Shown here: one piece after another, positions 1 through 64,000 of the stretch
Position numbering within the stretch: position 1 is the first letter of the stretch
How the letters are laid out: every line of letters starts with the position of its first letter
Virus record (IMG/VR): IMGVR_UViG_3300025073_000989
Strand: one strand, 5' to 3'
Source of the DNA: a virus
Lineage: Duplodnaviria; Caudoviricetes
Length of the DNA: 64,000 nt
Made by a program: the position numbers and the translations under genes
The notes under the pieces: model-generated
The model's database searches: none
What the model saw: only the letters and a program-made list of their open reading frames with translations
Told to the model about the DNA's origin: nothing

Positions 1-3000
1 TTAATATATCTTCAATTTTTTCAAGATTTTCAAATTCTACTTTTACTGTAGATTTACTATTATTAGTCGATATTGAATTTAGTATAGATTTTTGTAGTTC
101 GGCAGTACCTCCAGAAGCTGGAGCATCTGGTACAACCACCTCACCCTCTTTTAATAAATAAGGGCCTGTATCCTTAATAAGACCACCATCATGCATTACT
201 CGTGATTTTGGAAAGTTAAAAGAAACCCTACCACCAAGGGCTTTTTTGTCTGCATCCGAGCCTTGCCACCCAGTACTACCTGTACCGCGGTCATACCAAT
301 CAACCTCACCCTTAGCACGCTTAAGTTCTTTTATAAGGCGTTTTATTTGATCTATATCACTTTCACCCGACCACGTTTTAGTACTACTTATACCTAACAG
401 ATCTAGATTGTTTTTGAGATCAGTTGGTAATGCGACCGCAGCTTTTACTTTTTCTATTACAGGTACTAGTGCTTTAGTATACTCATCTTGTACATTATCT
501 TCTTTGGTTGGATTAATGAATGACTGAAATCCAGCCTTATATCTTTCATATTCTTTTGACTTGATTAATTCAGAGTATGGAACTACATCTCCTTTATCAG
601 GCATTTTAGTTATTATATATTCACCTAATTCTCCCCTTTTATATCCTACCCCAACCATACTTAATGATCTTCCTAAACCATCAGAGGATTTTATAGCCCC
701 TGCTTGTTCAGGAGAAATGGCTTTTGTTGATGCTAAATAATTAGCTATGTTGTTTTCAAGTGAAACTCTTTCTGCTGCTTTATTTTGTTTGTACTCATTT
801 AACGGATCTTTTACTAACTTAGGTTGTTTGTTACCTAATTTAGCAGAAGCAACAGCAGAATTTAACTCTTCCTTGGTTAGTAAGCCCTGTGCCATTTTTG
901 CGCGAATTTGGCTAAACTCAAAATTATCAGCTTCAGAAAAGTACCTCATTTTATCTATAGGTACAGTTGTACTTGGGTCTATATTACGCAAAGTATCGTT
1001 TAGAGTCACACCTTCATCAAAACTGTGTTTATTCTTCTTAGCCTCCTCAATGAGTTGAGATGCTGTAGGAGCTTCCAGTTGCGCTTTTTTATATTCTTCG
1101 TCAGTCAGTCTCTGATTACCGTAAGTACCTAAATAACTATACTTATCATCTACAATACCGCCTGATGCAAAAAATACTGGGCCTCCCAAAGCCTTCTTTG
1201 TAAGTTTATTTTTAATTTTAAATAAACGTTGTTTCGCGGCCTCAGTAAGGTCCATAACTTTATACAGCGCTCTAGATAGGAAAGGACTTTCGGCCGCCTT
1301 GCTACCTGCTTTACTAGTTAATTCAGCAGCTTTAGCTTGAGCATCAGCCATACGCTGTTTAAAACTTTCGGCCAGACTACTTGCTTTAGTTCCTGAAAGT
1401 TCAGATAGCTTTTGTTTACCGAAACCGTAAGCTTGTTTAGCTAGATCTCCTACTTTAGTTCCTGAAATCCCAGAAATATGTTGTTTCGCGGCCTCAGTAA
1501 GGTCCATAGCTTTATACAGCGCTCTAGATAGGAAAGGACTTTCGGCAGCTTTATACAGCGCTCTAGATAGGAAAGGACTTTCGGCCGCCTTGCTACCTGC
1601 TTTACTAGTTAATTCAGCAGCTTTAGCTTGAGCATCAGATAAATACTGTTTCACGTTTTTAACTAGATCTGTACCGGAAAAACCAGAAATATGCTGTTTA
1701 ACAGCCTCAGCGGTGTCTCCAGTAACACCCATAGTTTTATTTAATAAATCATTAATTTTAGGCTTATTTGCACTGATATCACTAATAGTAGTTTTGGTTT
1801 TATCCATCACCCCAGTAACAATTGGTCTAGTTTTATCCATACCTTTATTTAAAAAGTCTGTAGTTATCTTTATTGCATCTGTAGTTTTGTATACCCCTTT
1901 CAAAACAGATTCCGCAAAATCACCAGACTTTACACTGTAATATGACTTCCTTAAACCTCCCCAGGCACTTGAAAGAGAAGACTTGCCGATATCTATAGCC
2001 GACCCGAATCCTTTCTTTATACCAGAACCAGCAACGGTTTTTAATTTATCATAAGCAGAAGGTATACCAAGAGCCTCTCGGTGTGCTGACTCAGCAATAT
2101 TAGTTTGGTACTTGTTAGCTTTGGCCTCCCTAAATCTAGCTGTGTAGGGCCTTCCTGTATCCGATGCTTCTTGTGCAGCTGTTCTAAGTTTAGTCAACTC
2201 CTCTGCCTGTTTTTCCATTAATGTTTTTGGACTTCTTGAGGCAATAGCCCCAGACAATAACTTACCAGACAACATTGGTCCTGCAACACTCCCTAACGTA
2301 CTAGTAAAACCTGTTTCCTCATAGTCTTTTTTTAATGCGTTGCCCATAGCTAAAATACTCTCTGAAGAAAAAGTACCTGCTATATTTTTACTAGTATCAA
2401 CTGCTTGTGAAAAAACAGCCTCTGGGACATTACCCAATCTCCAACCACTGGTGCCTTTTTGTTCATCTAACTTTAGTTTTCTTTTAGCCAGGCCCTCACC
2501 TGCGCTTTTAGCCATTGCTATAAAAGGCGCTCCTGAAAAAAACCTTAACGTTTCCGTAGCAAAATTAGTAGACCAATCCCAAGCCATTTTGGGATAATTC
2601 TTCAGTTTATTACCTAGCCCTTTGGTGTCTAGGTCTTTAATTTCGGAATGTCTTTCTATAACGCTTTTATGTGCGGCTTCGCTGTGTTCTATCATTTGAT
2701 CATACCAACTATTACCACTTGACCCTGAAAAAGCCATATCACTACCTGATTTTGCTATCTTATATGCTTCCTCCCTATCAAAAACTTTAGCTTTCTCGTT
2801 TTTAATTTTATCTTCACGTTCTTTTCTTATTCTCTCTATTTCCTGGTCTGTTTTATACTCCATAGCCACTTCTTCTCTGGATAAGCCGGATATTCTTTTA
2901 GCTTCTTCTTCAGAAGTACCAGTATCTGTTAAATACCTTATACCTGCCTGCTTAGCCATATCTTCTGAAAGTTTAGCTTTTTCGGCAGCAACATCTTTTG

Positions 3001-6000
3001 CTTTTTTGGCGGCTATTTCTTCAGTAGTAGAAGAATAGATTCTGGTTAATTCGTTTATATCTTGCTCAGATCTAGCTTTGTCTAAAACATTCGACATTTC
3101 TTTTAGATTATCTAAGCTGGATATTCTATAGGATTTATTGTAGTTTATATCCTCAAATTGTCCCTGATTACCTAACTGTTTAGCTATACCGTTGTCGTCA
3201 ACAAAACGAGCTGATTTATATTCTGGATTAACTTTTTTATTTTCTATTTGTAGTCTATTTTCCTCAATAGTTCTACTCCTTACTTCCTCCAGTCTGGCTC
3301 TCAATTCCTCATCAGTATATTTATTACCAACAATACCACCTTCCGCAAATCTCGGCACCTCGCCGGTACTGTTGATATGATCGAGAACAGCATAACCAAG
3401 CTTTCTAGCAGACTCTGTTTTAATTACATATTCACCATTACTTAAATAAGCTGAAATTTTATCGGCCTTTGGACCACCTTCACCAAAAATCCTTCCTCCA
3501 GAAGCTTTCTTTTCTACTTTATCTGGCTTTTTTAAAATACTTTCTATGTTCCTTAAATGATCAGCCGCTTCTTTTGCTGCATTTAAAAGCTGCTGCTGGG
3601 GACTTTCTTTTTGACCTACACCTAAGCTTTTTGAAAGTCTTGCGGCTATATCTTCAAGCTGCTTGTTACCAGAATTACCTAAAGCATCTATAACTGGAGC
3701 CAAAGAATCCTTAATCCCAAGAGTAATAGACCTAAGCTGGCCCATATCGCCTTTTGATAAAGCGTCTATATAAGAATTTAACTTTTCCTCATCCATACCA
3801 CCTAAAGCTTTATCTATAAGATCTCTAAACGAAGTTAAAGCCGAAACATCAGTACCTTCTCCCCCAAATGTTGCTAATCTTTGTATATTAGATATAGCCT
3901 CTTTAAATGGAGCAGCTATAGACTGAAAGTCTTCAAAACCTTGTTTTTTAAATTCGTACTGACGTTCTTCTTTTTGTTTTTGAGGAAGCAGTGCCATCCC
4001 CATCAAGGCCTCTACTTTAGGATTCAAAGCAGTACCGATTAAAGTCTGCATATAACCCGCTTGCTCAACCTCATATTTATTAGCAGAAGCTTTAATATTA
4101 GAACCTGATATATTATATTTAAAGCGCTCAAGTGGAGCTATATACTGCTTACCTAACAGATCAGACGAACCGTACTGGGCTTTCATGGTATCCATGAAAG
4201 TTTTTACCCCAGAAAGATTTTCAGTTATTCTTGTACTGGACACATCTTCCAGTACAATATTCATTCTCTGAAGAGCTCCGGAAACGTTTTCAATTACTTC
4301 TACCTGTCTACCTAATGCCGCAAAGGCATCCGTAGCAGCCCTTAACTTTATTGTATCTTGTTCAATTGCAGAGTCTAGTAAATTTATCTGATTTGTATTT
4401 TCTTCAATGTCTTGTTTATCAATATCCCTTTTAGCAATAAGTTCTGCTTTATTTCCTTCTTTGCTAACTATATCAGACTTAATAGTAGCTACAGTCTGTT
4501 GTAGTCGAATTAAAGTATCGATAGAGTTTTTATAACCTTCACCAAGATTAGAATAAGCGAATTGCTGAGCATTCATTTGTCTCTTATCCATGCGAGGAGT
4601 AAGCTCACCAGGGTAACCGAACAAATCTTTGTTGGTCATCGAACCTATATTATATTTCTTCTCTAACTCATCGCTTTGAAATCCTAAATAAGCTGATTTT
4701 TTATTTGAGAAGTTCTTTAATGCCTGTTCGGCAGCAATATAAGCAGGACGTAATTTCTCTTTACTATTATCAATTTCTTTTGAAGCTTTGGCGGCAGATT
4801 CAGCCAAACGGTCAAGTTCATCGGTTACTTGACCTAAACGGTCTTTTTCTATATCTGTTTTATCTGTCCTATTAGTAAGTTCTAGCTTCTCCTCTGTTAG
4901 TTTTTTCATAACAGACTCGATATTACTTTTTTCAGTTTGTTTTAGCTCTAATTTTTTAAATTCTTCCTCAAAAGTACCAGAAGTACCTTTCATTGAAAGA
5001 GCATTATTCATTAAATTTTTAAATGGATTTTGTATATTCTTAAATCCCTTCAAAAATGTTATAGGATTGGTAAAATCAAAGTCCTTAGAAAAAAGCTTAA
5101 AGTCCTTAAACGCACCTTTAACTTTATCCATAGGTCTTAGGAATAAATCATCAATACCCATATTATAATTTAATAATTTCTTGCCATGGTAACCACCAAG
5201 AAGTTGCTCTGGTGTCATGTCACTAAAACTTCTAATACCAAAATCTACTGTCTGTGGATTATATTTACCAGCCAACATACCACTGGCCTTAGAAGGCTTA
5301 CTCAACCACTGATAAGGATTTAACATACCAAGAGCAGAAGGCTTTCCGGCCTCAGACACCATTCTAGAAACCTCTTGTGCAGAAAAAATCTCATTCACTG
5401 CACGTTTTACTGCTTCGAGTTGCATTTTAAGCTCTTCAGCAAACTTTATTCTACTTAATTCTCTTTGTAACTTACTAGCCTCCTCAGACATTATTTCAAA
5501 TTCAGATACGAGGTTTTTCTTCATATCATCAATATTATCAGTTACGTTTTTAAACTCATTATCAGTATCCAGTACTAATGATTTTTTAATAGTCTCTACT
5601 GATTGTGTTGTAGTTTTACCTATATCATTAATTTGTTGTTCAAATATCTTTTGAGCAGCCTCTGGGTTTTGTTTTATAAGGTCTTTTATAAGCTTTGACT
5701 CCTCAGCGGCTTTATTTCTGTTAGTAGATACCTCAATATCACCTGCATTTTTTTCAGCCAAATATCCAGCAAAAGTAGCGCCTAATTCTGCCGCCATTAG
5801 CTTTGCTATCTCTGAAGAAGGATCTTGACTAACTGGTCCACCGGCTTTATATTTTCCAATTATACCACCACCAGCAAATCGTGGAATTTTACCAGTTGTA
5901 TTCATGTAATTTAGTCTATCAAGCCCTAACTTATCCACAGCAGAAGCCTTAAATATATATTCCCCAGCACTAGCCATAAGCGGAACTAAATCCGAGGTTG

Positions 6001-9000
6001 GGCCTCCTGGACCAAATACAGCCCCACCGCCTGCCATTTTAGGTGGAGTACTTTTTTCCAAAAGCTCAATGTACTTTTTGTATTCTTCTGGTAGAAAGTC
6101 AGAGACTTTTGGTTTAATAGCCAATGGATCGTCTATTATACCGCCACCTGCCATTTTAGGAGGAACAGTAAGCGCTGAATCATCGCTGTCTCCAAACAAC
6201 ATGTACCCAAGTTGAGCAGCAAGCATTGCCCAACTCAGCCCAGGAATAAACCTTGACAAGCCTTTTAACCCTACCTTACCTACTAGTTTAGATAAAGTCC
6301 CAGAAACAGCCCCAGTAGCTTTACCTACAGCACCTATACTGCCTATTTTCTTTGCAGCATTATATACACCTAGTCCAGTTAAACCACTACCAACTGTAGA
6401 TAGTATTGGAGATCTTTTTACATAACCACTTACATCGTTATACTTAGATCTTAGCCAACTAGGAACTTCGCCATATTTATTCATATAGTCTAAATTCTTT
6501 ATTCCTAATTTTTTAGTTTTATCGGCATTTAGTATATACTCACCATTACTGGCCATAAGGTTAACTTTATCAGAAGTAGGTCCACCAGGACCATGTATAT
6601 ACCCTCCTGTGGCTTTTCCTTCAGGCTTATCTTTATTTAAACCTTTTATTGCATCTAGTATAGCACTCAATCTGTCTACCTGCTCTGGTCCAACGTCCTG
6701 ATCTTTTATTACATCTGTTTGTTCTTTTATGGCAGCTATAGTCTCATCTGATACTCCGTATTTTTCCTTTTCTGACCCAACATCCTTCATAAAAGCCTCA
6801 CCGGCTCTTCTTACCTTAAGCATATCCATGGTACCAACATCCTCACCACGCGCTTTTTTAGCTAAAACCTCCTCCATTGTTTTTTCAAAAGTTGATGCCG
6901 AGGCTGGCATTTCAGTATCAGATGCTTTACTTAGTAGCTTTAATCCAACATAAGTGGAAACCGCTGCTACTCCCATTTTCTTTATATTTGCTTCTGAAAA
7001 ACCCAAAGCCTGCGCAAACTGAGTCGAACCAGAAGTAATTAGTGATAACGACTGAAGCACGCCATATATGTCTGCTTTTTTCTGAGCTTCGGCACGTTTG
7101 GATTCTAGGGCTGATGTATCTTGACCGGCCGTCTTTGCTACACTTATTTGTTCATCCAGAGCATCTATTATTTTATTAGATCCACTTTTGCTTAAAGTAG
7201 AATAAATAGAACTAGCAGCAGCAGTTTTTGCTATATTTTTAGAAGAAATAAATGTGTCCTCATTATTCTCTGCCTGAAGATCTGCTATACGCTTTACGTC
7301 TTTATCGAAAGAAGGCTGTCCTTCTACTTTTGCCAAACCAAACCACTTTCTTTCTGGAGGAAGAGCGGATCTAAGTTCAGTTATAAAATCTTTATAGTTT
7401 ACACCACTATAAGCCCTTTGAGACATTTCTTCGGGCGTAAAATTATTCTTACCAATAGCATAATTCCAATCTACCTTACTAATAGCTTTTTTTATACCTA
7501 CTTCATCCACCAACTGTTTAGATAGTACATCTAAAGCTTTATTAGCTGAGGCCATTTTATCAAAATCACCGGAAGCTGCCGCCTCATCTCTAATTCCAGC
7601 TACTCTTTCCAGAGCCTCCTTGGTTCTGCCTGTTTTACCAAAACTTAAACTAAACCTATCGGCCCAACTACTCAAAAGACTTTCTACTATTTCTGTATCA
7701 TCGGTTTGGCCTTCTATAAGCCTATCTAATCTCTCAACAGTAGCAGCAGTATTATCTGCAACCTTACTAGTCTCTATCTTTAATTCTGCAACACCGGTAT
7801 CACCTGTTCTAGCCACAACCTCAGTATATTTTTTCATATCTTCTGGGCTTAGAACAGAACCAAAGCCTTTAGATACATTCCTTATACTCTCTAAAGCCAC
7901 CTTAGCCTTTTCTGCAGAAAAAACATTTTCTGATAAACCTGTTCTTTTTAAGTTTAATTCTCTCAAAGAAGAAGCTGCTTTCTCAAAGTTTGAATTATCT
8001 CTTAGGGCTCTTTGTTGAGCAGTTAAATTGTTATAACTTTCAGCCCCTAAATCTACATTAGCCAATTCGGAAAAATGACCTTTTAATAAACCACCAGTAT
8101 CAACCATTAATGCTTGTCTTGTTTTTTCTATAGCTACATTTTCTTTAAGTGCCCTAGCTCCAGCTTCAAACTCTTTAGTAAGATCAGTTAATATAGCTCT
8201 ATACTGAAAAACAACTTGGTTATTTTTCAGTATTTCCTGCAATCTTGTTAGTTCTTCAAAAAGACCAGTAGATAAGCCCTCTTTGTTATCTAAACCTTCA
8301 GCTTTTAGTTTTACCAACTCCTCTAAAGATCTTCTATAATCAGACATGGGCTTTTCATAAAACTCCTTAAAGTCCTTTGCCCAACTTTGCTGAAACGGAG
8401 AAGAACCAAAACCACTTTTAGGTGTAAAACCTTTATCCCCTTGTATAATACTTGTAGTAGCTATATCACTAAAAAATCTTTCGCCCAAATTAAAGTCTCT
8501 TTTAAAATCTTTGGCTGAAATACCACGCAAACCAGCACCAGCACCAGCAACAAACTCATTTAATGCATCTATACGGTCGGATAGGTCTTGTTCTATTGCT
8601 TTTTGTGGAAATATGGAATCAGCCATTTTCTGCATAGATTTATCAAATGGCCGCTCTTCTACCTGCAAAGTTTTGGTATTAAAATAAGTAGCTACCCACT
8701 CAAAAACACCATCAGTAGTCTCTTTAAGTCTAACTATAGCCTGATTACCGGCAATATTATATTTATCCGCAGCGCCATCAATAAAAGTAACCAGATCATT
8801 ACTTAGTAGTTTACCCTCTCTCTTAGAAACGCCTGATGTTTCCAGACGAGCAGTAGTTAATATAGAAGTAGCATCAAAAGAGGAAGCCATTTCAGGAAAA
8901 ACCCTCTTCATTACATCTGCACCTAAAACATCCTGCCACTTAATCTTACCTTTAGTTTCGTTGAGGTTAAATCTAGGCTCAACATCCAGCATTAACTGGT

Positions 9001-12000
9001 AACCTTTCTTTAATTCAGGATTATTAAATATATTAGATATCTCTTTAGGATTTAATCCGTCTGTAGATATATTAGATAATGTCTTTTTGAAATCAGAGTA
9101 GGTCTCATTAAAGTTTTTCTTAATTGTGTCTAGCTGACCTTGATACTTAATTATATCTTTATCAAAAGCTGTAGATAGTGGTGTTTTACTACGAGCACTT
9201 ATTAATTCATTTAGTCTAGTAGTTAGTACCTTCATAGACTTAGCTGGAGTAACTTCAATACCCTTAGCAAGTAGTTCACCAAAAACAGGGGCCTCTTTTA
9301 TAAGTTCCCTTAGTTCATACTTCCATTTTTCAGGGCCCTCTGTTTGAGTTAACGCCTCTATATGCTTTGAGGCTACTCCTATTTCCACCTTTGCCATATC
9401 CTTAAGTTTTACCTTTTCTAAGACCTTAAGGTAGCCTTTTAGATTATCTTTGGTGCTCAAAATAGCATTACCCAATTTATCATATCCAGCTATTAATCCT
9501 AAATTTGAAGTAGCTAAAGAGTTAGTAGTAGAGCTTACCTCTTTTTGAAAATTAGCAAGAGCAATAAGAGGACTAACATAAGTACCTAGTTCCTGTTTTC
9601 TAGACTTTTGATTAGGATCTCTCGATGCTTGTATATTTTTAAGTTTACTTGATAAGGTATCATAATTAGTAAGCAGTCCTCTAATAGAAGAAAGTTCAGA
9701 TTCTTGCGCTCTTCTAGTTCCATATACAGACTTCTCATAATCTTGAGATGAAATCAACAAACCCCTATACTTATTATTTAGCCCATTAAAGGCATACCCA
9801 AGACCAATAACCGTAGCGATTAACGGACTTATAGATTTAACTAAATCCGAATTTTTAGAGGCAAAAGCCTCTACAAACTTTGAAGCCCGCTCACCACCAA
9901 ATTCTCCTGCCTTCTTAGCAGCATACCCTGTAACTTCAGCACCTACAGCCGCCCCAGTAGCTAATGCTCCTACACCTTTTAGAACTGGGCCAGGTGAACC
10001 AGCAGTAGCCAGTGCGGATAGATGATCTAGTTTATCACTAAAACTCTCTACTGCCCCACCAGCAGAGGCCAACCCTTTAGCCCCCGTACCTACCACAGTA
10101 CCTAGCCACTTATTATAACTTTGCCCTGTATTACTTAGTAGAAATAATGTTTTTCCTAAAGATGAGTTAAAGTCTTTTAGTGTTTTTCCTTGTAAAGCCT
10201 CATCTACATCTCTTTTTAGTGTCTTAAGCCCAAGGTCTTGGCCTGGACCCTTACCTAGTACTTCAAACTTGGCGTTTGTTATTTCTCTATCAAAATTTCC
10301 TCCAAACTCTTTAAAAATAGAACTTGCTCCAGCAAGAAGATCTGTTAACTTGCCTATTACGTACCCGCCTTTAGACATGTAAGCAAAAAACAAAGTTAAA
10401 GAAGTAAGGGCAACTTTTACTGGACCAGGAATAGCGGAAATTGACTCTAACAGAAAACGCATACCCTTTAATCCAGTCTTAAAAACAGGAAGAGCCACTT
10501 TACCAAAAGCTATTTGTAGCTCTACAGCCGCTGCTTTGGTTTGCTCTATTTGTTTTTGATAAGTATTCATAATTTCAAGATTACGTCTTTCAGCCGAACC
10601 TTTTGAATTTACGCTATCTCTAACGGCCCTAAGTACATCATCCCACTTATCCATCATAACAATTAAAGAGTTATATTGACGAGTACCGCCTATAGCTTGA
10701 GCAATATTTAGTTTTTGAGCACTAGTCAAAGAATTCCACTTACTGGCTAAATCACCTAGTACATCAAAACCCTTTCTTAGTTCTCCAGACGGCGTCATTG
10801 TAGATATGCCCATTTTAGCTAATTCTTCTGGTCCTTTTTCAGCAGATAATCTTCTCAAAATAAAGCGCATCGAAGTACCAACCTCATTACCAGTCTGACG
10901 AGTAGTAGACCCTACAGCCGCAACAATACCATTTAATTGATCAAAATCAACACCAGCAACTTTAGCAGCAGAGGCGGATTTTTTAATAGCATTTGCCATA
11001 TCACCAGCAGTAACAGCAGTTTTAGCCTCAACTTCACTCCAAGCATCCATGAAACGCATCGAGCTTTCACCTTCTCTACCAAAGATGCTCATAGCAGCGG
11101 TCAAAGCCTCCGTAGCATCTTTTGCGTTAAGGGTAGTAACGTTGGCTGCCAACGTAGAAGTTTTAGTTCTATCGATAATTTCTGCTTGTGATAAACCTTG
11201 CTGAGCAAAAATTTGCATGGATTTTAAAACATCTTTAATACTTATACCATATTTTTTAGAAAATTTAATAGCAGATTCCTGCAAGGAGTCAAAGTTAGCT
11301 TCTAATGGACTCATTACCATTTTAATCCGAGCCATAGCTGTCTCTACATCTCCCATAGTATCTACGCTTTGGGCAAGTTTAGCGGTACCTCCATAAACTA
11401 AGGTAGAAGCAGCACCCCACTTAGCGGCCCTTACAATAGCACCACGAAACCCTTTCTGAGTACCCTGCATCATAGCCGTCATATCACGCTGTTTATCGTG
11501 AAAAACACCTACTTTTTTCCCAGTCTCGTCTATTGTTTCGCCATACTTATAAAAATCAGTTATTATATTTTTAAGTACATTACCGGTTTCATCAAATATC
11601 TTAGTGGTGTAAGACATCCTTTCTCCAACCTTGGCGCCGCCCTCTTCTTCAGTTTTACCATAGTATTCCTTAAGTTTTTGAATATTCATGGTATGCATGG
11701 CCTGCTGCTGAGCAGGATCAATCCATTTTGGAACCTTAACGGTACCAGTAGTACCATAAGAAGACGGGTTTGGTTCTATGCCTGCTGGTAAATACGCGGA
11801 TTCAACACTCTTAAGGTACTTTATTATATTTTCTATATTCTTTGATTTATCTGGCTCATCTGTAGAAATATTAAATTTCTTGTATTTTTCTAAAGAAGCC
11901 CTCAGCCTAGTTACTCTATCACCCATTCCTTGAAAGTCCCAAGCTTTGGCGTAAGACGAGCCCATTCTATCTACAAAGTCTTTTTTCTCCCTATCATTAA

Positions 12001-15000
12001 GAATATCTATTTTTTCTTTATTAACAGAAGTTAATTCATCTAAAATAGCCCTAGTTTTCTTAGCCGGCGCCATCCTTTCTCCAGACTCAGCATCAGATAT
12101 TATACTCTTAAATATATCGCCAAGCTGGTCATCTTCGCCTAACGGTCCTTGGGCCTGCCTAATCAACTCAGCTGGAGGTATAAAAACTCCAGCCGACTCT
12201 GCTAATTTAGAGTCTAGATGTTGTTTATTAACTGTATATATATCACTAGGTTTACCCATACCCCTTTTAACAAATTCCTGCATTCTAGAAATAGAATCTT
12301 CATATTTAGCATATGCCATAGGGGCCATACCTACACCCCTTTCTTCCTCTAAAGCAATCAACTCTTTCCTAGCGGCAGCTATTTTATTTAGGTAATACTC
12401 ACCCAAAGCCAGCCTATAAGCCTTCCATGCCTTTGTTATCATATTACCTGGAAGACCCTGTTGGTTATCAGTCCTTTTAGCTAAATCGGTAGCTTCTTTA
12501 GTAGCATCTATGAACGTTTGATAATCTGGTCCTTCGGAAACAGCCCTTTTTAGTAGATCGGCAATAGTATTAGGGACGGATTCAGTTACGTCATTAAACT
12601 CCACACCTAGGTCTTTCTGACTTAAAATAGCTTGATTTTGTAATTCTCTTAGATTTTTAGAAGTATCATCTAATAAATTACCGCCCCTATGTATTTTTGG
12701 AGGTATCCTGTAATCACTAGGAGTGGCATCAGACAGAGACGAACCTTTAGTAAACCCAGGAATAATTCTAGATTTAGTACTGTTTATATCATCTTCTATT
12801 TCTCTAAATGCTTTTTTATTATGTCTTTTAGTATATAGCTGTTGAGCTTTACTCATGAAAGAAGAAAGTTCTTCATCAGATAATTCAACTCTTTTGGATT
12901 GGGCGCTTTTTAGTTCCTCAAAGGAACCTGTCTTAGCGTAAACAGCGTCTGGTCCTAACTCTTCCCTAGCGACCTTTATGGCCTCTATATCTTTTTTATA
13001 ACGCTCTGTGTCTTTTTTAAACTTAACTACGGTTTTCTCGGAATCGCTGCCTTTACCCGCAGCAGAGTAAAACCAACCCTCAGATTTAATATCAGGAGAA
13101 GCTTCATCTCCCAGAGCCTCTATATAAAAATTAACTTGCGAAGCAGTATCTTCAAGTTTTTTTCTAAGGTAAGTATAGTTGCTTTTTCCAGAAATATGTT
13201 TAATTATATCATCAAAATCATTACCAACAACGGATATAACTTCACTAAGTTTATCTATAAAATTTGAACTAGATGTTTTTATATCTACTAATTCGGTTAC
13301 TAAGTTGTCTGATTTTTTAAGCATATCAATATGCCCAGTAATTTCTCCAACATCAGTAACTTTACTTACCAACCTCTCTGCTTCGTAGCCTTTACTTTTA
13401 TATTCTCTTTGAACCTTTTCATGCAGACCAGTACCAACAACAGCAGTAGTCCTCAATGCTGGACTTTCTGATTTTGTACCCAACATAGTTGCTTTTATAG
13501 CCTCTATTTGTGACCTCACGCGATCTTCTTCAGTGTTAATAATGTCATTGTATTTTCCGCCAGAAGATATACCACTAGCTCTAAAAACTTTACCAAAATC
13601 AGTACCAGAAAGTTCGTTTGAGTATCCAGATAAAGCACTAGCCGTACGTTCTAAGTCATCTAAGGTTCCTACAAGAGATGGAGTACCGGCCTTAGTATAT
13701 TCTATATTATCCTTTAGTTGGATAAAAGAAAGATTATCGGCTATACTTGCTATGTGCACAGATATAGGAGAACCTTCATATTTAAAAGGCAATGGTTTAT
13801 TACCATCAAAATCATCAGAAGGAGCACCTGTATCTTTACCGCCACCAGAACCCCCACCTGAACCACCGGAACTTCCAAAAGTAGACATAAAGTCACTTTC
13901 CTCGGTCCTATGAGCTTTAGTTGGTTTTCTATGTCTATCATAGCGCTTAAAATCGTTTACGTCAGCAACCCTTAAATCATTAGGCGTAAAAACACTCTTT
14001 ACTACATCAGGAGCAGACCTTTTTAGTACAGAAAGAATCTGATCTACTTGATGTAATTTAGTAACATCTTTCAAACTATCATTAAATGCTTTTTCCTTTT
14101 CTTCTGCTGTATTACCACTAGAAATATTAAGATCCTTTAGCCCCTCAGAAAATGACATCTCAACGTCTTTTCTAACAGACTTAACCCCAGTAATATCTAG
14201 CATCTTATTAAAAGTATCTTCATTGTAAAATAGTTCTTTATGGCTCTCAGATAAATTACCAGAAGAAAGACGAGTAAATAATTCCTCAGCCGACTGGTTT
14301 AAAAATGTTTCTGGATTACCGGCACTCCTAACCAACCTTATAATCTCATCCTGCTCTTTAACTAGTCGCCTAGACGAACTGTTTACCATATCAGCATAGG
14401 CGCCACCAGCTGTACTAGCACTCTGTATATCACCAAGCGCCGATTCTATTTCCGCAACTGTAGCTTGAAGTCCTTTTTTAGAAGAATCACTACCAGAACT
14501 AGCTCTAGTAAACCCATGCAAAGGCATATATGCATCAGAAAAATATTTCTTTATAGGATCTGCATTTCCAGACTTTAGCTTTTCCCAAGCATTGCTTTTA
14601 TAGGTATCAAAATCTACTGGTTTTCCTTTTATAGTAGGATTAATATCATACTCCTTCTTTATACCCTTATTTATAGCGTTTGCAATATCCTTACTAAGGT
14701 CACTTATAAAGCCACTAAACCCCTCTTTAGAGATTAAATCTTCTAGTAATGCCTTTCTACCAGTAGGTATTTTACCACTATACCCTTTAATACTATATAG
14801 ATTTTCAGCCTCAGTTTTTAATTCACCAGTAGACATAGCACCGAAACGCATCTTTAAAGAGGCTTCGTTTTGTTCCATAAACTCTTTCAAGCCCTTTAAA
14901 TCATCTTCTGTATTTACTCTACTTATAAAAGCACTAGAATCCCCTTTTGCAAAGGTTAATGCTCTTATAATATCCCTAGAAACTGTACCTTCACCTGCGT

Positions 15001-21000: not shown

Positions 21001-22081
21001 TATCTGATATGAATGCATATTCTACTTTTATAGGCTTTTTTTGTAATTTTCTAACAAGATTATTATAAGCATCTTCTACTATATCTAAGTTAGTACTAAC
21101 TTCTATTTCGGTTTTGGAACTACCTAAAAGTTCAAGAAGTTTAGTTATATCACTAATGGCTTTTTTGTCTACGTCTACATTTATAGTAGATGACATAGAT
21201 TCTATATTCTTCTTTAGCTGACCAATTCTTGCGCTTAAAACGCTATCTACTTTACCCGACATTCTTTCTGAGGCCTTTTCTATAGCCCCACCAACATTTG
21301 CTCCTACTTTATTTATTTTGGTACTTAAGTTATCTCCGGCACTTTCTATACTGGATTGGACTTTACCTCCAGCAATATCTGCGGCTTTTTTGAAGGCTAC
21401 CTCAGCAGCCCTAGCTAAAAGATCACCAGCAGTACCACCAACAGCCTGACCAATGTACTTACCAGCGGATTTAGCAGCCTCGTCAGTTCCTCGTTTTATC
21501 TCTCCTCTAATTACAGTTCCAGCATCTCTTGAAGCAGCCTTAATGTTGTCACCAACAGCTGAAACTCCAGCATCTAAACCGTCTGTAAGTACTTTCGAGC
21601 CCTTTTTAAAACTAGCATCTAGTTCAGAAGACAAAGCTCCTTTTATTTTGTCCAATAGACCTTTATCGTCTATTACTATTTCCACTGACTTAGTCTGTCC
21701 TGAAGGAACTCCAGCTACTTTAGTTTTTATGTCATCTCTAAGCTGTTTAAACTCATTCCTTAAGACAGCAACCAACTCTACACTAGTTTTATCTGATGTA
21801 CCTAATTCTTTTAGAATTTGTCTAAGTGTTCTCTCCAAGCCACTGTAATCACCAGCATTTACTGATCCGCCAGTTTGGGTATGCACCCTAAGTAGTTTTT
21901 CAATAGCCGATACTAAATCCTTACTAGTTGCTCCTATAGCTTTTTCTACAGAAGAAGCAATCTCTTGGGCCATTGGCCTAAAGTTTGTTGTACTACTAGA
22001 TATAGTGGAAGGGGATGAAACAGAACCACCACCTTTAGTGGTAGAATCCTTAATATTAATATTAAGATTATGTGTAGACAA
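1..22081 (-). CDS. Giant tail tape-measure protein fused to a two-barrel RNA polymerase and a PD-(D/E)XK nuclease (at least 7,360 aa, 3' end outside the window)
   Basis: TTG start at 22081 preceded by AAGGAGG. The same frame was open in every segment translated (MSTHNLNINIKDSTTKGGG at the start; SKSTVKVEFENLEKIEDIL at the window edge). It lies directly after the tail-tube and chaperone genes and contains a TP901-type tape-measure domain. Not every codon was checked. Confidence 0.9.
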   Translation of the reverse strand, partial: MSTHNLNINIKDSTTKGGGSVSSPSTISSSTTNFRPMAQEIASSVEKAIGATSKDLVSAIEKLLRVHTQTGGSVNAGDYSGLERTLRQILKELGTSDKTSVELVAVLRNEFKQLRDDIKTKVAGVPSGQTKSVEIVIDDKGLLDKIKGALSSELDASFKKGSKVLTDGLDAGVSAVGDNIKAASRDAGTVIRGEIKRGTDEAAKSAGKYIGQAVGGTAGDLLARAAEVAFKKAADIAGGKVQSSIESAGDNLSTKINKVGANVGGAIEKASERMSGKVDSVLSARIGQLKKNIESMSSTINVDVDKKAISDITKLLELLGSSKTEIEVSTNLDIVEDAYNNLVRKLQKKPIKVEYAFISDTTDVNKAIKWTNNTLSKLKTDLTIKTAVGKPAEVNAAIDAIIAYRKELEELYKLSEKPIPASVNKQITTKLPNKLPTSVTQLSDKDYKELNDAVDTLVSRLIKEKTKELDQQKAKGNKVEIKSGEHDITRIKTAAKTRDVDALLNYSQASDSKLQTELTAALIKLKNSVPVAGMDALAESIDNSRAHVDAFGSGMVKASDSSKQIVQGTNAVLESQKDVTAATSKTAKNWEDISRKLSTYKIGHYPSGVIGPGKTDINSDRIRKASSVTSDSDDFKYVRDNVEFLNKTFSNMSKNIVTTLSQQLAKGWSLVDDKFKQVGDPTTARQWSVRMINTDAIRSTGAIGSGEGLIKDYIRKRSSDYMHLSGSDVALEKISDWLKHASKPDIKNLGLSQELIQKLIKAQKQPDTIRENKDILGALDDIFTATVGKETVERELQAKGLMRVVSLPAARLTERGVATVKTVHGSDRALSRRAVYDSGYEKLLGEISKRSGSLDDNDINSLASKIVPALLHPESDVPKQLSSELLTKAKATGAVDIKKLYKEAVISKTAIDKSNLSPTELKQEIEKVSDSVYAFLDNSSLDDLPKFFSSMQKKFGVSTTDAVKTLDSVRFESFYDTIDKVLNANIGTNNKQFESLVSRLAKNPQHDKNIREFEQAIAQVEQLVPVIEPGRPRRGFHQQKVVDFDIMTSDFLKDVKQLGPDEVKNAYRSTNVRLDEMTAVNNALNKAGIVDKPSQLKGLNAKYLSSLGLPESQASRYTYYRGGAVTGTDEEPLTEGTKFLSKGLKGHSLRLYSDSLREQAPFGQFQQAGRNITNVTNAMSSSMDDIEKWADKFPGSSRFAGGITTEYPQLRTTRERDLIQSGAFGKQGYGFNVTTELRHTAGTFEDQIMIGGKLADALTSIVKTLVLPSAKGLMSIEGLGDSAHAIDDIEPKILKALTGGIKSASAEYQKIFGKTTGKYEGRADQALIEDVKKKIAVVRAKDVEVQAAELAEVFVNHFGRKFTTRYGSKGVSITPGTGLGFANVPKTMGEMGSELLDREVSTFSDPELLNTFKVLSEDLKKSGNKFMLDIFKDPSKGIVSDKKEIKFENTLYEEFSKQINKLYGVNVENIEDLQKLYKDVTGGGTTKKVPIDVRISSYGAGKRGLQTEVMELITNNLAGTGKGGTTTLPTEFSPEAYKRLLPGGDITKASSTLGFKGIDKSKKAITDDLKKSGYSEDMAKKAAEIERLSNFYVDVEDELGNKVKSLVGSKFLQVIQEPHAFAEWKASDIEKGLKGIKLNLPAYASYASVFGEKSALMDEIKNQADLSSREQFEYVKALLIGMGKNKQHVQQALDDMKTVELKDIKQWSGHLGSFLIDSAGTQSLHNTLLDTEKFPSAFSVNIPSGGPDNDLKSVKSGRKEPFYVPGPLIRKSYDDPLIAGAKAPDKITRRLQQIIDYSKDVENLLAGSDTDISTDDIKKAITNKAYTLAKDSKIPVTADDELFKLYDAIAKSSKNEDRARNSAKKNYESQGTRAYATAISATLKAGDSTDDSLQDIVKTFNIDVSNDTKLERAMKLLNQAKEDYYSDLAKAVLGKSGGVAGSLFTRRIPSIMAKAINAVVDKTDEFSSFSNNLQDISSTYGDLSISGIEKLPSLSKSFAAIGSEHALKVESYKKAGVPVLKQDELGIPEDMAKKLSVRFTRRYTNEGEDIYVGNQREKKETLHSLLKYSETLAKAKPGDDKINKYINDELVPYVESVRFPFTGTSSIQPYKAKLLSGEMGAHALTVPGMPEMDFAKFDQALGEVKAIRSSAVEKRETLRSNDEEGNQVEIQRLTELINKLNGAISEILPKYIAHQQKLDFDGDEIEVHTAKTSDARKDIKKHFDLLSKDVDTTAGVFRDYFTNEAMQPSQGEYPLAFMYKAMSKKFPEAGFLEKPFLERTDPDYGSKFKSAIDANLFKVHTGPETEALYRVTRLFESQNALGKGQLGADDTTLEGKLSRERNTQMNELLRFSIQKGMDVKHAGEGTVSRDIIRALTFAKGDSSAFISRVNTEDDLKGLKEFMEQNEASLKMRFGAMSTGELKTEAENLYSIKGYSGKIPTGRKALLEDLISKEGFSGFISDLSKDIANAINKGIKKEYDINPTIKGKPVDFDTYKSNAWEKLKSGNADPIKKYFSDAYMPLHGFTRASSGSDSSKKGLQATVAEIESALGDIQSASTAGGAYADMVNSSSRRLVKEQDEIIRLVRSAGNPETFLNQSAEELFTRLSSGNLSESHKELFYNEDTFNKMLDITGVKSVRKDVEMSFSEGLKDLNISSGNTAEEKEKAFNDSLKDVTKLHQVDQILSVLKRSAPDVVKSVFTPNDLRVADVNDFKRYDRHRKPTKAHRTEESDFMSTFGSSGGSGGGSGGGKDTGAPSDDFDGNKPLPFKYEGSPISVHIASIADNLSFIQLKDNIEYTKAGTPSLVGTLDDLERTASALSGYSNELSGTDFGKVFRASGISSGGKYNDIINTEEDRVRSQIEAIKATMLGTKSESPALRTTAVVGTGLHEKVQREYKSKGYEAERLVSKVTDVGEITGHIDMLKKSDNLVTELVDIKTSSSNFIDKLSEVISVVGNDFDDIIKHISGKSNYTYLRKKLEDTASQVNFYIEALGDEASPDIKSEGWFYSAAGKGSDSEKTVVKFKKDTERYKKDIEAIKVAREELGPDAVYAKTGSFEELKSAQSKRVELSDEELSSFMSKAQQLYTKRHNKKAFREIEDDINSTKSRIIPGFTKGSSLSDATPSDYRIPPKIHRGGNLLDDTSKNLRELQNQAILSQKDLGVEFNDVTESVPNTIADLLKRAVSEGPDYQTFIDATKEATDLAKRTDNQQGLPGNMITKAWKAYRLALGEYYLNKIAAARKELIALEEERGVGMAPMAYAKYEDSISRMQEFVKRGMGKPSDIYTVNKQHLDSKLAESAGVFIPPAELIRQAQGPLGEDDQLGDIFKSIISDAESGERMAPAKKTRAILDELTSVNKEKIDILNDREKKDFVDRMGSSYAKAWDFQGMGDRVTRLRASLEKYKKFNISTDEPDKSKNIENIIKYLKSVESAYLPAGIEPNPSSYGTTGTVKVPKWIDPAQQQAMHTMNIQKLKEYYGKTEEEGGAKVGERMSYTTKIFDETGNVLKNIITDFYKYGETIDETGKKVGVFHDKQRDMTAMMQGTQKGFRGAIVRAAKWGAASTLVYGGTAKLAQSVDTMGDVETAMARIKMVMSPLEANFDSLQESAIKFSKKYGISIKDVLKSMQIFAQQGLSQAEIIDRTKTSTLAANVTTLNAKDATEALTAAMSIFGREGESSMRFMDAWSEVEAKTAVTAGDMANAIKKSASAAKVAGVDFDQLNGIVAAVGSTTRQTGNEVGTSMRFILRRLSAEKGPEELAKMGISTMTPSGELRKGFDVLGDLASKWNSLTSAQKLNIAQAIGGTRQYNSLIVMMDKWDDVLRAVRDSVNSKGSAERRNLEIMNTYQKQIEQTKAAAVELQIAFGKVALPVFKTGLKGMRFLLESISAIPGPVKVALTSLTLFFAYMSKGGYVIGKLTDLLAGASSIFKEFGGNFDREITNAKFEVLGKGPGQDLGLKTLKRDVDEALQGKTLKDFNSSLGKTLFLLSNTGQSYNKWLGTVVGTGAKGLASAGGAVESFSDKLDHLSALATAGSPGPVLKGVGALATGAAVGAEVTGYAAKKAGEFGGERASKFVEAFASKNSDLVKSISPLIATVIGLGYAFNGLNNKYRGLLISSQDYEKSVYGTRRAQESELSSIRGLLTNYDTLSSKLKNIQASRDPNQKSRKQELGTYVSPLIALANFQKEVSSTTNSLATSNLGLIAGYDKLGNAILSTKDNLKGYLKVLEKVKLKDMAKVEIGVASKHIEALTQTEGPEKWKYELRELIKEAPVFGELLAKGIEVTPAKSMKVLTTRLNELISARSKTPLSTAFDKDIIKYQGQLDTIKKNFNETYSDFKKTLSNISTDGLNPKEISNIFNNPELKKGYQLMLDVEPRFNLNETKGKIKWQDVLGADVMKRVFPEMASSFDATSILTTARLETSGVSKREGKLLSNDLVTFIDGAADKYNIAGNQAIVRLKETTDGVFEWVATYFNTKTLQVEERPFDKSMQKMADSIFPQKAIEQDLSDRIDALNEFVAGAGAGLRGISAKDFKRDFNLGERFFSDIATTSIIQGDKGFTPKSGFGSSPFQQSWAKDFKEFYEKPMSDYRRSLEELVKLKAEGLDNKEGLSTGLFEELTRLQEILKNNQVVFQYRAILTDLTKEFEAGARALKENVAIEKTRQALMVDTGGLLKGHFSELANVDLGAESYNNLTAQQRALRDNSNFEKAASSLRELNLKRTGLSENVFSAEKAKVALESIRNVSKGFGSVLSPEDMKKYTEVVARTGDTGVAELKIETSKVADNTAATVERLDRLIEGQTDDTEIVESLLSSWADRFSLSFGKTGRTKEALERVAGIRDEAAASGDFDKMASANKALDVLSKQLVDEVGIKKAISKVDWNYAIGKNNFTPEEMSQRAYSGVNYKDFITELRSALPPERKWFGLAKVEGQPSFDKDVKRIADLQAENNEDTFISSKNIAKTAAASSIYSTLSKSGSNKIIDALDEQISVAKTAGQDTSALESKRAEAQKKADIYGVLQSLSLITSGSTQFAQALGFSEANIKKMGVAAVSTYVGLKLLSKASDTEMPASASTFEKTMEEVLAKKARGEDVGTMDMLKVRRAGEAFMKDVGSEKEKYGVSDETIAAIKEQTDVIKDQDVGPEQVDRLSAILDAIKGLNKDKPEGKATGGYIHGPGGPTSDKVNLMASNGEYILNADKTKKLGIKNLDYMNKYGEVPSWLRSKYNDVSGYVKRSPILSTVGSGLTGLGVYNAAKKIGSIGAVGKATGAVSGTLSKLVGKVGLKGLSRFIPGLSWAMLAAQLGYMLFGDSDDSALTVPPKMAGGGIIDDPLAIKPKVSDFLPEEYKKYIELLEKSTPPKMAGGGAVFGPGGPTSDLVPLMASAGEYIFKASAVDKLGLDRLNYMNTTGKIPRFAGGGIIGKYKAGGPVSQDPSSEIAKLMAAELGATFAGYLAEKNAGDIEVSTNRNKAAEESKLIKDLIKQNPEAAQKIFEQQINDIGKTTTQSVETIKKSLVLDTDNEFKNVTDNIDDMKKNLVSEFEIMSEEASKLQRELSRIKFAEELKMQLEAVKRAVNEIFSAQEVSRMVSEAGKPSALGMLNPYQWLSKPSKASGMLAGKYNPQTVDFGIRSFSDMTPEQLLGGYHGKKLLNYNMGIDDLFLRPMDKVKGAFKDFKLFSKDFDFTNPITFLKGFKNIQNPFKNLMNNALSMKGTSGTFEEEFKKLELKQTEKSNIESVMKKLTEEKLELTNRTDKTDIEKDRLGQVTDELDRLAESAAKASKEIDNSKEKLRPAYIAAEQALKNFSNKKSAYLGFQSDELEKKYNIGSMTNKDLFGYPGELTPRMDKRQMNAQQFAYSNLGEGYKNSIDTLIRLQQTVATIKSDIVSKEGNKAELIAKRDIDKQDIEENTNQINLLDSAIEQDTIKLRAATDAFAALGRQVEVIENVSGALQRMNIVLEDVSSTRITENLSGVKTFMDTMKAQYGSSDLLGKQYIAPLERFKYNISGSNIKASANKYEVEQAGYMQTLIGTALNPKVEALMGMALLPQKQKEERQYEFKKQGFEDFQSIAAPFKEAISNIQRLATFGGEGTDVSALTSFRDLIDKALGGMDEEKLNSYIDALSKGDMGQLRSITLGIKDSLAPVIDALGNSGNKQLEDIAARLSKSLGVGQKESPQQQLLNAAKEAADHLRNIESILKKPDKVEKKASGGRIFGEGGPKADKISAYLSNGEYVIKTESARKLGYAVLDHINSTGEVPRFAEGGIVGNKYTDEELRARLEEVRSRTIEENRLQIENKKVNPEYKSARFVDDNGIAKQLGNQGQFEDINYNKSYRISSLDNLKEMSNVLDKARSEQDINELTRIYSSTTEEIAAKKAKDVAAEKAKLSEDMAKQAGIRYLTDTGTSEEEAKRISGLSREEVAMEYKTDQEIERIRKEREDKIKNEKAKVFDREEAYKIAKSGSDMAFSGSSGNSWYDQMIEHSEAAHKSVIERHSEIKDLDTKGLGNKLKNYPKMAWDWSTNFATETLRFFSGAPFIAMAKSAGEGLAKRKLKLDEQKGTSGWRLGNVPEAVFSQAVDTSKNIAGTFSSESILAMGNALKKDYEETGFTSTLGSVAGPMLSGKLLSGAIASRSPKTLMEKQAEELTKLRTAAQEASDTGRPYTARFREAKANKYQTNIAESAHREALGIPSAYDKLKTVAGSGIKKGFGSAIDIGKSSLSSAWGGLRKSYYSVKSGDFAESVLKGVYKTTDAIKITTDFLNKGMDKTRPIVTGVMDKTKTTISDISANKPKINDLLNKTMGVTGDTAEAVKQHISGFSGTDLVKNVKQYLSDAQAKAAELTSKAGSKAAESPFLSRALYKAAESPFLSRALYKAMDLTEAAKQHISGISGTKVGDLAKQAYGFGKQKLSELSGTKASSLAESFKQRMADAQAKAAELTSKAGSKAAESPFLSRALYKVMDLTEAAKQRLFKIKNKLTKKALGGPVFFASGGIVDDKYSYLGTYGNQRLTDEEYKKAQLEAPTASQLIEEAKKNKHSFDEGVTLNDTLRNIDPSTTVPIDKMRYFSEADNFEFSQIRAKMAQGLLTKEELNSAVASAKLGNKQPKLVKDPLNEYKQNKAAERVSLENNIANYLASTKAISPEQAGAIKSSDGLGRSLSMVGVGYKRGELGEYIITKMPDKGDVVPYSELIKSKEYERYKAGFQSFINPTKEDNVQDEYTKALVPVIEKVKAAVALPTDLKNNLDLLGISSTKTWSGESDIDQIKRLIKELKRAKGEVDWYDRGTGSTGWQGSDADKKALGGRVSFNFPKSRVMHDGGLIKDTGPYLLKEGEVVVPDAPASGGTAELQKSILNSISTNNSKSTVKVEFENLEKIEDIL
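1229..1638. repeat. Near-identical in-frame direct repeat with a nested 39-bp tandem duplication
   Basis: 1229-1347 recurs at 1481-1638 (offset 252 bp). The second copy carries CTTTATACAGCGCTCTAGATAGGAAAGGACTTTCGGC twice (1510-1548 and 1549-1587). Confidence 0.95.
3335..6620 (-). repeat. Three copies of a ~55-aa GGxxxGPGGPTSD..P..SNGEY module in the tape-measure protein
   Basis: KATGGYIHGPGGPTSDKVNLMASNGEYIL (~6465-6620), MAGGGAVFGPGGPTSDLVPLMASAGEYIF (~5865-6040), KASGGRIFGEGGPKADKISAYLSNGEYVI (~3335-3510). Confidence 0.85.
10500..11460 (-). other. TP901-family tape-measure core domain (PhageMin_Tail-like)
   Basis: Translation: KWGAASTLVYGGTAKLAQSVDTMGDVETAMARIKMVM...AAVGSTTRQTGNEVGTSMRFILRRL...LAKMGIST...FDVLGDLASKWNSLTSAQKLNIAQAIGGTRQYNSLIVMM, the typical signature. 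Confidence 0.9.
13124..13600 (-). other. RecB/Cas4-like PD-(D/E)XK nuclease domain inside the giant ORF
   Basis: Motifs in order: FRASGIS, VGTGLHEKVQ, EAERLV, ITGHIDML (Asp at 13325-13327), ELVDIKT (13277-13285), SQVNFY (13124-13138). Confidence 0.75.
15473..18601 (-). other. Two-barrel (double-psi beta-barrel) RNA polymerase catalytic core inside the giant ORF
   Basis: Beta-like motifs in canonical order: PFGQFQQAGRNI (~18601), GFNVTTELRHTAGTFEDQIMI (FED 18344-18352), GRKFTTRYGSKGVS (17966-18007), PIDVRISSYGAGKRGLQTEVME (~17550-17615). Beta'-like motifs follow: LFTRRIPSIMAKAINAV (~16210-16255), QDELGIPEDMAKKL (~15979-16018), VRFPFTGTSSIQPY (~15755-15795), KLDFDGDEIEVH (DFDGD 15473-15487). 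Confidence 0.9.
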
Positions 22082-22154
22082 GACCGAGTTCCTCCTTAGA
22101 AATTAACCTTTTACCTTTTACTTTAAAATAGTTAGATAATTCTTTTAAATAAAA

Positions 22155-23180
22155 CTAACGCCTTTTGGTACGTTTTTTTATAACAGTCCGGTCTTTTATC
22201 CTTTGGGCCTCTCTTGGTTTATCGTATTTTATATCTTCATATAATTCATTAGAACGTGTTATTATTACTTCTTCTTTATCAAAAGCTGACATCTTACCGC
22301 CTATACTCCTTTTGCTTCGTCTAGAAGCATCGTCCTGTGTCCTTTCCTTATAGTAAACTGTCATATACGAATCTAATGCCTCATCATCATCTATAACCAT
22401 ATCAGAAGGTCTATCTTCCGGCATCATTTCATATATATTTTGATAATAATTAGACCAGTAAACTAAATTAAATTGATCGTTAGAGTAGTCAGAGGTAGGT
22501 ACACCAAAAAGTGACTCTGAACACTTAATGCTACTTATATATCTAATTCTCCACAAATTACTTCTAGCTATATATCTAACTAATTCTTGCGATAATCCAG
22601 AATAAAAAGACAAAAACTCTGAAAACACAGAATTCTTAAAAACAACATCCTTCTCACTACCAAAAGCTAATTTATCTTTCCAGTATAAAGAATCTTCATC
22701 AAGAACATAAACACAACGATGACATAAAAATATATTTTTATCTTCCTCGGCTTTAGTCTCTGCTGACATTATTAACCTTGAGTATTTTTTATATTGTATC
22801 TCATTAATTTTATTTTTAATATTTAAAATTATATTTTTTATTCTATCTGAATTAGCTTTAACTTTTGTGGTTTTAGATAATAATACTTGCTGGGCTTCCA
22901 GCTTAGACTTTAAATCATTTACTTCTTTTTGATCTTTTTCTGTAAAAATACCACGTTTGTTTATTAGTTCTTCTAGTTCATCTTTAGGAAGAAGGCCGTC
23001 ATTAACTGCATTAGCGTAACTGCTAGCGTAGACAACAGCGGCCTCCATTTTTATTCTATTACTAGGCTGTTTTAATAGCAAAAAAACATCCTCATCCTTT
23101 TTATTTACCTTTATTATACTTTCGCCAGTAAATATTGACAATAGATAATTATTTAGCTCGTCATAAGTCAACTCTTCCAT
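22155..23180 (-). CDS. Putative tail assembly chaperone, 341 aa
   Basis: Immediately upstream of the tape-measure gene; helical; N-terminal half resembles the adjacent 253-aa protein. Confidence 0.55.
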   Translation of the reverse strand: MEELTYDELNNYLLSIFTGESIIKVNKKDEDVFLLLKQPSNRIKMEAAVVYASSYANAVNDGLLPKDELEELINKRGIFTEKDQKEVNDLKSKLEAQQVLLSKTTKVKANSDRIKNIILNIKNKINEIQYKKYSRLIMSAETKAEEDKNIFLCHRCVYVLDEDSLYWKDKLAFGSEKDVVFKNSVFSEFLSFYSGLSQELVRYIARSNLWRIRYISSIKCSESLFGVPTSDYSNDQFNLVYWSNYYQNIYEMMPEDRPSDMVIDDDEALDSYMTVYYKERTQDDASRRSKRSIGGKMSAFDKEEVIITRSNELYEDIKYDKPREAQRIKDRTVIKKRTKRR

Positions 23181-23217
23181 AATGTGCTTATATTAATAAA
23201 CTAGTTACTTAATTAAA

Positions 23218-23979
23218 CTATATTTTATCTACATTTATTTTTTTATCAGTGTTTTTAATTTTAGTAGTCTTTAGTTTCTTTGGAAGCTCCTTAGCCTTTT
23301 CTTGCTCTTCTTTAGCTAATATTTCTTCTGATATAGCTTTAGCAGAAAGCATAGCATCCCTTGCTTTGTCTAAAACACTAGTTTCTACTTCACGCATAGC
23401 AACCGCTTCCGGTGTATTTTCTAAAAAGTTAGAGTCAAGTCCTTGTAAATAAAGCATGGTTTCAAAACGAGCTTTCATAGCAAGTTGTTGATTTTTTTCA
23501 GATTTATAGGCATCAAAAGTAGACCATACTCTAGAAACGTCCTCTTTTTGAATTATACATGATGTTAAAAATTCAAGACGGGCGTCGTCTGCTATTTGTT
23601 CACAGGTATTGCTCATTGGACCATTCAGTCTTTGATTCCACTGAAATACTTCTTCTCGGGCCATAGCTACTTCAACAGCTAAAGTTCTTTTTAAATCCAT
23701 ATCTGTGGTTTCTTCTAATTTGTTTATTTTGTAATTCAAAACACCTATTAATTCTTTAGCGCGCTGTTCAAACTCTGGACCTATAATACCGCGCCGCATT
23801 AAAATATCCATCATCTCAGCACTAGTAGTAATACCCTCTACCAAACTAGTTGTATAGGTTTTACTGTACTGCCAATCCGCACCTCTAATATTCTCAGCAG
23901 TAGGTACCCCTATAAAATAAATATCACCCTCATCATCTAGATCAAAACTTCTCCTTAAATCCACATTAGTATTATCCAT
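23218..23979 (-). CDS. Putative tail assembly chaperone, 253 aa
   Basis: Lies between tail-tube and tape-measure genes; paralogous to 22155..23180. Confidence 0.55.
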   Translation of the reverse strand: MDNTNVDLRRSFDLDDEGDIYFIGVPTAENIRGADWQYSKTYTTSLVEGITTSAEMMDILMRRGIIGPEFEQRAKELIGVLNYKINKLEETTDMDLKRTLAVEVAMAREEVFQWNQRLNGPMSNTCEQIADDARLEFLTSCIIQKEDVSRVWSTFDAYKSEKNQQLAMKARFETMLYLQGLDSNFLENTPEAVAMREVETSVLDKARDAMLSAKAISEEILAKEEQEKAKELPKKLKTTKIKNTDKKINVDKI

Positions 23980-24250
23980 TACTTTTTACTCCTTTACCTT
24001 TATTGTTTGTTTTACGAGTTACCTCGATAACATCCTCTGTTGTAGGTATATAGTCTACGCTATACATATCTACAACACCCTTTAGTGCCCTTATACAATC
24101 ATTGCCTGCCCTAAGCACTCTTGATCTCAGAGCTTTATATACTTCAGGCTGTGCACAAGCAACCTGGGCATAATCAAGAATTGTTTCAAACATTATTGTA
24201 ATTTCTTTCTCTGCCTCTTTCTTTAACTTATCCTTACTAGTTATTCCCAT
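23972..24250 (-). CDS. Hypothetical protein, 92 aa
   Basis: ORF with AAAGGAGG RBS, overlapping the next start. Confidence 0.75.
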   Translation of the reverse strand: MGITSKDKLKKEAEKEITIMFETILDYAQVACAQPEVYKALRSRVLRAGNDCIRALKGVVDMYSVDYIPTTEDVIEVTRKTNNKGKGVKSNG

Positions 24251-24271
24251 TCCAAAATCCTCCTTTAATCA

Positions 24272-24313
24272 TAATTCTGGTAGACAAGGTAAATACCCCG
24301 CCTACCAGAATTA
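24272..24313 (-). other. 18-bp RNA stem-loop downstream of the tail-tube gene
   Basis: TAATTCTGGTAG/CTACCAGAATTA arms, extended by GCGGGG/CCUUGU pairing (three G-U) on the minus-strand transcript; no U-tract. Confidence 0.6.
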
Positions 24314-24332
24314 CTAGCCTTAATACCTCAAA

Positions 24333-26976
24333 TTACCCGTTTCTTCTGATCTTAAAAGCGCCAGTAATATTACCAATAGTAACATCACCTTTAACTACAT
24401 ATAGATCATTAGTGGATCTAAAACCAAAAGTCTGTGTAGCATTAGAACCCATATCCAAAGTCATACCCTCATCAGTGATTTTTAAGTGCTCAACAACCAT
24501 TGTTTTTAGAGGATATTCTTGTCCACCCTCAGCATAAGCAGACTGAAGAACGCCATCAACAAATTGAGTTTCTCCAACCAAAGGAGAACCAGCAGCAATA
24601 GTTCTACTCGCTCCTGTACCTCCAGCTTCTTCGTCAGTTTGAGCATAAACCTTAACTACTAACATAAGGTCCTCTTCAGCCATTAAATCAGTTAAAGAGA
24701 TTTCGTCTAAAGTACCGCCATCATACTCTGTTAATTTTGCAGCTACTTTTGCCCAGTTCTCAAGATCACCAGCTGTAGTATCTACAGTTACAGTGATAGG
24801 AATTGGCAGAGTCAATGGACGATCATATGGACCAAGATGACCAAGCTCTGTAAGAGGCTCACGAGTAAGATCTGCTGATATAGTACAACCAGTTAAACGC
24901 CAAGCAAGGTCATAACTAACATCCGAGCTGGATACAATATGTACCTCTACCTGACCTTGTCTAATAGCCCCAATACTAGATGGCCTACTAGAGTCTGCTA
25001 GTACGTTGAAATAAGTATCAGCAGTGGCTGTACCGTAAGCATTGGCTGAGTAGGCTACATCAACTCTATCTCCGGCCGCGAAAGTCATACCTACAGGCTT
25101 AGTAAGCTCATGGGTAGCACCAACAGCATATCCAAAAGCTGTAGCAGTAGCAGCACCAGTTACAACTGGCCAGTTGGTCATAGTAGTAGCACTGGAGTCA
25201 TAAACAGAAACTGCAGGCGCGCCATTAAAATCCTTCCTCAAAAATCCCTTACCATTAGAAAGATCTGCAATTGCATTTCCAGAAGCTAAAGTAAGTGTAA
25301 AGGTAGATGGGTTACCAGAAGCATCAAAAGACTCCCAGTTAACAAAACGGCCTGCATTTAACAACCACATTTTGTTATCAGTTTCAGCACCATAATTCTC
25401 TGTAGCATTAGCTCCAGTAGTGTAACTAAACTCAAGGCTGTTTACATAGACTTCGTCCATGAACAACGTTTGATCAATATTACTATCTAGAGTACCAAGA
25501 GAGCACTCTTCCTGTACTGGTGCCCACAAAGTAACGCCTGGAAGATTACCACAGGTAACTGCAAAATCGGCAAGACAGGCACCATGAAGAAAAGTACTGG
25601 TCTCTGTTAAATTTGTACCACTGACAACTACTAGATTAGCATTGTCATTCGTGGCAGAAGCGCTCATTTCAGCTTTTGCCTTAGCAATCTGAGCTAGAAT
25701 TGCTAAAGTTTTAATATCACCGAAATCATTGGTGTTTAGTGTGACCGCTACCGCAGGCACGTCATCCACAACGTCAACGATGTCTAAATGCCCGAGCTCA
25801 AATCATATCTGTTACTTTAATGACCTAGAAAATTTCTAGGCGAGGGGAGTTCTTCGACTCCCCCTCTCACGGTCTCCCGTGAAGTTCAGACTGTACCTTC
25901 ACCCTTATTATAGGGGCTTTGCACTCAGTCGTTGGGGAACGAATTTATAATGAATACACTCAGGTAAAACATAAGTTACCATATCTAATAACTTATTAAT
26001 CGCCTTAGTGCCCGATAAAGCCAAAGTATTGTTATATGAGTCTATAGCTATGTGTCCCAGAAAAAACTTTTTTAGTGCTTCTATTAAAATAGTATTTTCT
26101 TTTTTTGTAAAACTACATGTAGCTATTGATCCTCTTAGTGCTGTTTTACACTCTGACCTTAAAGAAAAACTACCGTCGTCGGAAAGCCAGATTGCCAAAG
26201 CCAACAGATCTAACTCTTCTATTATTTTTGTATTTACGCTTTTTTTACCATCAACATACCACTCATAATAATACTTTGTAATATCTGGGTGAGCTATTGT
26301 GTTACATAAAAAATAACCAGAGGAATAAGACTGTTTTCCTTGTATGATCTTTGGTCCTGGTTTTTCGGCCTCAATTATTTTAGTAGAAAATGGATTTAAT
26401 AATTCCTTCTTCCACTTCAAGTAATTTAGTTGCTTTGTACAGTGACCTATCTGTAATCTAGCATTTTTAGACTTGCTTTGTTTTATCAATGAACCATCTC
26501 CCAAAATAGAACCAAGTATAACAGATCTATGTAATTTTGAGATTTGTGCCGATCTTAATTCCTCATATATGGTCATACAACTAGGCAAAAGTTCTATATT
26601 GTAATTTTTATACCAAGCGTATACAGTACTATATGGTAAACTTGTTACCGACGCAACTTTTCCAACAGAGCAATGTTCACCCAAAAGAGCAGTCAATTCA
26701 TCTTTAGATAGTTTTTCTCTTTTCATTATAACTCCTTTCCTGCGAATTTTCTTTATTTTTAGGATTATTACTACTTATTCAGTTAGTACCTAAAACTTAA
26801 CAAGAGGTTCCCGCATATCGCAAAGTTTTTACCTACCTGTTACCAGGTAAGGGACACATTTAGTCTATGTCCTCGCTCGTAAAGGTTGTAGTACTCCCTA
26901 ATGATTGAACACGGTAAAGAACTTCTCCGTTAGCCCAAACACTTTGTGAAGCATAAATTATTCTATTTCTAGCCAT
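24333..26976 (-). CDS. Major tail tube protein, split by a group I intron (exon 1 26976-26867; exon 2 ~25803-24333; ~526 aa)
   Basis: Exon 1 MARNRIIYASQSVWANGEVLYRVQSLGSTTTFTSEDI has an AGGAGG RBS. Exon 2 continues FELGHLDIVDVVDDVPAVAV into the 478-aa ORF. Position is upstream of chaperones and tape measure. Confidence 0.75.
25804..26866 (-). mobile_element. Group I self-splicing intron carrying a homing endonuclease
   Basis: P1: exon GGACAU pairs with GUGUCC, U-G at the splice site. P3: CUUUGC (26820-26825) with GCAAAG (25917-25922). P/Q-like AUGCGGGAA and AAUUCGCAG. P7: GACUG (25926-25930) with CAGUC (25889-25893). Three P9-type hairpins follow. The 3' boundary is uncertain by a few nt. 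Confidence 0.88.
25908..26726 (-). CDS. Intron-encoded LAGLIDADG homing endonuclease, 272 aa
   Basis: Motifs VILGSILGDGSL and LAIWLSDDGSF; N-terminal HTH-like segment; 3' end overlaps the intron P7/P3' core. Confidence 0.9.
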   Translation of the reverse strand: MKREKLSKDELTALLGEHCSVGKVASVTSLPYSTVYAWYKNYNIELLPSCMTIYEELRSAQISKLHRSVILGSILGDGSLIKQSKSKNARLQIGHCTKQLNYLKWKKELLNPFSTKIIEAEKPGPKIIQGKQSYSSGYFLCNTIAHPDITKYYYEWYVDGKKSVNTKIIEELDLLALAIWLSDDGSFSLRSECKTALRGSIATCSFTKKENTILIEALKKFFLGHIAIDSYNNTLALSGTKAINKLLDMVTYVLPECIHYKFVPQRLSAKPL

Positions 26977-27145
26977 AATATCTTGTTCCTCCTATTTCCT
27001 TATTTTTTTTATTAACGTTAACAAACTTAAGGTTGGTATTATAACAACAACTATTTAGATTATTGATAAACTGAGGCGGTCTAACAACAATCTTCCTTCT
27101 CCTGAAGAACTAATTATCTAATTAATCCCTCTACGTATAGAAAGG

Positions 27146-28030
27146 TTAGTTAATTAAAATACTTTTGGTGTAATAAACCAAATCAAACGATATCTTAGAC
27201 CTATAAGCATTTAAATCACTTAACACTACTTCATTTCTTCCTCTACTCATTACTAACGGTAGACTTACATGCCTACTTGTAACCTTATCAAACTCCATAT
27301 TACCTACAAGGCCTTGCACCTTGGTTCTATCAAAAGGCGTTTGGTCCTTATTCATATTATTTCTGCGATCATAAAAAGTACCATCATAATCAATAGGTGC
27401 TCCTTTTGGAAAACCATATAATGGGCAACTTTTTAAGTATAAACCATTATAAATCTTATCCACTAAATCATTTCTTTCTGCTGTAGATGACGCAAAAATA
27501 TGTATATCAACTTTTCTAATTACCTTAACACCGGTACCCAGCTGATAACCTCCTTTACCGGTATCATTTATATCCAAAACAATTACTGGTGGATCTGCTG
27601 CTTCAATAGCAGCCCATTCATCTACTACACTCACATAATTCCAATAATAATCTACATAAGCAGGCTGAACTGTGCCCGAAGTAACAATTCTACCATCCAC
27701 ATAATCAATCATATATTCAGTATCTGGTATTATATTACCATCTGAATCGTAAACAGTAACCCTGTCTTTTTGTTCTATGGTGGCATAAACAGTACCAGAC
27801 GTTGTATCAAAATATAACCATCCTCTACCCCGGTCTGTAGGTTTAGGCACCATTTCAGTAAGCGCCTCATAAACAAAACTTGTGTTTGTTGATAATAAAG
27901 GCATATATACTAAAGGTATATTTTCCTCTCTTTCTATAAAATCACTTAGTACAGTATCTTTTATATAATAAAACAAAGATAAGTCTTCTTTTCTAAGTAA
28001 TGCCATTTCATAACTCATAGTATTCTCCAA
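27146..28030 (-). CDS. Putative tail completion/terminator protein, 294 aa
   Basis: Directly upstream of the tail tube; VDIHIFASSTAERNDLVDKI resembles tail-terminator strand-helix motifs. Confidence 0.5.
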   Translation of the reverse strand: MENTMSYEMALLRKEDLSLFYYIKDTVLSDFIEREENIPLVYMPLLSTNTSFVYEALTEMVPKPTDRGRGWLYFDTTSGTVYATIEQKDRVTVYDSDGNIIPDTEYMIDYVDGRIVTSGTVQPAYVDYYWNYVSVVDEWAAIEAADPPVIVLDINDTGKGGYQLGTGVKVIRKVDIHIFASSTAERNDLVDKIYNGLYLKSCPLYGFPKGAPIDYDGTFYDRRNNMNKDQTPFDRTKVQGLVGNMEFDKVTSRHVSLPLVMSRGRNEVVLSDLNAYRSKISFDLVYYTKSILIN

Positions 28031-28642
28031 CTAACTAAGTTTTGTTTTAAGCTGCTTTAATGCATTTTCAGATATTAATGATAACCACTCTTCAATATTA
28101 TTGTTTACAAAATCATTAGCTTCTTTAAAAATATCTTGTGGTCCTGCTTTAGAAAAAGGAAAAATAAGTACCTCTACTTTCTCTCCTTTCATTTTAGCTA
28201 GTAACTTAGTGGTAGTCCAATATAAATATACCGGAGAACCTCCAGCCATAAAAGAAATTATAGTTTTAGGAAGCCCAAGTCTACGCCTGGCATCTTCATC
28301 TATCTCAACATACTCCGTTGGCGCCAAACCCTCTATTATCATCTGTAATAATTCTAATCCTCCACTAAAATCGAACAATTCTATATCCGGAATATGTAGT
28401 TTTAAGCCTAACTTAGTATTTTCAATAAAATTAAAATCCGTTAGTCTGCCAATAAAAGAACCCTGTAAAAATTTAGGATTTAATTTACTTCTATTATTAA
28501 AAACAACACTATTAAGCATAGAATTGTAATCATTACTTATTAAATCAATTACCGCTGGTTTAATAGTACTATCCAGTAAAAGTAAAAACTCCCTCTCTAT
28601 TAAACTTTTTAAATCACTTCCTAAATTACTACTAAATGACAT
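28031..28642 (-). CDS. Hypothetical neck-region protein, 203 aa
   Basis: Tightly coupled ORF in the neck gene block. Confidence 0.6.
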   Translation of the reverse strand: MSFSSNLGSDLKSLIEREFLLLLDSTIKPAVIDLISNDYNSMLNSVVFNNRSKLNPKFLQGSFIGRLTDFNFIENTKLGLKLHIPDIELFDFSGGLELLQMIIEGLAPTEYVEIDEDARRRLGLPKTIISFMAGGSPVYLYWTTTKLLAKMKGEKVEVLIFPFSKAGPQDIFKEANDFVNNNIEEWLSLISENALKQLKTKLS

Positions 28643-29241
28643 TATGTATAATCCTTTATTATTTCTCCAGAATCTATGGATGGTTTTTCAGTAGTAAAAG
28701 CCATAACTATTAATAAAGCCTGATTACCTAAACCCCTTAATATTGGGGGCTTTGACAATTTACATTCTATACCGTCTACTACTATTTTTTGGCAATTTCT
28801 AAAAACGTTAAAAAATTTAGGATCTGTCTTCAATTGTACAATAGTAGAACCCTCAGTACCAGCTGGAGTATAAGTCATATCATTACTTGCACCATTACTA
28901 CTAGGATCCCATGTAACTAAACAATCTACCCAGTTTTTTCTAACTGTCTCTAAAAACCCCTTACCTCTACATATAGGACATCTTCCGCGAAGAAAATATT
29001 TATATCTATCACCTAGACCCCCAGAACTTACCCACAAAGCTTGTTGCTCTATAGCCTGTACAGGAGTCCATCTACATTTACCAGTAGACTTATCGGTAAG
29101 TTTGTCATAATAACAGTTACTACATTCAGATTTGGCTGGTTGTAGATATATAGCCACTTTACGACTTAAGCCTTTTACCACATTTCTAATTCTATTTTGA
29201 AAGTTCTGTTTGGTTTTAGGACTTACTCTATTCCTGGCCAT
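28642..29241 (-). CDS. Putative head-closure/neck protein with CxxC pairs, 199 aa
   Basis: CSNCYYD and CPICRGKG motifs; neck-block position. Confidence 0.5.
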   Translation of the reverse strand: MARNRVSPKTKQNFQNRIRNVVKGLSRKVAIYLQPAKSECSNCYYDKLTDKSTGKCRWTPVQAIEQQALWVSSGGLGDRYKYFLRGRCPICRGKGFLETVRKNWVDCLVTWDPSSNGASNDMTYTPAGTEGSTIVQLKTDPKFFNVFRNCQKIVVDGIECKLSKPPILRGLGNQALLIVMAFTTEKPSIDSGEIIKDYT

Positions 29242-29291
29242 TTTTAATCTCCAAATTTAATAAAAAATTATTATATAACAATTCTATATAC

Positions 29292-30191
29292 CTAGTCAAT
29301 CCTAACTCCCTTAGTGGAAATAAAAGTACTAGATTTAACGGCATCATCTAATCTTTTCTTTAGCCTAGACATCATAAGTTCTCGATTTCTCAATCCGGCC
29401 GTAGGATCATAACTAGTACGATCATCTTTTATAATTGCGCCGTCTTCAATGGAATCTTCCCACAATTCGCTAGTTAAAAGATCGTAAGAACATGCAAGCA
29501 TATATATTTCTGCGGACGTATTATCAACAGTCAAAGGTATTGGTGGGGGCGTATTATCGTAGGCTTCTAATATTTCTCTATCACTCCAACGAAATGTATA
29601 GTACCAGATATCTACACCATATTCTACTCCACCAGATACTGTAGTAACTGAAATATCGTCACTAAACCTAAGGTATTTGTATCCATTAATGGTAGGATTA
29701 GTAGAACTATTGTAAGCAATTCCTCCCATATGAACACTAGCTGGCCATCCTTTTTCATCTAACTCGTATGCTTTATTATCAAAATGAATAGAAGAGGCAG
29801 CCTCTTCCCCATATTCTCTTCGAAGCCCGACAGGGTCACCAGTAAGAGTTCTTATCCTTCTTACAGTAAGTTGCTGGGCAGTACCTAAATTTAACTCAGA
29901 AGGAAACAGTGGATTATAAAATAAATCTCCAGACTCCCCCAAAATAGGATCCGACCAAGTACTTTCATTCTCAGTTATAGTAGAATAATATTGAGACCTA
30001 TACCAATGTGAGGATAGACCGTTCGTATCAGTTTCTGTATAAGAACTTACACCATCTACTAAAACGGTAGGCCCTAATCCAGACACGGCCTCGAAGGGCC
30101 CGGTATCATATTCAGACCTTTGATACTTTATTCTATCATATATTTGAATAACTGTACTTATACTGTCGACTGTAATATTAAGTCTTATCAT
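29292..30191 (-). CDS. Putative head-tail adaptor, 299 aa
   Basis: C-terminal helical segment (WSDREILEAYD...IYMLACSYDLL...RLKKRLDDAV) typical of adaptors; gene position. Confidence 0.45.
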   Translation of the reverse strand: MIRLNITVDSISTVIQIYDRIKYQRSEYDTGPFEAVSGLGPTVLVDGVSSYTETDTNGLSSHWYRSQYYSTITENESTWSDPILGESGDLFYNPLFPSELNLGTAQQLTVRRIRTLTGDPVGLRREYGEEAASSIHFDNKAYELDEKGWPASVHMGGIAYNSSTNPTINGYKYLRFSDDISVTTVSGGVEYGVDIWYYTFRWSDREILEAYDNTPPPIPLTVDNTSAEIYMLACSYDLLTSELWEDSIEDGAIIKDDRTSYDPTAGLRNRELMMSRLKKRLDDAVKSSTFISTKGVRID

Positions 30192-30201
30192 AATTAACTC
30201 C

Positions 30202-30471
30202 TTACAAGTTTTTTGGTAGCGGAAAAGTCCTTCTTCCGGCCGAAGGTAATGTCTTTATTGTACTTCTTATTGTAGGTAAATAATCTACAATCCCATCAAA
30301 AGGTATAGGAATTGTAGGAATTATGTCAACAACAACATCCACAAAAGGCGTTTTTATATCATATATGGAAATCTCTGCTTTTTCTATAGGAACAGGATAG
30401 GGTTCCCTATCCCCAGCACCAGCAGAAATAAAACCACTAATAATACCTCTTGTTGCTAATGCTATACTCAT
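30202..30471 (-). CDS. Hypothetical protein, 89 aa
   Basis: ORF with AGGAG RBS in the structural block. Confidence 0.65.
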   Translation of the reverse strand: MSIALATRGIISGFISAGAGDREPYPVPIEKAEISIYDIKTPFVDVVVDIIPTIPIPFDGIVDYLPTIRSTIKTLPSAGRRTFPLPKNL

Positions 30472-30472
30472 A

Positions 30473-33400
30473 CTACACCTTGGTTACTTTATATGATATC
30501 ATTTCATCTCCTGACCAGGATGTATTTATTTGATAAGTGGCAACAATATTATTATCAGTACCTACAGAATCAGCATTGCTATATGTTCTCATTCTTCCTG
30601 AAGACATAAGTTTACTACCATTATACTCTATATATTCAGTTTGATCTATATAATAATTTTCCTGCACTAAACCTAAAACCCTATCAACCCTATCTTTTAT
30701 GTCTCTAAAAGAATTATTTAAAGTGTCTATTATAATAGTAGCCCCATTTGAATTATCAGTAACAGAACAACCTCCAGTTACATATATAATACCTTCGCTA
30801 CAAGAACTATCTATTACAACATTACCATAATCAAAGTATGTATTAAATTCATTTATTCCTGTTTTATCTTTAAATACAAACATTCCAAAAGCATTAACAA
30901 TGTTTCCCTCAGCCTGTCCTATAGAAATAATAACAGGAGCGCTAGTATGTGACCGTATATCCTTCATATGCACATGAGTAGATATAACATCTCTAAAAGA
31001 TATAGTACCCTCTAATATGGCATTAAGTATATTACCCCATAGCATTTCTATATCTTTTAATAGAACATTTTCATACGTAGACCATCCACAGCAATAACCT
31101 GTAATCTTAATATCCCTAAAGATTGTATTTTCCATTATACAACCTTCTTGCAATGTAATTGTATCTCTAAAAGTAGAATGGCCTGTTATTAATTTCATAG
31201 AGACATCATTACCTGAAGCTATAGTAATATCTGAATGTATGTGTAATTCATTTGCCCCAAATTTATCAGCAAGGGCAATAGCATCTGTTATATTATTTAC
31301 TGGTGTATCTATTAGTCCTACTGGATAATTAGTTCCTGAAGTACCAGAGGAGTTAATATATATACGTTTATTATACTGTGAATCTACTGGTCGCAATAAA
31401 CCACTGGTATCAACAGTAAGTCCTGATTGTGACGTTGTATTATCAAATAGTTTTGCAACACCTCTTACCCCAATCATTCCCTGTGTAATTGATGAATCTA
31501 GTGTAATAAACCCAGAATTAATATCTAAACCACAATGCTGCGTTGAATTAGTCATATTTTTTAAAGTTAAAACCCCAGAAAAATCTGTAAAATGTACTGT
31601 TGCTAAACAACTATTAATATCAACTATAGGAGAATCTATACCATTTGACCCTACACAATTAACAAAACTAAAACGTCGATCAGCTTGTTGTCGAAATTGT
31701 ATGTTGCCCATTAGATGACAATTTATTATATTAGCATCACCACCAGAAGCGCATAAACCAGTAATTTCTGAAAGATGTGAATTGTGTATATTCATTCTTC
31801 CGCCACAAATACCTGAAACACTAACATCGTAAATATTAGCCCCTGTTGTTATACAACCTTCTCCTAGAATTATACTAGTTGAATCTCTATCCTCACCACG
31901 AATATTAATAAAACTGACATCATCATTATCTACTAAAATAAGTTGCCCTATAACAAATAATGTATCAAACCCTCTAGTTTCAATAATTATAAGAGCATCT
32001 AGTAAATTGTTTACTGGGTAAGAAGAAGTACCTATAGGGTAACTTATACCTGCTTGTCCATTATCTATATCTATAGTAACTCCTCCACCGAAACTTGCAT
32101 ATTGAATCTCTGCTCCTATTTCTTGCCCAACAGAATAAGCTATGTTACTCTGATTCATTAATCCTTCTACATTTAAGGACGTAAGACTAGTGGAATTATT
32201 TACAAAAATCCCTGCTCCGGACAAAATAAAATTACCTGCTGTAACACTAGAAGCTAATTCAAGACCACCGGCAGATAGTAAAAATTTAAAATCTATTGGC
32301 TGTGTGCAGTTATTAATCTTTATATGTCCGCAAAAATTTCTAAAATTCATATCTGTGCTAGAACCGTCAAAATCAACTATCGTGATTGGAATTGTATCAG
32401 TAGGCAATGATACACAATCTAAAACATTTATAAACCCTGAAAATAGGGGTGAAATACGTATAGTTCCCATCAATTGACAATTACTAACAGTTAATACTGC
32501 GTTAACTGGTATAGGTGTTTCTCCTGCAATATCTTTTAATTTACAATTAAAAAACCCCCTAATTCCTTGCTCAACCCCCGTACAATACGCATTAAATACT
32601 TCACAATTAATTGCAAAACTACCTACCTCAAATGTAAATATAGTATACTGATTACTATCACCATATAATTTGTAACCATTTATAAATACAGAATTTGAAA
32701 AAGTATAACTAGAAAAAAAATATAAAACCTTAAACCCTTGAATAGTTGCTATGGTTAGTGCGTCTGTTAAATTATTAACTGGATAGGCTACAGTACCAAC
32801 AGGATAGACTGTACCTGAATAGTCTGATGCTGTATTTATTGACACCTTTCCGTCAAAAGCAGCTAATTTTAAAGAAGCAGCAACAGTATTTACACCAGTA
32901 AAAGGGATTAATTCAGTATTTAATACTGCCGACGAAATTGTATATTTACTCATCAGCCCTTCAGAAATAACTATAGCACCATCTGTACTATTATCCTCTA
33001 ACATACCCACACCACGAAGCATTATAGTACCACTAACAATAGTATCCTGCAAAATAATAGCACCAGAATTTAAATCTATAGATATACCTTCAGGTCCGCT
33101 TTTATTAACTATCTCTAAAGCCCCATTATATCCTCTAACCCCCAATGATTGACCAGCCCCTCCCATATCTATAGTTGGTGGATTTTCTGAATTTGTACTA
33201 CCGCTCCAACAATCCATAAAAAGAGCGTCAGCATTACCACCTAGGAATATAGTACCTGAACTAAGAAGACATTGCCAAACAAAGCCATTAACATAATATA
33301 AATCACCAATAACTCTACTTAAAGTAATAGTATTTCCACCATCTAAAACTCCAGTAATAGAACAAGTTTGAAACTTAGAATTAGTAACAGTAGCTTCGTC

Positions 33401-34054
33401 TAAAATAGTAATAGTAGTTAAAATTTGATCTTGGCCTATCAGTAACATATTAGAAATAACATCATCTACACCAAGTGTTATATTTCCAATTATGTATAGA
33501 GAAGAAAAACCTCTTTCTTGTGCTATCTGCATAGCATCAGTAATATTATTAACTGGATAAGCAGCAGTACCTATTGGATACTCTATACCAGAGTTAGAAC
33601 TAAGAACATCTACAACTACCCGCTCAGCATACTCCATACGTTTAACTGCTGCAATCTCTGACTCTGCTCGAACAAGTTCAGATGCCGGAGGAGTTATATA
33701 AAGCTTAATTGCTTGAGTTCTTGTGCTTGTATCAAAAACATCAGGGTCAATGTCCGCATTATCTGTAATAGCCTCGCCTTTTACTTCTATAAGTATATTT
33801 TCATCGTAAGGTATTATCCTAACACCGTCTAACAAAGTGACATAACGGGGGGTGTATTTACCACCCCCCTTATAGTCATTACCATCAGCCTTCATAAAAG
33901 GAGACCATTTTCTAGAAGACTCGTCGGTGCGTCTCCAGTAACGATATTCCCTATAAATATCCTCTATCCAGTGAAATGTTTCTACTCCTGACGCTAAATA
34001 GATACGCCTATTTGGACCGTCCCAACTAGATACTACTGGATTTGATACACTCAT
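30473..34054 (-). CDS. Large virion protein (fibre/spike-like) with four internal modules, 1193 aa
   Basis: Four copies of GxxYPxGTxxYPVNNxxDA, each followed by beta-solenoid-like sequence. Confidence 0.65.
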   Translation of the reverse strand: MSVSNPVVSSWDGPNRRIYLASGVETFHWIEDIYREYRYWRRTDESSRKWSPFMKADGNDYKGGGKYTPRYVTLLDGVRIIPYDENILIEVKGEAITDNADIDPDVFDTSTRTQAIKLYITPPASELVRAESEIAAVKRMEYAERVVVDVLSSNSGIEYPIGTAAYPVNNITDAMQIAQERGFSSLYIIGNITLGVDDVISNMLLIGQDQILTTITILDEATVTNSKFQTCSITGVLDGGNTITLSRVIGDLYYVNGFVWQCLLSSGTIFLGGNADALFMDCWSGSTNSENPPTIDMGGAGQSLGVRGYNGALEIVNKSGPEGISIDLNSGAIILQDTIVSGTIMLRGVGMLEDNSTDGAIVISEGLMSKYTISSAVLNTELIPFTGVNTVAASLKLAAFDGKVSINTASDYSGTVYPVGTVAYPVNNLTDALTIATIQGFKVLYFFSSYTFSNSVFINGYKLYGDSNQYTIFTFEVGSFAINCEVFNAYCTGVEQGIRGFFNCKLKDIAGETPIPVNAVLTVSNCQLMGTIRISPLFSGFINVLDCVSLPTDTIPITIVDFDGSSTDMNFRNFCGHIKINNCTQPIDFKFLLSAGGLELASSVTAGNFILSGAGIFVNNSTSLTSLNVEGLMNQSNIAYSVGQEIGAEIQYASFGGGVTIDIDNGQAGISYPIGTSSYPVNNLLDALIIIETRGFDTLFVIGQLILVDNDDVSFINIRGEDRDSTSIILGEGCITTGANIYDVSVSGICGGRMNIHNSHLSEITGLCASGGDANIINCHLMGNIQFRQQADRRFSFVNCVGSNGIDSPIVDINSCLATVHFTDFSGVLTLKNMTNSTQHCGLDINSGFITLDSSITQGMIGVRGVAKLFDNTTSQSGLTVDTSGLLRPVDSQYNKRIYINSSGTSGTNYPVGLIDTPVNNITDAIALADKFGANELHIHSDITIASGNDVSMKLITGHSTFRDTITLQEGCIMENTIFRDIKITGYCCGWSTYENVLLKDIEMLWGNILNAILEGTISFRDVISTHVHMKDIRSHTSAPVIISIGQAEGNIVNAFGMFVFKDKTGINEFNTYFDYGNVVIDSSCSEGIIYVTGGCSVTDNSNGATIIIDTLNNSFRDIKDRVDRVLGLVQENYYIDQTEYIEYNGSKLMSSGRMRTYSNADSVGTDNNIVATYQINTSWSGDEMISYKVTKV

Positions 34055-34085
34055 CTGTTTACCTTATTACTTTATTTAAAACAAA

Positions 34086-35561
34086 TTATGCATTATTCTC
34101 TACACCAGGAGCACAAGCGAAAGCTACTGTTGCTGATTGAGTAATTGTATAAAGTGTCTTAGCTTGAGTCGCCCCACCATCGCCTTCACAAAGAAAAACA
34201 CAGTTTTTATTAGTATTAGCTGTACCACCTACTGTGTCGCCTGTATAGTCAAACGTGAAAATAATCTTATTGGAAACATCAGCAGTAGAAGCCATGCCTT
34301 TAACTTCTACTGCTTGATCATCCTGTACTGTAATGGCCCCTGATGTATTGTAGTCCGCAGCAAAAAATGAGTGGTACCATGCTTGAACATCTGACTTAGC
34401 AGCAGAACCAATATCTGCCTCAACAGAAACAGAGAATGAGTAAGTTTTAAGGTTTCCACTATCATCTGTAAAAACAATTCTCTGCTGGTCAGCGGTTGGG
34501 ACGTTATATAGATAAAGACCTAACGTATCAGCCCCTGATCTTGTTACAACTTTACCAGCAGCATTGTATGAGTACCAGGTATTAACCCTCTTACCATTAG
34601 TAACAGTCTCTGTTCCAAAATCAATATCATTATCTGTCTGAGAAAGAGCATCCAGAAAAGCCACCATCTGATCAAGATTTCCTGTACCACTATTTGTAAG
34701 AATCCAAGTAAAATCACCAGCAGCCTCAACAAACTCATCTCTATTAACTGGCGATGCTAATTTTTCTAAATGCATACCTGTCCATGGGGCAATTTGAGCA
34801 CCACCATAAACATCTACTAGAGCATAATCACCTGTTGTAAGATGAACGCTTTCGTTAACAGCAAAACCAGTAGAATACCCACCAAGTTCCGCAATACCAA
34901 GATCGGTAGTAGTTACTTTACGATCATAGTTGTTTCCAAATGTACGTACCGACACCGCTTGATAAGTTCTAGTATCAAAATCACCAGCTGTAGTGTCGGA
35001 TGGAGTATTTCCAGTATCTCCATAAACCTGTACAGCCTCATCTATCTGTCCTGGTTTGGCATAATCATAAGGGGCTCCGCCAGCTGATAGTTGGTAATAT
35101 GGCTGTGAGGCAACTTCAATGTTAGACAAGCCTTTATTACCGAAATAAATACGGTCAATTCCTTGATTAGTAGCATACTCAGTCCAACCTGAACCACGAA
35201 TAATAGCACGGTCTGCAGTAGAAGCCGGCTTACGTGAGTTAATAAAGTTATAAGCACCACCGAATTTGAATGTACCAGAAGTCCAACGGTTGAACTTACG
35301 AAGTTCTTCATTTGATGCCCTTTCTTGGTTTTCAAAAGCATAAATAGCCTCGAACTTGATGCCAAGAGTTTCATCAAGTGGGTTATCCTCCAACCCACTA
35401 CCAAGATCTACTTGAGTAAGCTCTTGTTTAGTAATGAATTCAATTGTACCGCTTACTGTATCAAAAAAGACGTTGCCTGTTGGCGTATCACTCCTTGATC
35501 CAGAAGACGTAACTAGGAGGGTATCATAGTTACTTAGGTCGATTAATGTTGCTGTCGCCAT
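34086..35561 (-). CDS. Putative virion structural protein, 491 aa
   Basis: Gly/Thr/Asp-rich, beta-rich ORF with AGGAG RBS in the structural block. Confidence 0.6.
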   Translation of the reverse strand: MATATLIDLSNYDTLLVTSSGSRSDTPTGNVFFDTVSGTIEFITKQELTQVDLGSGLEDNPLDETLGIKFEAIYAFENQERASNEELRKFNRWTSGTFKFGGAYNFINSRKPASTADRAIIRGSGWTEYATNQGIDRIYFGNKGLSNIEVASQPYYQLSAGGAPYDYAKPGQIDEAVQVYGDTGNTPSDTTAGDFDTRTYQAVSVRTFGNNYDRKVTTTDLGIAELGGYSTGFAVNESVHLTTGDYALVDVYGGAQIAPWTGMHLEKLASPVNRDEFVEAAGDFTWILTNSGTGNLDQMVAFLDALSQTDNDIDFGTETVTNGKRVNTWYSYNAAGKVVTRSGADTLGLYLYNVPTADQQRIVFTDDSGNLKTYSFSVSVEADIGSAAKSDVQAWYHSFFAADYNTSGAITVQDDQAVEVKGMASTADVSNKIIFTFDYTGDTVGGTANTNKNCVFLCEGDGGATQAKTLYTITQSATVAFACAPGVENNA

Positions 35562-35563
35562 TT

Positions 35564-35932
35564 TTACATCTCCTTAGATATAAGTTTAATAAGTTTATCA
35601 GAAAGTCGTTCATTCTCTTCCCGAACCGTTTGTAGCGTTCTTTCATAATTACCTATAACCTCTTCATATCTTCTCCGAGTATCTTTTCTACCAAATTTAA
35701 TACCCTCATTGAACGCTATTAATTCAAATTCTCTCGCAAAATCTAAAATCTTAAAAACCTCTTCCTCTGTAAGTTCACTAGGAAGTTCAAAAAGATCTTC
35801 ACTAGTTATATTCTTCCTTACTTTCCACATACTATTTCCTTTACTGTCACTATACTGCGTAACATGCGCATGTTGTAAATGCACTAAATCATTGTTAACA
35901 ACAGGCTCTACTTTTTTTATTTCTGTTTCCAT
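35564..35932 (-). CDS. Hypothetical protein with C-terminal coiled coil, 122 aa
   Basis: ORF with AGGAG RBS. Confidence 0.7.
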   Translation of the reverse strand: METEIKKVEPVVNNDLVHLQHAHVTQYSDSKGNSMWKVRKNITSEDLFELPSELTEEEVFKILDFAREFELIAFNEGIKFGRKDTRRRYEEVIGNYERTLQTVREENERLSDKLIKLISKEM

Positions 35933-35945
35933 TATTACTTCTCCT

Positions 35946-38135
35946 TTACATGTTTGTATCTACTATTAAATTAGCATAAAAATCACCATTACTTGTAGGC
36001 ATTGTATATTGTTGCCCAAACTCTACATAACCTTCTTTCATTACTTGTATATAAATTAAATTATCTGCTTGTCCATTATAAACAAAAGTAGATGAATCAT
36101 GTGTTTCTATTCCGTCCAATTCAGTACCAAAATCAGGTGGTGCAGATTCATAATCATATATTCTTATTTCAGCTCCAACAAGCGTAACATTTGCTGATAT
36201 GGTTAAAGATACTCCTACATAAGGAGACCAAGTATTTCCGGAATCATCAGTAAAAAAGTCTACATTACCACTACTAAAATTAGTAATAAATACACCTTTT
36301 GAATTACTACGCTCTGTATAAAAACCAGAAGTACCAAGATATAAAGCTCTTACTTGGCTAGCACGGCCCCATTCATGTATTATTTCACCAGAGGCAGATA
36401 AAGATGTTTGAGAGGTTAGTGCTGCTAAGTAGTCATATATTACTTGCATTGTTTTATTATTACCGTCTACCCACATACTAAAATTTTGTTGGGTAGAGTC
36501 TGTGTAAGACGCAGACCAAGTTCCAGCTGTTCCACCGGTTCTACTAATGGATTCTCCATTAGAAAAGTTATTAGAATCTCTAGTACTTAGATGTACTGTA
36601 CCAGCAACTGAATCCCCGTCTACTATTTCTGTAACCACACCATCGGCACCAGAAGTTTCTCCAGTAATTACCATACCTATTTGTAAAGACCCAGTACCTC
36701 CTGTATAATCTATAATACAAGATGTATTTGTATCTTTATACCAGACAATACCACTACCATCAGAAAGAGCTGTAGCTTGTGACGAAGCAACAATATTACT
36801 ATCTAAATTTAATACAATAACATTATCAAAAGCCTCATTTGATACTAAGGTAGATATAAAAGGAGTATACCCCCAACAATCTATTCTTATAGCGTGTCCA
36901 CCATAAGTAGTGGTGGCTGAATTTGTTAGATGTTTTTTATATGTAAAAACACCATTAGCAATACCATTACTATTAGTGTAAGTTTCTAAAACTAGATCTG
37001 CTAAAATAGTGTTTTCATAAACTACAACAACTGTATTAATAATTATACTTCCGCCTGAATCTTTTACAATAACATCAACACTTCTTTGATCATATACACC
37101 ATTAGAAGTAGATGTTAACCAACTAAAATCTGAATAAGTAGTAGCAGACCAAATAGGATTTATTACATACCATGTTTTATTTGAATTAATAACAAGCAGT
37201 GCTAGATTATTGACAAATACTATATCTTTTGTTGTTAAAGTTTCAGTAGTAGTACTACCATTAGCTGTAGTTAAACCAGCAGTTTGAGTAAGAACCAAAC
37301 CATCTATAACAGTGTTAGCGTCTATACGAATAAGCTCGTTAGCACCAGATCTACCAGATATAACGCAATCATATAAAAATGATCCAAAAAACACTGAGCC
37401 GTAGGAATTATTTAAAAATTTAGTATTACGATAAATTACAGATGACCCAGAGGCATTTTCGTAGAATAAAGTTTTAACCTGTGACCATAATAAAGAGTCA
37501 ACAATTTCACCTTTTGCCCCTGAAAGAAACTGTATGGATGGCTCACCATCTGTATTTTGTGTATGAACACAAATACCACCACTTAAAGGAGTACTTCCTA
37601 CCTCTCTCAAATACCCCATATCAAAACGAGCATTATTTTTTACTAAAAAACCTTGTGTTGAACCACCATCATAGGTATCTGCAGCTTCTCCAGCACCCAT
37701 ATAAAGTCCAGCAAGGTCTGTTCCATTACCTATATTAAGAATACCAGTCCATTCATATAAACCAGACCTGGCATTAAGAGCAATACCTGTATTAGCACCA
37801 CCTGTTTCTAAATCATCCATATCATATGGAACATGTATAGTATCACTAGAAACAGGATTAGCACCCCAATCCCTATGAACTGTTAGAATCCTAGTAGTAC
37901 CTGTTCCTGCCGACTCAGAAATACACATACGTCTTTGTACAGTTCCAGCTATATTAATTAAAATAAGCCTACCTACATAGTTTGGATACTTAGTACCAAG
38001 AAACCCGGTATTTAAAACAGACAAAGTGTTAGATATAATTACAGTATTATTGCCTGTCTGTTGAGACTGTGAACCAAGAGTCTCTGTCATAAGATAAGTT
38101 AAAACTGTGCATGGTTTTCCTGCAGTTATTCCCAT
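35946..38135 (-). CDS. Putative virion fibre/beta-helix protein, 729 aa
   Basis: Thr/Gly/Ser-rich, beta-helix-like periodicity; structural block. Confidence 0.55.
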   Translation of the reverse strand: MGITAGKPCTVLTYLMTETLGSQSQQTGNNTVIISNTLSVLNTGFLGTKYPNYVGRLILINIAGTVQRRMCISESAGTGTTRILTVHRDWGANPVSSDTIHVPYDMDDLETGGANTGIALNARSGLYEWTGILNIGNGTDLAGLYMGAGEAADTYDGGSTQGFLVKNNARFDMGYLREVGSTPLSGGICVHTQNTDGEPSIQFLSGAKGEIVDSLLWSQVKTLFYENASGSSVIYRNTKFLNNSYGSVFFGSFLYDCVISGRSGANELIRIDANTVIDGLVLTQTAGLTTANGSTTTETLTTKDIVFVNNLALLVINSNKTWYVINPIWSATTYSDFSWLTSTSNGVYDQRSVDVIVKDSGGSIIINTVVVVYENTILADLVLETYTNSNGIANGVFTYKKHLTNSATTTYGGHAIRIDCWGYTPFISTLVSNEAFDNVIVLNLDSNIVASSQATALSDGSGIVWYKDTNTSCIIDYTGGTGSLQIGMVITGETSGADGVVTEIVDGDSVAGTVHLSTRDSNNFSNGESISRTGGTAGTWSASYTDSTQQNFSMWVDGNNKTMQVIYDYLAALTSQTSLSASGEIIHEWGRASQVRALYLGTSGFYTERSNSKGVFITNFSSGNVDFFTDDSGNTWSPYVGVSLTISANVTLVGAEIRIYDYESAPPDFGTELDGIETHDSSTFVYNGQADNLIYIQVMKEGYVEFGQQYTMPTSNGDFYANLIVDTNM

Positions 38136-38175
38136 TAATTACTCCAAATAACAGTATAAACACATAGTTGCATAA

Positions 38176-38373
38176 CTACCCAACTGGATTAGGAAAAGCC
38201 ACCAAACTTGGTTTAAGTATAGTTGCATTTATCCCAATAGAACTTATAGTAACTTCGGCCTTTAAGTTTTTATTACCAACCTCCTCTGAATATAAACTTG
38301 GGTGGCATACAGCTACAGCATCCGGATCACCTCTAAAATCATAACCAGCCCAGGCAAAGTATAGAATATTCAT
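38176..38373 (-). CDS. Hypothetical protein, 65 aa
   Basis: Small ORF translationally coupled to the upstream gene. Confidence 0.5.
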   Translation of the reverse strand: MNILYFAWAGYDFRGDPDAVAVCHPSLYSEEVGNKNLKAEVTISSIGINATILKPSLVAFPNPVG

Positions 38374-38918
38374 TAAAAAGGGCCTCCTATTTTATATGGG
38401 GCCTTATCGTTGGTACTTCTATAGTGAGCGTAAACTATTCCTGAAATAGTAGTATTACCCCAATCAGGATCATCATCATTCTTTATTCTAGTAATAATAT
38501 AATCTGTAGCTCTTTTTGGAACATTTCTAGCAATTTGAGATAGAGTAGCATCATTATCACCACGTATAACATCCTCTATACTTAAATTATAATGCCTATT
38601 TTGTTTTATTAATGCATAAAAATTATCTAAATTAATATCAGTAGAACTAACCAAAACTTCTTCAGTAGAAGTAATAAAACCATCAGACATAGCATAACAT
38701 ATATAACTACCTTCCTCAGGAATACTCAGTACAGTCTTATATATACCAGAAACAACTGTAGATTCTGAAAGATAACCATTAATTGCTGGATTAAGTTGGG
38801 TATCATCTATGTTTCTTACATCATAGGTTACTATTGCATCAGAAACCAAACTGCCTGTAGCCTCATCTAATAACATTGCTGTTATAGGAAAGTTTTCTGA
38901 TACACCAACCTTTATCAC
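38373..38918 (-). CDS. Hypothetical protein with Ig-like N-terminus, 181 aa
   Basis: GTG start after AGAGG; beta-rich N-terminal region (SGIYKTVLSIPEEGSY). Confidence 0.6.
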   Translation of the reverse strand: MIKVGVSENFPITAMLLDEATGSLVSDAIVTYDVRNIDDTQLNPAINGYLSESTVVSGIYKTVLSIPEEGSYICYAMSDGFITSTEEVLVSSTDINLDNFYALIKQNRHYNLSIEDVIRGDNDATLSQIARNVPKRATDYIITRIKNDDDPDWGNTTISGIVYAHYRSTNDKAPYKIGGPF

Positions 38919-38945
38919 TGTTACCTCTTATATAAAAATGTAAAA

Positions 38946-39215
38946 CTAAACAACATCCAATTGATAGTTTACAGTTAAATTATCATCCGCCGTAGGGTAT
39001 ATGTATATAAATGTTATTTCATTACTTCTTGTCTGTTTAAAATCGTTTGGAGATATTAATAATTGGCCATTATACGATATATTTATTCTATCTACTTTAT
39101 AATTGTAACCTGTTGTGTATACCTGATTAGTTCCATCTTTAACTCCTATCAACTCCTCAGAAACAAGCACAGATGTAACGGATGTATTTAATGACGGCTT
39201 CCTAAGTACAATCAT
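38946..39215 (-). CDS. Small putative virion protein, 89 aa
   Basis: LIGVKDGTNQVYTT...YNGQLL motif resembles repeat units of large-phage fibre proteins. Confidence 0.55.
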   Translation of the reverse strand: MIVLRKPSLNTSVTSVLVSEELIGVKDGTNQVYTTGYNYKVDRINISYNGQLLISPNDFKQTRSNEITFIYIYPTADDNLTVNYQLDVV

Positions 39216-39261
39216 ATTAAAATATCCTAAACTATTTACAATTATTTAATGTCTATAAACA

Positions 39262-39726
39262 TTATCTAGAAACAGTAAGATCTTGTATTCTTTTTCTTAA
39301 AATTCTACACAAACTATCTTTTCCTGCTCTAGGTGAAGCTTCTTGTAAAGCGTACTTTAAAAGCTTTAGATCAGTCATATTTGGCAATATATCTCTGGCC
39401 TGCCTAACCGATAACTGTACAATATCCTCCACTTCCATATTTTTTGGTGATATACTTTTAGCCCTATTAGCAGCAGTAGTAGTGGCTATTACTTTATCAG
39501 CCTCCTGTTTTTCTGCTTCAGAAGTACCTAGCACTATTTCCCATTTATTTTTATCTGTTAATTTAACTGTTTTTAACCACGCTATAAAATCCTCACCCTC
39601 AGGAAGCGCATACTTCTTACCATACTGCTCATACAACTCATCCAAAGATACTGTAGCGCCCGGGCCAATTGCCCTTTTCATAGCATGTGTCCACATTGAA
39701 CTTTTATTTTTTATATAACCTTTCAT
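39262..39726 (-). CDS. Hypothetical protein, 154 aa
   Basis: ORF with AGGAG RBS. Confidence 0.75.
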   Translation of the reverse strand: MKGYIKNKSSMWTHAMKRAIGPGATVSLDELYEQYGKKYALPEGEDFIAWLKTVKLTDKNKWEIVLGTSEAEKQEADKVIATTTAANRAKSISPKNMEVEDIVQLSVRQARDILPNMTDLKLLKYALQEASPRAGKDSLCRILRKRIQDLTVSR

Positions 39727-39770
39727 TTAACTTCTCCTTTTCTTTTTTGTTTTATTAAATAACCTTGTCC

Positions 39771-40085
39771 TTAATCTACCTTTTTATATCTATCAAATCT
39801 ATCTATTATAAAATGTAATAAATTTGACATTCTGTGAATAATTAAACCATAAAACAGCCAATTAAAATATCCATATACACCCGTTAAATACAAAACAGAT
39901 AAAGCAACACCTACCCATACAGACAAACAGTAACCGCAATCAAAAAGTTTATGTAAAAAATTAAAAAATTTTCTAGCTCTTCTATTAAAAAAATACCCCC
40001 TTACCGGGCTAAAAAATTCAGACTTTGTAAGTAATTCAGTTATAGCCTCAACTAATATAATCCCTAAAATAAATTTAGTTAACAT
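39771..40085 (-). CDS. Membrane protein, DUF1360-like, 104 aa
   Basis: Hydrophobic segments around LFDCGYCLSVWVG. Confidence 0.6.
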   Translation of the reverse strand: MLTKFILGIILVEAITELLTKSEFFSPVRGYFFNRRARKFFNFLHKLFDCGYCLSVWVGVALSVLYLTGVYGYFNWLFYGLIIHRMSNLLHFIIDRFDRYKKVD

Positions 40086-41592
40086 CTATTTCCCTATAAA
40101 CATTAAGAAGGTTAGTTAATTTATAAACATATGTCCTGTGACCACAATCCCAAATACGATCATATCCTTGTGCTTCTCGCAGCTGCCACTCGGTTTTACC
40201 AGTTATTCTTTCTTCAGGAGTCTTACGCAAAGACAGATTTCTATACCTAACCCCATTTTTAGTATAATGAGGTGTATATTTAGTATACTCTTGAAGCTCA
40301 AAACCAATAGATTCATATACTGGCTTAATTATATTAGCATAACGCATATCACAGTAAGACTTTATCATATCATAATTGTTTTCTACAGCAAATTTAATAA
40401 CACGTTTAAATAATTTACCTACTCCACCAATTACACTGACAAATCTTTTAGTACAAAATCTTTTTAACTCTAGTACTTTACCATTTGATGTATGTTTTCT
40501 GGAAGGAATACCAACGCTACCTATAGCTACTAATTCTTTATTATAAACAAGCCCCCAAGCCTTTATTGCCGTAGATTTACCTTGTATATGATTTTCTATA
40601 AAAAATTTATTTGCCTCTGAAGAGGTTAATTCCACTATATCACATTTCCTGGCATAAATTCTAGCATTATGAATACCTAAAGCATTTAGTATTCTAGACA
40701 TAACTATATCAAAATTATTATTTAGTTCATCTTCAAATACAGTAATAAGTCTTATTTCCTCGTTAAAGCAAGCGACCATTTTATTATAATGATATGAACG
40801 TTCCTTACCTGAAGCGTCTCCGTGCCAGTACAAACCACACAATTCGATTGCTAATTTATTATCAGGAAAATAGATATCTAATTCTCTTGGTAATAATATA
40901 GTTCTGTTGTTATATTCTATATTTGTTTTAGGGTAGTTTTGTAGAAAAAAGTCTCTAACTTTTTTTTCTAAACTTGATACGTAATCACCTGAAGCATAAC
41001 AATGTAGACATCTACTATTATTACCGTCTTTGAAGTTATGAAAACTAGTTAGCCACCTATGTCCTTTTGGGCACTCCAAAAGAAGCTTTGTACTATTATT
41101 AATATAGTCGTCTGATAAAAGTTTATAGTTATTTTCTTCAATGTAATTCTTTACATATTCAAAAGTTAAACGACTTGGTTTTCCTGAAATGTACTCTTTG
41201 GCGTCTGGGTACTTTTTTCTATAATACTCTGCCTTACTTAAAAGACATTTTTCTTTATTATTTTTATAATAGTTTCTACCCTTATCCAACATATACTGCT
41301 TCGATCTTCTGGCCTGTATTCTTTGATTTTTTATAAAAACTCTAACTTTATCACATTCTTTGGCACCACAATACTCTTTTTGTGGATAATAAGTTTTAAA
41401 TTCTATAGAACAGGCTTTGCATGTTTTTATAAATTCAATTGGATGATTTAATCTGTTCTTTTTTGCGTCTAATTTAGTTTGAAGTAGCTTCTTTCCTGTA
41501 TCCATACAGTTTATGCAGTACCTCTGTTTTGGGCTAGTTGGGTAGTATTTTATAGAACATAAATCACATATTTTTTCTTTATAACTAGCCAT
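40075..41592 (-). CDS. Free-standing putative homing endonuclease (Zn ribbons, PD-(D/E)XK/Vsr-like domain, C-terminal RIYARKC...GYDRIWDCG domain), 505 aa
   Basis: CxxC pairs; ELDIYFPDNKLAIELCGLYWH nuclease motif; C-terminal domain like Hef-type phage endonucleases. Confidence 0.65.
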   Translation of the reverse strand: MASYKEKICDLCSIKYYPTSPKQRYCINCMDTGKKLLQTKLDAKKNRLNHPIEFIKTCKACSIEFKTYYPQKEYCGAKECDKVRVFIKNQRIQARRSKQYMLDKGRNYYKNNKEKCLLSKAEYYRKKYPDAKEYISGKPSRLTFEYVKNYIEENNYKLLSDDYINNSTKLLLECPKGHRWLTSFHNFKDGNNSRCLHCYASGDYVSSLEKKVRDFFLQNYPKTNIEYNNRTILLPRELDIYFPDNKLAIELCGLYWHGDASGKERSYHYNKMVACFNEEIRLITVFEDELNNNFDIVMSRILNALGIHNARIYARKCDIVELTSSEANKFFIENHIQGKSTAIKAWGLVYNKELVAIGSVGIPSRKHTSNGKVLELKRFCTKRFVSVIGGVGKLFKRVIKFAVENNYDMIKSYCDMRYANIIKPVYESIGFELQEYTKYTPHYTKNGVRYRNLSLRKTPEERITGKTEWQLREAQGYDRIWDCGHRTYVYKLTNLLNVYREIDVN

Positions 41593-41601
41593 AAACCCTC
41601 A

Positions 41602-42417
41602 TTATAATTTACTTAAACTACTGTAAGAACAATCATCATCATTACTATGTATTTTGTTGTGACAAACACTACAACATGCCAAGCCGTTATCTGAATCAAG
41701 CGCCCTACAGGCGTCTACTTTTTTTGGAATTATATGATGAGCTGTAGAAGCAACACCGCCACACAATTCACAAACATTAGTGTATTTCTCTAAAATAATT
41801 TTACTCCAAACCCTAAGCGACGATTCACTATAATTAGAATTATTTCTGTGTTTTCTAGGATTTTTTCCTTTTGGATAATACTTTTTATGAAATATAGAAC
41901 AAAGGTCTTTGCATTTATCTGAACAATAAAACCTACTTTCCCTATCTGTGTGGCCTAAAATAAATTGTACTCTATTATCACAGTTTACTCTTGTTGGCCT
42001 AAACCACTCTTTACAATAAAAGCACCTCACATTAAGTATCCTAGAATCCTGTAAATCAGTTTGTATCTCTTCAACTATACTGAGTTTATCACAAAAGGTA
42101 CTATATAAAGGAATGTTTAATTTAACTACATCACCTTTAGACATACGCCTAGCTATAGCCTCACACTCTTGCTTAGTTTTTATTCTACCAGTAGACAGCA
42201 ACCTCATTTTATTTATATAGTCGATGTCTTTGCAAACACACCCAGCGCAACAGTAACTAGAATTATACGAAGTACGAGTTAAATATGCACTACCACACAC
42301 AACACAGCTACTTTTAAACTTATAGTAATTGCTACCTTTTCTAAAAACATCCCTTTTATACACATAAGAAAACTTATCTAAAATCTCAAAACCATCTTCA
42401 TCTATAGGTATCTTCAT
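41602..42417 (-). CDS. HNH endonuclease, 271 aa
   Basis: C-terminal CELCGG..AHHIIP....NGLACCSVCHNKIH. Confidence 0.8.
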   Translation of the reverse strand: MKIPIDEDGFEILDKFSYVYKRDVFRKGSNYYKFKSSCVVCGSAYLTRTSYNSSYCCAGCVCKDIDYINKMRLLSTGRIKTKQECEAIARRMSKGDVVKLNIPLYSTFCDKLSIVEEIQTDLQDSRILNVRCFYCKEWFRPTRVNCDNRVQFILGHTDRESRFYCSDKCKDLCSIFHKKYYPKGKNPRKHRNNSNYSESSLRVWSKIILEKYTNVCELCGGVASTAHHIIPKKVDACRALDSDNGLACCSVCHNKIHSNDDDCSYSSLSKL

Positions 42418-42584
42418 AAACTAAACCTTTGTGTATAATATAATCACTCTATGTTATAAAATAAAGCAATAAAATATAAAACAAGTAACCAAATAACCCT
42501 TACTTATGTATAACTACAAAAACAAGACCGGTTTGGATAAAAATACTTTATAATTACCAAAAAACTCTTACTTTTGTTTTTTGT

Positions 42585-42625
42585 AAAAAAGTACCCTACT
42601 CCATCATTAATGAAGTAGGGTACTG
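42585..42625 (-). terminator. Rho-independent terminator after the major capsid gene
   Basis: AGTACCCTACT/AGTAGGGTACT stem followed by a T-run on the minus strand, ~20 nt after the stop. Confidence 0.85.
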
Positions 42626-42644
42626 TTATTACTTCATTTTTTTA

Positions 42645-43715
42645 TTATAGAGAACGATCTATAATACCCATTCCTAGCATACGAGAGTCCAAACACGCAA
42701 ATCCCAAATCAGCCCACCCAAAAAATCCTTGCTTTTGTTTACGTAGTAAAGTAGGGTCATCGTGAGCCTCAAACTCTTTTCTGATCGGCATAACAAGTGA
42801 GTCATTAGTAGTTAGATCAAAACCAAGCACCTGAGTCTCGCCCAAAGTGTTAATAGTCCCATCAGCATTAACCAGATTTGGGTTTTCTATTGTGTAGGAA
42901 TTATAAGCCTCACTACCGTCAGCAATAAATTTACCAAAACTAGAAGCATTACCGTTAATATTATACATACCGGTTGCACCTAAATGCTGTACCTCATGTA
43001 ACTGCACATTCCAAATACTTCCCATACCTGAAGCTTGAAATATTTCTCTTCTGGTTACTGGATCGATATCTGTATCTGTCCACTCACGTATATCAGCCGC
43101 ATCTTCTGGGCTAACATAAAGATCTGTTAGTTTACGGCCAGTTCTCTTGAATCCTACAATCATCTTGTTTATCAATTCCTTCGAAAGATAACCAGCTCCA
43201 GTAGAAGCCGGATTAATTTCATAAATAGGAGCAGGTCTAGCACCTAATAAACCTTTACCAGAAAAAGAAGTTGTTGCGGCCGGCATAATTACTCTCCAAC
43301 CACATTCTTCTTCATAATTTGCTAAGTCTTTAGCAGCCCTAGCAGCAGCTTTTTGTGGAATATCAATTCTAGAATCTCTAGCATATGTTATCTTCCAATC
43401 ATAAGCTGTATCAATTGTGAATGTTGGTACAAACACCTCTTCCCCTATACCCTCAATAAAGTTCTGAGCAATATAACCTAGTCCTGGTAAAACCCACACT
43501 GGAATCTCAAAATCCTCTGCTATTGGATAAACAGCCTGAGCACCAGGAGCTAAACGTTCTACAGCAAAGAGATGTCTCATGATAGACTCTAATTCAATTT
43601 TTTGAAGTATTGGTACAGTAAGAGCTGAAGCAAAAGCTCTATATGCAGCCAATCCTTCAGGGGTATGAACTTCTGCGGTTGCCCTAAAAAGTTCCTGCAT
43701 TTCTTTTCGTTCCAT
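42645..43715 (-). CDS. Major capsid protein (HK97 fold expected), 356 aa
   Basis: Follows protease, scaffold and decoration genes; strong RBS; followed by a terminator; ends with capsid-like GFFGWADLGFACLD. Confidence 0.8.
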   Translation of the reverse strand: MERKEMQELFRATAEVHTPEGLAAYRAFASALTVPILQKIELESIMRHLFAVERLAPGAQAVYPIAEDFEIPVWVLPGLGYIAQNFIEGIGEEVFVPTFTIDTAYDWKITYARDSRIDIPQKAAARAAKDLANYEEECGWRVIMPAATTSFSGKGLLGARPAPIYEINPASTGAGYLSKELINKMIVGFKRTGRKLTDLYVSPEDAADIREWTDTDIDPVTRREIFQASGMGSIWNVQLHEVQHLGATGMYNINGNASSFGKFIADGSEAYNSYTIENPNLVNADGTINTLGETQVLGFDLTTNDSLVMPIRKEFEAHDDPTLLRKQKQGFFGWADLGFACLDSRMLGMGIIDRSL

Positions 43716-43744
43716 AATTTAAATTCCTCCTAATTTTTATAGTT

Positions 43745-43774
43745 ACGGATACACCTATAGGTGTATTAATCCGT
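43745..43774. other. Intergenic palindrome upstream of the capsid gene
   Basis: ATACACCTATAGGTGTAT perfect palindrome flanked by ACGG/CCGT. Confidence 0.5.
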
Positions 43775-43776
43775 TA

Positions 43777-44394
43777 TTATACTAACAGTTTAATTCTGAT
43801 AGGATAAAGAGTAGTATTGTTAATGTTGGCTGAACATTTAGTAGTACTTGCACCTTTAACTACTCTAGCTACAATAACATCAGAACAACGTTCCCCGGCA
43901 GTATCAGAACCATCTGAACTAACAGTACTATTTGTTACTTTTGCATCTTGAGCTGCTGGGTACAAAGCCAAACCAGGAGTCATAGCCACACTAGGTGTAG
44001 TATCACCTACACAAGTATAATGCACTGTATCCCAAATACCCAAATGTGCAACACCTACTGGTACTGCTTTAGTGCCTGTAATAGCACCAGATCCATTATA
44101 GGTGGGTTGAGCAATAGCGTCACTAGAACCTAAATCACCAGGCATCATAAATCCAGCAGGGTGTACTTGATGATAGCCAGTTTTAACTTTTTGCATTAAA
44201 AATCCAAATGGTGCCTCAGCAGTACCATGTGCCATTTTTTGAACTTCTGATTCTTGATTAGTGGCTCCTGTTACCAACTCTACAACTGCACCAGCATAAG
44301 CAACCACACCACCAACACCGGCAGAACCAGTTCCAGTCTGTGCTTTATAACTACAAAATTGATTCTCAACTACAGGATGTCTTGGTATAAACAT
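43777..44394 (-). CDS. Putative capsid decoration/cement protein, 205 aa
   Basis: Between scaffold and capsid genes; Gly/Ala/Thr-rich. Confidence 0.55.
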   Translation of the reverse strand: MFIPRHPVVENQFCSYKAQTGTGSAGVGGVVAYAGAVVELVTGATNQESEVQKMAHGTAEAPFGFLMQKVKTGYHQVHPAGFMMPGDLGSSDAIAQPTYNGSGAITGTKAVPVGVAHLGIWDTVHYTCVGDTTPSVAMTPGLALYPAAQDAKVTNSTVSSDGSDTAGERCSDVIVARVVKGASTTKCSANINNTTLYPIRIKLLV

Positions 44395-44408
44395 ATCCTT
44401 TATCCTCC

Positions 44409-45128
44409 TTATACTTCTTCGTTTTCTTGTTTAAAAACGGCGGCCATGGCTTTACCAAGATCACCGTATTTTTTAATTAAATCGTCGGACGGAGAGATCT
44501 CCAAATTCATAGCAGCCGCCAACGCCTTTCCTGTATCAATATCAGCCGGAGCAGTAGCAACACTTCCCTTGGCTTTAGCTTCGGCTTCGGCTTTAGCTTT
44601 GGCCTCAGCATCATCAAGCTTTTTAGCTTCTTCAGCCTCATGTAATTTTTTTGCTTCATCGAGCTCAGCCAAAACAGAAGCCCTTATAGAAATAAGTTCA
44701 TCTTTATAGGCAGAAAACTCCTCATCGCTCATCGTCAATACTTTAGCACGTTGGGATTCTTTATCTGATCTAACTACGCCAGCAGACTCCAAATCAGACA
44801 TTCGTTCCGTGGCTTTCTTATCCATTAACATATCTTCTACTGTTTTTTCAGCTTTTGCTGCTTTATCTTTAGTAACCTCAAGCTCAACCTTCGCCGCCTC
44901 AAGCTCAGATTTAAGTGTTAAGGCTAGTTTTTCAGATCCAGCTAGCTTTTCTGTTATAGTAGATACTTCTGTATTTTTTTCCTCCAAAGTAGTAGTAAGC
45001 TCTTCGATGACTTTAGCAGATTCCCCTAGGGCATCTTCAGTCCTTCTACGAGCATCCGCCTCTTCCTTTTCAGAAAAGATAGAAGCTACAACCGCTTCGA
45101 TGTCTTTTTTCATTTTATCGTCCATCAA
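44409..45128 (-). CDS. Putative capsid scaffolding protein, 239 aa
   Basis: Long Glu/Lys/Ala coiled coil between protease and capsid genes; AAGGAGGAG RBS. Confidence 0.65.
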   Translation of the reverse strand: MMDDKMKKDIEAVVASIFSEKEEADARRRTEDALGESAKVIEELTTTLEEKNTEVSTITEKLAGSEKLALTLKSELEAAKVELEVTKDKAAKAEKTVEDMLMDKKATERMSDLESAGVVRSDKESQRAKVLTMSDEEFSAYKDELISIRASVLAELDEAKKLHEAEEAKKLDDAEAKAKAEAEAKAKGSVATAPADIDTGKALAAAMNLEISPSDDLIKKYGDLGKAMAAVFKQENEEV

Positions 45129-45246
45129 AACTCCTCCTTATATACTATTTATATACAAGCTTTAATTTAATTTAATTTAGGTACCAACCTTATTAAATGA
45201 ACTATTTATTCCTTTTCCAAGTTTAATTTATATTAAACTAATAAAG

Positions 45247-45672
45247 TTATGGAAGCGATTGAGACGCTCCAGAATTACCTCTACAATAAATAGCTTCAAT
45301 GTATCTTGAACTTGATGCAGCACCCATCATAAACTTAACATCAAAATCAACATTGGATATAGTAGATGAAGATTTAATTTTTACTACATTATTCACAGTA
45401 TCTTTGTCTATCCAAACACGTACTGCTCCGGTATCACCAAGTGGAGTAACCGTAACGTTAGCATTAGAAGCAACCGTCATACCGTGCCAACCAATACCAC
45501 TAGCTACTGTTACTTCAGTACCTGACATGGATACAGTATCAGCCCAAATTACAGGCACTGTATGGTTATTACCCATGTTTTTATAGATAACCTTTAAGTT
45601 ATCATCTCCGCTGAGCTTGGTGATCTTAGGAGTACTGGATCTAGTGCCAGTTTGAGCTTTTCCTAAAGTCAT
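45247..45672 (-). CDS. Hypothetical head-module protein, 141 aa
   Basis: ORF with AAGGAGG RBS. Confidence 0.75.
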   Translation of the reverse strand: MTLGKAQTGTRSSTPKITKLSGDDNLKVIYKNMGNNHTVPVIWADTVSMSGTEVTVASGIGWHGMTVASNANVTVTPLGDTGAVRVWIDKDTVNNVVKIKSSSTISNVDFDVKFMMGAASSSRYIEAIYCRGNSGASQSLP

Positions 45673-45686
45673 AATAAAATTCCTCC

Positions 45687-46853
45687 TTATTTATTGTTCT
45701 TTAACATACTTTCTGCTTTGTCTAAAAGACTTTGCAAATTATAAATCTTGCTTTTACGCTGATCCTTATCATTCTTACACTTTATTAACTTCTCGGTATA
45801 AGCCTTTGCGGTATTACGAGCTACAGTTCTTAGACATTTTGGATCTGTTGTATCTCTAGAAAAAGAAGTACATCCTGTTTCAAACAAAGAGCACCAATCA
45901 GTATGTAATACTTCTGAATTTTGATCCTTAACTGTAGAGTTTATAACCTCTTTTTTGTAACTAACACAAATTCCAACTGTATCATTAGATTCCAATGCCG
46001 CTTTATCATCACTTGTCCTTTTCCCTACATTATTATTTTTATAATCCTCTGTAATTATAGAGGATACATTATTAGATTTATTTTTTTCTAATTTATCATA
46101 ATCCAACACTATTACAGCATTATCTTGCTTGTTATTGGCAGTCTCTAAAATTATAGACGGTGGATTAGCTGGATTTTTTACAATACCACAGCCAGAAAAG
46201 CATATACTTCTTAAAACTCTAGTAACAGTACCTTTGGCTACCTCAAGTCCGTTTTTTATTACCTTTGCCATTTTTCCAAAGTTATTATTTTTGCTAGCAT
46301 CAAAACCAAGCATTTCGGCTTCCTTCTTTGACAGTATTAAATCACCTATCTTTACATCGTACCCTTGATAATAACACTCCATAGATACTTTCCATTTTCC
46401 AGAAGCAACCTCTTCAGCAATACTTGGAAATCTGTTTTTATATACAATTCCAGCTATAACTATATGCATATCCTCTTTATCCAATAAAGCAGTCTCTTTA
46501 CTGGCTAACTCTTTAGTATCCAACCTATCTCCTGATTTACTAGTAAAAGCGTAATCGTATATATGCCCAATTATATCACTTTCTTCATGCTCAACATCCA
46601 AAGCCTTTGATGAAATAGTATCCTTAGCCAATACGAGCTCCGATGGAGTAAAAAAAGCATGATTTAAGTTTTCGCCCGAAGAAACAAAAATGGCCGTAAA
46701 ATACTGTAAATCTATTTGTCTTTCTTTTTCAGACGGTAATGCAATTACGGAGGATACCTCCTTTCTTAATTCATCTGTTTCCTCTAAAAGAGATATACTG
46801 GATTCCAGATAAAATCTATTATTTAAATTTGTACTCACTATTATATCCTCCAT
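45687..46853 (-). CDS. Prohead maturation protease, 388 aa
   Basis: NLNHAFF, LDVEHE..IIGHI, WKVSMECYY and FSGCGIVKNPANP motifs; follows the portal. Confidence 0.7.
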   Translation of the reverse strand: MEDIIVSTNLNNRFYLESSISLLEETDELRKEVSSVIALPSEKERQIDLQYFTAIFVSSGENLNHAFFTPSELVLAKDTISSKALDVEHEESDIIGHIYDYAFTSKSGDRLDTKELASKETALLDKEDMHIVIAGIVYKNRFPSIAEEVASGKWKVSMECYYQGYDVKIGDLILSKKEAEMLGFDASKNNNFGKMAKVIKNGLEVAKGTVTRVLRSICFSGCGIVKNPANPPSIILETANNKQDNAVIVLDYDKLEKNKSNNVSSIITEDYKNNNVGKRTSDDKAALESNDTVGICVSYKKEVINSTVKDQNSEVLHTDWCSLFETGCTSFSRDTTDPKCLRTVARNTAKAYTEKLIKCKNDKDQRKSKIYNLQSLLDKAESMLKNNK

Positions 46854-46890
46854 ATTATAATTAAACTGTTCTAATTATTAAGTAGTTAGT

Positions 46891-48816
46891 TTATTGTTCA
46901 CGTCTTATTCTACTTAACTCATATAAAAAAGCTTCATATTGTTCGGAATCCATATTTTTTACAACATCTATTATAGTAATAGAAGATTCTGTTTGTTTAG
47001 GATTCTTAGTTGTTTGTCTTACTATCTTATCTGGATTGTTTTCTTTTGTCTTCTTTGTTGCCGGCTTACCTTTAGGTCTTCCAGAAGAGGGTGTACCAAC
47101 TGGGGCCCCTTGCGAAGGCTGTGACTTAGCTTGTTGCCAAGGCGATCCTAAAATGCCAAAAATTCCATCTTCTACCAGAGGTATTTCGTTAGTCATGTTC
47201 TCTAATTCATTAGCATAGTCAAAACCTAATGCCTCTAGCGCAGTTTCATAACTTAACATCCTTCTATCAACTAGTTGAGCAAGAGTACTCATATATAGAA
47301 TAGTATCTTTAAGTATACCTTCATCCCATCTAACTTTTGGAAATCTATCAAAACCCATAGCCTCGGCTATAAGCCTGTACTCTTTGTATATCCAGCGAGT
47401 AACTTGTCGTCTGGCGTAATTAATTTCCTCCATAAGCCCCTTTATTACTAAAGAGGCTTCGGCAGTACTTATATCACCAGTACCGTCTATAAAAGCCCTT
47501 GTAATAGCTAAACCACCTGTAATATCATCATTAACTTGAGCATACTTCTCTTTACCTAAAATACTTGAAATTTCTGGACTAACTATTTTTTCTACCTTCA
47601 AAGTGTGATTCCACACAACATCAAAAGATTTTGATGGTGTATTAAATAACTGAGCTATCGCTTCAAGTTCTGCCTCTTGTTGCACAGGAAACTCATCAGA
47701 ACCAATAGTAATTTTTAAAATATAGTTAGAAATACCATCCAAAGTACTTAAGTCTGCCTCTTTTAATGCTTTTTTATATTCAATACTATCAAATATTCTT
47801 AGAGATCTAGGTTTAGCATAACGCTCATATGGTTGCTTTCTGTAAAAAATGTTTCCTACTAATCTAGAATCTAGTAATACTTCACCGCCTTTTTCTGAAG
47901 CGCTTTTTATATCTGAAGGTAGAGATTTTAACATTGTTTTTTCTTCCTCAGAAAGATCTTTATTGTCTTTTTTAATTGTAGCTAATAATTCTGGAGGTAG
48001 TTTTAATCTAATAGATAATTTACTAAACAGCAAACTGCCATCTATAGTAACTAATTCAGGATTTAAAACAGTGTAGGATATAGGTAAATGTCCTTTTGAC
48101 CATATATTTTTCTTTGCTGATTGTTCTAATTTAGCAAGCTGTAGCTTATCAAAGTTTTTATCTTTTTTTACTTCTTCTAATAATAAGGCTAATTCTTTTT
48201 TAAAAGAGGCCTCTATATCTTCTAGTCTACCTTTGGCTTTTACTTGATCTACTTTTTTTGCTTTTTTTCCTGGCGCCGGAGAAACTATTGAAACTCTAGG
48301 TTCATATTTAGCTATAGCCTTGTATGTACTTACATTTCCTGTTTTAAAGAATTCAAGAAATACCCATTCCAACACCTCATCAAAGCCCACATCGAAAGCC
48401 CAAGTGTCGTAGAAATTTTTTATATCATGGTCATCAATATCATGCTCAAAACCTTTAGCAGCCATTGAGGCTAGTAAATTAACAGCACTTCCTAAAATAG
48501 GTTCCGTATAGTAGTATTTATTGGCCTTTTTTATAGCCTCTGTTGGACTCAGATCAAAAGGATCTTTGGCTGATAAATCTAAAACACCCCTACCTACAGA
48601 GTCTCTAGTTATAGTAGAAGCTTTTTCCCTAAATATATGCGGAATAATAGCAGACTCTGGTTTAAGATATGCTAGTGCTTTTGTGTTTTTTTCTGTTGGG
48701 TTTAAAAATAAAGTAGAAGTACCATTAGTCTCATTTATTTCAATATTCCTTATTCCAACGTCAGGATAACGAGCCCTAAGCTCTTCTGTAATCTTATTTG
48801 CTGTTTCTTGATCCAC
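46891..48816 (-). CDS. Portal protein, 641 aa
   Basis: Between terminase and protease; VLEWVFLEFFKTGNV and PYERYAKPRSLRIF portal-like segments. Confidence 0.75.
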   Translation of the reverse strand: MDQETANKITEELRARYPDVGIRNIEINETNGTSTLFLNPTEKNTKALAYLKPESAIIPHIFREKASTITRDSVGRGVLDLSAKDPFDLSPTEAIKKANKYYYTEPILGSAVNLLASMAAKGFEHDIDDHDIKNFYDTWAFDVGFDEVLEWVFLEFFKTGNVSTYKAIAKYEPRVSIVSPAPGKKAKKVDQVKAKGRLEDIEASFKKELALLLEEVKKDKNFDKLQLAKLEQSAKKNIWSKGHLPISYTVLNPELVTIDGSLLFSKLSIRLKLPPELLATIKKDNKDLSEEEKTMLKSLPSDIKSASEKGGEVLLDSRLVGNIFYRKQPYERYAKPRSLRIFDSIEYKKALKEADLSTLDGISNYILKITIGSDEFPVQQEAELEAIAQLFNTPSKSFDVVWNHTLKVEKIVSPEISSILGKEKYAQVNDDITGGLAITRAFIDGTGDISTAEASLVIKGLMEEINYARRQVTRWIYKEYRLIAEAMGFDRFPKVRWDEGILKDTILYMSTLAQLVDRRMLSYETALEALGFDYANELENMTNEIPLVEDGIFGILGSPWQQAKSQPSQGAPVGTPSSGRPKGKPATKKTKENNPDKIVRQTTKNPKQTESSITIIDVVKNMDSEQYEAFLYELSRIRREQ

Positions 48817-48834
48817 TATATCTCTCCACTAAGT

Positions 48835-49167
48835 CTATTTGTAATTAAATCTAGAAGACCGTTCATATACACTTATATCAGAACTAGCCCCAGTAGTACT
48901 AACTATATAAAAAGAAGCGTCCGTAGTGTCTTCCCACTCGCCACCATTACCTGTAATGATATAACCATCGCTAGCCTCGGAACCAGAAGCTGTTACTAGC
49001 GATACATCAACGGAACCTACGTTCTTAATTTTTATATAATTCCTTCGGCCTAAAGAAGCAGAAGGTACTGGTATAGGAGAGGTACCGCTTACAGTAACTC
49101 TACTTATATTTATTTTATCTCTGCTGTCCTGTCTACCGTACTTATCGTCCATACTATTAAAGCTCAT
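48835..49167 (-). CDS. Hypothetical protein, 110 aa
   Basis: ORF with AAGGAG RBS. Confidence 0.7.
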   Translation of the reverse strand: MSFNSMDDKYGRQDSRDKINISRVTVSGTSPIPVPSASLGRRNYIKIKNVGSVDVSLVTASGSEASDGYIITGNGGEWEDTTDASFYIVSTTGASSDISVYERSSRFNYK

Positions 49168-49187
49168 TTGAAGTCTCCTTTACAAAA

Positions 49188-50150
49188 TTAAAAAGGCACT
49201 GATATACCAATGCCATATGATTTTTCACTATTTGAATTAATACTAAACGTAGGTCCTACAAATAGATTTTCTACTAGTGGTAAAAAATTACCAACATTAT
49301 AGCTAAATGGGTACATACTTATAAAAAAAATATCTTTTGATCCCCCAGCGGCCATCCCAAAAAATCTCCAATCTATATCACGCTTTGTTCTTCCATAAGA
49401 AAATAAACTAACATCTATTGCTGGAAATATATCAACTGTGTCAATTATACCAGAAAAACCTATCCTAGGTCCCCATCTAAATTTCTTTTCCTGAAGCTCT
49501 CCTTTAGCCCAATTAACTGTTTTAACATTAATTGGAAATTTTTTACCTTTTGTAGAAGATACAAAATTATTTTCTATCCACATCTCAACATAACGTTCTT
49601 GTCCTTTATCACTCTCAGACTCAACTATGTTTACTCCTACATCTAACGGAAAGGATTGTGAAGAAAACTTATTATCCTCTGAAGCATTTGGACTAAAAAA
49701 TACCCTAGCTACTGGAAAAGACTCACCGTTAGATGCTGAACTTTCTACAATAAAGTCATACAAATCTTTTTTGTTGTCTTTTGGGTCTACATACACAGTA
49801 CCTACTCTAGGATCCGAATTAGTGTGACTTTGCAAACTTCCTACTATCTTAGCAACTTCCAATATTTTTTCATTATTTAGTTTTGCTTGCTTTATGGCAA
49901 TGCTGTTGTTTTTTTCCAACTCTTTTATAAGGCCTTTAAGTTCCTTGTTATTTTCTGACAGATGCACTTTAATTACATTTTCTGCTATATGCTCTATAGT
50001 AGTCTCATCATAGCCAGGTTTATCGTTGTTATTGTTTCTATCAAAATATTTTTGAGTATTTATCCATAAAAACACACATACAAAAATTACAGCACAAGAC
50101 TTAGTAATGTCCCATAGACTTATTTTAAACTTATTATTTTCAAATAACAT
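49188..50150 (-). CDS. Membrane-anchored protein (N-terminal TM helix, coiled coil, beta-rich C-terminus), 320 aa
   Basis: Hydrophobic SCAVIFVCVFLWI followed by a coiled coil. Confidence 0.65.
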   Translation of the reverse strand: MLFENNKFKISLWDITKSCAVIFVCVFLWINTQKYFDRNNNNDKPGYDETTIEHIAENVIKVHLSENNKELKGLIKELEKNNSIAIKQAKLNNEKILEVAKIVGSLQSHTNSDPRVGTVYVDPKDNKKDLYDFIVESSASNGESFPVARVFFSPNASEDNKFSSQSFPLDVGVNIVESESDKGQERYVEMWIENNFVSSTKGKKFPINVKTVNWAKGELQEKKFRWGPRIGFSGIIDTVDIFPAIDVSLFSYGRTKRDIDWRFFGMAAGGSKDIFFISMYPFSYNVGNFLPLVENLFVGPTFSINSNSEKSYGIGISVPF

Positions 50151-50168
50151 AAAGCACCCCTTTATTAC

Positions 50169-50522
50169 TTACTTGTCTGTATCAAAACTATACATACTAT
50201 TTACATTACTAATATTACGCATAGTAACTGCGCTTCCACAATCCTCTGGATCATTTTTTTCTACCAATGACGTATTCGCTATGATTCTACCTAAAGCTAG
50301 AGTAACAAACCCACCAAACAGTGCACTTAACCCTACTGAGTCACTTATCCATGGTGCTCCTGTTTTTTCATTTATGTGAAACATTCCATAAATTACAGGT
50401 ATATATAAAAGTACCATCCATTGATACTTTACAGAAGCTATGTTTCGTAATAACTTCATAAAAAACAAATCCCAAAAAGGCCATTCTTTTATAGTTAAGT
50501 CGCCTTCACCTGTTTCTATCAT
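50169..50522 (-). CDS. Small two-TM membrane protein (holin-like?), 117 aa
   Basis: Two hydrophobic helices; holin call is inference only. Confidence 0.45.
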   Translation of the reverse strand: MIETGEGDLTIKEWPFWDLFFMKLLRNIASVKYQWMVLLYIPVIYGMFHINEKTGAPWISDSVGLSALFGGFVTLALGRIIANTSLVEKNDPEDCGSAVTMRNISNVNSMYSFDTDK

Positions 50523-50574
50523 AATAATTAATATAACTCCTAATATTTATAGTTCTATTTTATAAGAGGTTACT

Positions 50575-53500
50575 TTATTTCTTTTTACTTAAAATAGCCA
50601 TACTTAATCCCTTCTTAGTGGAACTATGACTAGCGCCTGTTTTATCTAAAACTGTCCAGGAACTTCCTGGGTGATGTGACCTAACCATACCACTAACATT
50701 ATGAAGTACAGGATCAGTATCCCCCTCTATCTCCTTTTCTACTAAACGTATACCGTATCCAGCCAAAATCAAAGCAGAATATAAGTCCTTGTTTTGTCCT
50801 TTTTTAGGAGTATCAAAATGCATAGCCCCACCAGAAGTTGGTGTAACTATAATATTAAGCATTTGTTTTTTTAAATCTTCTACAGTCTCATATCTAATAG
50901 CCTCCATATCTATAGTAGATACTGGGGGTTGTGGGAACAATAATTTCTTATCCTCCAACAAAGACAATGTAGCAAAATTAGCATCGGTTATCCAGGATGT
51001 ATTAAAATTAACCATCTCAAGAATATGTCTACCCTGCATATTTCTATGTTCATCGTTAGTTCTGTCTATAATAGGTGTCTTTCCACCATAACCTTCTTCC
51101 AATAAATCCATTACAGCCTTTCCGCCGCCGCCTTTATCCATAAACAACCTTATAACTCTATAGTTATCACAAACATCCTGGATGGCGGATGTTAGTTCTT
51201 GGGTAGTATGTTTTTTAAGTTCAATTACATTTACTATTCTATTGACAGTTCCTATTTTAACTATAACTACACCACAACTGGCACTACCTGCTTGGTTTGG
51301 GTCAACTCCAACAATGTATTGACCTTCCCTATCACCCGCCAGCTCTATATAAAAATTGGAACCCAAAGTACATGATTCTAACAAAGATGCTTTGAAAAAA
51401 CCATCAGAATCTGAAACCATAGCAGCCTCGTATTCCATACGAAACTCATGATTAGACATAACTCTTTTAGCTTCTTCAATATTATTTTTATCTAAAAACC
51501 CTTCTGGCAATAATGTATATGGTATTTGGTGAACAACAAAAGGACACTTAGAACTCAATAGATCACATTCTTCCATCTTTTTCCAATAAGCTCGCATCCT
51601 ATTATACATATGATTGAACTTATAATATCCTGAAGAGGTCATTATCATTTTATTCACCAATTCATCTTCAAAATCACTATCAATTGCTAAGCCTGCCTCA
51701 AGCAAAAGTTTTTTTCTTTCTAAAGCACGTACTTGTTCCATAGGATCCTGTTTGGTGGCACCCATAGGGCGTAAAACCATATCAACTATTTTGTTGGGAA
51801 CCTGTGCTAGTTCATCTACACATACCAAGTAAAAACGAGAACCACGTATTTTTGAACCATCATTACCTATTGGTAGTGCCTCTATAAAAGAGCCATTTTT
51901 ACCACCAACAGCTTTAAATTTTAAATTATGCGTATCTGCTCCGTGTGTAGGAGGACCAACACACGCTTCTCTAAATATAGATGATTTTGAGTATAGTTTT
52001 TCAATCTCACTAAACATCATTTTTGCTTGTCTAAAAGACGGGGCTATTAACCCAACTCTGTAACCTGGGTATAATAAACAACTTAGAGCAGATAACAAAC
52101 CTTGTAAATATGTATTGTGGTTTATAAAACCATTTGCAAAGTAATTAGGCTCTATGCTACATACCTCATCCATCTCAAAATCATAACAATCACCCTTCCA
52201 ATCATCTACATACACTACTGTATCAAAAAAATAGTTAGTTTTTAGAATATCTAAAAGTAGATTAAACTTGTCAATAAAATAACTATTTATTGTATAAGTA
52301 CTTGAAGATATAATTTTTATAATATCATGAATAAAGATACTAAGTGTAGAATAAGTTACTTCTTTTTTATTGCTTTTTTTAAATAATAAAAATTTTCCTG
52401 GAAAATTGTTACAATTCTTATTATTAAGTAATAGTAATATCTGTCTTAAATCCCAACAAATATCTTTTATATAAGGAATAGTATCTTTATTAACATTTAA
52501 CTTCTTAGACTCAAAATATTCATTTAGTATTTTTTGTTTTCTAGTTAACCTAAAACCAATTAACTCTTTAAACTTGAAAGCGTCTTCTGAAAACATATCA
52601 AGTAAGTAAGCTTTTCCAAAATTAGATTTGGTTTTTTTCTTCCTTAATCTGGCCACTATTCCAAAATTAAGAAGCATCAATTGTATCTCTATTAAAAGTT
52701 TTTTAGACACAGAACAACATGACACTCCGCCAGACCTTTTATCAACAGTACCATCAGTATCAAAATATCCCTGTAAAAAAGCTACTTGTGATTGTCTAGT
52801 AGAAGTTCTAATTGAATATGGTACTGATTTATTATAAGATAAAACCCTAGCTATACCGTACTTATCAAAAAACCATGAAAAATTATTATTACTAAAACCT
52901 ATTCTTAGAGTACAATCACCACTTTCGTACGATACACTGTATGGTATATTATTACGTATACAGTATTGAGAGGAAAAGGATAATATTTGTTCATCCTCAG
53001 ATGTCAAAGAAAAACTGTTTTTGTTTATACAACCGTCTCCTATCAATAAACCTATTAAATAAGCGTCATCTAAAGAAACTAAAGTATAACCAAAAGAGTT
53101 GTTCCCCCTCTGTAAGCACACTTTATCGCCTGGAATAAAATCTTCTAGTTTTTTATATATAAATTCACCATCTTTATTTAAAGTAAGTAGTGGATGGTGA
53201 TTACTGCCTTTACTAATAAATCCATTATTAGTTTTTAGTTGCTTACCTTCTATACCCTTTTCTAGACACAATCTTTTTGTACCCTTAAACCCATTTGAAG
53301 TATGTATATTAATATTCCAATCTATAACTTCTTCTTCACCGTCACGTAAATATGATGGTATAGGCGGTAAAATTTCATTTAAATAAACCAACCCTTTGTT
53401 TTTTTCATTAATAATACTTGATGTACAAACGCTTTTACCGAAACCTCTACCACATACAGCAATAACATAATCCTTAAACCACATGTCCTCAAAAACTACT

Positions 53501-53631
53501 CTTTGTATTGGAGCTAAATCTACTCCTAATAGATCGTACACTGCCACGCATGGATTCTGTCTATAAAAAGCTATTAACTGAGCACCTTGGCCCATAATAA
53601 CATCTATTTTTTTATCTCTATCAATAATCAT
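50575..53631 (-). CDS. terL: Terminase large subunit with an intein (1018 aa precursor, ~578 aa mature)
   Basis: Walker A CGRGFGK|T split by the intein; LIAPSFRQAK; IRGSRF..VCVDELAQ Walker B; nuclease YIVGVDP and KDLYSAL. Confidence 0.92.
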   Translation of the reverse strand: MIIDRDKKIDVIMGQGAQLIAFYRQNPCVAVYDLLGVDLAPIQRVVFEDMWFKDYVIAVCGRGFGKSVCTSSIINEKNKGLVYLNEILPPIPSYLRDGEEEVIDWNINIHTSNGFKGTKRLCLEKGIEGKQLKTNNGFISKGSNHHPLLTLNKDGEFIYKKLEDFIPGDKVCLQRGNNSFGYTLVSLDDAYLIGLLIGDGCINKNSFSLTSEDEQILSFSSQYCIRNNIPYSVSYESGDCTLRIGFSNNNFSWFFDKYGIARVLSYNKSVPYSIRTSTRQSQVAFLQGYFDTDGTVDKRSGGVSCCSVSKKLLIEIQLMLLNFGIVARLRKKKTKSNFGKAYLLDMFSEDAFKFKELIGFRLTRKQKILNEYFESKKLNVNKDTIPYIKDICWDLRQILLLLNNKNCNNFPGKFLLFKKSNKKEVTYSTLSIFIHDIIKIISSSTYTINSYFIDKFNLLLDILKTNYFFDTVVYVDDWKGDCYDFEMDEVCSIEPNYFANGFINHNTYLQGLLSALSCLLYPGYRVGLIAPSFRQAKMMFSEIEKLYSKSSIFREACVGPPTHGADTHNLKFKAVGGKNGSFIEALPIGNDGSKIRGSRFYLVCVDELAQVPNKIVDMVLRPMGATKQDPMEQVRALERKKLLLEAGLAIDSDFEDELVNKMIMTSSGYYKFNHMYNRMRAYWKKMEECDLLSSKCPFVVHQIPYTLLPEGFLDKNNIEEAKRVMSNHEFRMEYEAAMVSDSDGFFKASLLESCTLGSNFYIELAGDREGQYIVGVDPNQAGSASCGVVIVKIGTVNRIVNVIELKKHTTQELTSAIQDVCDNYRVIRLFMDKGGGGKAVMDLLEEGYGGKTPIIDRTNDEHRNMQGRHILEMVNFNTSWITDANFATLSLLEDKKLLFPQPPVSTIDMEAIRYETVEDLKKQMLNIIVTPTSGGAMHFDTPKKGQNKDLYSALILAGYGIRLVEKEIEGDTDPVLHNVSGMVRSHHPGSSWTVLDKTGASHSSTKKGLSMAILSKKK
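52114..53433 (-). mobile_element. 440-aa intein with LAGLIDADG endonuclease
   Basis: Begins SVCTSSII after GRGFGK and ends FANGFINHN before Thr; YLIGLLIGDG and FLQGYFDTDG motifs. Confidence 0.92.
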
Positions 53632-54163
53632 CGTTATTTGCTTCTGCCTTTTTTATATCATCTACATCATACCTATTTCCTGGAGTTTTAGTTAGTTGTT
53701 CAAGTGCGATACCCTGTTCTAGTTTTAATTTTCTAGCTCTATCTTCCATTGCATGTTTTTTAATATTGTCAAAAGCTACAGCTAGGTCTACAATAGATAA
53801 ACCTTTAAATTCATTAGGATCCAGCCTATCTCTTCTCCGTAAAGATAAACTTTCTTTTATTTTTTCTGTTTGTTTTCTTAGTTTTTCTATTGAAGTTGAT
53901 ATATCTATTTGTCTATCTGGTTTATCTTTACTTGTTTTTAGTAATCTTATTTCCAACACTCTGTTCATTGAAAGGGATATTATATCATCTAGGTCTGCTG
54001 AAGATAAATCATCTTCATCAAAATCCTTAATATAAATATCAACCAACGTATTATAAATATCTAATTCCTCTTCATTAAATAGATCTTTTGCCGGAAAAAT
54101 TTCTTTTAATAGCTTTTTTGCTGAAGGAGGGCTTTTCGGCCTTCCTGATCCAGAACCACCCAT
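53621..54163 (-). CDS. Putative terminase small subunit, 180 aa
   Basis: Overlaps the terL start; N-terminal GSGRPK; helical oligomerisation-like region. Confidence 0.5.
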   Translation of the reverse strand: MGGSGSGRPKSPPSAKKLLKEIFPAKDLFNEEELDIYNTLVDIYIKDFDEDDLSSADLDDIISLSMNRVLEIRLLKTSKDKPDRQIDISTSIEKLRKQTEKIKESLSLRRRDRLDPNEFKGLSIVDLAVAFDNIKKHAMEDRARKLKLEQGIALEQLTKTPGNRYDVDDIKKAEANNDDY

Positions 54164-54176
54164 ATTGATTGGTCTC

Positions 54177-54608
54177 CTAAAATAGTTTACCTACAATTAT
54201 ATTATTTAATATACAATACTCTTTAAGTTCTAAAATAAATTCAGGAGTAAGTTCGTGACTAAATAGTTCTATGTTCTGACCATAATCAATTTCTATTTTT
54301 CTTATATTACTCATGGCCCGTTCAGTCTTTACATCATCACATTCATCTATAGCATCACTAGTAGAATTTAACCACTTACAAAGACTATCATCCGTTACCC
54401 TACAATACTTATCTATAATCTCTTTAGAAACAGGATGTTGTCTTCTAAAGTATAATATCAATGTCCTGGATATTTTATCTTTAGTTTCCTGTTTATGTTT
54501 TTGTCCTATTTTTGAATCACTAATAGCTTTCTTACTAGCATCACTCAATTTGAAACCTAAAGGTCTACCCCTTCGCCTAATCCTCATTAAGTTCCTCCAC
54601 TGCAGCAT
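54177..54608 (-). CDS. NUMOD3-motif DNA-binding protein, 143 aa
   Basis: GFKLSDASKKAISDSKIGQKHKQETKDKIS; no nuclease motif seen. Confidence 0.65.
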   Translation of the reverse strand: MLQWRNLMRIRRRGRPLGFKLSDASKKAISDSKIGQKHKQETKDKISRTLILYFRRQHPVSKEIIDKYCRVTDDSLCKWLNSTSDAIDECDDVKTERAMSNIRKIEIDYGQNIELFSHELTPEFILELKEYCILNNIIVGKLF

Positions 54609-54909
54609 ACTGATTACATTGTGAACAAATCACCCCTACCGTATTAACACTTACATATTTTACACTACCACAACTTTGGCATCTGGCTACTTTTTGTCTA
54701 GTGGCTTTTTTTGGTTTAGAAAAAGAAAAAGGCAGATTTTTATTATCATCCACCAGTTTACTTTCTTTATGAATATGCTCTCTGTGTTTTTTTAAACCAA
54801 TAGTTGGCTCGTACCGTCTTCCTTTCTCTCCTGGAGATAATTCACGACCTCCATCCATTACTGAGTTTTTTACATATTTAGAAATAGCCTTAATAGCTTC
54901 ATTGTTCAT
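54577..54909 (-). CDS. Zinc-ribbon protein, 110 aa
   Basis: CQSCG...ICSQCN. Confidence 0.7.
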   Translation of the reverse strand: MNNEAIKAISKYVKNSVMDGGRELSPGEKGRRYEPTIGLKKHREHIHKESKLVDDNKNLPFSFSKPKKATRQKVARCQSCGSVKYVSVNTVGVICSQCNQYAAVEELNED

Positions 54910-54930
54910 ATATAAACCCCAATATTTATT

Positions 54931-55500
54931 TTATCTTTTATAATTAACTTCAATAAAACGCTTACTAGCAATATAATCTGAGAGATATAGACATAATTCC
55001 TCAGGCGTATATTCACTTAATGGTTTTTTCCACTCACCTGACCCCCATAAACCATAATGATAACCGCAACAGTTATGAACAACGGTATATTGCTCATCAG
55101 TAAGTATACCAGTATCTTGTTGAATCATTGCTACATGCTTAGCGGCTAAATCTGGATGGTTTTTAACAGTATGCCCAGTTTTAATTTTTCCTTGTTTTAA
55201 ACCGTCATGTAAAAGAGCAGATAACAACAATAAATCCCTAGATTCCTCAATACCCATAGCCCTACATAAATCATAAACAACAGTGAATACCTTCTTAGTG
55301 TGTTTTAAATTTCCATCAGAGGTCAAATCTGAAACCGGATGGTACTTCCCACTAGAAGAGGAAGCACAATCATTAAAAAAATATGAGGGAAGTGTTACTA
55401 TAGCCAGTCTAGCAAATTCCCTAACACTTTTATCAAAAATTAAACCTAACTCATCTTTAAATAACTCTATTTTCTCTTCTGCAGTTAATTCCTTTGCCAT
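54931..55500 (-). CDS. HD-domain phosphohydrolase, ~189 aa
   Basis: ASSSGKYHP, LKHTKKV, ALLHDGLK, HPDLAA, CGYHYG and YLSDYIAS; start placed at MAKEL after an AGGGG RBS. Confidence 0.85.
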   Translation of the reverse strand: MAKELTAEEKIELFKDELGLIFDKSVREFARLAIVTLPSYFFNDCASSSSGKYHPVSDLTSDGNLKHTKKVFTVVYDLCRAMGIEESRDLLLLSALLHDGLKQGKIKTGHTVKNHPDLAAKHVAMIQQDTGILTDEQYTVVHNCCGYHYGLWGSGEWKKPLSEYTPEELCLYLSDYIASKRFIEVNYKR

Positions 55501-55519
55501 ACAAATCCCCTTTAACTCA

Positions 55520-55750
55520 CTATCTAGCTTTAATAGTAAACTCATCTGATTCCATATTTATCTTTTCTATAGTTGTAGACTGATGATTTGGGTTATACCC
55601 AGGCTGCGGAAAAGAACCACCATCACCTCTATAACTTCTAGACACACCTTCAAACTTTATAAATCTGTCTTTCTTATCTTCAGATAGTGGGTATCTGGTT
55701 TTATACTTTATAAAATACGGAGTTGCAAAATCCTCTATAGCTATAGGCAT
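55520..55750 (-). CDS. Hypothetical protein, 76 aa
   Basis: ORF with GAGGAG RBS. Confidence 0.65.
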   Translation of the reverse strand: MPIAIEDFATPYFIKYKTRYPLSEDKKDRFIKFEGVSRSYRGDGGSFPQPGYNPNHQSTTIEKINMESDEFTIKAR

Positions 55751-55801
55751 TTTTATGTCTCCTCAAAAAAATATTTTTTTTATTTTTATAATTACTATTA
55801 C

Positions 55802-56092
55802 TTATATAGTTTTATTTTCTTCATCCAATAGTTTCTTAGCTGATAATTCACTAGCATGAGTTAATTTAGCAGCATCTATTGTTTCTTTATTAGCCGACAT
55901 AAAAGACATTACGTCCATAGCAAAATCAGTTACACTATCCCCCTGCCATTCATAATTAATGGATATGTATTCATTTTCACCTTTTTTAACACCAATAGTA
56001 GCAGCATTATATCCACTTTTGGATTTAGAAATACTAGTATACATAATCTCTGAAGCGTCAACACTTATATTTAAACCCTTTTTTTCTGCCAT
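55802..56092 (-). CDS. Hypothetical protein, 96 aa
   Basis: ORF with GGAGG RBS. Confidence 0.75.
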   Translation of the reverse strand: MAEKKGLNISVDASEIMYTSISKSKSGYNAATIGVKKGENEYISINYEWQGDSVTDFAMDVMSFMSANKETIDAAKLTHASELSAKKLLDEENKTI

Positions 56093-56109
56093 TTTTTCAA
56101 ATCCTCCAT

Positions 56110-56442
56110 TTATTTATCTTTTATTCTATCATCATAGTCAATATTAGTTTTAGCCAAACTTAAGAGAGTAAAGCATCCCCAAGCCGCATGAGCCAGATGA
56201 GGAAGACCGCTTTCTTTATCACTATCTTCACCCCTAAACCAAGCCCATAGATGTCTCATAATGGCACCAAATACTCTGTTCCATGATAAACCCTTTCTCC
56301 AGTTATTATCATCGTATTTTTTACTACCAAAAGTATAAACCTCTACCAACGACTCTAGCGCGTCTCCTGGAATAAGATCATATCTAAGTTTACCTTCATC
56401 ATATTTTATTCCCCCTTCCTTTTCCATAAAACAATACTCCAC
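56110..56442 (-). CDS. DUF5664 (dATP/dGTP diphosphohydrolase N-terminal-like) protein, 110 aa
   Basis: GIKYDEGKLRYDLIP...FGSKKYDDNNWRKG...AIMRHLWAW..GED.DKESGLPHLAHAAW. Confidence 0.88.
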   Translation of the reverse strand: MEYCFMEKEGGIKYDEGKLRYDLIPGDALESLVEVYTFGSKKYDDNNWRKGLSWNRVFGAIMRHLWAWFRGEDSDKESGLPHLAHAAWGCFTLLSLAKTNIDYDDRIKDK

Positions 56443-56455
56443 TATTTTTTAGTCT

Positions 56456-56896
56456 TTATTCAATATCTTTTAGCCAATCACTTTTGGAAACCTCAACAAG
56501 CATAGTAATATATTCTTCCATAAGAATATCTCTTTTATCCATAAGTTCTGAGATAGATAAATTATACTCATTACTATTTATAAGTCTACTTAGTACGTCG
56601 ATCTTGTACCTAGTAGTTTTCAGTATATGTACAGCATCTAGTACTGAAATTTCAGACTTACCTATAACAATAGAAGTGTCCGAATTTTCTTTATCTAGCA
56701 ACGCCCTATGGCTCTGAAGTTTATTATACATATCAAACAACTGGTTTATAGTGTTTGTATAAACACTAGCTTTAGTTTTAGAATCTATATCACTCATCAT
56801 CAAACCTTCTAGATAACTAGTAAGCTCTGATATCTTAGTTTCTATATAGTCCTTTCTTATTAAAATTTCACCTATCAACATATATAAGTACCACAC
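56456..56896 (-). CDS. Hypothetical helical protein, DIP1984-like N-terminus, ~141-146 aa
   Basis: MLIGEILIRKDYIETKISEL resembles the MKLAEAL..RADL start of that family; weak call. Confidence 0.45.
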   Translation of the reverse strand: MWYLYMLIGEILIRKDYIETKISELTSYLEGLMMSDIDSKTKASVYTNTINQLFDMYNKLQSHRALLDKENSDTSIVIGKSEISVLDAVHILKTTRYKIDVLSRLINSNEYNLSISELMDKRDILMEEYITMLVEVSKSDWLKDIE

Positions 56897-57612
56897 CTAC
56901 TACAAAACTTAGCTACAGATCTAGACCGTTTACCGCAGGTTGAACAAACTAATTTAGTATTAACCGTTACTACTTTATTAATAGTACTCTTTGTAATAAA
57001 GTCAACACCCACTAATTTTAAAGTAATTACAGTAGATTCAGACTCTAAATTACCAACAATACCAAAATCAAAAGACTGTGATACTTCAGAACCTTTAACT
57101 GTAATACCATCATTAGTTTTCGAAGCAGTTGGTGCGCTAAAACAACAAGCAGAAGCACCATTACCATATTTAGATCTATATTTTATATTAGAAACGTTAT
57201 TAGGAGTACCATCAAAGGTACCATGAGTCCAATAAGGTTTGCTTATAGGTGTAAGCCTAGTCCTTGGCTCTTCAAACTTAAACTCTACTCGAACCAAACC
57301 GTCTTCTACTCTATCACCTCTATATCTAGAAATCTGTTTTGTTTTTTCAATAAACCTAAATTTATTTTTAATAGTGGTTCCTGACATAAATCCTATTAAA
57401 TCAAAAGTTTCATTAGGCTCTATTATCAAAGCTTTTCCATCTAAAACAACAACGCCATCTATTTCTACAGTTACCACTGCTCTACTAGAGTTTTTATTTT
57501 TTAATAACAATGAATATTCAGAACCAAAAGGTATGGATACTATACCTCCGGCCTCTCTTAATATCTTACCGCTATTTTTTACTGCCACAACAAAATTATT
57601 TTTATAAGCCAT
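56875..57612 (-). CDS. Hypothetical protein with C-terminal zinc ribbon, ~245 aa
   Basis: Start at MAYKNNFVV after AAGGAG; ends CSTCG...FCSRCG. Confidence 0.75.
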   Translation of the reverse strand: MAYKNNFVVAVKNSGKILREAGGIVSIPFGSEYSLLLKNKNSSRAVVTVEIDGVVVLDGKALIIEPNETFDLIGFMSGTTIKNKFRFIEKTKQISRYRGDRVEDGLVRVEFKFEEPRTRLTPISKPYWTHGTFDGTPNNVSNIKYRSKYGNGASACCFSAPTASKTNDGITVKGSEVSQSFDFGIVGNLESESTVITLKLVGVDFITKSTINKVVTVNTKLVCSTCGKRSRSVAKFCSRCGTYIC

Positions 57613-57687
57613 AATACACTTCTCCTTTAAAATACAAGGACCTTCAGCCAAAGTCCTATATGTTTATCATAGGCTGAAATAAAAAAA

Positions 57688-57909
57688 TTACACTGACTGT
57701 ATTGATGTTGCTTGAATGCCTTTATCTGTTTCTTTTAATTCAAAAGTAACAGATTGACCTGTTTTCAACGTTTTATATCCTTCCATTTCTATACTGCTAA
57801 AATGTACAAAATATTCAGTATTAGTAGTATCTCCATCTACCGTTAAGAAGCCATACCCTCTTTCATTACTAAACCACTTTACTTTACCATTAATTCTTTT
57901 TGACATCAC
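57688..57909 (-). CDS. csp: Cold-shock domain protein, 73 aa
   Basis: GKVKWFSNERGYGF (RNP1), YFVHFSSI (RNP2), GYKTLKTGQSVTFE. Confidence 0.95.
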   Translation of the reverse strand: MMSKRINGKVKWFSNERGYGFLTVDGDTTNTEYFVHFSSIEMEGYKTLKTGQSVTFELKETDKGIQATSIQSV

Positions 57910-57940
57910 ATCTCTCCTTTATTTTTATTCAAATTAACTA

Positions 57941-58387
57941 CTACCCCAACACAAACAACTCACGTTCGGCTATACGCCTATTAGTTAACCCCAATGACTC
58001 TTTGCCTCTAGCCCTATTCCATCTTAAAATCTGGTCAGCAGCCCCTTGATAATCACCAGCATTAAGTTTTTTAAGTAATGTAGATGAGGCAAAGTTACCC
58101 ATACCTATATTGTAGGTCAAAGAAACCAAAGCAGAAAACTGGTTGTTACTTATAGGAACTTTTATCAAATTAGCTACTTTATCAGCAAAAACAGACACAA
58201 CAAACCAAAGTAACTCTTCTCCCCTCTCTAAAGTTATTGGAGAATCGTTTAGTGTGACTTTAGTACCATTCTCATAAAAAGTATTTCCATAACCTATAGT
58301 AGGAACTCCAGCTGCACATAGATATGGTTTAGAACTAAAACCCTCAAACCTCTTTATTAAATCTATTCCTTTCTTTGTTAACTGCAT
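57941..58387 (-). CDS. GH24 lysozyme (endolysin-type), 148 aa
   Basis: IKRFEG, YLCAAGVPTIGYG, QFSALVSLTYNIG, GLTNRRIAERELF. Confidence 0.95.
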   Translation of the reverse strand: MQLTKKGIDLIKRFEGFSSKPYLCAAGVPTIGYGNTFYENGTKVTLNDSPITLERGEELLWFVVSVFADKVANLIKVPISNNQFSALVSLTYNIGMGNFASSTLLKKLNAGDYQGAADQILRWNRARGKESLGLTNRRIAERELFVLG

Positions 58388-58404
58388 ATAATGCTCCTTA
58401 TTTA

Positions 58405-59394
58405 TTATAGCTGAGAGGCTAAAAGTGCCCCATTAGCCACGCAGGTCATAGGTGATTCAGCTCTTCTAACTTCACTTATACGCATTGGTAATTTTATACT
58501 ATTTACTTTATCTTTGAACATATCTGTAAATCCGGTAGCCAAAGTCAAACCTCCAGACACCACAATAGGTACTGCCTCTCTAAATACTGGTAATTCTTTT
58601 TCCCTTCTATTAAGTTCATACATTATATTTTGCAAAGCATAATTCATAACAGAACCATAATAAACAGCCACAGCTTCCATTATTTTATTAGATGGGTTAT
58701 ATAAATCCACCCCTGCTTCTTTTTCTAGTTGTATCAAAGAAGGTGATAAATCCAAAGCAGTAGCAACCGCTTGATCTATAAAATCACCAGATCTTGTTAT
58801 GCTGAATTCTACTAAGGGGTCCCCTTGATGTATCACCGCTATATTTATCATACCAGCACCAAAAGACATAGTAATTCCAGTTAAAGCATCATCTATTAAC
58901 TCACTTAGTGCTATAGCAAAAGCCTCATTTATTGGGTGACTATTATATCCCTGCTCTTTAAAAAATTTATTAAGAAGTTCGGTATGATATACAATATCGA
59001 AATTACCATCTACTGGCCTAGCTGGCACTGAATAGACTAAAGTTTCATCTCCATTACCTTTACCTATAAGGTTGCTTATAAGTAGCTTTAACATAGGTAA
59101 ACTATTCTTTTCTTTTGGAGATACTACTCCCTTACTCATAGGTCTTTTTGCTATATCATTTCTCTCTATTGCTATTTGTAGAGCATCCTCACCAACCACA
59201 ATATAAGAATCCCCATCCACTATAAAACTAGAACCTCTCTTCTCAAGAGAGGTTTTTATAGCCGAACTATTAACATCACTTTTAGGAACTATTTTATAAA
59301 AAGCATCTCTCTCCATTTTAAAAGAAGTAGTACCATCATCATTTAAAAAACCGCACACTAATAAGTTTGTACCAACATCTAAACCCTTTCCCAT
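58405..59394 (-). CDS. Actin-family ATPase (MreB/MamK/ParM-like), 329 aa
   Basis: Phosphate-1 GLDVGT, connect-1 INEAFA, phosphate-2 SFGAGMIN, adenosine VVSGG, connect-2 VANGAL. Confidence 0.85.
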   Translation of the reverse strand: MGKGLDVGTNLLVCGFLNDDGTTSFKMERDAFYKIVPKSDVNSSAIKTSLEKRGSSFIVDGDSYIVVGEDALQIAIERNDIAKRPMSKGVVSPKEKNSLPMLKLLISNLIGKGNGDETLVYSVPARPVDGNFDIVYHTELLNKFFKEQGYNSHPINEAFAIALSELIDDALTGITMSFGAGMINIAVIHQGDPLVEFSITRSGDFIDQAVATALDLSPSLIQLEKEAGVDLYNPSNKIMEAVAVYYGSVMNYALQNIMYELNRREKELPVFREAVPIVVSGGLTLATGFTDMFKDKVNSIKLPMRISEVRRAESPMTCVANGALLASQL

Positions 59395-59411
59395 CTTTTA
59401 TTCTCCTATAC

Positions 59412-60161
59412 CTATCTAGGTAAACTGCCTATAAGCGATTTAAGTTTGTTTACTTTATCGTTCAAATGATCTTTTTTAATATCTTCTTTTACTTCAATGT
59501 GCGAAACCATTGACTCTTCGTTACCTTTATCTACTGGATCTATAAAAACTGTCTCCATTACAGGCCTATCAGAAACATTAATTGAGTTAACTACATCGTC
59601 TGTTTTACTTTTAATAAAACATATAGTATCTTCTTGTAATTTTATCATATTATCTCTAGAAAGTAATTCTTTTGTTAAGGACTCTACTTTATGTTCTAAT
59701 ACTAAATTTTCTTTTTCTAAACCTATAATTTGATTTTCTAGTTTTTTTATTACACTATCTTGTCTTTCTGATCTTTCATTATTAAATTTTATAGTATTTT
59801 CTTGATCTTGTAAAGTTATTTTTAGTTTATCATTATCAGAAATATACTTTAGTATTTTTTCTTCTAGCTGATTAAACTCTTTACTATATTTTTGCTCTAC
59901 TTCATTAACTGCTATAGTAATATGCTTATTTAGTTCTATATCAAAATCTTCAGCTGTAAAATTACCGTTAGACTCTACTACTGACTGCTTAGTTATACTA
60001 GTAGTTAGTTTATCTATTTGATCTTTAAGGTTGTTCAATAAAACATCACTTGATTCATGATAAACAACATCTGGGTTTAGATGTTTTTGTAAATCCCTAG
60101 GACCTCTTCTTCCTAATAATCTATGGCCCTTTTTGCCTACGTCTTTATTATAATCCATCAC
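59412..60161 (-). CDS. Coiled-coil protein, 249 aa
   Basis: Central heptad-rich region; coupled to clpP by overlapping stop/start. Confidence 0.75.
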   Translation of the reverse strand: MMDYNKDVGKKGHRLLGRRGPRDLQKHLNPDVVYHESSDVLLNNLKDQIDKLTTSITKQSVVESNGNFTAEDFDIELNKHITIAVNEVEQKYSKEFNQLEEKILKYISDNDKLKITLQDQENTIKFNNERSERQDSVIKKLENQIIGLEKENLVLEHKVESLTKELLSRDNMIKLQEDTICFIKSKTDDVVNSINVSDRPVMETVFIDPVDKGNEESMVSHIEVKEDIKKDHLNDKVNKLKSLIGSLPR

Positions 60162-60754
60162 TTGTTTACTATTCTTTTATATTCTACTTTGTCGATAAGG
60201 CCATACTCTTTTGCTTCTTCTGAAGTAAGCCAGTGATCTTTTTCCATATCTTTTTTAATTTTAGCAATCTTTTGTCCGGTAATAATTGAATAATGTCTAG
60301 CCATTTTGTCATAAAGCTTTTCCATCTTTTTGTAACTGTTTACCACTTCATTGAACTTACCGCTAGCGCCAGTAGACATCTCATGTATCATAATTTCAGT
60401 ATTAGGTAGAGCATATCTTTTACCTTTGGCTCCAGCAGCCAAAATAAATGAACCAGCGCTGCATACAGAACCATACCCAATAGTAACTACATCAGGCTTA
60501 ATATATTGCATAGTATCATATACAGCATACATAGCTGATACATTTCCTCCCGGACTATTGATATACATAAAAATGTCTTTTTCAGAATCATCTGACTCTA
60601 AAAACAACAACTGGCCAACAATAGCGTCAGCCATTTCTGGTACAAACTCCCCTGTTACAAAGATAATTCTATCTTTTAGCATTCTAGAGTATAAATCGTA
60701 AGCCCGTTCTCCGTCCTTGTCGTTTTTTTCAATCACATATGGAATTCTAGACAT
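60158..60754 (-). CDS. clpP: ATP-dependent Clp protease proteolytic subunit, 198 aa
   Basis: AYDLYSRMLKDRIIF, YINSPGG, catalytic Ser (CSAG), His (IMIHE) and Asp (KDHW). Confidence 0.95.
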   Translation of the reverse strand: MSRIPYVIEKNDKDGERAYDLYSRMLKDRIIFVTGEFVPEMADAIVGQLLFLESDDSEKDIFMYINSPGGNVSAMYAVYDTMQYIKPDVVTIGYGSVCSAGSFILAAGAKGKRYALPNTEIMIHEMSTGASGKFNEVVNSYKKMEKLYDKMARHYSIITGQKIAKIKKDMEKDHWLTSEEAKEYGLIDKVEYKRIVNK

Positions 60755-60821
60755 AGTAATTAATTCTCCTTAAATCTGTTAAATTAGTAAAACATTAAAA
60801 ATCAACCATTACAATAATAAT

Positions 60822-60850
60822 ATTATAATTACTATGTGTACATATGTCAA
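60822..60850 (-). promoter_or_regulatory. Consensus sigma70 promoter upstream of clpP
   Basis: TTGACA (60850-60845), 17 bp spacer, TATAAT (60827-60822). Confidence 0.85.
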
Positions 60851-61019
60851 GTAAAAATCTAAAATTACTGCAACAAAAGTTAAATAAAATCTTGTTATTG
60901 TAAAATGGTTTTAGTATATCTTAAAAAGGTGCGGATGATTTTGATAAAAAAAATCAGCTGCGTTGTCTATTCTAAATTAACGATATACTATATACCGTTA
61001 TACTTGTATATTCTAGGGG

Positions 61020-61065
61020 GACATTTTTGTCACCTATATATAGTGACATTTTTGTCACCTATATA
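61020..61065. repeat. Two 21-bp direct repeats, each with a GTGACA-N4-TGTCAC-type palindrome
   Basis: GACATTTTTGTCACCTATATA at 61020-61040 and 61045-61065. Confidence 0.9.
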
Positions 61066-61073
61066 CCTGTAAA

Positions 61074-61550
61074 CTACTTGTAGAGTTCCTCTATAAAAAA
61101 ACATGAATTGTTGTTTTCATGTTTACCTAATATGTAAACATTTCTTTTTTGTTGGCCTGGTATTTTGACTTTATCTATTTTTATGTACTCCAGTCTTTCT
61201 AGGGCATTGATCCATCTTTTTATAGTTCTTGTATTGGAATGACCAAAAGCTTCTGCTAGTTTATTGTGTGTAATACTACAGGCAAGATAATTATTGTAAT
61301 AGTATTTTTTATATAAATTTAAATTATCGGCCATCGGTTTTCTCACTATCTTAGAACATAGATATAAATATAAAGTAGTCATATTGTTATTGTCTTCTCT
61401 GTATTTTTTATTATTTATGGTTGTGAATGGGAAAGGTATAAATTGTTTAACATTTATGTTCGAAGTATCAACAGTACTCATCTCTTGTTTTTTTATAAAT
61501 ACTGATACAGTATTATTTTTTTTAATTTCTTTTCTTTTTTCAGCGTACAT
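61074..61550 (-). CDS. Winged-HTH protein resembling phage replication-initiator N-termini, 158 aa
   Basis: LYLYLCS, SITHNKLAEAFGHSNTRTIKRWINALERLEYI, RNVYIL. Confidence 0.65.
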   Translation of the reverse strand: MYAEKRKEIKKNNTVSVFIKKQEMSTVDTSNINVKQFIPFPFTTINNKKYREDNNNMTTLYLYLCSKIVRKPMADNLNLYKKYYYNNYLACSITHNKLAEAFGHSNTRTIKRWINALERLEYIKIDKVKIPGQQKRNVYILGKHENNNSCFFIEELYK

Positions 61551-61603
61551 TATTATACCTCTTTTTTAATTCTTGTTTTGTACTAAAACCATTAACTATA
61601 TAA

Positions 61604-61631
61604 AATATAAATATTGTTTGTTGTTTGTCAA
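61604..61631 (-). promoter_or_regulatory. Putative sigma70 promoter upstream of the HTH gene
   Basis: TTGACA (61631-61626), 16 bp spacer, TATATT. Confidence 0.5.
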
Positions 61632-61646
61632 GGTTATATAAAGTAT

Positions 61647-61952
61647 CTACCACGGTTTTTTAGAAAAAATAGAACTACCTTCTTGCTCCTTAAACTTATT
61701 GCAACTTAGTACTACATGATCTAAATCCATATGCAATACAATACAGGTATTATGTACTATCACTACCTCTTCATCGTCTTCTAATTCTTCCCTTAATTTG
61801 TCTATATCTATTCCAAATTCTTCATAATTTATCGGTATTATATTTCTAGATACCAAATGTTCACATGTTTTACACAAAGTATCATCAAACAAATCATCAT
61901 CTAAGTTATATTCCATTATAGATTTTCCTTTAAATGTCCACAGTTTATACAA
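61647..61952 (-). CDS. Hypothetical Cys-containing protein, ~90-101 aa
   Basis: CKTCEH...C...C pattern; start uncertain. Confidence 0.6.
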   Translation of the reverse strand: MYKLWTFKGKSIMEYNLDDDLFDDTLCKTCEHLVSRNIIPINYEEFGIDIDKLREELEDDEEVVIVHNTCIVLHMDLDHVVLSCNKFKEQEGSSIFSKKPW

Positions 61953-62005
61953 ATATCAGTATCACTACAGTAAATGGCACACATATAACAATAAAAAAAG
62001 TACAT

Positions 62006-62215
62006 TCATATACCTCTTTGTTTATAAGCTCTAATTCTGGTATCTATCTCCTTACCATCAACTAATTTACCTAAAAACTTAAGCCTTTTTATTTTAGCAT
62101 TAATCATGTCTGCATTTCTGTTTGATAATAGCACTTCCAACTCTTTAATAGTCATAGTGTGATAATTGTCTATTAAGAGTTTTTCTTCAGTAAAAGACCA
62201 TTCCTTTCTAGCCAT
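62006..62215 (-). CDS. Small Myb/HTH-like DNA-binding protein, 69 aa
   Basis: WSFTEEKLLIDNY..MTIKELEVLL.NR...INAK. Confidence 0.6.
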   Translation of the reverse strand: MARKEWSFTEEKLLIDNYHTMTIKELEVLLSNRNADMINAKIKRLKFLGKLVDGKEIDTRIRAYKQRGI

Positions 62216-62242
62216 TTAATTCCCTCCAAATCTTTATTTTAT

Positions 62243-62455
62243 TCATTGATCATCAAACCACTCCTCTAGTGATTTATTTCTAGTTCTTATTTCGCCACTT
62301 TCCAACAATTCCTTCATTATCAACATAGTAGTAACATCAACATTACCCATACTTATTACTTTATTTATATTAGCAATAAGTTCATTTTCTAGTAGTTTCC
62401 ATTCATCTATAAGTAAACAATTACCCTCATCTATTAAATCTTTTTTTTCTACCAT
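62243..62455 (-). CDS. Hypothetical protein, 70 aa
   Basis: ORF with AAGGAGG RBS. Confidence 0.7.
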   Translation of the reverse strand: MVEKKDLIDEGNCLLIDEWKLLENELIANINKVISMGNVDVTTMLIMKELLESGEIRTRNKSLEEWFDDQ

Positions 62456-62477
62456 AATGTGCCCCTCCTTAATTTTT

Positions 62478-63686
62478 TTAACTGTCCAATACTTTCCTTA
62501 CCTTTTTAAGAAGTACCTCTATAGTATAGGGTTTGGTGATTATATCATCAACACCTAGATCTAATAATTCCTGCCTTTGTTTATCATCTAAACTATATCC
62601 AGTTGTTATTATTGTTTTGTGTTTTTTATTTATTTTTTTTATGTTTTTTATGTATTGCTTACCACTAGTTCCTGGCATAACTAGATCTATTATTGATAAA
62701 TGTATATTGTTTAAATTATCTAAATAATAATCAAAGGCCTTGTTTGTGTTATCAAAATTAATAGTAGAGTATCCAAAAACATTTAGCACATTTGAGCAGG
62801 TTTTAGATACGAAACAGTTATCGTCTAGTATCAGTATTGTTTCTTTTCCTATCTTTATCGATTCTTCTATGTCTATTTCGTTTATATTTTCTACTATACT
62901 ACTTAATAAAGGTATGTATATAGTAATAGTAGTATTTGGTTTATTTTTTACATCTATTATTCCTTTATAGTTTTTTACTATCTTGCTGACTGTATATAAA
63001 CCTAAGCCTACTGCTAATAATGAGCCTTTACTTTTTTTACTTTTAGTACTAAAAAACGGATCAAAAATATGATTGATAATGGTGTCTGAAATACCAATAC
63101 CATTATCTGACACAGATAATTCTAAATATTTTCCAGGATATATATTTTTGTGTTCTATACAAAAAGCACTATCTAGATAAATACTTTTTATTTCTATAAC
63201 TATTTTACCACTACTTGCTATAGCCTCTACTGAGTTTAGTACAAGATTTATTAGTATTTGTTCTATATGTTTTGGGTCAATTAATGATAACTCTTCGATT
63301 TCTTGTATATCATACTCTATCTCTATTCTGTCTGGTATATTTCTATTTATTATTTTTTGTATTAATACTAACTCTTTATTTATATTACAAATTGTTGTAT
63401 TTTTGTTATTACTACTTTCATTAGTTGATAAAGCTAGAGCAGATAGTCTACTAGTAATATCACTACCTCTGATTACTGCTTCATATATAGCTTCTAGATA
63501 CTTGTAATTTTTGTAGTTTTCGTTTTCATTTAGTAATATTAATTCTATATTAAATCTAAGTGATTGTAGTATATCACTAAAATCATGTGCTACATCACTA
63601 GCTAGCGCTAGTACTACTTCTATTTTAGAAGCATACTGTTTTAACTCATCTTCACTAAGCTCTTTAAAATACTTAGTAGCATGCAT
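62478..63686 (-). CDS. Hybrid histidine kinase/response regulator without a sensor domain, 402 aa
   Basis: H-box LASDVAHDFSDIL, N-box EQILINLVLNS, G1 DNGIG, F-box IFDPFFSTK, G2 GLGL; receiver ILDD, IIDLVMPG, TTG, TKP. Confidence 0.92.
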   Translation of the reverse strand: MHATKYFKELSEDELKQYASKIEVVLALASDVAHDFSDILQSLRFNIELILLNENENYKNYKYLEAIYEAVIRGSDITSRLSALALSTNESSNNKNTTICNINKELVLIQKIINRNIPDRIEIEYDIQEIEELSLIDPKHIEQILINLVLNSVEAIASSGKIVIEIKSIYLDSAFCIEHKNIYPGKYLELSVSDNGIGISDTIINHIFDPFFSTKSKKSKGSLLAVGLGLYTVSKIVKNYKGIIDVKNKPNTTITIYIPLLSSIVENINEIDIEESIKIGKETILILDDNCFVSKTCSNVLNVFGYSTINFDNTNKAFDYYLDNLNNIHLSIIDLVMPGTSGKQYIKNIKKINKKHKTIITTGYSLDDKQRQELLDLGVDDIITKPYTIEVLLKKVRKVLDS

Positions 63687-63774
63687 GTTTTTTTCCTTTT
63701 ATTTTTTGTAAAATATTGTATTTACATTAAAAACTTCTCTTAATTTGTTAAAGGTTAGTTTATTCAACCATCAT

Positions 63775-64000
63775 TTAGGCTATAGTTCTGTCTTGTAGCT
63801 TGTCCGCCACTTTTATAAGGTCACTTCTGTATGATATTTTTAAATCCACGTGGCATATTGATGGATCTGGTAATAAGTGCATTAGTTTTAGTAGTCCAGA
63901 TTCACTTGGTTTTACTGCGCTATATGTTTGTCTTAGATCTCCTAAAAGGATTAATTTTGATTCCTTATTGGCCCTGGATAATAACATTGATAACAAGTCA
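63775..64000 (-). CDS. phoH: PhoH-family protein, C-terminal part (5' end outside the window)
   Basis: MLLSRANKESKLILLGDLRQ...SGL...YRSDLI; frame open to the window edge. Confidence 0.8.
   Translation of the reverse strand, partial: DLLSMLLSRANKESKLILLGDLRQTYSAVKPSESGLLKLMHLLPDPSICHVDLKISYRSDLIKVADKLQDRTIA

What the first reader, a model, noticed from the sequence alone, without database searches (positions are those of the whole stretch)
58405..60850. Sigma70-driven clpP, coiled-coil protein and actin-like ATPase module
Seen: a perfect TTGACA-17-TATAAT promoter precedes a host-type ClpP with intact triad, an overlapping 249-aa coiled-coil gene, and an actin-fold ATPase whose phosphate-2 motif reads SFGAG rather than DxGxG. 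The prohead protease is a separate gene, so ClpP is probably not for capsid maturation. Known: phage cytoskeletal proteins exist (PhuZ/TubZ tubulins, AlpC actin). Inference: a filament with an adaptor and proteolytic control that positions phage DNA or remodels the host.
Basis: partly seen in the sequence, partly recalled or inferred. Interest (0 to 1): 0.62.

Follow-up and report, generated by a model that had tools for sequence, protein, structure and literature searches.

The report
Phage actin filament, adaptor and ClpP
An uncultured giant phage carries, behind a textbook bacterial promoter, a cell-type ClpP protease, a rod-shaped adaptor and an actin of the archaeal "volactin" family; the adaptor and actin genes sit side by side in many phages I sampled, so these phages probably build their own actin skeleton, while the protease is a neighbour in one lineage only.

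Summary
A unique 12/12 TTGACA-17-TATAAT promoter (60850-60822, minus strand) precedes a cell-type ClpP (triad S99/H124/D173), an overlapping 248/249-aa coiled-coil protein and a 329-aa actin-fold protein.

The actin is not MreB, MamK, ParM or salactin. It is a member of Pfam Volactin (PF25216, 209.6 bits against a cut-off of 35). The odd SFGAG phosphate-2 motif is the family's hallmark (Ser in 133 of 139 representatives, never Asp), not a defect.

At least 513 IMG/VR phage contigs encode a relative. In 70 of 78 sampled loci the gene just upstream ends in the same short C-terminal helix motif (K-[LV]-x-x-[LF]-[KRLM]), against 14 of 1034 control ORFs. Its N-terminal part differs: a hydrophobic membrane-anchor-like segment in most clades, a coiled-coil rod in the window's clade. 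So adaptor plus actin is a conserved two-gene module.

ClpP is linked only in the window's monophyletic clade. Four other actin-bearing jumbo phages have ClpP-family genes 19-107 kb away, so "proteolytic control" is unsupported. I found no separate prohead protease.

This scan met the same operon before on related phage DNA. I found no paper on it.

Verdict: a new variant of the actin-plus-adaptor kind (ParMRC, AlpAC). Binding and polymerisation are inferred, not shown.

The parts
60822..60850 (-). sigma-70-type promoter, TTGACA-17-TATAAT
   Evidence: Only 12/12 match in the window. Similar sites at the same place in 11 of 18 relatives. No transcript data.
60158..60754 (-). clpP, 198 aa, cell-type ClpP peptidase
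   Evidence: PF00574 231.9 bits. NF001368 249.6 bits against a cut-off of 249. The head-maturation model NF045542 scores only 85.9 against 120. Full-length match to S. aureus ClpP 4emp, 3.8e-64. Triad S99/H124/D173. AAGGAG 8 nt before the ATG.
59412..60161 (-). adaptor gene (248/249 aa): disordered conserved N-terminal peptide, about 124-residue single helix, DRP..FIDP linker, C-terminal amphipathic helix KVNKLKSLIGSLPR
   Evidence: No family in Pfam, PHROGs, NCBIfam or PADLOC. AF2 model: helices 21-62, 70-193 and 231-244. Alignment A4 of 18 orthologues: conserved termini, coiled coil of variable length. C-terminal motif shared with the upstream genes of other phage clades. Start overlaps the clpP stop.
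58405..59394 (-). Volactin-family actin-fold ATPase, 329 aa
   Evidence: PF25216 1e-61, 209.6 bits. AF2 pLDDT 94.8, pTM 0.91. Best solved folds are the MamK filament (TM 0.72), MreB/Mbl, BeeR and actin. Invariant D6-G8-T9, E157, S177-x-G-A-G-M-x-N184, G281-G282.
61020..61065 (.). pair of exact 21-nt repeats (spacing 25) upstream of the promoter; possible protein-binding site, link to the module unproven
   Evidence: relatives keep a pair of exact 16-24-nt repeats, spaced 23-25 nt, at the same place but with unrelated sequences.

Best explanation
The stretch starts an operon read from a host-type promoter, probably by host RNA polymerase.

Its last two genes are a phage cytoskeletal module. The 329-aa Volactin-family actin binds ATP and polymerises into filaments. 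The rod-shaped adaptor docks on the actin through its short C-terminal amphipathic helix, as ParR does on ParM and AlpA on AlpC. In this clade the adaptor presents a conserved basic N-terminal peptide at the far end of a coiled-coil rod about 18 nm long, to an unknown cargo. In most other phage clades the same C-terminal module hangs on an N-terminal hydrophobic segment, which would tie the filament to the membrane.

The likeliest use is to organise the infected cell: placing phage DNA, replication or assembly sites, or reshaping the cell.

The ClpP is a cell-type peptidase that must borrow a host Clp ATPase. It most likely serves host takeover or proteostasis independently of the filament.

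Shown: gene content, family membership, fold, conserved adjacency and motif, clade-limited ClpP linkage.
Inferred: polymerisation, adaptor-actin binding, cargo, timing of expression.
For: Family and fold. The founder of the family, H. volcanii volactin, forms dynamic filaments anchored to the membrane by their tips (PMC10869688). It lies next to a CdpA-like membrane protein with a linker and a small C-terminal cytoplasmic domain (PMC12126565).

Spread: at least 513 IMG/VR contigs, up to 461 kb long. All phage actins form one group (SH-aLRT 95).

Partner gene: it lies directly upstream in nearly all loci. The motif K[LV]xx[LF][KRLM] falls in the last 22 residues in 70 of 78 upstream ORFs, against 14 of 1034 control ORFs. 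A clade-B tail HMM ranks clade-A adaptors at 6 of the top 10 among 1983 ORFs. hhalign aligns only the two tails, E 0.057.

Some relatives carry long coiled coils fused to the actin's N-terminus (P0135, P0157, P0193).

Inteins sit exactly at the phosphate-2 motif in relatives (P0122), a sign of a conserved, important site.

ClpP. No Clp ATPase (PF07724) in the 175 kb held.

Promoter.
Against: No experiment or complex prediction backs polymerisation or adaptor binding. The C-terminal motif is short, and each single statistical test is marginal (window adaptor E 0.87; hhalign E 0.057). The phosphate-2 Asp of other actins is Ser here, so ATP hydrolysis may differ. The cargo of the N-terminal peptide is unknown. 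The record is only 66% complete.
Confidence: 0.6

Rival explanations
1. The three proteins work as one machine. The adaptor's clade-specific N-terminal peptide or its L-x-G-x-L-P tail binds the phage ClpP, so that proteolysis is tethered to, or controls, the actin filament.
For: clpP and the adaptor gene overlap (TGATG/GTGA). They lie within about 20 nt of each other in 15 of 17 relatives. The coiled-coil type of adaptor and ClpP adjacency co-occur in all 20 loci of one clade.
Against: That clade is collinear over 10 kb, so adjacency carries little weight. About 58 loci of other clades have no ClpP within 5 kb. Four such genomes have ClpP-family genes 19-107 kb away. No [LIV]-G-[FL] ClpP-docking tripeptide is present.
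Confidence: 0.15
2. A ParMRC- or AlpAC-like DNA-segregation system. The filament moves or partitions phage DNA, and the paired repeats upstream act as a centromere-like site bound by the adaptor or by the neighbouring HTH protein.
For: Repeat pairs are conserved in position, with sequence turnover, next to the operon. One adaptor (P0279) has a weak HTH-like stretch (E 0.018). Relatives of unknown origin carry a ParB-HTH-like N-terminus (P0165, E 3.5e-4, below cut-off). AlpAC is a precedent (PMC4446434, PMC5539076).
Against: Most phage adaptors start with a hydrophobic membrane-type segment, not a DNA-binding domain. The window's adaptor has no recognisable DNA-binding fold. The repeats directly follow the HTH gene and may be its own operator or an origin. 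No integrase or plasmid genes were seen.
Confidence: 0.15
3. A proteostasis operon without any filament. The actin-fold protein acts as a non-polymerising, Hsp70-NBD-like ATPase, the coiled-coil protein as a GrpE-like cofactor, and ClpP as the protease. Alternatively, ClpP is simply the capsid maturation protease.
For: No separate prohead protease was found. PHROGs labels the ClpP hits 'head maturation protease'. GrpE is also a coiled-coil partner of an actin-fold ATPase (textbook knowledge).
Against: The top 49 solved folds are all polymerising actins or FtsA, with no Hsp70. There is no substrate-binding domain. The adaptor lacks a GrpE beta-domain. ClpP scores 249.6 bits on the cellular subfamily model against 85.9 (below the cut-off of 120) on the head-maturation model. 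It lies about 11 kb from the portal gene and about 16 kb from the capsid gene, behind a host-type promoter.
Confidence: 0.08

Closest known systems
Volactin (VolA, HVO_2015) of Haloferax volcanii, Pfam PF25216, with its neighbour the CdpA-like membrane protein HVO_2016
   Same: Same Pfam family (209.6 bits). The neighbouring partner is built as anchor, linker and small C-terminal part, as in most phage clades (PMC12126565). Volactin filaments touch the membrane by their tips (PMC10869688).
   Different: Bacterial-virus gene of about 32% G+C rather than an archaeal chromosomal gene. In the window's clade the partner has a coiled-coil rod in place of membrane segments. Homology of the phage adaptors to HVO_2016 was not tested, because I could not obtain the archaeal sequences. 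The role in the phage is unknown.
AlpC/AlpA of Corynebacterium prophage CGP3, and ParM/ParR, Alp7A/Alp7R, AlfA/AlfB
   Same: An actin-like filament encoded next to a small adaptor on a mobile element. AlpAC is needed for efficient viral DNA replication and transport (PMC4446434, PMC5539076). The proposed docking by the adaptor's C-terminal helix would resemble ParR on ParM (my own knowledge).
   Different: A different actin family: no ParM/StbA-type hit, only Volactin passes its cut-off. The adaptor gene lies upstream and has no recognisable DNA-binding domain. Most phage versions look membrane-anchored.
MamK, MreB/Mbl and BeeR filaments
   Same: Nearest solved folds: MamK 5ljv TM 0.72, MreB 0.6-0.7, BeeR 8r2n 0.69.
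   Different: 13-20% identity. The NCBIfam MreB, MamK and salactin models score 22-29 bits against cut-offs of 293-400. Phosphate 2 is S-x-G-A-G-M-x-N instead of D-x-G-G-G-T.
PhuZ tubulin spindle of nucleus-forming jumbo phages
   Same: A jumbo-phage-encoded cytoskeletal polymer that organises the infected cell (PMC8314001 and PMC7950403, listed).
   Different: Tubulin fold against actin fold. No tubulin gene in the 175 kb held. No evidence of a phage nucleus here.
ClpP of jumbo phages (Iyer et al. 2021, PMC7824862)
   Same: That paper calls ClpP the most prominent patchily distributed peptidase of jumbo phages and reads it as host-directed. Here too it is cell-type and lineage-specific in position.
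   Different: Here it heads the operon that holds the actin module.

Membership tests
Volactin family (Pfam PF25216) | Score above the curated gathering cut-off over the full model | tested here: met
   209.6 bits against 35, model positions 1-320 of 321. Only 1 of 14 control genomes passes the cut-off; H. volcanii is among the four that ring.
Volactin family (Pfam PF25216) | Family motifs: D-x-G-T phosphate 1, S-x-G-[AG]-G-M-x-N phosphate 2, G-G adenosine motif | tested here: met
   Invariant in 36 of 36 aligned members. Ser in 133 and Asn in 6 of 139 representatives, none with Asp. Not checked on HVO_2015 itself.
Volactin family (Pfam PF25216) | Actin fold | tested here: met
   AF2 pLDDT 94.8, pTM 0.91. 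Foldseek probability 1.00 to MamK, MreB, BeeR and actin.
Volactin family (Pfam PF25216) | Dynamic polymerisation in vivo | not testable with these tools
   Shown only for H. volcanii volactin (PMC10869688).
MreB / MamK / salactin | Score above the NCBIfam cut-offs | tested here: not met
   MreB NF010539 24.2 against 293 and TIGR00904 22.2 against 365.75; MamK 23.8 against 400; salactin 29 against 400. Pfam MreB_Mbl 28.5 against 27, a partial match to residues 64-211 only.
ParMRC/AlpAC-type actin-plus-adaptor system | Adaptor gene adjacent to the actin gene and conserved with it | tested here: met
   An upstream ORF with the shared C-terminal motif in 70 of 78 loci, against 14 of 1034 controls.
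ParMRC/AlpAC-type actin-plus-adaptor system | Adaptor binds the actin filament | not testable with these tools
ParMRC/AlpAC-type actin-plus-adaptor system | Adaptor binds centromere-like DNA repeats | tested here: inconclusive
   No DNA-binding domain in the adaptor. Paired repeats exist upstream, but their binding protein is unknown.
ClpP (peptidase S14) | Family score, Ser-His-Asp triad, full length with the N-terminal gating region | tested here: met
   PF00574 231.9 against 20.2. NF001368 249.6 against 249. Triad S99/H124/D173. Residues 1-190 align with S. aureus ClpP residues 1-189. The TIGR00493 equivalog cut-off is not reached (237.5 against 308.6).
ClpP (peptidase S14) | Partner Clp ATPase | tested here: not met
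   No PF07724 (AAA_2) match in the 175 kb held, which is 66% of the genome. A host ATPase is assumed.
ClpP-related head maturation protease (NF045542) | Score above the cut-off; position in the head module | tested here: not met
   85.9 bits against 120. The gene lies about 11 kb from the portal gene and about 16 kb from the capsid gene.

The most novel reading that the evidence does not exclude
The adaptor is a two-ended tether. Its C-terminal helix holds the phage's actin filament, and its clade-specific N-terminal peptide (or its L-x-G-x-L-P tail) recruits the co-translated phage ClpP. Proteolysis would then be placed on a virus-built cytoskeleton, a spatially organised protease not known in any phage or bacterium.
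Probability: 0.12. Interest if true: 0.85.

Novelty: new variant of a known kind. Interest (0 to 1): 0.62.

Why it matters
Phage cytoskeletons are known mainly from the PhuZ tubulin of nucleus-forming phages and from one prophage actin, AlpC. Here an actin family known only from haloarchaeal cell-shape work turns out to be common in uncultured large phages (at least 513 IMG/VR contigs). It comes with a modular adaptor whose cargo end has been swapped between membrane-anchor and coiled-coil forms.

If the proteins polymerise and bind as proposed, the family becomes a tractable two-protein system. It would also suggest a binding logic for the unknown volactin partners in archaea, and show that actin-based organisation of infected cells is widespread among large phages. 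I found no paper describing it. The viral structure library holds no close relative.

Tried and rejected
Nothing was folded and I used no work-around.
- The search for related loci with the 36-sequence alignment: no usable conserved stretch. It worked with a 10-sequence alignment.
- BLAST of the adaptor against the N-terminal extensions of fused relatives: nothing.
- Pfam, PHROGs, NCBIfam, PADLOC and the ESM Atlas for the adaptor: only generic coiled-coil noise.
- P0128, an apparent adaptor-actin fusion: rejected as a mis-called start, because the true upstream adaptor (P0279) overlaps it.
- Prohead protease: Peptidase_S77 and S78 are absent, and the ORFs between portal and capsid genes are unannotated.
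- Named phages: only two uncultured 'huge phage' records carry a relative, at about 31% identity.
- The genome-contig scan found 10 loci, all in metagenome bins and 9 of them on contigs of 2-32 kb, so they look like mis-binned phage DNA. It gave no haloarchaeal sequence for a direct comparison with HVO_2015/2016.
- Terminator-like hairpins inside clpP and the actin gene: no more than chance gives.

Full report
WHAT IS THERE

The window is part of a 175-kb IMG/VR virus record, estimated 66% complete. The same adaptor protein also occurs on a 276-kb contig. The window holds terminase, portal, major capsid and tail genes, so this is a jumbo phage. Its G+C content is about 28-38%.

All genes of the finding lie on the minus strand, in this order:
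- Promoter TTGACA-17-TATAAT, 60850-60822.
- clpP, 60158-60754.
- A 248/249-aa coiled-coil gene, 59412-60161.
- A 329-aa actin-fold gene, 58405-59394.
- A GH24 endolysin, a cold-shock protein and further genes, with no convincing terminator between them.

The promoter is the only perfect match in the 64 kb; 0.05 are expected by chance. Eleven of 18 relatives have a >=10/12 site with an exact TTGACA at the same place. The stop of clpP overlaps the start of the next gene (AAGTGATGG). The actin gene has AGGAG 8 nt before its ATG.

THE ClpP

- It aligns over its whole length with S. aureus ClpP (phmmer 3.8e-64).
- It keeps S99/H124/D173 and the N-terminal gating segment.
- It passes the NCBIfam ClpP subfamily model (249.6 bits against 249). 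It reaches only 85.9 bits against the 120-bit cut-off of the ClpP-related head-maturation model.
- The 175 kb held contain no Clp ATPase, so a host unfoldase is presumably used.
- I could not confirm that a separate prohead protease exists. The capsid-protease reading is therefore weakened by score, position and promoter, not excluded.
- Iyer et al. describe ClpP as patchily distributed among jumbo phages and probably host-directed (PMC7824862).

THE ACTIN

- Pfam places it in Volactin (PF25216): 1e-61, 209.6 bits, full length. MreB_Mbl gives a partial match of 28.5 bits and Salactin 19.9 bits.
- The NCBIfam MreB, MamK and salactin models are missed by a factor of ten or more.
- The AF2 model is confident (pLDDT 94.8, pTM 0.91). 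Its nearest solved folds are all polymerising actins: the MamK filament (TM 0.72), MreB/Mbl, BeeR and eukaryotic actin.
S177-x-G-A-G-M-x-N184 is invariant in 36 aligned members. Among 150 representatives, 133 of the 139 with a recognisable motif have Ser, 6 have Asn and none has Asp.
- Several relatives carry a LAGLIDADG intein exactly at this motif (P0122), as expected of a conserved, important site.
- The family founder, H. volcanii volactin, forms dynamic filaments that touch the membrane by their tips (PMC10869688).

HOW WIDE IT IS

- A search of 1.84 billion representatives gave 918 clusters at E<=0.001.
- IMG/VR holds at least 513 contigs with a relative, up to 461 kb long.
- In named phages only two 'huge phage' records match. 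The viral structure library has no close relative.
- In a tree of 127 sequences all phage copies form one group (SH-aLRT 95). Inside it the window's clade is monophyletic (SH-aLRT 98).

THE PARTNER GENE

In the window's clade the gene upstream of the actin is always a fast-evolving coiled-coil protein of 198-450 aa. It is 23-36% identical to the window's, while the actins are 57-75% identical. Two conserved ends frame a coiled coil of variable length:
- N-terminus: M-x-Y-x-K-E ... G-P-R-D-x-Q.
- C-terminus: D-R-P-x-M-E-x-x-F-I-D-P ... K-V-x-K-L-K-x-L-x-G-x-L-P.

The AF2 model shows a disordered N-terminus, a single helix of about 124 residues (70-193), a disordered linker and a terminal helix 231-244.

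In the other phage clades the upstream gene is a protein of about 100 aa. It has an N-terminal hydrophobic segment and ends in ...I-D-D-x-K-F-V-T ... S-K-L-A-Q-L-K-K-x-K-G.

Evidence that the two kinds share their tail:
- The motif K[LV]xx[LF][KRLM] falls in the last 22 residues of 70 of 78 upstream ORFs, against 14 of 1034 other ORFs of the same loci.
- An HMM of the clade-B tails ranks clade-A adaptors at 6 of the top 10 among 1983 ORFs.
- hhalign aligns only the two tails (E 0.057).

Each single test is marginal. Position, terminal location and enrichment together make a shared actin-docking tail the best reading.

Further hints point the same way. Homing endonuclease genes have been inserted between the two genes in some phages without breaking the pair. 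Some relatives have coiled coils fused directly to the actin. In H. volcanii, volactin lies next to a CdpA-like membrane protein with a linker and a small C-terminal domain (PMC12126565). That is the same layout as the clade-B adaptors, although homology was not tested.

ClpP LINKAGE

Every locus of the window's clade with enough upstream DNA has clpP, the adaptor gene and the actin gene together. But the whole 10-kb block is collinear there, so adjacency carries little weight. None of about 58 loci from other clades has ClpP within 5 kb. Four such jumbo-phage records do have ClpP-family genes, but 19-107 kb from the actin. Linkage therefore arose once, and functional coupling is unproven.

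MECHANISM

- Most likely (0.6): a filament-plus-adaptor module used to organise the infected cell, co-transcribed with an independent host-directed ClpP.
- ClpP tethered to or controlling the filament: 0.15.
- A ParMRC/AlpAC-like DNA-segregation system that uses the paired repeats at 61020-61065, whose position but not sequence is conserved in relatives: 0.15.
- A non-filament proteostasis operon, or a capsid-protease role for ClpP: 0.08.

NOVELTY

This scan met the same operon before on related phage DNA; its follow-up reached a similar reading. New in this report:
- The shared adaptor tail across clades, with swapped N-terminal modules.
- The monophyly of the ClpP-linked clade.
- The unlinked ClpP genes in other actin-bearing phages.
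- The family-wide Ser at phosphate 2.
- The inteins at that site.

I found no paper on volactin-type actins in phages.

Noticed in passing
window 61020-61065: Two exact 21-nt repeats, spaced 25 nt, with the palindromic core GTGACAAAAATGTCAC. They start 8 nt after the HTH gene and lie about 170 nt upstream of the clpP promoter. Relatives keep a pair of exact 16-24-nt repeats, spaced 23-25 nt, at the same place but with unrelated sequences. This looks like a fast co-evolving protein-binding site: an operator, an origin or a centromere.
   Followed up: partly
window 50575-53631: The large terminase (1018 aa) appears to be interrupted by an intein with a LAGLIDADG endonuclease. The PHROG matches are split, and precomputed Pfam hits are Intein_splicing and LAGLIDADG_3.
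   Followed up: no
P0122 and other ~700-aa relatives: Relatives of the actin carry a LAGLIDADG intein inserted exactly at the phosphate-2 motif, after residue ~178.
   Followed up: partly
L010/L011 7357-7998; L029 4343-4984; L036 2152-2772: Homing-endonuclease-like genes (HNH/NUMOD3, a zinc-rich HNH type, a GIY-YIG-like type) are inserted between the adaptor and actin genes, or directly upstream of the actin, in some phages.
   Followed up: no
L003 7536-8009 and L014 6851-7009, against window 57688-57909: The cold-shock gene is split by about 260 nt in close relatives, probably by an intron, but is intact in the window.
   Followed up: no
P0158, P0165, P0176, P0153: High-G+C relatives of the actin, of unknown origin, carry an N-terminal extension that looks like a ParB-type HTH (P0165 E 3.5e-4, below cut-off). 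This hints at one-polypeptide DNA-linked actins.
   Followed up: partly
window 2-22081 (minus strand): A single open reading frame of more than 7360 codons runs off the window. An earlier follow-up of this scan reads it as a tape-measure protein fused to an RNA polymerase.
   Followed up: no
window 62478-63686: A hybrid histidine kinase with a receiver domain and no sensor domain (HATPase_c plus Response_reg), in the same gene row upstream of the operon.
   Followed up: no
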